A DNA stretch of 64,000 bases from Candidatus Woesearchaeota archaeon (GCA_038884615.1 JAWABL010000005.1:45-64044); one strand, 5' to 3'; shown: positions 1-64,000, counted from the stretch's first letter. Program-made: numbers and translations. Notes: generated by a model not told the origin, from the sequence alone.

Positions 1-54
1 ACAATTGCAAAAGAAAAATTTGTTGAAAAACTTAAGAAAAATGGTTTTATTTGA
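1..54 (+). CDS. 3' end of a gene truncated by the window edge (...TIAKEKFVEKLKKNGFI*)
   Basis: Frame 1 is open from base 1 to TGA at 52-54. Too short to identify. Confidence 0.3.
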   Translation, partial: TIAKEKFVEKLKKNGFI

Positions 55-246
55 AAACTCTATATGCTTATAGCGGACCTCTTTATCCATCCTACTTTGT
101 CTATTGTACATATATTTTTCTATTATATCTTTTTTATATACCTCATTTCCTACTATAATCTCGCTTTCCATATGATATCGCATTGGAGATAATTCTGTCT
201 CTGCCTAATCCATTGGTTTTAGTGCCTATATTTTTAATCCAGTACA

Positions 247-254
247 TTTAAATA
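247..254 (+). promoter_or_regulatory. Candidate archaeal TATA box (TTTAAATA) for the tRNA gene
   Basis: TTTAAATA ends 27 nt upstream of the first tRNA base (281), which is the typical archaeal TATA-to-start spacing. Confidence 0.4.
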
Positions 255-302
255 CCTCCACTCTTTCTTTGTTGCCTATCGCCTCCGTAGTCTAGCCTGG
301 AA

Positions 303-418
303 GATTTTGTGTTCGCTAATTGGGCGAAACAAAAACCTTGGAAAAATCCAAGTTATATTGATTAAATTTTAATCCCTATATTTTAGTCTGTTTGGATTTG
401 CAAGGAGAATGCCAGGAA
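303..418 (+). other. tRNA intron 1 in the D-loop (boundaries +/- 2 nt)
   Basis: Exon CCTGG (296-300) pairs with intron-terminal CCAGG (412-416), leaving GAA/GAAT at both junctions. This looks like a relaxed BHB-like arrangement. Internal hairpins are GTTCGC/GCGAAC (311-328) and CCTTGG/CCAAG (336-352). Confidence 0.55.
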
Positions 419-457
419 TAGGACACAGGGTTGCGGACCCTGGAACCTGAGTTCGAA

Positions 458-581
458 CAAATTTTGGCCAATTTTTTAAATATGTATCTAACAAAATTAA
501 AAAATAAAAATAAAATGGTCAGGTTAAAAATTAGACCTTAGCTACCATAAACTAAAAAGCTTTTCGCCAAAATTGCGAAAA
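458..581 (+). other. tRNA intron 2 in the T-loop (position 59/60) with a near-canonical hBHBh' motif
   Basis: The T-stem serves as the outer exon helix. The central 4-bp helix is TTCG (452-455) with CGAA (576-579). Bulges are AAC(A) at 456-459 and AAT at 580-582. The intron helix is AATTTTGGC (460-468) with GCCAAAATT (566-574). Confidence 0.65.
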
Positions 582-763
582 TCTCAGCGGAGGCATTTTT
601 TTATTTTGGTATAATCCTATAATTTTTTGCCTAAAAATAAAAAAAATCTATGGTAAAAAATAAAAATAACTTTATTATTCTTAAGTTGTAACAAATATTT
701 TGTAAAAATAAAGAAGAGAATAAACAAGAGCCAAGAAAAATAGGTTCTTTATTTTTATATAAA

Positions 764-1840
764 ATGATAAAAAATTCCAAGGAACTAGCAGAAGCTTTAA
801 GTCCTAGAATATACCTCTCAACAGCAAGACAGGCTGAAATAGATAAGGTAAGAATCCGGTTTCCTATGAGAATAAGTTCTTATTATGCAAGTCTTATAAA
901 AGAAGAGGACGATCCAATATGGAAACAAAGCGTTCCAAAATTAGAAGAAATTCTTATAGACGGTAATTTGGACCCTGATCCCCTTTCAGAGGAAAAGCAA
1001 TCTCCTGTTCCCTTCCTTGTACATAGATATCCTGATAGAGTGCTTCTTTATGTCTCAAACACATGTGCTGTTTATTGCAGGCATTGCACAAGAAAAAGAA
1101 AGGTTGGGGATGACAGAAAAAATCCAAAGATTGAAGATTTAAAGGATGCTTTTGAATACATAGCCACCTCTAAATATAATCAAACACCTATACGAAGCGT
1201 TATATTGTCAGGGGGCGATCCTCTTTTATTGAACCATTACATGCTTGATGAAATAATAGGCAAATTAAAGGAAATTCCTAATGTGGAATCGCTTAGGATA
1301 GGGACAAGAGTACCAGTTACCGATCCTGAGCGTATTACTGCACATCTTACTAATCTTTTAAAAAAATATGATGTTGCATGGGTAAATACTCATTATAATC
1401 ATCCCAGAGAAATTACTCCTGAAAGCATTGAAGCAATCAGAAAACTAAGGTCTGCTGGGGTATCAATAGGAAATCAGTGCGTCTTGTTAAGAGGTGTTAA
1501 TGACTCTCCAGAAACAATGATGAGCCTATTTACTGGACTTGAAAAGATTGGTGTTAGACCTTACTATATGTATCAAGCAGACCTTGCTAAAGGAACAGCT
1601 CATTTTTGGACAAGTGTTGACACAGCTCTTGAAATAATGCAGAAACTTATTGGCAATGTTTCTGGTTTGGCAGTACCCCATTATGTCATAGATTCTCCAG
1701 GTGGAGGCGGAAAGATAAGAGTGCTTCCTGATAGTGTAAGGTTTGAAGATGAAATGGCTGTTTTACGAACCTTCCAAGGAAAGGAAGTACGTTATCCTAG
1801 AGATCCTTTAAATTACTATATAATAAATAACAATGGATAA
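764..1840 (+). CDS. kamA: KamA-family radical SAM enzyme (L-lysine 2,3-aminomutase / EpmB-like)
   Basis: Contains the CxxxCxxC cluster in the KamA context (NTCAVYCRHCTRKRK), plus SGGDPLLL and LRIGTRVPV motifs. At 358 aa it is at the short end of the family. Confidence 0.85.
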   Translation: MIKNSKELAEALSPRIYLSTARQAEIDKVRIRFPMRISSYYASLIKEEDDPIWKQSVPKLEEILIDGNLDPDPLSEEKQSPVPFLVHRYPDRVLLYVSNTCAVYCRHCTRKRKVGDDRKNPKIEDLKDAFEYIATSKYNQTPIRSVILSGGDPLLLNHYMLDEIIGKLKEIPNVESLRIGTRVPVTDPERITAHLTNLLKKYDVAWVNTHYNHPREITPESIEAIRKLRSAGVSIGNQCVLLRGVNDSPETMMSLFTGLEKIGVRPYYMYQADLAKGTAHFWTSVDTALEIMQKLIGNVSGLAVPHYVIDSPGGGGKIRVLPDSVRFEDEMAVLRTFQGKEVRYPRDPLNYYIINNNG

Positions 1841-1862
1841 GTAATAATTAAGTAAAATTAAA

Positions 1863-2981
1863 ATGACTCTTGACAATCGTGGAAAAGTACTTGCTTCAAT
1901 ATGCGTAAACCATTCTATCTCTGCCAGAAAGGGGGACATTGTTCTTGTACAGTCTGATATTTACTTTAAGCCTTTTGTAGAAGAGATAAAAAATAATGTT
2001 GAGATGTGTGGAGCTGATGTAAGAGTGATTTATGAAAATCTGGCAGAAAAAAGGGCGTTACTAGAACGAAATAACCCAGAAGAGTTATATGCAGAAGCCG
2101 GTAGGCTTTGTGAGATTGCAAAAGAATGCACCGCTTCTATAACCATAGATTCGTTAAGCGAGCCTTATTATCTTAATGGAATAAATCCTCAAAAAATAGC
2201 AGACTATCATTCAACTGTGATTAATCCCTTAGAGCAAATACTATGTGCAGAAACAGATAAAAGATGGAATTTTGTTGTTTATCCGTCCCCAAAGGAAGCA
2301 AAATTTGTTGGTATGACCTTCAACGAATACAAAAATTTCGTTTTTGGCGCTACTAATATAGACTGGAAAAAAAAGAGAGACGAAATGCTAAGGGTAAAAG
2401 AAATATTTGATGATGCATCAGAAATATGCATCTCTTCACCACCTTATACAAAACTTACTTTTAGCTTGTCAGGTCGTGGAGGGGAGGTCAATTCAGGGGA
2501 GTACAACCTTCCTGATGGGGAAGTAAGCTATGGTCCTGTGGAAGAGTCTGTTAATGGTACTGTTTACTTTAGAAACCCTACCTTGAGAGATGGCCAGATC
2601 GTTGAGGGAATAAAACTTGAGTTCCATAACGGAGTGGTCGCTAAATATTCAGCATTAAAAAACCAGTCTTTTTTAGAGGCAATGTTAAATCTTAGAGGCG
2701 GCAAGATGGTTGGAGAGTTTGGTATAGGATGTAATTATAATCTTAATAGGCATACTGGTTTGATCATCTATGATGAAAAAATGGGTGGTACTTTTCACAT
2801 TGCACTTGGTAAATCTTATCCTCAACCATTGGATAATGGTGGTGGACTAAATGATGCTGACTTTCATTGGGATATTGTTTGCGATTTAAGAGGACAAAGT
2901 GGACATTTAGGTGGAAAAATTTATGTAGATGGGAAACTTGTTCAGAGCGAAGGGTTATGGAAGGTTCCAATCTTTAAATAA
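1863..2981 (+). CDS. M29-family aminopeptidase (AmpS/PepS-like thermophilic metalloprotease)
   Basis: N-terminal LASICVNHSISARKGDIVLV and C-terminal GIGCN...DEKMGGTFHIALGKSY match M29 hallmarks. It starts 22 nt after kamA. Confidence 0.8.
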   Translation: MTLDNRGKVLASICVNHSISARKGDIVLVQSDIYFKPFVEEIKNNVEMCGADVRVIYENLAEKRALLERNNPEELYAEAGRLCEIAKECTASITIDSLSEPYYLNGINPQKIADYHSTVINPLEQILCAETDKRWNFVVYPSPKEAKFVGMTFNEYKNFVFGATNIDWKKKRDEMLRVKEIFDDASEICISSPPYTKLTFSLSGRGGEVNSGEYNLPDGEVSYGPVEESVNGTVYFRNPTLRDGQIVEGIKLEFHNGVVAKYSALKNQSFLEAMLNLRGGKMVGEFGIGCNYNLNRHTGLIIYDEKMGGTFHIALGKSYPQPLDNGGGLNDADFHWDIVCDLRGQSGHLGGKIYVDGKLVQSEGLWKVPIFK

Positions 2982-3001
2982 TTATCTTTTGGTGTTTTAA
3001 A

Positions 3002-3499
3002 ATGGATTTATCATTAAAATTATCAACCGATAAGAAGTGGTCAGAAGTAGGTTTTGAAATTATGGCAATTGAAAGAATTGTTTATTCCTCTATCAATTTA
3101 GATACTGATGAGAAAACAATTAAAAAATATTTTGAAGATAGGCAAACAATATTTTTAATGGCTTTCTCTTCAGCTAGCTTAATAGGTTATATTATTGCTA
3201 GACCACTAGATTCATATACTGAAGAATATTTTAAAAGAGACCCTAACTTTGGGAAAGGCAATGCTCTTTATATAGAATCTATAACTGTTAAGCCTGAAAA
3301 CCAAAGAAAAGGTGTTGGTAAGAAACTTGTTGACGAGTTGATATCTTTGGCAAAGGAGAATGGATATCGCTTTGTTGCAGGACATTTTTTTGATTCATCC
3401 TTCAATTTGTTTGCCAGAAAAGGAGCCTTAAACATAAATGATTTTAAAGATTGGTATGGTAGTGGATGTGTTGCTCATTACCTGTCGCTTGAAGTATAG
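3002..3499 (+). CDS. GNAT-family N-acetyltransferase
   Basis: Acetyl-CoA binding motif A is present (VKPENQRKGVGKKLV). 165 aa, starting 20 nt after the M29 gene. Confidence 0.75.
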   Translation: MDLSLKLSTDKKWSEVGFEIMAIERIVYSSINLDTDEKTIKKYFEDRQTIFLMAFSSASLIGYIIARPLDSYTEEYFKRDPNFGKGNALYIESITVKPENQRKGVGKKLVDELISLAKENGYRFVAGHFFDSSFNLFARKGALNINDFKDWYGSGCVAHYLSLEV

Positions 3500-3603
3500 C
3501 ATGCTCTCACAAGTGACAATTTAATATTAAAACTGGTCAGAAGGGCATAACTAAAAGTATGTTAGAAGGTTAATAGGATAAAAAACTTATATGATTTTAT
3601 TGG

Positions 3604-3957
3604 GTGGTTAATATGATTGAAAACAGATATGGTAAAATATACCATCTTGTAATTGATGGTGATAGAGTGTGCCGTGAAAAAAATATAATGTCGCAGTCAC
3701 AAGAGCGAAGAGAAAGAGCAAAAATTGCTTGCAAGACCATTGAACTACTGCTTGAGCAGGCTAAAACTAATGCAGGCCTTTCAGAAAGATTAATTGTAAC
3801 AAACAGCAGAGATGCTCTTAAAGCAATAAAGCAAATTCAACCAGGTTCAAAAGTTATTTTGTACGGTGGATACTGGGGTTATACCCTGTCTCAAGTAGAA
3901 CGCCAACTTGTTTTGGCAGGTATTACTACTCAGCTGCATCCGCTTGGATATATATAA
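3604..3957 (+). CDS. Hypothetical protein; ATG at 3613 preceded by GGGTGG is the more likely start
   Basis: ORF of 117 aa with an SD-like GGGTGG 5-6 nt upstream of ATG 3613. No recognisable motif. Confidence 0.45.
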   Translation: MVNMIENRYGKIYHLVIDGDRVCREKNIMSQSQERRERAKIACKTIELLLEQAKTNAGLSERLIVTNSRDALKAIKQIQPGSKVILYGGYWGYTLSQVERQLVLAGITTQLHPLGYI

Positions 3958-3977
3958 TAATCTTTTTTATTTATATT

Positions 3978-4070
3978 CTTATATATATCTTATATATATC
4001 TTATATATAATACATATCTTACATATAATACTTTATATGTAATCTATAACCTTATATATTTTATATATTA
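3978..4070. repeat. Degenerate 11-bp tandem repeat (CTTATATATAT x3, then decayed copies)
   Basis: Perfect or near-perfect units at 3978-3988, 3989-3999 and 4000-4010, followed by CTTACATATAATA, CTTTATATGTAAT and CTTATATATT. Lies in the convergent intergenic region. Confidence 0.7.
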
Positions 4071-4173
4071 TTTTAATAAGTTCAATTTTTCTGTTATTTT
4101 CTTATGTGACAGTGTTCTATTTTACGCAATAGACTCGCTAAATGGCTTAAAATCGGCGCTCTTATTTCTTCAC

Positions 4174-4662
4174 TCATCTTAACTTAATAAACCTTATATC
4201 TCCATTTTTGTAATTAAGAATTGCAATGGTTCCCTCATCACCAAAATAGTGTCCTCCTGGATTAATCATCACTGTTTGGTCAAATCTCTCTATCGTTTTT
4301 TTGTGAGTATGCCCTGTCAAAATGTAGTCATATCTTTTGCTTCTTATCATCTCCTCAATAACACTTTGATTATGCCCATGATAAGCGCCAATATGTTTTT
4401 CATTTAATTCAATCTCGCCAACCTCTCCAAGATATTCATGCCCCTCTTCGTTGCAAATTTCTGTTATCATTTCGCTGTCTCCATCGCAGTTGCCTCGGAC
4501 AAACTTCATCTTTAAACCTTTAAAAAACCTTATTGTCTTTGGAGCTACGATGTCTCCGCAATGCACAACAAAGTCTACCTTGTGAACCTTAAAGAGTTTT
4601 ACAGCTTTAAGCACATTTTTAACATTGTCATGCGTGTCAGAAATTATACCAATACCTCCCAT
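4174..4662 (-). CDS. MJ0936/YfcE-family metallophosphoesterase
   Basis: Calcineurin-like motifs SDTHDN, HCGD, GNCD and TGHTH in the canonical order. 162 aa. Confidence 0.8.
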   Translation of the reverse strand: MGGIGIISDTHDNVKNVLKAVKLFKVHKVDFVVHCGDIVAPKTIRFFKGLKMKFVRGNCDGDSEMITEICNEEGHEYLGEVGEIELNEKHIGAYHGHNQSVIEEMIRSKRYDYILTGHTHKKTIERFDQTVMINPGGHYFGDEGTIAILNYKNGDIRFIKLR

Positions 4663-4663
4663 T

Positions 4664-6793
4664 TTAACCTCCCTTTTCTACAAGCCTTACCTTGTTTATC
4701 TGTAGCCTCGCAGTATTGTTGTCTTCTACTATTATTTCAAAGTCCTCAATTAATATCTTTTTTTTGAACATAGGTCCATCAAGCACGAGGCTTTCATATT
4801 CTCCACCTTCCCCAGCGATGTTTATCTTATACATATTGTATATAGTCTTTAAGTTGTTTATAAGATTGTGGTCCATCCTTTTTCCTAGCCACTTCTGATC
4901 AAGACCAAATGCAGCAATGCTTACAAGTATAACTTCAAAGCCAGATCTTACAATCTGCCTTAATTCTAGCTCCTGGTCCATATGCCACAAAGGAGAAAAT
5001 ATCTTCAGCCCAAGTTTATCGCAGACTTTTTCTATCCTCTTTCTTTGATACTCTGAAAAAAGAGCTCCTGTTACAATCCCTTCAATGTGATATTGCTTTT
5101 TTGCGCTCTCAATCGCTCTTTCAAGGTCAAAAAGTTCAGATTCTTTCCTGCCGGCTGTTTCAAACTCCAACAGCGGAATGCCCATTGCCTCTGCTTGAAG
5201 CTTCGCAATGTCAACATTTGGGGTATGAAACATGTAACTCGCAGGATTTTTGCTTTTTATTGTTATAAGACAAGCTATCTCATAGTTTTGCTTTTGCATA
5301 AGGTGCATTGCATAAGCGCTGTCCTTTCCTGAGCTAAAAAGTACACCTAGCTTTAGGTTAGGGGGGGTATAGTATTTTTTTAGAAACTCTGATTTTAATT
5401 TTCTTTCTCTTCTTGCAAGTCTTCCTATCGCATTATCAAACCTACTGCCATACTGCGCGGCGCGCTTTTTTCGTTTTGCAAATTCTTCTTTTAATCCAAT
5501 TTTTTTTGCAAGCTCACGAAGTACAACCTTATTCTCGCCTTCACTGATTTTTAGCTGAGGTGGAATTTTAAGGGCGTATTCAACAAGTGCTATGTCCAGA
5601 AACGGCAACCTTAACTCTATGTTATTGTGCATAGTTACAACATCATCCCTATATGTGTCGCGTTCATAAATCTTCATCAGTCCAGAGAGGCATTCTTTGT
5701 TTATGTCTTTTGCTAGCTTATGCCTCTCATAGCCGGCAAAAATCTCTTCTGAGCCGAGCCCTGAAAATACTACTCTAATGCCATCATTCTTTGCAAGTTC
5801 GCACGCAGCATAAAGCGTCAAAGCAACCCCAACCTTTGTTACATTACTGTCTTCTATTAGCGGAATAACTTTCTTTATCAAGCCTTCAACCTGTTCAAGC
5901 GGTATCTTCTTTATTCGAAGCTTGAAGCCATATACTTCTGAGACTTTCTGTGCGAAAAGCAAGTCCTCTGCAATGGTCTGGGCATCATCCATAACTGCAG
6001 TGTAGCATGTAAAGTCAGCACCAAGCTGCTTTGTAATAAGTGCAATAACACTAGAATCAATACCCCCTGAGAACAGTACCCCTAATCTGTTTTTAGATAT
6101 CCTTTTTGCTATCGCATTTCTTAGGAGAAAGTAAATATCATCCACTATTTGCTCTTTTGTACGTTTTATGATTGGCTCTATTTCAAAGAAAGTCCTTTGA
6201 ACAAATTCAGTTTCCATGGTTTTTGTGTTGTAAAAGAGCATTTCTCTTGGGTTTAGCTCTATAACCTTCTTATAGCCGAGCGCTATGAGACTCTTCTTCT
6301 CTGATGCAAAAGCAAGCCCCTTCTCTATGCTGTACCAAAGCGGTTTTATACCTATAATGTCTCTCGCAAGCACTACCTTTTCACCTTTCCAATAACAAAA
6401 ACTATAACTTCCATCAAGTTCGCTTAAAACCTTACGAATATCAGGGACTTTCTCAATAATTTTCAGAAGCAACTCTGCATCATTTCTGCACTTTATATTA
6501 TAAATATTTGAAAGCTCAGGCCAGTTGTATATTTCACAATTAACAACAAGAAGCCCTTCTCCCTTTATTGGCTGTGATACATATCCCACCATTGCATGAA
6601 GACAATGGGCTACGGCCATGTCTTCTTCCCATCTTTTAACATCCTCCATCTCTTCTAAACATTTTTTATGAATTATTTTATCTTTACAGCCTATGCCGAA
6701 ACCGTCCCTACCGCGTTCCTTCATTATTTTGAGCCCTAGAATAGCCATCTCAGGCGCATTCTTCATATTAAAGATTCCTATTATTCCGCACAT
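4664..6793 (-). CDS. Three-domain fusion: class-II glutamine amidotransferase + asparagine-synthetase-type PP-loop domain + C-terminal Dph6/MJ0570-like (diphthine-ammonia ligase type) PP-loop ATPase
   Basis: N-terminal MCGIIGIF supplies the Ntn Cys2. The AsnB PP-loop is LFSGGIDSS (about aa 240). A second PP-loop, LFSSGKDSAYAM (about aa 485), is followed by TGA..SEYQR, IFSPLW and GEGGEYESLVLDGP, typical of the MJ0570/Dph6 family. Confidence 0.8.
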   Translation of the reverse strand: MCGIIGIFNMKNAPEMAILGLKIMKERGRDGFGIGCKDKIIHKKCLEEMEDVKRWEEDMAVAHCLHAMVGYVSQPIKGEGLLVVNCEIYNWPELSNIYNIKCRNDAELLLKIIEKVPDIRKVLSELDGSYSFCYWKGEKVVLARDIIGIKPLWYSIEKGLAFASEKKSLIALGYKKVIELNPREMLFYNTKTMETEFVQRTFFEIEPIIKRTKEQIVDDIYFLLRNAIAKRISKNRLGVLFSGGIDSSVIALITKQLGADFTCYTAVMDDAQTIAEDLLFAQKVSEVYGFKLRIKKIPLEQVEGLIKKVIPLIEDSNVTKVGVALTLYAACELAKNDGIRVVFSGLGSEEIFAGYERHKLAKDINKECLSGLMKIYERDTYRDDVVTMHNNIELRLPFLDIALVEYALKIPPQLKISEGENKVVLRELAKKIGLKEEFAKRKKRAAQYGSRFDNAIGRLARRERKLKSEFLKKYYTPPNLKLGVLFSSGKDSAYAMHLMQKQNYEIACLITIKSKNPASYMFHTPNVDIAKLQAEAMGIPLLEFETAGRKESELFDLERAIESAKKQYHIEGIVTGALFSEYQRKRIEKVCDKLGLKIFSPLWHMDQELELRQIVRSGFEVILVSIAAFGLDQKWLGKRMDHNLINNLKTIYNMYKINIAGEGGEYESLVLDGPMFKKKILIEDFEIIVEDNNTARLQINKVRLVEKGG

Positions 6794-6850
6794 CTTCTCT
6801 CACTTTTTCCAGTTACCTTTTTTGAACTTATGAATTTCAAAATTTTGCAT

Positions 6851-7384
6851 CTACCTTTCAAAAAGTACCCTCTTTTCTCCTTGATAAAGCCCCATGCTTG
6901 TCATTTGATAGTACTGCTCTTCTGTAAGGGAAAGGTCGCTAATCAAAAATTTATACTTGTCTCTTATCTCTGCGCAAATCCTTTTAATCTCTCCATGGTC
7001 CAGCCCTTCGCCGATGAGAAGAATATTTGCTCTATCTTTCTGCTCCCTGCCATGTAATATTATGCGTCTTATTCCTGGCATTTTGCTTACATGCGAGATG
7101 AAAAGCTTTATGATATGGGTGTCTTCTTTAAAAATTTCGCCAAGAAAGTCTGTCTTTTTCCCTCCTTTTAGTCTGTAAAGTTTTATTCTGCTTACTTTTT
7201 GAACTTCAATTATGTCGTTCTTGGCAAACTTGTTAAGTATTCTTGAAGTGGTTGCTATCGGCACGTTGCTTTGCTCTGAAACTTCCTGAAGATAAAACTG
7301 TTTTGTGCGGTCGCGAAAAAAAACTTTGAGTATCCTTATTACCTTCTTGTCAAACAACCCTTCAAGTACTTCCAGCTCTTCCAT
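6851..7384 (-). CDS. Putative winged-helix transcriptional regulator
   Basis: An N-terminal HTH-like segment (FYLQEVSEQSNVPIATTSRILNKFAKNDIIEV). The C-terminal half is unassigned. Confidence 0.5.
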   Translation of the reverse strand: MEELEVLEGLFDKKVIRILKVFFRDRTKQFYLQEVSEQSNVPIATTSRILNKFAKNDIIEVQKVSRIKLYRLKGGKKTDFLGEIFKEDTHIIKLFISHVSKMPGIRRIILHGREQKDRANILLIGEGLDHGEIKRICAEIRDKYKFLISDLSLTEEQYYQMTSMGLYQGEKRVLFER

Positions 7385-7562
7385 AAAAAGATGAATAACA
7401 TAATAAATATTAAAATATTTTCATTTTTGGAATTGTTTTCTTATTTTGAAATTAATTTTCATTTTTGATAATAAATTATTAAGACCATTTAAAAATGGTT
7501 TTTATACTTTTATTCTTACTAGTTTTATCCATTTAGAAATATTTAGTAAATTAGCCAGAGAC

Positions 7563-9329
7563 TTAAGATTTCCTTTTTTTCTGTCCAGCAAATAATCCTT
7601 GTATGGTTTTTAGCGTGTCTATATCCTTGATAGACTTGTCGTCTCTCAGTCTTATGAATCTTGGAAATCTTAATGCATATCCACTTGAGTAAGATGGTGA
7701 TTTTTGAATCTCTTCATACTTTACTTCAATTACCACCTTCGGTTTAACTACCGCAGTTCTGCCTTTCTCTTCAATAATAAGCGGTTTAAGAATGTCGGTC
7801 ATTTCCTTGAAACTGGTTCCCTCTTCTTCAAGCTCTTTTAGTCCTGTGCTTACTTTTCCAACTTCAAGAAGCTTATCGCCATCTCTGCATGCAAGAGTAT
7901 AGCTTGTAAGCATCTTTGCTCTTTTGCCTTCTCCCCACTCAGCAGCTACAATAGCAAGGTCAAGGCTTTCCATTGTAGGTTTTATCTTTACTCCATACCC
8001 TACTCTGCTTCCTGGCTTATAGACTGCACTTAAGTTTTTTCCCATTATGCCTTCATTGCCCCTATCCAATGCTTCTTGATAGAATTTTTCTGCTTCTTCT
8101 CTAGTTTTTGCTATAATGAGCCGTGAAGGAAGAATCTTCCTTTCTATAGGTTCTATAATCCTGCAAATTAGTGCTCTTCTCTCATTAAAGGGCATTGAAA
8201 TCGTGCTTTTTCCGTTATAATAAAGAATATCAAAAACATTGACTTCAACTGGAAAATCTCTTGCCATTTCAGAGATATTGTACTTTCTCCTTATTCTTTG
8301 AGATATGCTTTGAAAAGGAAGGTACTGGTTTGTTTTTGGCTTTAAACCCACTGCTTCTGAGTCAAGTATGAAGCTTTCACCCCTAACATACTTCTTAACA
8401 TATTCTATGATGTCTGGAAACTGCTCAGTTACATTCTCAAGCCTTCTTGTAAAAAGTGCTATCTTTTTTTCGTCTTTATGTATCTGCACCCTAAATCCAT
8501 CGTATTTATACTCAAATGCTGCAGGCTTCCCTACTATATCAAAAGCGTCGTTTATGTCCTTGGCTTTTTTAAAAAGCATTACCTGGACAGGCCTGCCTGG
8601 TTTTAATTCAGCTTCCTCTATGGCTTTAGTGCCTTTTGTTTTAATTTTATTGGCAATCTCACCATAGTCGTTTGTTATGTCATAAGCCTCCTGTAAAAGG
8701 TTTATATAGCGATTATATTCATCTCTTCGTCCTTCTGGAATTATAAGCTCTTTTTTTCCTTCATCATAACTAATTCCTAATTCCTTTGAGAAAAAAGCCC
8801 AAACTATCGCGTCTCTTATTGCACTTTCACCTATCCCAACTCGGAGGTCTTCAAGTATTGTTCTTACGATATATCTTGCTTCTTCAGGTTTCGAGCTCGT
8901 CAAAAGCTCTGCAATAAGTTTTATCTTCTGCTCAACAGAACCTTCTCCTTCAAGTTCTGCAAGCTTCTTGATGTTTGAGAAAACCTTTTTTACGCTTAGC
9001 TCGCATTTTCCGAGAGTGTGTTGTCTTTTTTTCTGAAAAATTTCAAGAGCCGCAGTTCCTAAATCACCTGTTTTTTTCCATCTCTCCTCAACTTCTCTTA
9101 GGCTCAATCCTGATGCCAGGCTAATTGCTTTTAGAATAAGCTTAGATGCAACGCCAATCTTTCTTTCATCATACGAAGGAAACACTTTACCTTCTAATAG
9201 AAGAAGAATTTCCTGAATGGTTTCAGGAGATGTTTTCTTGATTAGCTCTGCGATTATATGCGTCTTTTCAAGCCTTTTTGTGGTCTTTTCCAGTTTTGAA
9301 TAAACTTCTGCAAGCTCAGAATATTGCAT
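7563..9329 (-). CDS. lig: ATP-dependent DNA ligase (archaeal/eukaryotic type)
   Basis: Adenylation motif I is FEYKYDGFRVQIHK. Length (588 aa) and the downstream EG..KxxxSxYxPGxR-like motif (YKPGSRVGYGVKIKP) fit the family. Confidence 0.9.
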   Translation of the reverse strand: MQYSELAEVYSKLEKTTKRLEKTHIIAELIKKTSPETIQEILLLLEGKVFPSYDERKIGVASKLILKAISLASGLSLREVEERWKKTGDLGTAALEIFQKKRQHTLGKCELSVKKVFSNIKKLAELEGEGSVEQKIKLIAELLTSSKPEEARYIVRTILEDLRVGIGESAIRDAIVWAFFSKELGISYDEGKKELIIPEGRRDEYNRYINLLQEAYDITNDYGEIANKIKTKGTKAIEEAELKPGRPVQVMLFKKAKDINDAFDIVGKPAAFEYKYDGFRVQIHKDEKKIALFTRRLENVTEQFPDIIEYVKKYVRGESFILDSEAVGLKPKTNQYLPFQSISQRIRRKYNISEMARDFPVEVNVFDILYYNGKSTISMPFNERRALICRIIEPIERKILPSRLIIAKTREEAEKFYQEALDRGNEGIMGKNLSAVYKPGSRVGYGVKIKPTMESLDLAIVAAEWGEGKRAKMLTSYTLACRDGDKLLEVGKVSTGLKELEEEGTSFKEMTDILKPLIIEEKGRTAVVKPKVVIEVKYEEIQKSPSYSSGYALRFPRFIRLRDDKSIKDIDTLKTIQGLFAGQKKRKS

Positions 9330-9435
9330 GCTTATTTATTTGTTGGTGAAGTTTAAAAAATTTTTGCAAAAGTTTTTATATATGAAATATATAAAGAGAA
9401 TCTATCAAGATTTAATTGTAATAATTAATAATTAG

Positions 9436-10137
9436 GTGTTTGATGCTATGGATGTTTTGGAATGCATAAGGACACGGCGTTCGATAAGAAAGTTTCAGGA
9501 TAGACCTGTGGAGTGGGAAAAAGTTGGGCGAATGCTTGAGGCTGGAATGAACGCTCCAACTGCCGGAAATATTCAGGACTTTAAATTTATAATTATTTTA
9601 GATCCTGAAAAAAAACAGGCGCTCGCAGAAGCGTGTCTTCAGCAGTATTGGGTAGCGTCTGCACCAGTAATAATCTTACTGTGCTCAGACTTTACAAAAA
9701 CACAGCGATTTTATGGAATAAGAGGTGAAAGACTCTATTCTATTCAAGATTGCGCCGCCGCTGCAATGAATATGCTTCTTGCAGCACACGCCCAGGGGCT
9801 TGGTGCTTGTTGGGTAGGTGCTTTTGACGAGGATGCTGTAAAAAAAATAGCAGGCATACCTGATTATGCAAGGCCACAGGTTGTGATACCAGTTGGCTAT
9901 CCTGGCGAGAGTGTACCCGCACCACCTAAGTTTAAGATAGAGAATGTGGTTTTCATTCACCGCTGGGGAAGGAGGGAATGGAATTTTGACACAGAAGGCG
10001 TTAAAGACTGGAGTCCTATCGTAGAGGCGAAGATAAAGAAAGTCAAAGGTGTTTTGCAGACAGATGTTGGAACGCTTTTTGACAAGCTTGACAAAAAAGT
10101 AAAACAGATTTCAGAGAAATTTAGAGCAAAAAAATAA
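9436..10137 (+). CDS. Nitroreductase-family flavoprotein with a charged C-terminal extension of about 50 aa
   Basis: RRSIRKF motif, plus P.AGN.Q and ACWVG segments. ATG at 9448, 10 nt after AGGTG, is the more likely start than GTG 9436. Confidence 0.8.
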   Translation: MFDAMDVLECIRTRRSIRKFQDRPVEWEKVGRMLEAGMNAPTAGNIQDFKFIIILDPEKKQALAEACLQQYWVASAPVIILLCSDFTKTQRFYGIRGERLYSIQDCAAAAMNMLLAAHAQGLGACWVGAFDEDAVKKIAGIPDYARPQVVIPVGYPGESVPAPPKFKIENVVFIHRWGRREWNFDTEGVKDWSPIVEAKIKKVKGVLQTDVGTLFDKLDKKVKQISEKFRAKK

Positions 10138-10576
10138 TTCCTTAAAATAAATGATTCCTAATCTCTTTTTGGCTAGGTTTATCTGCTTTTTTTCATATTA
10201 TCTGTTTTTTATTTTTAATGTATTTTTTGTATCTTTTGTTGTTGGTGTATTAATGTATATTTCTAAATATGTTTTTAAGTTTAGAAATATTTAAATATTA
10301 TTTGTTCATTTAAAATTAGAATTAAATAAGAGTTTTTGGGCAAAACTCTTGTTTATGGGCAAATAAATTTTTTCAGTCGGTAAAAAATTTGTTAGTTAAA
10401 TTTATTGGTAAAAGTTTTTTTCGTAGCTTGTGGGCGCAAGCAACAAAAAACTATTTCTAAGCAGAATTAGATGCGGAACTTTTATTTAAAGTTTTCGCTA
10501 GTCTAAAATATGCTTCAAAATTTATATTAGAATCATTAAAATTTTTTAGGTTAAGGACTAAAGTGAGGGGTGTAAA

Positions 10577-11656
10577 ATGGTGTCTTTGGGAAGTGCCAGT
10601 GCTTCTTGTGAGCAAGACGGATCTGAGGGAGTAGAGGCAAAGTCAGCAACAATAAAGGTGGTCGGTTGCGGCGGCGCTGGAAATAATATGGTATCATGGC
10701 TATATAAAAAAGGGGTTGAAGGAGCCGAGCTTATTGCTTTCAATACAGACCAGCAGCATCTTAAGATAAGCGAAGCAGACAAGAAATTTCTTATCGGAAA
10801 AGAAGTCACAAAAGGGCTTGGTTGCGGAGGATTCCCTCAAAAAGGCAGGGAGGCGGCACAAGAATCATTAGCAGAAATAAAAGAGTGCATAAAAGGAGCG
10901 GACATGGTCTTTGTTTGCGCGGGAATGGGAGGTGGAACTGGAACCGGCTCTGCTCCTGTGGTTGCACAGCTCGCGAAAGACAGCGGGGCTATTGTCATAG
11001 GTACAGTGACAATGCCTTTTAGAATTGAGCGAGCCAGAGTTGAGAAGGCAGAGTTTGGCCTTGCAGAGCTTCGCAAATGGTCTGATACAGTAATAGCTAT
11101 AGACAATAATAGGCTTGTTCAGGTAGCTGGTAATCTTCCTATAAAACAAGCTTTTGCTGTTGCAAACGAACTTGTGGCAAACATGATAAAAGGTATTGTT
11201 GAGATAATTTCAGTTCCTTCGCTTGTAAATCTTGATTTTGCAGATGTAAAGGCAATAATGACAAATGGTGGAGTAGCAGTCATTGGTGTAGGAGGAAGCG
11301 ACACTGCAAATCGCGTCGAAGAGGCTGTTAGAGGTGCGCTTTCAAACCCACTTCTTGAGATAAGCTATGAAGGCGCAACCGGTGCTCTTGTCCATGTTGT
11401 AGGAGGCCCCGATATGACTCTTGATGAAGTAAGTAGAATTGGAGAACTTGTTACAGAAACAATGGATGATGATGCAAATGTCATCTGGGGTGCTAGAATA
11501 CTTGATTCAATGGAAGGCAAGATTCAGGTCATGACCATTATTACAGGTGTTAAGACTCCATGGTCGCATCAAAGGCAGAAAAAGCATGTTGTGGAAAGTC
11601 CGGAGGTGCACGAAGAGCATGAAGAAGATGGCTTCGGCATAGAGATAATCCATTAA
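10577..11656 (+). CDS. ftsZ: Cell division GTPase FtsZ
   Basis: [10 protein letters not shown] and the tubulin signature [17 protein letters not shown]-like GAGGGGTG lies upstream. Confidence 0.93.
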
Positions 11657-11729
11657 TGTTCACCCCTTTTAGTCTGAGGTGAGTTATTTCTTTGCCTTCG
11701 TTATCACCCCCAACAACCGAAGGCAGGTT

Positions 11730-11759
11730 TGCCCCGGCATCGGGGCATTTTCTTTTTTT
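11730..11759 (+). terminator. Hairpin plus oligo-T downstream of ftsZ
   Basis: TGCCCCG-GCAT-CGGGGCA (11730-11747) is followed by TTTTCTTTTTTT. It is preceded by a second hairpin, GCCTTCG (11694-11700) with CGAAGGC (11718-11724). Confidence 0.4.
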
Positions 11760-11817
11760 ACAATAAAAGCATAGTCATTCAAAACTTATTTAAACCTATA
11801 TTTAGCACTACTAAAAA

Positions 11818-12765
11818 ATGGAAGAGGTATCGCATGTAGGAGAGCATTTTTCTTCTCCCAAAAACTCTGATGTTAATGACTTGGCTCATAAATATAGCGA
11901 CTGGATTGTGGCGGGAAGAATCGCGGCACAAGTGAGAGAGTTCTCAAAACCTCTTATTTCAAAGGGTGCGAGCATACTTGAAATTGCAGACAAAATTGAG
12001 GCAAAGATTAGGGAGCTTGGAGCAAAGCCTGCTTTTCCTGTGAACCTTTCGATAAATGATGTTGCTGCCCATTATACTCCAGTTATGGATGACCCCTTAG
12101 TTCTTGATGACCAGGTCATTAAAGTTGACATTGGCGTGGTTTATAACGGGGCGATAGGGGACACAGCATACACTGTTGATATTTCAGGCAAATATTCTGA
12201 CCTTGTCAGAGCTTCTGAGGAGGCTCTTAATAATGTTGTTAGGGAAATTCATCCAGATATAACTCTTGGTGAGATTGGAAGGATAATACAAGAAACCATA
12301 CAGAGTTATGGGTATTCTCCTATAAGAAATCTTTGTGGCCATGGACTAGGTATAAATAGCGTTCATCAGAAACCTTCAATTCCAAATTATGATAGTGGCG
12401 ATGTATCAAAGCTAAAAATAGGCTCTTGTTTTGCTATTGAGCCTTTTGCAACAAATGGAAGAGGGCTTATAAAAGAAAGCATTGGTGCTATGATATTCTC
12501 GCAGATTGCTTCAAAGCCTGTAAGAAGCCAGAACGCAAGGCAGCTCTTCTCTGATATTTACAAGTACAATGGGCTTCCGTTTGCCACTAGATGGTTTAAG
12601 GATACATACACCGAGGCAAAACTTAATCTTGGGCTTAGAGAGCTTAGGCTTGCAGGAAACATAAGAGACTATCCTCCACTAACTGAGATAAGCAAGGGTA
12701 TTGTAAGCCAGGCAGAGCACAGCTTTTTTGTGGCAGAAGATAAAATAATAGTTCTCACCAAATAA
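11818..12765 (+). CDS. map: Methionine aminopeptidase, type 2 (archaeal)
   Basis: AAHYTP, DIGV..NGAIGDTAYT, CGHGLG, FAIEPFAT and QAEHSF metal-ligand motifs in order. Confidence 0.88.
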   Translation: MEEVSHVGEHFSSPKNSDVNDLAHKYSDWIVAGRIAAQVREFSKPLISKGASILEIADKIEAKIRELGAKPAFPVNLSINDVAAHYTPVMDDPLVLDDQVIKVDIGVVYNGAIGDTAYTVDISGKYSDLVRASEEALNNVVREIHPDITLGEIGRIIQETIQSYGYSPIRNLCGHGLGINSVHQKPSIPNYDSGDVSKLKIGSCFAIEPFATNGRGLIKESIGAMIFSQIASKPVRSQNARQLFSDIYKYNGLPFATRWFKDTYTEAKLNLGLRELRLAGNIRDYPPLTEISKGIVSQAEHSFFVAEDKIIVLTK

Positions 12766-12855
12766 ATTAAAAACGACAAAATTAAAAGATAGATGAAATT
12801 TGCAAAAAAACTTTCATTAATAAAGTCATTAATACTATCTATTCTTTATTTAATG

Positions 12856-14133
12856 TTATTTGACATTGTCTTTGAAATCAGCCAAGAACTCTTTTAAGCC
12901 CATACTTTTTTCTTCACCTGTGGCTAGGTCCTTTATTTTTATCTTTTTGGTTTTTAATTCGTCTTCTCCAATTACCACCATCTTTTTTGCTTTTATTGAT
13001 TTTGCATATTTTATCTGATTTGAAAGATTTCTCCTCATAATATCTATCTCGACGCTCCTTTTTTTGCGTAGGATGCTTGCAATATTAATCGCTTCTTCTC
13101 TTGCAGCATCACTTATTATCGCAATATAATAGTCTGGCGACATTTCTGGCTCTGGAATCAACCCCTTGTCTTTCAAAAGCATGGAAAGAGTTGAGAGTCC
13201 CATGCCAAAGCCGGTTGCAGGGGTCTTTTCACATCCATAAATAGCAAGGAGATTGTCGTACCTCCCCCCTCCGCAAAGCGACCTAAATTTTTCTTCAGAA
13301 TCGAATATCTCAAAGACTGTGCCTGTATAATATGCAAGCCCCCTTACGACAGACATATCAAATCTTACGAAATCTTTATTCGTGTATTTAAGCACTTCCA
13401 TAAGCTCAAGTAGCCCCTCCTTAGAGGGCTTATTAAGATTCTTTTCTAATAGAATTTTTATGTCAATATTAAACAATGATTTTATGCTTTCAATCTGTTC
13501 CTTTCTCAGAAAGCTTAGCTCTTCTTCAAACATCTTCTCAGAAATCTTCTTTTTTTTGTCAATAACTCTAAGCACTTTAGCCAGGTCTTCTTCATTTTTT
13601 TCCTTTATAATCTCCATAAGTAGCCCTGTGAGAAGCTTTCTGTTGTTAATTTTTACAAAAAAATCATTAGTTCTTAGACCAAGAGACACAAGGCACTCTA
13701 TTGCAAGATTTATGACCTCTGCATCTGCCTCTGGATTATTAGAACCATATACCTCTGCATTGAATTGGAAGAACTCTCTCTGCCTTCCTGCTTGTGGTCG
13801 CTCATACCTCCACACCTTGCCTATTGTAAACCATTTCACAGGCTTTTGTAGCTCCTTATGCTTTTCTATGAACGTTCTTGCAAAGCTCGGTGTGAATTCT
13901 GCACGCAAAGCAAGCCTCTCACTCCCTTTTCTTTCTAGATTGAATATCTGTTCTTTTATCTCTTCTCCTTGCTTTGCTGCAAGTAGCTCAAAGCTTTCTA
14001 TACATGGAACATCAATCTCCTGAAAATTAAAAGCCCTTGCAGTTGTTTTAAAGACGCTGAAAATCTTATTTTTTATGTAAGCTTCATTTGGATAATAGTC
14101 CAAAGTTCCTTTTACTTTTGAAAATTTTGCCAT
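12856..14133 (-). CDS. hisS: Histidyl-tRNA synthetase
   Basis: Class II motifs FRAEFTP, WRYERPQAGRQREFFQFNAEVYG and GGGRYDNL, with a C-terminal anticodon-binding domain. Confidence 0.9.
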   Translation of the reverse strand: MAKFSKVKGTLDYYPNEAYIKNKIFSVFKTTARAFNFQEIDVPCIESFELLAAKQGEEIKEQIFNLERKGSERLALRAEFTPSFARTFIEKHKELQKPVKWFTIGKVWRYERPQAGRQREFFQFNAEVYGSNNPEADAEVINLAIECLVSLGLRTNDFFVKINNRKLLTGLLMEIIKEKNEEDLAKVLRVIDKKKKISEKMFEEELSFLRKEQIESIKSLFNIDIKILLEKNLNKPSKEGLLELMEVLKYTNKDFVRFDMSVVRGLAYYTGTVFEIFDSEEKFRSLCGGGRYDNLLAIYGCEKTPATGFGMGLSTLSMLLKDKGLIPEPEMSPDYYIAIISDAAREEAINIASILRKKRSVEIDIMRRNLSNQIKYAKSIKAKKMVVIGEDELKTKKIKIKDLATGEEKSMGLKEFLADFKDNVK

Positions 14134-14352
14134 GTTTGCAGTTTAGTCCTCACTTGGTATTTATATTTTTCCAGCGATTTTCTAGAGATAATCAAAAGAT
14201 ATAAATATTACCTCTTATAGTAAAAAACATTTTAGTGTGGGTTTTTATAAATTATTTTATTGTTAACTAAAAAAATAGTGGCTGAAAAGGACATATTAAA
14301 GAATAATTAAGGAATAAAAAAATTAAGAAATAAAAAATTGGGGTGGTAGAGA

Positions 14353-15300
14353 ATGTCTAAAAGAGTGTTTGAGAAAATTTATAAAAGAGCAGAGATGGGA
14401 GTAGGTACTCTAATAATATTTATTGCTATGCTTCTTGTCGCTGCTGTTGCAGCCGGAGTGCTTATTCAGACAGCAGGAAGTCTTCAGGAGAAAGCACTTT
14501 CCACAGGGCAACAAGCAAGAAGCCAGATATCAACGAACGCAGAAACTATTGAAGTTTCTGCAACAGATGGAAGAGGAGGAAACCTCACTGATTTTACACA
14601 GTATCTAAAACTTTCTCCTGGCTCTGACCCAATAAAACTTGATCAGGTTATCTTTACATTTAATACAAAAGACAGCACAGCGACGCTTAAGTATAGAGGA
14701 GAAAATAGCATCTGTGACAAAAACAATATAAACGGTTATAATACCTGGAATGCTGAAGAGATAGATTCTGATGTTGATAATAGTAGCAGCACAGACTATA
14801 TGCTTGAAGAAGACCTTGATGATGACGGAGCAAATGACTATGTTTTTGTTGCAACAAGCACAAGTGTTAACTTTAGCTTGAGTACTGCAGGCATGATTAA
14901 CATTACAATACCTAACATCTCTGGCGCAAGTGAAACCCCTGTTGCAGTCAATGTAGCAAACCAAGCATTGATAAAAAACGGAACAACATACGGTTATGTT
15001 ACAATTTCTGGGACTACAAATACCAACATGACCATCCTTGCAAATATGACCTTCACAGTTACTCCATATAGGCGAGGAGAAGGATATTTTGCAGTTGAAT
15101 ATGAACAACAGGGTACCAATTGGGTAAATGGAAACCTACAGAGAGGAGATATTATTAAGATGTGCTATGAAGCGCCTGCTCAGATAGGAGAAGATGAGGA
15201 GATAAGGCTGAATTTTATCCCAAAGATTGGAACCTCAACACTGACACAGTTTGTCACGCCTGATGTGATAAGCACAGAGAGAGTTTACCTTTATCCTTAA
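14353..15300 (+). CDS. arlB: Archaellin (archaeal flagellin, FlaB/ArlB family), paralog 1
   Basis: Class III signal peptide followed by the conserved hydrophobic N-terminus: KRA|EMGVGTLIIFIAMLLVAAVAAGVLIQTAGSLQEKALSTGQ. The termini are near-identical to the gene at 52513-53775. Confidence 0.8.
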   Translation: MSKRVFEKIYKRAEMGVGTLIIFIAMLLVAAVAAGVLIQTAGSLQEKALSTGQQARSQISTNAETIEVSATDGRGGNLTDFTQYLKLSPGSDPIKLDQVIFTFNTKDSTATLKYRGENSICDKNNINGYNTWNAEEIDSDVDNSSSTDYMLEEDLDDDGANDYVFVATSTSVNFSLSTAGMINITIPNISGASETPVAVNVANQALIKNGTTYGYVTISGTTNTNMTILANMTFTVTPYRRGEGYFAVEYEQQGTNWVNGNLQRGDIIKMCYEAPAQIGEDEEIRLNFIPKIGTSTLTQFVTPDVISTERVYLYP

Positions 15301-15367
15301 TCTTCAAGTAGGTACACTATTTAGGAAACAGTGTTGTATTTTTAATTTTTAATATTTATATCTTCTT

Positions 15368-16063
15368 TTATTTTATGCTTCTTTCTTCTATCTCTTTTAA
15401 TATTTTTAGAATGTCTTCAAATCTTTCAATAATGAAATCAGCGGTTGCAGACGGATTTTTGTTCATTGAATAGCCGTATTTGGCAAAAACTGTTTTTATC
15501 CCTAGTGATCTCGCTCCGACAATATCTCTTTCCGGCCAGTCGCCTATGAAAACTGCTTCAGTAGGCTTTACTTTCAATTTTTTTATTGCGAGTGCAAATG
15601 GCTTTTTATGCGGTTTATGTTTTCCAGTGTCCTCAAAGCATACCACAACATCAAAAAAACTGTCCAGTCGCATCTCAACAAGCCTTAGCCATGCCTTTAG
15701 CGTTGGTGCGTCAGTCACAATGGCCAATTTTAGCCCTTTTTCTCTAAGCTTTATAAGTGTTGGTACAACGCCTGGGTAGGGCTCAATAAGTCCGACTTGT
15801 ACCTTTCTATATGCGTAAATTCCATTTGCAAGAATCTTATAGTCAATTTTCCTGTTTACTTTTTTTAGAAATTCTTGAAATATCTGGCTGTATTCTATTC
15901 CGTACTTGTCGTACAAATCAAAGAGTGTTTTTAGTCCTTTCTTTTTTTCAATATTAAGCCCTGCTGAAATCATTGCACTTATCGCTGCGTCACAACATTC
16001 CTTTTTCATTCGCATAAAATCAATCAAGGTATTATCAAGGTCAAATAATACAGCTTTAATCAT
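15368..16063 (-). CDS. HAD-superfamily hydrolase (subfamily IA)
   Basis: Motif I is VLFDLDNTLIDF. Motif II is IVTDA. Motif III/IV is K.KP...FIGDW. Confidence 0.8.
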   Translation of the reverse strand: MIKAVLFDLDNTLIDFMRMKKECCDAAISAMISAGLNIEKKKGLKTLFDLYDKYGIEYSQIFQEFLKKVNRKIDYKILANGIYAYRKVQVGLIEPYPGVVPTLIKLREKGLKLAIVTDAPTLKAWLRLVEMRLDSFFDVVVCFEDTGKHKPHKKPFALAIKKLKVKPTEAVFIGDWPERDIVGARSLGIKTVFAKYGYSMNKNPSATADFIIERFEDILKILKEIEERSIK

Positions 16064-16382
16064 CTGCTACCTCTACTGAAAAAAATTCATCCCCTTCCTT
16101 AACTTCTTTTATTACTTTTAGCTTTACTTTTGCTTTATCAGGCTTTCTGCCTTTTAGCACTTTCTTAAGCTGCTCTGCAAGGTCATAGTCCCATACAAAC
16201 CAGAACTTGTCTGCCGGCAATCCATCCTCTTCTATTACCTGGCACTGAAAGAGGCTTCCATTTGGAAACCTCGCAAATTTCCATGAGGTAATCTTGACTA
16301 CTTTTACCTTTCCTGAAGGAATCCTTAAATAAACCTCTTTTGAGGATTGTATCCTCTGTTTTGAGTATTTCCACTTCTGCAT
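16056..16382 (-). CDS. Hypothetical protein (108 aa); its stop overlaps the HAD start by 8 nt
   Basis: ORF with an operon-like overlap. No recognisable motif. Confidence 0.45.
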   Translation of the reverse strand: MQKWKYSKQRIQSSKEVYLRIPSGKVKVVKITSWKFARFPNGSLFQCQVIEEDGLPADKFWFVWDYDLAEQLKKVLKGRKPDKAKVKLKVIKEVKEGDEFFSVEVADD

Positions 16383-16476
16383 TATTACTGCAGAATAAGC
16401 CTTATTTATAAAACTTTATCTTTTATTGATTAATAGGTCTTCTCTACTCTCTACTTCCTCTCCTATTTTTAATTCT

Positions 16477-18033
16477 TTATCTATTTTTTGTTATGTAGTT
16501 TGCAGCGGACCTTGCTTTCATAGCAGGAACTGCGTAATGAAATATGCCTGAAGAGGGTAGGTCAAGTGCAGACTTTAAATGAGGGTTTAACATATAAAAC
16601 TCATCTTCAGACATTCCGTACTTTGTGCATAGTTCAGAAACAATATTGCTTACGGCCGCTTTCCCTCTCTGTGATGGGACTTTTATTATTTCGTTTGGCT
16701 TTATACCCGTTTTTATCTTATTCAGAGATTTAATGGAATCAACAGAAACACCATATCTCTTTGCAATTGATTGAATCGTATCTCCTTTCTTAACTGTGTA
16801 CATTGTATATGGAGAGTAGTAGCCCTCCATTATTGAGAACATGCTTGCAAAATCTGTTTTTTTACTAGACAAGTAAGTATCTAAGCCTTCGCGCTCAATT
16901 ATCTTTTTAACAGCATACCATTTTGGTGGATAATTTAGTGTTTCCTTAACAAACCCCTCAATCTCTTTAGTGCATCTGTAGTCCTTTCTTTTGCATCGCT
17001 CTTTTATCTCTTTTAGTCTGTTTCCATTAAATCTCAAAAAACCATCGTAATTAAAACTTATGCCATTCTTGTTGCTGCTGTTGCTATTACAGTAGACCCA
17101 TAATCCTCTTGTTTGGTTTCTTGGCATTCCGCTGTTATACTGTGCAAGCATTAATGGTACTATACTTGTTGGTTCTGTGTTGTTCTTAAAGAATTTTTGT
17201 TCATCCTTGAGAAACTCTGCGGCTTTTATAGTAGCTAGAAGAGAAAACTTTCTTTCATCATATACACTCCCTACAATAGGGGTTTTTATAGCTTTGACTT
17301 TTCCGCTTTCTGTTATATACTTGGTTTTATACCCTATAGTACCTATTCTATTGTCAATAAATAGACCATATTTTTTTGCAGTTGATGGAATAAACTGCCA
17401 TAGTCCAACAGCGCCTCTATTTGAAACGGCTTCAGGGTCTCCTGCAGACTCTGTTATGAAGAGATAAACTAGGTCTTCAGATAGGCCATGTTCTCTAAAA
17501 ATTCTCTTCATTGCAGGTATGATATGCATGTTCTTTTGTAATGCTTTTTCAATAGTTCCTTTGTGAGAGCCAGAAGAATATTTCTCAATCCATTTATAAA
17601 CTAAGAATTCGTTTGCTTTGGCAGGTTCATTTATTAGGTACTTGATTAGTTCATTAATCTCATTTTCATCAAGTCTTATACTTGTCCCATTTTCATAGAC
17701 AGAATCTGTTATGCTTTCAAGCGATGTATCTTTTATTGGTGTCAGTGAGGTCTTTTGCTTGTCTACTATTTTTCTTGAATTTTCAACTGTTTCTTCTAAA
17801 TTTGAGGTCTCTTTTTTTTTCTTGCCTTGATTATAGGTGTTTTCTACATATTTAGATGATTTTTCATATATTCCCTGTATAAGGCTAGAAGTATTGTTTA
17901 CTAGTTTATTAACTGTTCCGGGCATATATGACTCTATACCTAAGGTCAAGGCAGTTACACCTATCAAGGTCTCCAATGCCCTTCTTTTGACTCTTTGCCA
18001 TCTGTTTAGTTTTATTATAGGGTATTCTCTCAT
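16477..18033 (-). CDS. Membrane-anchored family-1 lytic transglycosylase (SLT domain) with a C-terminal LysM domain (MltD-like)
   Basis: N-terminal hydrophobic segment LIGVTALTLGI. SLT motifs ITESAGDPEAVSNRGAVGLWQFIPSTAKKYG and AQYNSG. LysM segment YTVKKGDTIQSIAKRYGVSVDSIKSLNKI...IIKVP. Confidence 0.8.
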   Translation of the reverse strand: MREYPIIKLNRWQRVKRRALETLIGVTALTLGIESYMPGTVNKLVNNTSSLIQGIYEKSSKYVENTYNQGKKKKETSNLEETVENSRKIVDKQKTSLTPIKDTSLESITDSVYENGTSIRLDENEINELIKYLINEPAKANEFLVYKWIEKYSSGSHKGTIEKALQKNMHIIPAMKRIFREHGLSEDLVYLFITESAGDPEAVSNRGAVGLWQFIPSTAKKYGLFIDNRIGTIGYKTKYITESGKVKAIKTPIVGSVYDERKFSLLATIKAAEFLKDEQKFFKNNTEPTSIVPLMLAQYNSGMPRNQTRGLWVYCNSNSSNKNGISFNYDGFLRFNGNRLKEIKERCKRKDYRCTKEIEGFVKETLNYPPKWYAVKKIIEREGLDTYLSSKKTDFASMFSIMEGYYSPYTMYTVKKGDTIQSIAKRYGVSVDSIKSLNKIKTGIKPNEIIKVPSQRGKAAVSNIVSELCTKYGMSEDEFYMLNPHLKSALDLPSSGIFHYAVPAMKARSAANYITKNR

Positions 18034-18188
18034 AATTCTACTTAAAATATACTTATTTATAAATTTTTCGCTACTTACTAGTAGTTATTTGTTGTTTTTC
18101 TAGTAAGAATTGGTAAGTTCTGAAAAATTACAACCTACAATAGTAAATAGTCTAACTATAAATAAAAATGCTGCAAATAAAAATAGTC

Positions 18189-19445
18189 TTAATTAAAATG
18201 GCCCCCTTTGGCAATGAAAACCTCTGTTTCGGGTTTAATTATTGAGGATAGTATATGGGGGTTATTTGTTTTTACCTGTGTTTTTGAAATTCCATATTGT
18301 CTTGCTATCTCTTCAAGAGTTTGCACCTTTTCGGCTCTTAAAACCTTGACTTGTTTAGAAAAAGGAATTTGTGGTGCAACAGAAATCTCTTCATACTTAT
18401 TCTCAATAATGTAGGCTGCTCCAAAAATCTTTGTTAGGTGTTCATGCCTCATTTTTGGTAACAAATAAGCGAGTGTCTCATAAACCTTTCTTTCATCCCC
18501 TTGTTCTACAGCCTTTTTTATCTTTGGATTCTTGGCTATCGTGTCTATGTTTGGATAACCAATATTTAAAGCAGCTATCCCAAGTACAATACTATCATAC
18601 CTTGCGGCCAAATTTGCTAGATGAACCGCGTTTTTTAAAATAACAGAAGGGTGCTTCCGTTCATCAATATGCCTATTGACTTTTATGTTCTGCTCTTTTG
18701 CTGTAAATGGCTCATACTGTGCAATACCTACATTATTTGCGCTAACAGCATCAAGCTTGCACTCTGATTCCACAGACCAGTTTGCATACAAAATACTTTT
18801 TGGCAGCCCACTTATTGCAGAAGCAATGGAGGCATAATCATCATACTTGCTTCCTCTCTCTAGAGCTTCCTTTAGGGTTTTTTTCCTCCATTCGTTTGAC
18901 AAAATCCTTTCTACATAATACTTTATTTTTTGTGACTCAAATGATACCCTTCTTGCTTTTATTGTCAATGAAAATTGTTCAAAAGCATCCATCCTCGGTT
19001 GGGTCATACTTCCTGCATTCTCGTTTGATCCTTCAACATGATAGTTAGTTCTGTTGTTCTTCTTTTCCTCTTCTATATGCTCCTTGTAGCTACTTTCACA
19101 CTTATCGTTGTAATTATTATTGATATGTCTATTCTTATCTAGAATTGTTGAAACGCTGTCGTCTATTGAATTATAAGTTAAAAGACCAACATTTGCCATA
19201 GCCGGCTGACTTATATTTACTTCCCATCTATTATAGTTAGATGGTTTTGATGTATTTGTATCACTCCCAACAACAAGGCTATTTCTTGATTCCAATCTTT
19301 TTGGTAGTCTGTATTCAGTTCTTGTACTAATCCTGTCTGCTGAAAAATATGTTGCAGTGGTGAATGCAAGGCAAAAACATACCGCCTTTATTGTTTTATG
19401 ATATTTTTTTTCTAGTTCATATTCCATTTTATTTTCTATCCCCAC
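18189..19445 (-). CDS. Second, more divergent SLT-like protein with a LysM-like C-terminus and an N-terminal membrane anchor
   Basis: WSVESECKLDAVSANNVGIAQYEPFTAKE (ES...S...G.xQ pattern), ALNIGYP, and a C-terminal VQTLEEIARQYGISKTQVKTNNPHI...EVFI. The annotated start is GTG 19445; an ATG alternative is at 19427. Confidence 0.6.
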   Translation of the reverse strand: MGIENKMEYELEKKYHKTIKAVCFCLAFTTATYFSADRISTRTEYRLPKRLESRNSLVVGSDTNTSKPSNYNRWEVNISQPAMANVGLLTYNSIDDSVSTILDKNRHINNNYNDKCESSYKEHIEEEKKNNRTNYHVEGSNENAGSMTQPRMDAFEQFSLTIKARRVSFESQKIKYYVERILSNEWRKKTLKEALERGSKYDDYASIASAISGLPKSILYANWSVESECKLDAVSANNVGIAQYEPFTAKEQNIKVNRHIDERKHPSVILKNAVHLANLAARYDSIVLGIAALNIGYPNIDTIAKNPKIKKAVEQGDERKVYETLAYLLPKMRHEHLTKIFGAAYIIENKYEEISVAPQIPFSKQVKVLRAEKVQTLEEIARQYGISKTQVKTNNPHILSSIIKPETEVFIAKGGHFN

Positions 19446-19849
19446 TCCTTCTAAGCATACTTTTTCTTGCTTTTTTTTGAGTTATCCTCTCTTTATAACA
19501 CAACCCCTGCTTTTTATAATACCAATTCCTATCTTTTTTATCCATACACCTCTCTGATTTCTCAATAACTCTTACTAACTCTCTATAACTAAATCCTTAT
19601 ATTTGCCATTTAATTACTTATCACCCCATTTATTGGTATAATAGTAAGAATCCTATTATACTAATTTATGCTATTTTGCATTATACTATAATTTCTATAC
19701 TATAATTTATACTCTATATCTTCTGATTCCATGTGAAAGACAGTGCTATATTAAGATTGTTAGTACATTTTTTTTAGAATTTGGCTTATCAATATAAAAT
19801 ATTACTAATTTATAAAAATTAAATTTAATAATCGTTTTTTATTATTTTT

Positions 19850-21064
19850 TTAGAGATTTTTTTCGGCAAAATCTACCATCTCTTTCCAGTCTAATATCTC
19901 TGCCGCTTGCCTCGCTAGTTCTTCTTCTTTTAGTGCAATAGCTATCCATTTTGCAAGGTCATTTTTGCCGTTGTTTATATATCTTCTAAATGTATTCTCA
20001 TCCATTATTTTAAGTCCATCTATAAATGCTTGCCTACTATCTATAAGAAATCCATTAGGAAGATGGAAGTGAAACATTGTTGGAAGTTTTTCCATCCTTC
20101 TTTTTGTAACAATGTCGTTGTTTTTTTGCTGGACGCTGCTATCTGTTTTGCTTATTTGGCTCTGAAGCAGGGTTTTAAAATCTTGGCTTTGCATATGCTC
20201 TTTTACCGCTGTTTTTACTTGTGCATTTAGCATGTATGGAATATTTGCCATTATTGCTTCTCTGACTTGAATTGTCACTGCCTTTGCGATTTCATTTGTG
20301 AGTTCTTTAAGCAGTGTTTCTTTTAAAATCTGGCTGATTTCTTGGTTTTGCAAGATAGACCCCTCAGATTTTTGTATTCCTTCGAGACTATCTGTAATTA
20401 TAGGTATTGATTTTTGTTCTGGTTTATCTGCACTTTTTTCAGAATGCTTAATAGTAGAAGATTCTTTAGGTATTTGCGACTCTAATCTTTTTTCAGGATG
20501 TGTTGTTTGCTGTGTTGCTTGTGATGGGGGTGAAGCAGTCTTATTAGTAAAAGGCTTTGTGAATTCAAGCTCCTGCTCGTCCTCAACAATAAACGGATTA
20601 AACCGGTTTGTGACAATCTCATATAGTCCCATAAACTTCTCCATGTTTTTGTCTATTATATCCATCTTATGCGTGTATGCATCAAGCGATGATTTTACGG
20701 TGTTTATGGCTGTGTTGTTCTCACCTAGCTTATTCTCAAGCTCTTTGATTCTTGTGTTCAAGTTGTTATCAATCTCAATAAGTTCCTTAATTTGCTGCAT
20801 TATCAAGTTAGTTACTCTTTCGTTTTCTTCAACTCTTTCAATGTCCACATACTCGTATCTTTGTTGGTTCTGTGAGCTTAAGCTGTTTCCAAAAGACTGA
20901 GGCTGTGATGCTGACTGAATTTGGCTTAAGCTTGGCTTAGGCGATGAAGAATTCTGGATGGTTGGCTGTGCCTGTGCTCCGGCAAGTTCATTGAGCTTTG
21001 CTCTTAATTTGTCAAGCTCTGCATTGTTGACAGTAGTGTCTTTCTTGAATAACCCCAGCGCCAT
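19850..21064 (-). CDS. Archaellum accessory FlaC-like coiled-coil protein with a Q/S-rich N-terminus and an extra C-terminal domain
   Basis: A coiled coil ends in MEKFMGLYEIVTNRFNPFI, the FlaC/D/E-type YE.v.n.fNPF motif. The C-terminal 90 aa (FHFHLPNGFLI...GKNDLAKWIAIAL) is a separate module. Confidence 0.6.
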   Translation of the reverse strand: MALGLFKKDTTVNNAELDKLRAKLNELAGAQAQPTIQNSSSPKPSLSQIQSASQPQSFGNSLSSQNQQRYEYVDIERVEENERVTNLIMQQIKELIEIDNNLNTRIKELENKLGENNTAINTVKSSLDAYTHKMDIIDKNMEKFMGLYEIVTNRFNPFIVEDEQELEFTKPFTNKTASPPSQATQQTTHPEKRLESQIPKESSTIKHSEKSADKPEQKSIPIITDSLEGIQKSEGSILQNQEISQILKETLLKELTNEIAKAVTIQVREAIMANIPYMLNAQVKTAVKEHMQSQDFKTLLQSQISKTDSSVQQKNNDIVTKRRMEKLPTMFHFHLPNGFLIDSRQAFIDGLKIMDENTFRRYINNGKNDLAKWIAIALKEEELARQAAEILDWKEMVDFAEKNL

Positions 21065-21264
21065 CTACACTCCTCAGCAATTAATAGTATAAATACTTTG
21101 TTCACTATCTACGAATAAAAAATATATTATCTTATAGACTTACTTTATAGCTAAATTTTGTTGACATAGCTTCTTATTATTCTGAAACATAAGTCGATCC
21201 TAAAGTATAAAATCTAATCTGGCTAAATTAGAAAGCATTATCTTAAAGGATTATCTAATCTATT

Positions 21265-22299
21265 TTATCCAACTGGCCAGAGCGGTGTTTTTACACTTTG
21301 GATTATATCAGGAGTTCTTGCTTGGGCCTGTGTAAGCCTACCTTTTTCTGAGGAATATATAAACCTAAATTCTTCTTGTATGCCAAGGCTTTCATCAATG
21401 CTTGATGCTGGTATAGTGAAGATAAGGTTATTTGCTGCATCTGTAATGTTAGTTTCAGGGACAATATGGCTTCTTAGCTTGAAAAGTATCTCAAAAACCT
21501 CTCCGTCTCCGAGTACAAGATCGTCATCGCCATGCATGACAACAAAGCAGTATTTTAAGTTTGGAGCAACAGTTTCAAAACTGCATTCGCTTGGATTGCT
21601 TGTTATGTTGAAATCCGCGCTTGTAACATTTATTCCATCATTAATATTAGTTGTTCCGACAATATGGAAGTAGCCATAGTAGTATCCATCCTGTCCGATT
21701 ATTGGCTCGTCTCTTATTTCCATCACTACTGGATTTGAAGCTGCGGATGTTAAATTATAACCTAAATCCACATAATAATAACCTGCGGTTGAAAGATTAA
21801 ATAAAATATAATTGCTTATATTATTTGGCTTGTAGATGGTTACCTTGTCTGTTTTTCCATCTCCATCAAGGTCAAATAAGTTTGTAGGTGTTGCATTTAA
21901 TATATTTGTGGTTAGCTTCCAGTTAAATCCATTAGGATCAACAGCGGGGTCGTTTAGAGCCCAATGCTGCAATGATGCAGGACTGTCTGTGTTTTCACCT
22001 ATAAAGTTCAAGTCAAATCTTTTCATCTGCAATGGATCTGAGCCAGCGTCTAGTCTTATAAGTGTTTCAAAGTCGTTAAGCTTTTCTGTGGTTTTATTCC
22101 CCCTGGCTGTTATGGATATTATTTCTATTGCGTTTGTTATCTTCTTTCTTGATTCTTGTCCTGTTATTAACGCCCTCTGCTGGAGAACACCTGAAGTTGA
22201 GATAAGAACACCGGCAGCAACAGCTGCAACAAGAATTGTTGCGATAAAAATAATTAGGGTACCAATTCCCATTAAAGCCCTTTTTTGCAATTTACGCAT
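21265..22299 (-). CDS. arlB: Archaellin (FlaB/ArlB family), paralog 2
   Basis: KRA|LMGIGTLIIFIATILVAAVAAGVLISTSGVLQQRALITGQ. The body is divergent but shares a DLDGDGKTD...FNLSTAG segment with the other two paralogs. Confidence 0.75.
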   Translation of the reverse strand: MRKLQKRALMGIGTLIIFIATILVAAVAAGVLISTSGVLQQRALITGQESRKKITNAIEIISITARGNKTTEKLNDFETLIRLDAGSDPLQMKRFDLNFIGENTDSPASLQHWALNDPAVDPNGFNWKLTTNILNATPTNLFDLDGDGKTDKVTIYKPNNISNYILFNLSTAGYYYVDLGYNLTSAASNPVVMEIRDEPIIGQDGYYYGYFHIVGTTNINDGINVTSADFNITSNPSECSFETVAPNLKYCFVVMHGDDDLVLGDGEVFEILFKLRSHIVPETNITDAANNLIFTIPASSIDESLGIQEEFRFIYSSEKGRLTQAQARTPDIIQSVKTPLWPVG

Positions 22300-22326
22300 A
22301 GTTGCCTAAAATAATTTGGTAATGAA

Positions 22327-22334
22327 TATTTAAA
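22327..22334 (-). promoter_or_regulatory. Candidate BRE/TATA for archaellin paralog 2
   Basis: The minus strand reads GCGAAAGATTTAAATATTC, with the TATA about 30 nt upstream of ATG 22299. This implies a very short leader. Confidence 0.35.
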
Positions 22335-22350
22335 TCTTTCGCTTGCTTGT

Positions 22351-22515
22351 GGCTGCGTTCAAAATCTCGTTTTTGGTCGGTTTAACATCATGTTGGCACT
22401 TTTCCATTCAAATCAAAATATCCTGGTTCTCCGTATGGAACAACTCACCTCAGACCCGTATATGTTCCTGAATGTGCATACGCGGTGGATGCTAACACAC
22501 TTTTTGAACGGTGCC
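22351..22515 (+). mobile_element. MITE-like element, copy A (right terminal repeat decayed)
   Basis: It is the reverse complement of 53964-54127, with about 12 differences over about 165 nt by eye. The left end is GGCTGCGTTCAAAA. The right end TTTTGAACGGTGCC is degenerate. No flanking duplication is visible. Confidence 0.6.
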
Positions 22516-23165
22516 CTCTATATTTAGTATTATTCCTCTCTTATATCCTTATTCTATCTTATTTCTTATTATATCTCTTCTTATTCGTTTCTTTATTATT
22601 TTTCTTTTTGCTATTTATTATTTAATCTATTACTTAATATTAATCTATTACTTAACTTATTTAGTTTTTAGCTATTCACTTTCCCTTTTTCGTATATTAA
22701 AGGAAACTTTCTGTTAAATACCATGGCCTTTTTTTGTTATTTCAGATTATCTTTTATTGCTTCTTTGCTATTACTTTGGTTCTTTAATCCTTCTTTAATA
22801 TGTTCTTTGTTTTATCATCGGAATGTGGTTGCTTGTTTATGTGCTTTTTTACCTTTTTTTGTACAACTTGTCTTCTCATTATTTATTCTTTTATTTTTTA
22901 CATCTTATTAGAGCTATTCAAAACCAGTTCGGCTTTTAAATGGTAGACCTATTTTCTTATATCTCTTTTTTTTGCATGTCCTAATTATGTTTAATTATAT
23001 AAGAACATATATAAGAACAATATTAGAAACTGCTTCGTATAAAAAAAAAGCAAAGATTTATAAATCCTAGTTTCCCTTTTTTGGAATTTATCGGAAATCT
23101 ATAAGAGATTGGATTGTGAGCTTTTGTCAACTTAAAACCCTATAAAACCACAAAAAAAGAGACTG

Positions 23166-23714
23166 ATGAAAAGGCGTGATGACCTTAGATACCTCACTTA
23201 CGATGAGTGGGAGCGGCTTATTGCCTCAGTAGACAGCCTTAGGGATATTCTTATTCTAAGGTTACTTTATGAAACCGGATGCACTGTAAACGAGCTTGTT
23301 CATATAAAAATAAAGGACATAGATTTTCATAGGCATACTGTTAAAATTCATGCTGAGAACAGCAGAAACCATGAGTTTAGGGAAACGGTCATATCTCCTA
23401 AGCTTGCAGCGCTTATAAGAGAGTTTGCAAGCAAAAACATCCACAGCGAGTTTCTTCTTTATACAAGACAGAGCAAATCAATGACTACAAAAAGGATACG
23501 GCAGATAGTTCAGCAGCGGTGTGTAAATGTAGGCATTGAGAATGCAAATCCTCAGACTATCAGATATACCCATATTGCTCATGCTTACCAGAAAAGTGTT
23601 CCAGTTGATGCAATAATAAGGCAGGTCGGACTTAAGCGCTCAAGGGCGATACAAATCTTCAGCCAGCTCTCGCTTATCGGACCCAGAGATGCCTACAAGA
23701 AATTTTTAGCATAG
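23166..23714 (+). CDS. Tyrosine-recombinase-fold protein (catalytic domain only), apparently catalytically inactive
   Basis: It aligns by eye to the Xer catalytic domain: LLYETGCTVNEL against LYATGLRVSEL, NPQTIRYTHIAHAY against SPHVLRHAFATHLL, and QVGLKRSRAIQIFSQ against LLGHSDLSTTQIYTH. Arg-I becomes T40, His-II becomes Q130, His-III becomes L156 and the nucleophile Tyr becomes F165. Only Arg-II (R133) is retained. Confidence 0.7.
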   Translation: MKRRDDLRYLTYDEWERLIASVDSLRDILILRLLYETGCTVNELVHIKIKDIDFHRHTVKIHAENSRNHEFRETVISPKLAALIREFASKNIHSEFLLYTRQSKSMTTKRIRQIVQQRCVNVGIENANPQTIRYTHIAHAYQKSVPVDAIIRQVGLKRSRAIQIFSQLSLIGPRDAYKKFLA

Positions 23715-23725
23715 AGGTAAAACGC

Positions 23726-52198
<28,473 letters not shown>

Positions 52199-52512
52199 TA
52201 AAGATATAAAAATAGAAAAGTATAAAATCTTCTATATTTAATCTGTAATCTATTAAATACCTTCTTTTATAAACACAACTAATCCCTTTTTTAATACAGG
52301 ACAGCCTCAATACCAAACAAACCAACGCAGTTCTTAAAGAAGTAGCTTATGCCATTTCTCTGAACAAAATAATTAGTTTGCATCTTTAATACATAGGCTG
52401 GCTCTTATAATGAAAACATCTTTTCAGAAGAGGGGTATATGATTATGATAGTCTATTTTGAGAATTAACTTATTGACTTTATAACTTTATTGATTTTAAC
52501 AATCTTAAAAAT

Positions 52513-53775
52513 TTATGGATATAGATAAACTCTCTCTGTTGAAATCACATCAGGTGTTACAAACTCTGTTAAAGTGGATGTTCCTATTTTTGGGATGAAA
52601 TTTAGCCTTACTAGCTCATCTTCAGTAATCTCTCCAGGCGCTTCATAGCAGAGTTTTATTACATCACCTCTTTGTAGATTGCCGGGAACATGGTTTGTCC
52701 CTTCTTGTTCGTATATCACTGAAAAGTATCCCATTCCGTAATTGTAAGGTCTTATTGTAAAGGTTGCGTTTTCCGGTATGATATCTACGGTAGAAGTTAT
52801 AGCAGACACTGTGAGATAGGCTATTGTATTAGTTGTATTCTCCACCTTCTCTGAACTTAAGCTTATTGTGGCAGGCAGGGTTGAAATGTCTGCGCCAAGG
52901 TTAACTGAAAGATTCTGTCCAGAACTCAAAAAAAATAATGCATGTGTGTTATTTATCGCAAGGTAATCGTCCTGTGAATCATCATCATAATCTTCTTCAA
53001 GTGGTATGGGATTTTCGTATAGCTGAAATAAAACATCAGCGTCAAAAAAGGTTATCCTAAATGCTGTGCTTCCACTTGTTCTGTACCCCTCAATATAACC
53101 ATATGAACTTATATTCAAATGGCTGAAGCTGAACGAAGTTCCAGAATCTGATAAGTTTACTTCTGTACCATTGTCATTTAACAGATGAGTATACACAATC
53201 CCTGCACTGCTTAGATTAAATTTTAGATATGTTCCATTGTACTCAGGAGGGCAATCATTCATGCAACTTCTTACATAATCTGTTAGTCCATCGTCATCCA
53301 AATCAACATCTATACTGGTCCACATGTCCTCTCTTATTATGCCCCCGCTTCCGTCAACTCTTAGCCCCATGAAGTTCTCAAGTTCGCCCATCTCCTCATC
53401 GTTCCATGTATTATAACCATTTATATTGTTCTTATCACAAATGCAGTTCTCTCCTTTGTATTTTAAAGTCGATGTTCTGTCTTTTGTATTGAATGTGAAG
53501 ATGACCTGGTCAAGTTTTATAGGGTCTGAACCGGGTGCAAGCTTTAATATCTGCTGGAAATCAGTTAGGTTTCCTCCTCTTCCGTCTCTTGCAGAAACCT
53601 CAATTACCCGCGCGTTCGTTGATATCTGGCTTCTTGCCTGTTGTCCTGTAGAAAGTGCCTTTTCCTGGAGGCTTCCTGCTGTCTGAATAAGCACTCCGGC
53701 TGCAACCGCTGCAACAAGAAGCATGGCAATAAAAACTATTAGGGTACCAACACCCATCTCTGCTTTTCTTTTCAT
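52513..53775 (-). CDS. arlB: Archaellin (FlaB/ArlB family), paralog 3
   Basis: KRKA|EMGVGTLIVFIAMLLVAAVAAGVLIQTAGSLQEKALSTGQQARSQISTNA. About 110 N-terminal and about 75 C-terminal residues are nearly identical to paralog 1. The centre is about 105 aa longer. Confidence 0.8.
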   Translation of the reverse strand: MKRKAEMGVGTLIVFIAMLLVAAVAAGVLIQTAGSLQEKALSTGQQARSQISTNARVIEVSARDGRGGNLTDFQQILKLAPGSDPIKLDQVIFTFNTKDRTSTLKYKGENCICDKNNINGYNTWNDEEMGELENFMGLRVDGSGGIIREDMWTSIDVDLDDDGLTDYVRSCMNDCPPEYNGTYLKFNLSSAGIVYTHLLNDNGTEVNLSDSGTSFSFSHLNISSYGYIEGYRTSGSTAFRITFFDADVLFQLYENPIPLEEDYDDDSQDDYLAINNTHALFFLSSGQNLSVNLGADISTLPATISLSSEKVENTTNTIAYLTVSAITSTVDIIPENATFTIRPYNYGMGYFSVIYEQEGTNHVPGNLQRGDVIKLCYEAPGEITEDELVRLNFIPKIGTSTLTEFVTPDVISTERVYLYP

Positions 53776-53963
53776 GTATTCTCCCTGATTCTTCTTTGCG
53801 TTGTTTTTATAGGAAAATCAGTGTCAAATTCAGTTCAAATATAATTTGAAATAAAATTTAAAAATTTTAAATCTCATATAAATTAATATACTATAATATA
53901 TATTAATCTATTATAGAATATAGTCATATATGTTTTTATATATAAATATTTCGGTTTTGTTAG

Positions 53964-54127
53964 GGCTGCGTTCAAAAAGTGTGTTAGCATCCACCGCGTA
54001 TGCACATTCAAGAACATATACGGGTCTGAGGTGAGTTGTTCCATACGGAGAACCTGATATTTTCATTTAAACGGAAAAGTGCCAACATGATGGTAAGCCG
54101 ACTGAAAACGAGATTTTGAACGCAGCC
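53964..54127 (-). mobile_element. MITE-like element, copy B, with perfect 14-bp terminal inverted repeats and an 11-bp target-site duplication
   Basis: GGCTGCGTTCAAAA (53964-53977) is the reverse complement of TTTTGAACGCAGCC (54114-54127). GGTTTTGTTAG occurs immediately on both sides (53953-53963 and 54128-54138). No ORF inside. Confidence 0.65.
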
Positions 54128-54166
54128 GGTTTTGTTAGCAAAAAAGTTAAGAAAACTGACCTAAAA

Positions 54167-54271
54167 ATCTAGAATAAGTAATCTAGAATAAGTATATCTT
54201 TATACCTATTATAAAAAGATATACTATAATTAAATAATAATCTAGAAATTTAATAACAGCCTAGAAATTTA
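54167..54271. repeat. Cluster of short direct repeats containing CTAGAA
   Basis: ATCTAGAATAAGTA is tandemly duplicated (54167-54180 and 54181-54194). CTAGAAATTTA occurs at 54242-54252 and 54261-54271. Confidence 0.6.
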
Positions 54272-54307
54272 TTATTTTTGTTGATAATTACGGACTGTAT
54301 GATTGAT

Positions 54308-54469
54308 TCACTTCTTTTTTAAAATCTCTTTTTGCATATCTTCAAACTGTTTCTTGATATGATGAAAAACCTGATTAAAAATATCTATGTCGTGCTCAAG
54401 CTTCTTTTCTTTCTCTTTTAACCTCTTAATTTCCTCTTCTAGTTCCCTTATTTTGTTATTTAAATCCAT
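54308..54469 (-). CDS. Small (53 aa) coiled-coil ORF below the ORF-track cutoff
   Basis: Encodes MDLNNKIRELEEEIKRLKEKEKKLEHDIDIFNQVFHHIKKQFEDMQKEILKKK*. ATG 54469 overlaps the last 14 nt of the upstream gene in another frame. TGA at 54310-54308. Confidence 0.35.
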   Translation of the reverse strand: MDLNNKIRELEEEIKRLKEKEKKLEHDIDIFNQVFHHIKKQFEDMQKEILKKK

Positions 54470-55745
54470 ACCTGCCTCTTCCATAGTGTGAATCTAGCCA
54501 CTGATTTGACTCTGCTATAAAATCTGAAACATCTTTGGCTAGGCTCTTTATTCTTGCTTCGTCCTTGTCGTAATTTGACGACAGCGATGTTGCAATAGAT
54601 TTAAGTGAGGAAAGCTTTCTTTTAGCCTTGTTCTCTTCAGACATATGGTATCTTAAATAATAGAATGAAATTAGCAAAAGCCCTATTACCGCGAGACTTA
54701 ATTGAATATATGAATTATATCCTTTATGAACAACAACTCTTATTGTTTCGGTTTCAAGCCTTTCAAGTGCTTTTCCTGTTCGCGTTTCAATAATCAAATT
54801 GTAATCTCCTTCTTTTAAACCATCGGTTTGAATATTAAGAGAAACCTGCTCTTTTGTGCTACTAATCTCGCCTTCTTTAATGCCCCTAATGTCTGTTCCT
54901 TCAAAATAGTACTCTGTACTATATTTAGATTCTTGGCCTGATGGGTTTTCAAGCAGGAGCGTGATGACTAACGACTCGCCAGGTTTTATTCGTTTGATTA
55001 ATTTTTCGTTCTCTTGGTATGTTTTTTTTGGAAGAACAGTAAATTCTTTTTGCAATGTGTTTGTGGTAAGCCCATTTGCATAAATGAAGTATGCTTTTAT
55101 TGTATATGGCTTTAATTGCAGTTTTGATACATCATAAAGAATTGTAAGGTTGTACTCTTTGTCAGGCATAATAATAACTTGACTCTCCTGCCCAAATCTT
55201 TCAATGAACCTGTTGCCATCAAAAACTTCAACCATTGGTGTTGCTCTTGCAATTACATTTCCTGAGTTTTTTAGGGAAAATTCAATGTATAGCGGTTTGT
55301 CTTGCGAGGTGTTCTCCAACTTAATTTCCAATAACCTTAAATCATCCTTTCTTTCTCCAGCAATATTGAATTTTATAGAGAATTTTCCTAGCAGTTCATT
55401 TCCTGAGTAAAAGTCAAATGTTATAATGTGCTCCTCTGGACTAAGAGCATCTTTTGGTATTTTTAGCGTAAAAATAAGGTTCTTCTTTTCAAACGAAGAC
55501 AAGGAAAACCGGTTCTCTTCAAGTTTTACATACTTTGATAGGTATTGTGAATTCTGGGCAATTTCAACTCTTACATCTTGATGTGCAGACTCACTATTTA
55601 CTACAGTGGCTATTATGCTATAGGACTTGTCAAAATCTATCTGATGAATTCTGTATTCTAATGGATTTATTGTAAGAGAGCTTGCAAGAGGCATAGCTAA
55701 GGCTATACATAGAAACATCATTAACCAGTATGATTTCACCACCAT
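54456..55745 (-). CDS. Type-I membrane protein: signal peptide, beta-sandwich ectodomain, TM helix and short cytoplasmic tail
   Basis: N-terminal MMFLCIALAMPLASS. TM helix IQLSLAVIGLLLISFYYL near aa 345-362. The ectodomain is rich in alternating beta patterns (CARDB/NEW3-like by eye). Confidence 0.6.
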   Translation of the reverse strand: MVVKSYWLMMFLCIALAMPLASSLTINPLEYRIHQIDFDKSYSIIATVVNSESAHQDVRVEIAQNSQYLSKYVKLEENRFSLSSFEKKNLIFTLKIPKDALSPEEHIITFDFYSGNELLGKFSIKFNIAGERKDDLRLLEIKLENTSQDKPLYIEFSLKNSGNVIARATPMVEVFDGNRFIERFGQESQVIIMPDKEYNLTILYDVSKLQLKPYTIKAYFIYANGLTTNTLQKEFTVLPKKTYQENEKLIKRIKPGESLVITLLLENPSGQESKYSTEYYFEGTDIRGIKEGEISSTKEQVSLNIQTDGLKEGDYNLIIETRTGKALERLETETIRVVVHKGYNSYIQLSLAVIGLLLISFYYLRYHMSEENKAKRKLSSLKSIATSLSSNYDKDEARIKSLAKDVSDFIAESNQWLDSHYGRGRYGFK

Positions 55746-55901
55746 TGTTTAGTGCCCCTTCAAAAAATCTTTTTATGGTATAAAAACTTTTACTACTACT
55801 ATTGATTAGATAATCCAACAATAAAGTAAACATATTAAATAGCAAATTTAAACAGAAAATACCACAACTTTTATAAATAACTCTAAAAAATCCGTTTTGG
55901 T

Positions 55902-56681
55902 ATGAAAGCAATAGTCCTTGCAGCAGGGTATGCGACTAGGCTATATCCCCTTACACTTGACAGACCAAAACCGCTTTTGCCTGTTGCCGGAAAGCCTATG
56001 ATGGAATATATAATAGACAACCTTTCCAATGTGGCGGGCATAAACGAAGTATATATAATCACCAATAACAAGTTCTATAATGTTTTTGTTGACTGGAGAA
56101 AAAACTTTCGCAGCAGACTAAACATAAAAATACTAAATGATGGAACCATGTCCAATGATGATAGGCTTGGTGCGGTAGGAGACATAAACTTTGTTGTGCA
56201 GAAGGTAGGGATTAAGGATGAGATAATGGTGGTTGCAGGTGACAATCTTTTTGAGTTTGATCTATTCTCAATGGAAAAATATTACCGACAGAAAAGAGCG
56301 AGTGTTGTCGGAATTTATGATATAATGGACAAAGAAAAAGTAGCAGGAAAGCTTGGTTGTGTTGAAGTTGATTCTTCGCAGAAAATCATCTCTTTTGAGG
56401 AAAAGCCTGCGCAACCAAAAAGCACGCTTATAAGCACTGCTATTTATATATTCACAAGGGAGGATGTTCATGAGATTGACTCTTGCATCAGAGAAAACGG
56501 CAGACCAGATAATCTAGGAGATTTTATAAAATATCTCTCACTAAAAAAACCGGTTTATGGTTTCCTTTTTCATGGGAGTTGGTATGACATCGGTACAAAA
56601 GAGCTCTATGCAGAAGCAAACCGAGTTTTTGAACAAAAAAGCGTTGGCAAGCAACAAATAGTTAACCTGTCAAATGCTTAA
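55902..56681 (+). CDS. Sugar-1-phosphate nucleotidyltransferase (glucose-1-phosphate thymidylyl/uridylyl-transferase family)
   Basis: N-terminal MKAIVLAAGYATRLYPLTLDRPKPLLPVAGKPMMEYII is the G-x-G-T-R-L signature variant of the NTP_transferase family. Confidence 0.85.
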   Translation: MKAIVLAAGYATRLYPLTLDRPKPLLPVAGKPMMEYIIDNLSNVAGINEVYIITNNKFYNVFVDWRKNFRSRLNIKILNDGTMSNDDRLGAVGDINFVVQKVGIKDEIMVVAGDNLFEFDLFSMEKYYRQKRASVVGIYDIMDKEKVAGKLGCVEVDSSQKIISFEEKPAQPKSTLISTAIYIFTREDVHEIDSCIRENGRPDNLGDFIKYLSLKKPVYGFLFHGSWYDIGTKELYAEANRVFEQKSVGKQQIVNLSNA

Positions 56682-56731
56682 TAAGAAGCGGTTCCGTAAA
56701 TTTTTTATTCTTTGACTCCAAACAAACCTCT

Positions 56732-58546
56732 ATGATTGTAAGCCATAAAGAGGTGAGTAGAAACATAGCTGAGAATACCCAGTTTATAATCTCAAATAAG
56801 CTTGGCGGATTTTTGCTTTTCTCAGCCAAAGAAAACATCACAAAATACAACGGACTTTTCTTTTCAAGCGGATGGGATTTTTATAGAACAATTGAAGATA
56901 TACGGCTTGTCGGAACTGAAACAACCGGCATTAAAAATAAACTTTGGGCATTTGAGCGACAAAGCCAGAATGCTATAGAGAACTTTTTTTTATATCAAAA
57001 TTGCATGATTTATGAAGTTATAAACTTCAATGGATTTGTAGATGTTACTCTTGACTGCAGGAAAATTTATGATTTTTGTGACATTGGACGAATATACAAT
57101 ATAACTGTAGAGAACGGTATGCTGGTAGTCGAGTATTGCAAATATAAGGATGCAACACTAAAAGAAATTGACTATAAAATATATCTTGTCATTGGAGGTT
57201 CATCTAGCTACCTAAAAAAAGGTTTGTGGACACAAAGAAATTACAAGTATGATGCATTGCGAAAGTCCGTGCCTTCGCTTATGTATGTTTACGAGGCACT
57301 TAGGCTTGCGGTTGATGGTGCTGAATGTTTTGTAATATCTTTTTCAAATACAAAAGACGAAGCGGTGGACGCCTGCAGAAGCACACTCTCTGAAATTAAA
57401 AAAATTAAGAATAGTTTGCAGGGATATTATGAAGGACTTACAGTAGGTGTAAAACAGAAAGGTGAGATTGGGGACGCTGTGCGTTGCTGTATTAAGTCTG
57501 TTGATGACCTAAATGTTTCAGTTAATGGAGATTCTGGGTTTTTTGCTGGGCTACCATGGTTTCACCAGTTCTGGACACGAGATTCTGCAGTTTCTTCAAA
57601 GGCGCTACTTATTACAGGAAGGCATACTGATGCTAAAGAAACTATTACAAATATTCTTTCAAAAATTCTTCCTGATGGTAGAGTGCCAAATAGGTTCCCA
57701 GAGTCACAACTTGCTAGCGCAGATGGAGTAGGTTGGGCATTTAAAAGAGCTTGGGAAATAATAGTTTTTGAGGAGAGTGCTGGAATATCTGATGCTGATT
57801 TCATAGATTTTGTAAAAGAAAAATTAAAATATTCAATTAATATGCTGATGAAACATCATACCTCCGGAGGACTTGCGTACAACGAAAGGCTTGAAACATG
57901 GATGGATACGGATTACAAAGATGACAGCAGGGCAGGTTTCCGCATCGAAATACAAGCATTACAGCTTGCTATGTATGAAATAATGGCTGCTATTTGCAAA
58001 AAGACAGGTGACACGGACTATGCAGTATACAAAAGAATGGAGGACAAAATGCGAGCAAAAGTTAGGCAAAAATTCTGGAAGCCACCTATTCTTTTTGACG
58101 GTGTCGATGACTCTACTATAAGGCCAAACATATTTCTTTGCTGCTATATCTATCAAAAGCTTCTCAGCACAGACGAATGGGTCGATTGTTTTGCCTACTC
58201 CCTGCCTAGACTCTGGCTTGAATGGGGTGGAATTGCCTCCATTGATAAGTCACATAAGTTTTTTATCGGTGAGTATACAGGCGAAGATAACCGAAGCTAC
58301 CACAGAGGCGATTCGTGGTTTTTCATAAACAACCTTACAGCAATATGCCTTGCAAGAATTGATAAAAAAAGATTTGAAAAAGAAGTATCCGCAATTCTTA
58401 AGGCAAGCACAGAAGAAATCCTTTACAAAGGGGCCGTTGGTTCGCATGCAGAAGTAAGTCCTGCAGAGAGATTGTCGTCTGCGGGTTGTTTTTCACAGCT
58501 GTGGAGCGCTGCAACTTATCTTGAGTTGGTGCATGAGCTGTTTTAG
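56732..58546 (+). CDS. Glycogen-debranching-enzyme-like protein (amylo-alpha-1,6-glucosidase / GDE_C family)
   Basis: FAGLPWFHQFWTRDSAVS and YHRGDSWFFINN match the (alpha/alpha)6-barrel GDE_C motifs. Confidence 0.75.
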   Translation: MIVSHKEVSRNIAENTQFIISNKLGGFLLFSAKENITKYNGLFFSSGWDFYRTIEDIRLVGTETTGIKNKLWAFERQSQNAIENFFLYQNCMIYEVINFNGFVDVTLDCRKIYDFCDIGRIYNITVENGMLVVEYCKYKDATLKEIDYKIYLVIGGSSSYLKKGLWTQRNYKYDALRKSVPSLMYVYEALRLAVDGAECFVISFSNTKDEAVDACRSTLSEIKKIKNSLQGYYEGLTVGVKQKGEIGDAVRCCIKSVDDLNVSVNGDSGFFAGLPWFHQFWTRDSAVSSKALLITGRHTDAKETITNILSKILPDGRVPNRFPESQLASADGVGWAFKRAWEIIVFEESAGISDADFIDFVKEKLKYSINMLMKHHTSGGLAYNERLETWMDTDYKDDSRAGFRIEIQALQLAMYEIMAAICKKTGDTDYAVYKRMEDKMRAKVRQKFWKPPILFDGVDDSTIRPNIFLCCYIYQKLLSTDEWVDCFAYSLPRLWLEWGGIASIDKSHKFFIGEYTGEDNRSYHRGDSWFFINNLTAICLARIDKKRFEKEVSAILKASTEEILYKGAVGSHAEVSPAERLSSAGCFSQLWSAATYLELVHELF

Positions 58547-58629
58547 TTAGCCCTTTTTTTATAGAAATCACACTTTATTCTTATAAAGATTAGCTTCTTT
58601 GAAAACTCCCTTTCAAAAAAGAGGGGCGC

Positions 58630-61368
58630 TTATTTTTTGGTTCCAGAGTATAACCCTTCTTCAACTGTCTGGTATGAGGACTTGCCTTCTTCCCCCATCT
58701 GCTCAGCAAGAGCGTCGTCAATTTCCTTATCACTGAATCCCTCATCTTTCAATCTCTTTCTTATTGCAAGGTCATCCTTCTTTAGCATCCTTAGAATCTT
58801 TACCATGTTGGCTATTGCAGTTTGCTTTTCTTTTTCTTCGAGCTTTTTTATTTTAACCTTGAGTATATCCACCTTGCTTCCTTTTTTTACAAAGCTAATA
58901 ATCTCCTTTCTGTACTTATATCCCAAAACACCCGCTCCTGCCAAAATTGCTAATATTGTTCCTATAATCCCCCAGAACACTATTGGGCTCATCTTTTTTT
59001 CAGGGATTGCCTCAATATCCACCCTGAAGGGGATAGTCTTTTTTTGTCCAAGCGCGATTATCTCAATTTGAGTGGATTCAGTTACATTTTCGTTCTTTGC
59101 TGTGTTTATTATTGTGAAGTTCGCTTCTTCATTTGGGTCCAATATTTTTGTGCTCTGAGAAAAGCTAAAAAATGCTTGTTTTTTTGCAAAATCAACAGTT
59201 ACTTCAATGCTTTCATCAAGCCTGTTCTTTACAAAAAAAACCTGATTGTCAGTCGAGTTTACAAAAATCTCGCTTGGACTTACAGTGAATGGAAATGTAG
59301 AATATCTGCTTATATGGATAGAAAATGGCAGTACAAAGCTTTGGTCTGCAGCTGTGCATTCAAAACGTCCTTTGTAGGTTTTTTCTGCTCTTTCTGCTTT
59401 ATTGAATGAAACCTCCACGCTTAGAGAGTTTCCTGTTATAGTAAAGTCACTTTGGCTCGTAATATCCTCGTCATCCCAGCGAAGTCTGCATGAAAAAGGG
59501 TGGCCTGTTTTGGCAATGTTGAAGTTTATCTTTGCTGTTGTGCCGAATACAGTAAGGGACTTTTCGACTAGGCTTATCTCAATCTTAGGATGGCTTGTTA
59601 CTATTATAGGGATTCTTCCTGTTTCATCACCAAGGTTGTAGATTGAAAGGTGACCATAAATATTTCCTGTTTCAGCTGTTTTTCTTATCAGATTTAGCCT
59701 TATGTAAGAGTATGGTGAGATGTCTGTTCTCTTCTTTTCAATATCTAGGACATCTTTAAGTTCGTCTGAAAATTCATATGTTACATCAGTCAAAGGGAAG
59801 GTTGTTGGGTTATAAACTTCTATTGGTACAGACTCCTTGTCCATTATTACAATCATAGGTCTTGACTTTAGTATAGGTCTTGCATTGTTTTTAAGAACTA
59901 TAAATGCAAGAGCATTCATTTCAGTATTGTTCCATCCTACATACTCTGATTCAATATTTTCTGCAAATGCAAGCTCTTCTCCGACAACCCAGTCTTCTGC
60001 ATCGTCAATAACCTCATGAGTCCTATTGAAGCCGGCTGCCATAAGCCCTAAAATGCTATAAGCAGTTGGGTATATCATTTTATATGTTGAGCCGTTGCCC
60101 CAGCTTCCGTTATTATTTTGCTTGTACCTTAACCATGAAATCACATCGCTTATATTGGTCAGGTTGGTCACAACAGAAGAGTTGTATCCGCTGTAAAGAA
60201 ATAATGCAGTATTGCTTATGTTTGCATCCGCTCCGAGATACTTCTCCCCAGAACGCTCGTTTCTAAGCTCGTGGACAAGGTACCTTAAAGCAGCATCTTT
60301 TTTCTCTTGTGATATGTTTGAGATAACAGCAAATGCAGTGGTCGCTACATCGCACGCTCCCCATTTTTGGTCTTTTGACCAGCAGTGATCAGGCATTGTA
60401 TAAGACATATTGTCTCCTTCATAAATAAACACAGTCTCTCCTTCCTTTGTTGAAAGGTTTGCCCTTATATTTCTGTCACAGACAACATCAAGCTTCTGGT
60501 TTTCTACCGGAGTTATTGTGTATGTTGCTGAGCTGCTACCCATAACCCAAAAACTTTCATTGTTTAGATAGCTCCTGTTATAGTTTATTATGCATGAAGT
60601 ATTATATGGCTCAAAGGGAAAAACTCTAAGTGTCCATTCATCAGTATCAACAAAGTAGTTCTGCTCCTTCTCAAGAAATACTACGCCGTCATAAATCACT
60701 CTGTAGGTATCAGGATAGCCTGACAAAGTTAGATAAGCCATTATCTTTGCGGTCGTAAATGTACTGCAGTCCTCCTGCGGCCAGCACTTTCTCTGGTTGT
60801 CCCTGTTGAGTTTGAGCCACTGCATTGCCAACTCCAGCTTTTCAGCATATATGTCTTTGTAGTTGCTTAAAACCCATATGCCTCCAGAGGTTTCTATCGC
60901 GTCCCGCCATCCGCCGTCGCTGTATTGCGTCTGCGCGACATAGTCAAGCATACTGCTTAGCCTGTTGACTTTTATCTTCTTTTCACGCTGAAAGGTTTCG
61001 CCGTCTTTAACATAATGAAGAAGTACCCTCACATCCCTACAATGTTTTTCTTCAAGATTGTAAGCTCCTATATAGCAGTTATAAGTGTCGCTGAATTTGT
61101 ACATGTTGATATCTGTGAATGAGTTGTCATCAACGCAAAGCACAGATGTTTTTATGGGTATTCCCTGCTCTTCGATGCATGCGTAATAGACAAGGTCCTC
61201 TACGCTAATATATTCAGAAGGTACATAGTTCCAATCAATATACTTGCTTTCTGGACGGATTAAATATATGCCCTCAATGCTCCCTTTGATGTCGTATGCA
61301 GGGCAGTAAGTGGCACTTAGGGCTAACATAAATGTCAAAAATAAAAATCCCATCCAAGCTTTCCTCAT
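58630..61368 (-). CDS. Large type-I membrane protein with prenyltransferase/terpene-cyclase-like alpha-toroid repeats, beta-sandwich domains, a TM helix and a coiled-coil tail
   Basis: Signal peptide MGFLFLTFMLALSA. QxxDGGW-type repeats (QTQYSDGGWRD, YKQNNNGSWGNG). TM helix IVFWGIIGTILAILAGAGVLGY. The tail contains KVKIKKLEEKEKQ. Confidence 0.6.
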   Translation of the reverse strand: MRKAWMGFLFLTFMLALSATYCPAYDIKGSIEGIYLIRPESKYIDWNYVPSEYISVEDLVYYACIEEQGIPIKTSVLCVDDNSFTDINMYKFSDTYNCYIGAYNLEEKHCRDVRVLLHYVKDGETFQREKKIKVNRLSSMLDYVAQTQYSDGGWRDAIETSGGIWVLSNYKDIYAEKLELAMQWLKLNRDNQRKCWPQEDCSTFTTAKIMAYLTLSGYPDTYRVIYDGVVFLEKEQNYFVDTDEWTLRVFPFEPYNTSCIINYNRSYLNNESFWVMGSSSATYTITPVENQKLDVVCDRNIRANLSTKEGETVFIYEGDNMSYTMPDHCWSKDQKWGACDVATTAFAVISNISQEKKDAALRYLVHELRNERSGEKYLGADANISNTALFLYSGYNSSVVTNLTNISDVISWLRYKQNNNGSWGNGSTYKMIYPTAYSILGLMAAGFNRTHEVIDDAEDWVVGEELAFAENIESEYVGWNNTEMNALAFIVLKNNARPILKSRPMIVIMDKESVPIEVYNPTTFPLTDVTYEFSDELKDVLDIEKKRTDISPYSYIRLNLIRKTAETGNIYGHLSIYNLGDETGRIPIIVTSHPKIEISLVEKSLTVFGTTAKINFNIAKTGHPFSCRLRWDDEDITSQSDFTITGNSLSVEVSFNKAERAEKTYKGRFECTAADQSFVLPFSIHISRYSTFPFTVSPSEIFVNSTDNQVFFVKNRLDESIEVTVDFAKKQAFFSFSQSTKILDPNEEANFTIINTAKNENVTESTQIEIIALGQKKTIPFRVDIEAIPEKKMSPIVFWGIIGTILAILAGAGVLGYKYRKEIISFVKKGSKVDILKVKIKKLEEKEKQTAIANMVKILRMLKKDDLAIRKRLKDEGFSDKEIDDALAEQMGEEGKSSYQTVEEGLYSGTKK

Positions 61369-61468
61369 GCAGCACTCCTCTCTTTTGTTTCTTTAAATAT
61401 CTTTTTTTCTATTGCTAAGTGGGTAAATGTTTTATTCACATTCTTTATCTTTATTTTTCTACTATCTT

Positions 61469-64000
61469 TCATTGCCTTTTTCCGAAGAGTTCGTCATTGA
61501 TGTTATATGTGTTGTTTTCTTGATTTACATTGTTTTTTTCAGCCTTCATCTGTATAACCTGTGCTACAATATTGAAGCTAACAAACCTGCCTTTTGTAGA
61601 TTCTTTGTGCCTATTAGATAGTTTCTCATAGGCATCGCTTATTTCAGACCTAAGTGTTTCAAGCTCTTCTTTATTGCAGTTAAGAAGCTTTCTTTTTGCG
61701 TCGTCAATTGCTGTGCAAAAAAGGTAATAGTCAAGTTCTTCTTTTAAAAATATTATTGCATGGCCTGTAACGGCCTTTTTTTCTTCGCTGCATTTTTGGT
61801 ATAGTTTTATTATGTCCTCATACATCGCAAAGGCTTTTGTGTGTCTGTTCTGTTCTATATGATTAAGGCACTCTATTAGCTTGTCGTGGAGACGGCTGTG
61901 CGCAGGTGCTGGAACTATACTTTTTATCATCTTTTTAATCTCACCTTTGCTTTCTTCATTATAATTTACCGAGTAATAACCGGCAATTAGCACTGTAGCA
62001 ACAAGGATTAAAAGAAGGACACCCTTTAGACTTAAGACGCTTCCTTCTATCACGAATCCAGTCAGAGTTTCTGCCTCATCGGCCCTTATTATCAGAGCTG
62101 ATTTTGTGCTCTTAAGTTCGCTAACAAGTTTTTTTCCTTCTAATATGTATTTGAACTTACCAACACTTCTTATATCTACCGCAAACAGCGGATCTGCATT
62201 TATAAGCTCTACCTGCTCTTCTATCCTTATTTTGTTGAAGTCGGAGGCCAAGGTCTTCGGAACAAACTCAACGAAAACAAGCCCCGAGATGTTATCTCTT
62301 GTAGTAACTACTTTCTCTACTATTGCAATGTTCCTTCTTTCTCCAGACATATATTCAATCTCTATGTTTTCAATCTTTGCTTCAACTTTGATTTTTTCCT
62401 GTGCTTCAACACAGCTCCTAACGAATTTTTTAAATTGCTTATCGTTAAGATTGCGGTTTTTTGAGGCAAGGTATGACTTAGCTATCTCGGCGAGCTCTTC
62501 TTCATTTAATTTTTCTATATAATCCTCAACCTCTATTACCCGCACACCTGTTTTTGTTTCCTGCATAATCTGGCTCAACTCTCTTTTGTACTCTGCTGTT
62601 CTTGATTCAAAATCTGCGTGTGAGATTTGGAGACTTTGTAGCGAAGCAAACTTTTCTCTTAGAACTGTCAGTTTTTGCTTGCTCTCTTGCATATCCTTTG
62701 AAAGCTTTATCTGACCTGCGGCAATTGTTTCTTTTTCGTCATAAGCCGAAACCCTGCGTAACGCCTGGTCAATTTCGGCGAGGGCGGCGTCTATCTTCTG
62801 TAGCTCGTTGCTAAGATCATAGACCTTTGGCGAAACTTCTTTTTTGTTGTCTGTTTCTGTTGCTGTACCTATATTTTCAGTATTTTTGTTTGGCTTCTCT
62901 TCAACTAGGCCAGAGACAAAAAGCTCGTGCTCGTCGCTGAACCCTTCACCAGCTTCATTCATACACCTTATCTTCCATTTGAAGTTTCCGTTTGTTAGAT
63001 TCGCCTCAAACTTCTGCACTTCACCTCTGCTTACATTAATCTGCTCGCCTTTTACTCTCATGCCAAGCAGTCCAACCTGATTGAAGAGCAGCTTACAGTA
63101 ACTTACAGGTGTTTTTGACTCTACTTTATAGTTGAATGTCGCAGTTCTTTCATGAAGCATTATACCATCATCAGGTCCTATTATCTCTATGCGCGGAACG
63201 CCTCTCTCGCTTTCAGGCTTGATTGTAAGCTTCTCGTAAACAGTCATGCTTTGTGTCAAGTTAACATCAAACTCGCGTGTCTGATATGCTAAATGCTCTA
63301 CTTTTGCCCTGTAAATTCCTTCTTTAAGATTCTCAAAAAATGCCCTTCCATTGATATTTGACTTTGCATGAGTTCCGTTTATAGAAACAAGCGCATCGCC
63401 TATGAATTCTTCGCTTCTGTTGTCTTGTAAATACACGGTCAAGGTAAACAATTTGTCTTTTATCTCTAAATTTCTGTAGCATGTAAAACTTCTCTTCTTT
63501 GAGTCTTCAACAATAAGCCTTACTGGATAGTCATGCTCTGCATTGTATGTATGTTTGTCTTCACTTCCATATGTGCCGTCTCCATAGTTCCATGATTTTA
63601 AATACGGCGGAATGCCGCCCCTTATATCTGGATTAAGAGAAACCTCCTCTCCAGTAGTCCCATGCGTTGCTTTTATAAAACAGCTCAGCGGTTCTACTAC
63701 ACTAAAACTTGCTTCTCTCTCAATTATCTGGCCTGAATAAGAGAATACAGCCTTTATATTATAAATGCCTGTTGAGAGTGGTGTATAAAGCAAGACAGTG
63801 CTGTTCTTTACAACAGTACTATAGTTTTGAACCGAGTTGGCTGTTGAGACCGTTATATTTAGCAAAGTTTCTGGACCGGCCGTAATATAAATGTACACTG
63901 ATTCATTTGGATAATAACTCTCTCTTTCAACCGATACAGAAAAATTAATCTGTTGGCTCGCGTTGAGTAGGCTGTTCGGTTGATTTTTTTCGCTGTTGTT
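61469..64000 (-). CDS. Type-I membrane protein with a PKD domain and a carboxypeptidase-regulatory-like domain; the N-terminus runs off the window
   Basis: PKD motif WNYGDGTYGSEDKHTYNAEHDYPVRLIVED. CarboxypepD_reg-like INGRAFFENLKEGIYRAKVEHLAYQTREFDV. TM helix LLLILVATVLIAGYY. The reading frame stays open upstream of the annotated GTG (63898) to base 64000. Confidence 0.65.
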   Translation of the reverse strand, partial: NNSEKNQPNSLLNASQQINFSVSVERESYYPNESVYIYITAGPETLLNITVSTANSVQNYSTVVKNSTVLLYTPLSTGIYNIKAVFSYSGQIIEREASFSVVEPLSCFIKATHGTTGEEVSLNPDIRGGIPPYLKSWNYGDGTYGSEDKHTYNAEHDYPVRLIVEDSKKRSFTCYRNLEIKDKLFTLTVYLQDNRSEEFIGDALVSINGTHAKSNINGRAFFENLKEGIYRAKVEHLAYQTREFDVNLTQSMTVYEKLTIKPESERGVPRIEIIGPDDGIMLHERTATFNYKVESKTPVSYCKLLFNQVGLLGMRVKGEQINVSRGEVQKFEANLTNGNFKWKIRCMNEAGEGFSDEHELFVSGLVEEKPNKNTENIGTATETDNKKEVSPKVYDLSNELQKIDAALAEIDQALRRVSAYDEKETIAAGQIKLSKDMQESKQKLTVLREKFASLQSLQISHADFESRTAEYKRELSQIMQETKTGVRVIEVEDYIEKLNEEELAEIAKSYLASKNRNLNDKQFKKFVRSCVEAQEKIKVEAKIENIEIEYMSGERRNIAIVEKVVTTRDNISGLVFVEFVPKTLASDFNKIRIEEQVELINADPLFAVDIRSVGKFKYILEGKKLVSELKSTKSALIIRADEAETLTGFVIEGSVLSLKGVLLLILVATVLIAGYYSVNYNEESKGEIKKMIKSIVPAPAHSRLHDKLIECLNHIEQNRHTKAFAMYEDIIKLYQKCSEEKKAVTGHAIIFLKEELDYYLFCTAIDDAKRKLLNCNKEELETLRSEISDAYEKLSNRHKESTKGRFVSFNIVAQVIQMKAEKNNVNQENNTYNINDELFGKRQ

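What the first reader, a model, noticed from the sequence alone, without database searches (positions are those of the whole stretch)
16477..19445. Tandem membrane-anchored MltD-like lytic transglycosylase / LysM proteins in an archaeon
Two adjacent genes encode N-terminally anchored proteins with goose-lysozyme/SLT catalytic motifs (ES...GLWQF...QYNSG) and C-terminal LysM modules. Both are bacterial peptidoglycan tools. Every lineage marker in this window is archaeal, and archaea lack murein. Located next to archaellum genes and a giant adhesin, these proteins suggest the organism binds and locally cleaves bacterial cell walls. That could serve attachment, predation or nutrient scavenging, and the genes were likely acquired horizontally.
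Basis: partly seen in the sequence, partly recalled or inferred. Interest (0 to 1): 0.62.

Follow-up and report, generated by a model that had tools for sequence, protein, structure and literature searches.

The report
Woesearchaeal MltD-like bacterial-wall-cutting enzyme pair
A tiny hot-spring archaeon of the Woesearchaeota group carries two adjacent, intact, surface-tethered enzymes built like the bacterial cell-wall cutter MltD, which most likely bind and cut the walls of neighbouring bacteria; the genes are real and native, but enzymes of this kind in these archaea have been reported since 2013.

Summary
Both genes exist as described. P1 (16477-18033, minus strand, 518 aa) and P2 (18189-19445, minus strand, 418 aa) each have an N-terminal hydrophobic helix, a disordered stalk of 100-150 residues, an SLT catalytic domain and a C-terminal LysM. 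The catalytic Glu-Ser pair is intact in both (E195-S196, E226-S227). Both AlphaFold models match Pseudomonas aeruginosa MltD best.

The LysM of P1 is significant in Pfam. The LysM of P2 shows up only by alignment with relatives and by fold.

The organism is a DPANN archaeon of the Woesearchaeota type: 1.33 Mb, 92% complete, from a hot-spring metagenome. I found no Mur-ligase, PBP or amidase genes in it.

The contig is not chimeric:
- There is no tetranucleotide break.
- P1 has an archaeal BRE/TATA promoter.
- Further SLT genes lie on other archaeal contigs of the genome.
- SLT domains occur in 148 of 301 high-quality genomes of the phylum.

The two genes are distant paralogues, not a recent duplication. 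P2 belongs to a clade with 13 Woesearchaeales sequences and no named bacterium. P1 is a rarer type, found in full in 2 of 401 genomes of the order.

Adjacency to archaellum genes is not conserved in relatives.

The likely function is cleavage or grip of bacterial murein, which is inferred and untested. The idea is already published (Castelle 2015 and 2021, Vigneron 2022, Strock 2025). This is a new member of a known kind.

The parts
16477..18033 (-). P1: 518-aa MltD-like (family 1D) lytic transglycosylase with LysM
   Evidence: ORF. Pfam SLT and LysM. Aligns with 24 bacterial MltD-like proteins along the whole catalytic module. The AF2 model's best PDB matches are P. aeruginosa MltD 8rhf/8rhe/8rhi, E 3e-9.
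17911..17979 (-). P1 N-terminal hydrophobic helix (residues 19-41), preceded by basic RVKRR: a signal peptide or membrane anchor
   Evidence: Kyte-Doolittle 19-residue maximum of 1.16. The model has a helix at residues 11-30. There is no lipobox, unlike bacterial MltD.
17617..17910 (-). P1 stalk (about residues 42-139), mostly low-confidence or disordered
   Evidence: pLDDT is below 50 over residues 36-47, 71-120 and 133-139.
16879..17616 (-). P1 catalytic domain (about residues 140-385). It carries E195-S196, G210-L-W-Q213, T218, D259-E-R261, Y299-N300-x-G302 and Y368. Two lineage-specific insertions lie at about residues 229-257 (predicted beta-hairpin) and about 303-337 (disordered).
   Evidence: Invariant columns of alignment A1. 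Residues printed. PDB 8rhe aligns across the ES-GLWQF segment. Secondary structure.
16675..16800 (-). P1 LysM domain (residues 412-453), the only Pfam-significant LysM in the genome
   Evidence: Pfam 1e-14. Whole-genome scan finds one hit. Predicted beta-alpha-alpha-beta at pLDDT 83-93.
16519..16656 (-). P1 C-terminal degenerate LysM-like module (about residues 460-505, '...YMLNPHL...')
   Evidence: It resembles the C-terminal module of P2 (BLASTP 9e-4) and the cryptic LysM1 of PaMltD (stretch 2, not significant on its own). No Pfam hit. Low pLDDT.
18034..18070 (-). Archaeal-type promoter of P1: BRE/TATA 'GCGAAAAATTTATAAATA', with the TATA box starting about 30 nt before the ATG
   Evidence: The same TTTA[TA]A box at -28 to -32 precedes the DNA ligase, the M24 peptidase, the FlaC-like gene and other genes of the window.
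18189..19445 (-). P2: 418-aa divergent MltD-like lytic transglycosylase with a packed LysM-like module
   Evidence: ORF. Pfam SLT 4.7e-7 over the whole domain. 490 relatives at E<=1e-3 among 1.84 billion representatives, best 2.8e-14. AF2 core pLDDT above 93; best PDB matches are PaMltD, E 6e-11, target TM-score 0.71-0.72 over about 267 columns.
19338..19436 (-). P2 N-terminal helix (residues 4-36; hydrophobic core 'IKAVCFCLAFTTATYFSA')
   Evidence: Kyte-Doolittle maximum of 1.28. Model helix at residues 4-35.
18966..19334 (-). P2 disordered, Asn/Ser-rich stalk (residues 38-160) with no relatives
   Evidence: pLDDT below 50. No relative aligns before about residue 120, and the best ones start near residue 161.
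18381..18938 (-). P2 catalytic domain (about residues 170-355). It carries E226-S227, G240-I-A-Q243, T248, D261-E-R263 and N294-x-G296. H336 stands where most relatives have the Tyr that hydrogen-bonds the catalytic Glu.
   Evidence: Alignments A2 and A3. Column read-out.
18207..18356 (-). P2 C-terminal LysM-like module (residues 364-413)
   Evidence: Below the Pfam threshold (E 0.025 to 1.1). Aligns with the LysM of relatives, with N395 and P396 invariant. Predicted beta-alpha-alpha-beta. Covered by the structural match to PaMltD catalytic domain plus LysM1.

Best explanation
P1 and P2 are native, expressed-looking genes of a Woesearchaeota-type DPANN archaeon. Each encodes an exported, membrane-tethered lytic transglycosylase of the MltD type (family 1D, CAZy GH23).

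Each protein has four parts: an N-terminal hydrophobic helix that directs export and probably holds it in the archaeal membrane, a disordered stalk of 100-150 residues, a lysozyme-fold catalytic domain with the single catalytic Glu, and a LysM glycan-binding module.

I found no murein or pseudomurein synthesis genes in the families I searched. The substrate is therefore most likely the peptidoglycan of bacteria the cell touches. In that model LysM grips the glycan strand, and the Glu cleaves the MurNAc-GlcNAc bond to give 1,6-anhydro-MurNAc ends. This would open the bacterial sacculus locally, for attachment, access to the host cell, killing or scavenging.

Shown here: identity, fold, conserved catalytic residues, archaeal context and wide distribution in the lineage.
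Inferred: export, the substrate and the biological purpose.

The two genes are old, distant paralogues of different ancestry and not a fresh duplication. P2 belongs to a clade that holds Woesearchaeales sequences and no named bacterium. P1 belongs to a rarer MltD-like lineage whose only full-length archaeal relative found is in genome G170.
For: Identity
- Pfam, NCBIfam and PHROG hits.
- Full-length alignment of the P1 catalytic module with bacterial MltD; E195, S196, G210, W212, Q213, F214, T218, D259, R261, N300, G302 and Y368 are invariant.
- These are the family-1D motifs defined for PaMltD: E144-S145, G159LWQ, N215 and Y249 (PMC11327851).
- P2 keeps E226-S227, G240, Q243, D261, R263, N294 and G296.
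- Both AF2 models match PaMltD 8rhe/8rhf/8rhi first.

Host and absence of a substrate of its own
- All named relatives of the HisRS are Woesearchaeota, Nanoarchaeota or Nanobdellota.
- Mur_ligase_M, PBP transpeptidase and Amidase_2 are not found in the 92%-complete genome.

Native genes, not a chimera
- Tetranucleotide correlation of 16477-19445 with the genome is r = 0.956, at the 76th percentile of 3-kb windows.
- P1 has an archaeal BRE/TATA at -30.
- Further SLT proteins lie on contig C21 (998 aa, between eRF1 and SMC) and contig C7 (757 aa, weak hits, next to RadA).
- SLT occurs in 49 of 61 close relatives and in 148 of 301 high-quality genomes of the phylum, including single-contig genomes.

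Ancestry
- P2 lies in a clade with SH-aLRT support of 99: 13 Woesearchaeales sequences plus 16 unnamed representatives and no named bacterium.
- Its best relative, P0241, lies among archaeal genes (Rpb4, L11, TYW2).
- P1 is sister to the G170 protein, which lies between a DHH gene and the archaeal nre gene.

Literature
- The same inference has been drawn for Woesearchaeota and Pacearchaeota (PMC8204110; PMC9723730).
- Archaeal peptidoglycan hydrolases of another type have been shown to kill bacteria (PMC12352652).
Against: - No activity, export or expression data exist for these proteins or for any Woesearchaeal lytic transglycosylase.
- The N-terminal helices are only moderately hydrophobic.
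- P1 carries two insertions in the catalytic domain, one next to the substrate cleft, whose effect is unknown.
- P2 deviates in three motif positions: GIAQ for GLWQ, ALN for AYN, and H336 for the Glu-orienting Tyr. Its LysM is degenerate.
- LysM and GH23 folds also bind chitin-type glycans; MltD and MltE were crystallised with chito-oligosaccharides.
- No bacterial partner is identified.
- The read-level check of the assembly was uninformative. The one public run holds only short contigs at depth 3-6.
- The genome is 92% complete, so the absence of murein genes is not absolute.
Confidence: 0.7

Rival explanations
1. The proteins act on a glycan other than murein that contains GlcNAc. Candidates are chitin or chito-oligosaccharides in the environment, or a surface glycan or pseudomurein of an archaeal host. 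The bacterial enzyme would then have been repurposed.
For: LysM binds chitin and can bind pseudomurein (PMC12352652 citing Visweswaran 2012). MltD and MltE crystal structures hold chito-oligosaccharides in the cleft. P1 has insertions and P2 has motif changes that could alter specificity. DPANN hosts known so far are archaea (PMC8204110 abstract).
Against: All catalytic and sugar-contacting motifs of murein lytic transglycosylases are kept in P1, and most are kept in P2. The lytic-transglycosylase reaction as described for PaMltD uses the C6 hydroxyl of MurNAc. From my own knowledge, pseudomurein has beta-1,3 links and no MurNAc. Strock et al. found that archaeal peptidoglycan hydrolases are almost absent from the pseudomurein-making classes.
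Confidence: 0.12
2. One or both proteins, P2 above all, are binding-only adhesins. They would grip bacterial glycan strands without cutting them.
For: P2 has GIAQ, ALN and H336 in place of the consensus GLWQ, AYN and Tyr, and sits on a long branch (end branch 1.49). It lies 4 kb from a 9,490-aa adhesin-like ORF.
Against: The catalytic Glu-Ser pair is invariant across the whole P2 clade, including P2 itself. His or Phe at the Tyr position recurs in several clade members, which points to tolerated variation. The fold is predicted with pLDDT above 93.
Confidence: 0.1
3. The enzymes serve the cell's own surface machinery, as FlgJ, SltF or VirB1 do in bacteria. They would open the cell's own envelope for the neighbouring archaellum or pilus.
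For: The pair lies between archaellin and FlaC-like genes. NCBIfam gives a weak hit to a flagellar assembly lytic transglycosylase (1.1e-5).
Against: No murein or pseudomurein synthesis genes were found. In genus g6 relatives the block of giant gene, recombinase-like gene, archaellin and FlaC is conserved without any SLT gene beside it. Homologues of P1 and P2 in G170, G024 and the P0241 contig lie among unrelated housekeeping genes.
Confidence: 0.04
4. The two genes are bacterial DNA joined to an archaeal contig by misassembly or binning error.
For: All named relatives of P1 in genome collections are bacterial, at 23-35% identity. The only public run found gives no continuous read support.
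Against: - Archaeal genes flank both sides on one 64.8-kb contig.
- Composition matches the genome.
- P1 has an archaeal promoter.
- No bacterial protein exceeds about 35% identity over the catalytic module.
- Further SLT proteins lie on other archaeal contigs, and half of the phylum's genomes, including closed ones, carry SLT.
- Exact-match pieces inside both genes and in the flanks have similar low depth in the independent assembly.
Confidence: 0.02

Closest known systems
MltD of Pseudomonas aeruginosa and E. coli (lytic transglycosylase family 1D, CAZy GH23; PDB 8rhe, 8rhf, 8rhi)
   Same: Shared architecture: membrane tether, long linker, SLT catalytic domain and LysM. Shared motifs: the ES catalytic pair, GLWQ, AYN and the Glu-orienting Tyr, all present in P1. 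It is the best structural match for both P1 and P2. The P2 match covers the catalytic domain plus the tightly packed LysM1.
   Different: - Only 17-20% identity to the solved structure, and 24-35% to any bacterial homologue.
- No lipobox; a hydrophobic N-terminal helix takes its place.
- One LysM (plus one degenerate module in P1) instead of four.
- P1 has two insertions in the catalytic domain.
- P2 has GIAQ, ALN and His variants.
- The host makes no murein, so a housekeeping role in the cell's own wall turnover is not possible.
Murein-like lytic transglycosylase proteins of Woesearchaeota and Pacearchaeota (Rinke 2013; Castelle 2015, genome AR20; Castelle 2021 'fam00969'; Vigneron 2022)
   Same: Same archaeal lineage, same catalytic domain and the same proposed role of binding and degrading bacterial walls. 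The genome's own 998-aa SLT protein on contig C21 falls in the same tree clade as P2.
   Different: The published family is described as large extracellular proteins of up to 3,000 aa. P1 and P2 are compact (418-518 aa) tether-stalk-SLT-LysM proteins. P1 is a separate, rarer MltD-like lineage, found in full in 2 of 401 genomes of the order.
Archaeal modular peptidoglycan hydrolases shown to kill bacteria (Strock et al., PLoS Biol 2025)
   Same: An archaeon encodes a catalytic domain plus a wall-binding domain of bacterial origin, aimed at bacteria. That survey found Nanoarchaeota to be rich in such proteins.
   Different: The enzyme discussed in the passages I read is an M23 (zoocin A-like) endopeptidase of Halobacteriales with PG_binding_1 domains. 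It is not an SLT-LysM glycan cutter of a DPANN archaeon.

Membership tests
Lytic transglycosylase family 1 / Pfam SLT (PF01464) / GH23 | Significant match to the SLT profile above the curated cut-off | tested here: met
   P1 scores 41.0 bits and P2 29.8 bits against a cut-off of 21.3. The P1 match is split by an insertion, but the rest of the domain aligns.
Lytic transglycosylase family 1 / Pfam SLT (PF01464) / GH23 | [quoted passage not shown] | tested here: met
   P1 has E195-S196, invariant in alignment A1. P2 has E226-S227, with E226 invariant in A3. The motif is defined in PMC11327851.
Lytic transglycosylase family 1 / Pfam SLT (PF01464) / GH23 | Release of 1,6-anhydro-MurNAc products from peptidoglycan | not testable with these tools
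   Needs purified protein and sacculi.
Subfamily 1D (MltD) | Motif II G-L-W-Q in the clamping loop | tested here: met
   P1 has G210-L-W-Q213, so the feature is met for P1. P2 has G240-I-A-Q243, so it is only partly met for P2.
Subfamily 1D (MltD) | AYN(x)G sugar-binding motif, and a Tyr that hydrogen-bonds the catalytic Glu (Y249 in PaMltD) | tested here: inconclusive
   P1 has Q-Y299-N300-S-G302 and Y368, so the feature is met for P1. P2 has A-L-N294-I-G296 and H336 in the Tyr column. His or Phe also occurs in five other members of its clade.
Subfamily 1D (MltD) | Fold: catalytic domain with N-terminal helical extension and a LysM packed against it | tested here: met
   Foldseek top hits are 8rhf, 8rhe and 8rhi for both models: P1 at E 3e-9 and P2 at E 6e-11 with target TM-score 0.71-0.72. 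These rest on predicted models. The mean pLDDT of P1 is only 68, although its core is above 85.
Subfamily 1D (MltD) | Lipoprotein signal with a lipobox Cys | tested here: not met
   The bacterial homologues carry L-x-S/G-C. P1 and P2 have no lipobox and have a plain hydrophobic helix instead.
LysM (PF01476) | Profile match above the cut-off; beta-alpha-alpha-beta fold | tested here: met
   P1 residues 412-453 score 54.6 bits against a cut-off of 20.9. P2 residues 364-413 score 9.7-15 bits, below the cut-off, but align with the LysM of relatives and fold as beta-alpha-alpha-beta.
Woesearchaeota/Pacearchaeota large murein-like LT proteins (Castelle 2021, fam00969) | Encoded in a Woesearchaeota or Pacearchaeota genome and carrying a murein LT domain | tested here: met
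   Taxon from the named relatives of the HisRS. SLT domain. P2 shares a clade with the large SLT proteins of relatives.
Woesearchaeota/Pacearchaeota large murein-like LT proteins (Castelle 2021, fam00969) | Large extracellular protein (up to about 3,000 aa) | tested here: not met
   P1 is 518 aa and P2 is 418 aa. The 998-aa protein on contig C21 fits that description better. Membership in the authors' cluster itself could not be tested.

The most novel reading that the evidence does not exclude
The compact tether-stalk-MltDcat-LysM1 proteins (P2 type) and the giant SLT-tipped surface proteins of Woesearchaeales may descend from one ancient capture of a bacterial MltD. They would then have diversified inside the archaea ever since; the clade has SH-aLRT support of 99 and holds no named bacterium. 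About half of the phylum's genomes keep at least one SLT domain. If so, contact with bacterial cell walls would be an ancestral and widespread trait of this DPANN radiation, and many Woesearchaeota would have bacteria, not archaea, as partners or prey.
Probability: 0.3. Interest if true: 0.55.

Novelty: new member of a known kind. Interest (0 to 1): 0.27.

Why it matters
Hosts and lifestyles of most DPANN archaea are unknown. Murein-cutting enzymes in cells that appear to make no murein are among the few genomic hints that some of them live on, or prey on, bacteria.

This locus adds two well-defined targets of tractable size (418 and 518 aa, against several thousand residues for the giant family members). 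An enzymatic test of that published hypothesis could use them. The locus also shows that at least two different MltD-derived lineages coexist in one genome.

It does not change the picture already drawn by Castelle et al. (2015, 2021), Vigneron et al. (2022) and Strock et al. (2025).

Tried and rejected
1. Contig chimera: rejected on composition, promoters, flanks and paralogues. The direct read-level test failed. The only public run holding the sequence is a hot-spring metagenome kept as short contigs at depth 3-6, which shows exact pieces but no continuity.

2. Recent tandem duplication: rejected. P1 and P2 share only a 34-residue similarity at E = 9e-4 and fall in different parts of the tree.

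3. Naming a donor lineage for P1: not possible. The best bacterial relatives come from Thermodesulfobacteriota, Bdellovibrionota, Acidobacteriota, Bacteroidota, Nitrospirota and Zixibacteria. All are at 23-35% identity, and the placement of P1 has weak support.

4. Functional link to the archaellum: not supported by synteny in relatives.

5. Phage or mobile-element origin: PHROG hits are only the generic SLT and LysM families of tail lysins and endolysins, and there are no phage genes nearby. The recombinase-like gene at 23166 belongs to the conserved giant-gene block, not to the SLT pair.

6. The word-index search for P2 found nothing, not even P2 itself. The exhaustive HMMER search was needed.

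7. The look-up of encoding contigs failed twice because the machine was down, then worked.

8. The organism's own record name was withheld by the tools. The taxon rests on the named relatives of its HisRS.
Full report
**1. Observation**

The window holds two adjacent minus-strand ORFs at exactly the stated coordinates: P1 (16477-18033, 518 aa) and P2 (18189-19445, 418 aa).

- P1 matches Pfam SLT (1.6e-10) and LysM (1e-14). Its best NCBIfam model is murein transglycosylase D (6e-17, far below that equivalog's cut-off).
- P2 matches SLT over the whole profile (4.7e-7).
- The claim of a LysM in P2 needs softening. Its C-terminal module scores only E = 0.025 to 1.1 against Pfam LysM. It does align with the Pfam-significant LysM of its relatives. 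It is also predicted as a beta-alpha-alpha-beta unit at pLDDT above 93.
- The N-terminal 'anchors' are single, moderately hydrophobic helices preceded by basic residues (Kyte-Doolittle maxima 1.16 and 1.28). They fit a signal peptide or a signal anchor. Neither has a lipobox.

**2. Organism and surroundings**

- The neighbours are archaeal: three archaellins, a FlaC-like protein, an ATP-dependent DNA ligase, a Dph6-type fusion, and a 9,490-aa ORF.
- All named relatives of the HisRS are 'Candidatus Woesearchaeota', 'Nanoarchaeota' or 'Nanobdellota' archaea at 50-59% identity.
- The genome is 1.33 Mb in 44 contigs and 92% complete.
- The only public run that holds the sequence is a hot-spring metagenome.
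- The genome shows no Mur-ligase middle domain, no PBP transpeptidase and no Amidase_2, and its only Pfam-significant LysM is that of P1. The cell therefore most likely makes neither murein nor pseudomurein.

**3. Artefact test**

- The region 16477-19445 correlates with the genome's tetranucleotide profile at r = 0.956. That is the 76th percentile of all 3-kb windows and higher than the flanking archaellin genes.
- P1 is preceded by 'GCGAAAAATTTATAAATA', with the TATA box 30 nt before the ATG. The same box at the same spacing precedes the DNA ligase, the M24 peptidase, the FlaC-like gene and others.
- The genome has further SLT proteins in plainly archaeal settings. One is a 998-aa protein between eRF1 and SMC on contig C21. 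Another is a 757-aa protein with weak SLT and PG_binding_1 hits next to RadA on contig C7.
- SLT domains occur in 49 of 61 nearest relatives and in 148 of 301 high-quality genomes of the phylum (122 of 225 genera), single-contig genomes included.
- The read-level check was uninformative, because the run is kept only as short low-depth contigs. Exact pieces do lie inside both genes and in the flanks at similar depth.
- I consider chimerism excluded for practical purposes.

**4. What the proteins are**

P1:
- It aligns with 24 bacterial MltD-like proteins along the whole catalytic module. Invariant residues are E195, S196, G210, W212, Q213, F214, T218, D259, R261, N300, G302 and Y368.
- These are the family-1D hallmarks described for P. 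aeruginosa MltD: E144-S145, G159LWQ, N215, and Y249 hydrogen-bonded to the Glu (PMC11327851).
- P1 differs in four ways. It has a 29-residue insertion predicted as a beta-hairpin (about residues 229-257). It has a disordered insertion (about residues 303-337). It has a single LysM plus a degenerate second module. It lacks a lipobox.
- Its model (mean pLDDT 68, core above 85) matches PaMltD first, at E 3e-9.

P2:
- It has 490 relatives at E <= 1e-3 among 1.84 billion representatives. The best is only 2.8e-14, and all of them cover residues from about 120-240 onward, most from about 170, to about 410.
- It keeps E226-S227, G240, Q243, D261, R263, N294 and G296. It has GIAQ for GLWQ, ALN for AYN and H336 in the Tyr column. 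His or Phe also appears there in five other clade members.
- Its model (core pLDDT above 93) also matches PaMltD first, at E 6e-11 with target TM-score 0.71-0.72 over about 267 columns. That span is the catalytic domain plus the packed LysM1.

Both proteins have a disordered stalk of 100-150 residues between the helix and the enzyme. This mirrors the long linker of PaMltD.

**5. Ancestry**

- P1 and P2 are not recent duplicates; BLASTP gives 9e-4 over 34 residues only.
- In a quick maximum-likelihood tree of 130 catalytic domains, P2 lies in a clade of 30 rows with SH-aLRT support of 99. The clade holds 13 Woesearchaeales sequences, including the genome's own 998-aa protein, and 16 unnamed representatives. 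It holds no named bacterium.
- The best P2 relative, P0241 (SLT plus LysM, 309 aa), sits among Rpb4, L11, HisRS and TYW2 genes, which is an archaeal setting.
- P1 pairs with a 422-aa SLT-LysM protein of genome G170 (SH-aLRT 88; 33% identity). That protein lies between a DHH phosphoesterase and the archaeal nre gene.
- No other genome among 401 of the order has a full-length P1-type protein, and none of the 27 family relatives does.
- Homologues in G386 and G046 nest inside Thermodesulfobacteriota and Nitrospirota groups, which suggests later separate transfers or contamination.
- Named relatives of P1 in genome collections are all bacterial, at 23-35% identity, and spread over many phyla. No donor can be named.

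**6. Context**

- In three relatives of genus g6 the block of giant protein, recombinase-like gene, archaellin and FlaC-like gene is conserved. The SLT pair is absent beside it. In G024 another giant ORF of 2,431 aa lies there.
- Homologues of P1 and P2 elsewhere lie among housekeeping genes.
- The adjacency to archaellum genes is therefore lineage-specific and gives no support to a role in archaellum assembly.

**7. Mechanism and rivals**

The best-supported reading (about 0.7) is that both proteins are exported and tethered to the membrane by the N-terminal helix. The stalk would hold them away from the cell. LysM would bind glycan strands of bacterial murein, and the Glu would cleave MurNAc-GlcNAc bonds to 1,6-anhydro ends. 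The result would be local opening of a bacterial wall for attachment, access, killing or scavenging.

- Shown: identity, fold, catalytic residues, native archaeal status and conservation across the lineage.
- Inferred: export, substrate and purpose.

Rivals:
- A different glycan substrate such as chitin or an archaeal host glycan (0.12).
- A binding-only role, especially for P2 (0.10).
- A role in the cell's own envelope machinery (0.04).
- Misassembly (0.02).

**8. Comparison and novelty**

- The closest characterised family is MltD (family 1D). P1 meets its sequence and fold criteria apart from the lipobox. P2 meets the fold and the catalytic pair but varies in three motif positions.
- The phenomenon is published. 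Murein-like lytic transglycosylases in Woesearchaeota and Pacearchaeota were noted by Rinke 2013 and Castelle 2015. [quoted passage not shown] Vigneron 2022 interpreted them as predation tools. Strock 2025 cites them and shows that archaeal peptidoglycan hydrolases of another type kill bacteria.
- Earlier reports of this scan reached the same verdict on similar loci in other DPANN genomes.
- What this locus adds is modest. It shows two compact MltD-derived proteins of different ancestry side by side, a rare P1 type with two insertions, and evidence that compact and giant SLT proteins of Woesearchaeales share one clade.

Noticed in passing
window 19850-26725; L119, L120, L121 (G005:C9, G024:C1, G015:C1): The block of FlaC-like gene, archaellin (21265-22299), 182-aa recombinase-like gene (23166-23714) and start of the giant ORF is conserved in order and orientation in three relatives of another genus. 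The archaellin is 56% identical, the recombinase-like protein 53-54%, and the giant's N-terminus about 30%. The 'dead recombinase' is therefore a fixed partner of the giant gene, not a mobile-element remnant.
   Followed up: partly
window, upstream of the genes starting at 9329, 11818, 16382, 18033, 21064, 55902 and 61368: A TTTA[TA]A box lies 28-32 nt before the start codon of many genes, which fits leaderless archaeal transcripts. Other genes (FtsZ, archaellin 14353, the gene at 4662) instead have a GGAGG/GGTG Shine-Dalgarno-like motif 5-10 nt upstream.
   Followed up: partly
G000 contig C21 (L115:6061-9057) and contig C7 (L116:3896-6169): The same genome encodes a 998-aa protein with an SLT domain at residues 597-677, between eRF1 and SMC. 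It also encodes a 757-aa protein with weak SLT and PG_binding_1 hits next to RadA. These are probably the 'large extracellular' wall-directed proteins described for this lineage.
   Followed up: partly
L111 (G170:C23) 5898-9563: The only full-length archaeal relative of P1 lies between a DHH/DHHA1 phosphoesterase and the archaeal nre gene. An earlier report of this scan proposed the same position as an exchangeable slot for wall-hydrolase cassettes in Woesearchaeales.
   Followed up: partly
L028 (G386:C80) and L026 (G046:C51): The MltD-like proteins of these two genomes of the order nest inside Thermodesulfobacteriota and Nitrospirota groups in the tree. G386 is only 71% complete. This is either recent transfer or bin contamination.
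   Followed up: no
L117 4353-6930 (GCA_964445995.1 contig): The best relative of P2 (309 aa, SLT plus LysM) lies directly beside a HisRS gene. In the window the HisRS gene lies 2.3 kb from P1. This could be a remnant of synteny or a coincidence.
   Followed up: no
L120 596-7891 (G024:C1, about 514.6-521.9 kb): Where the window has the SLT pair, G024 has a second giant ORF of 2,431 aa convergent on the FlaC-like gene. Its last 80 or so residues resemble a stretch of the window's archaellins.
   Followed up: no
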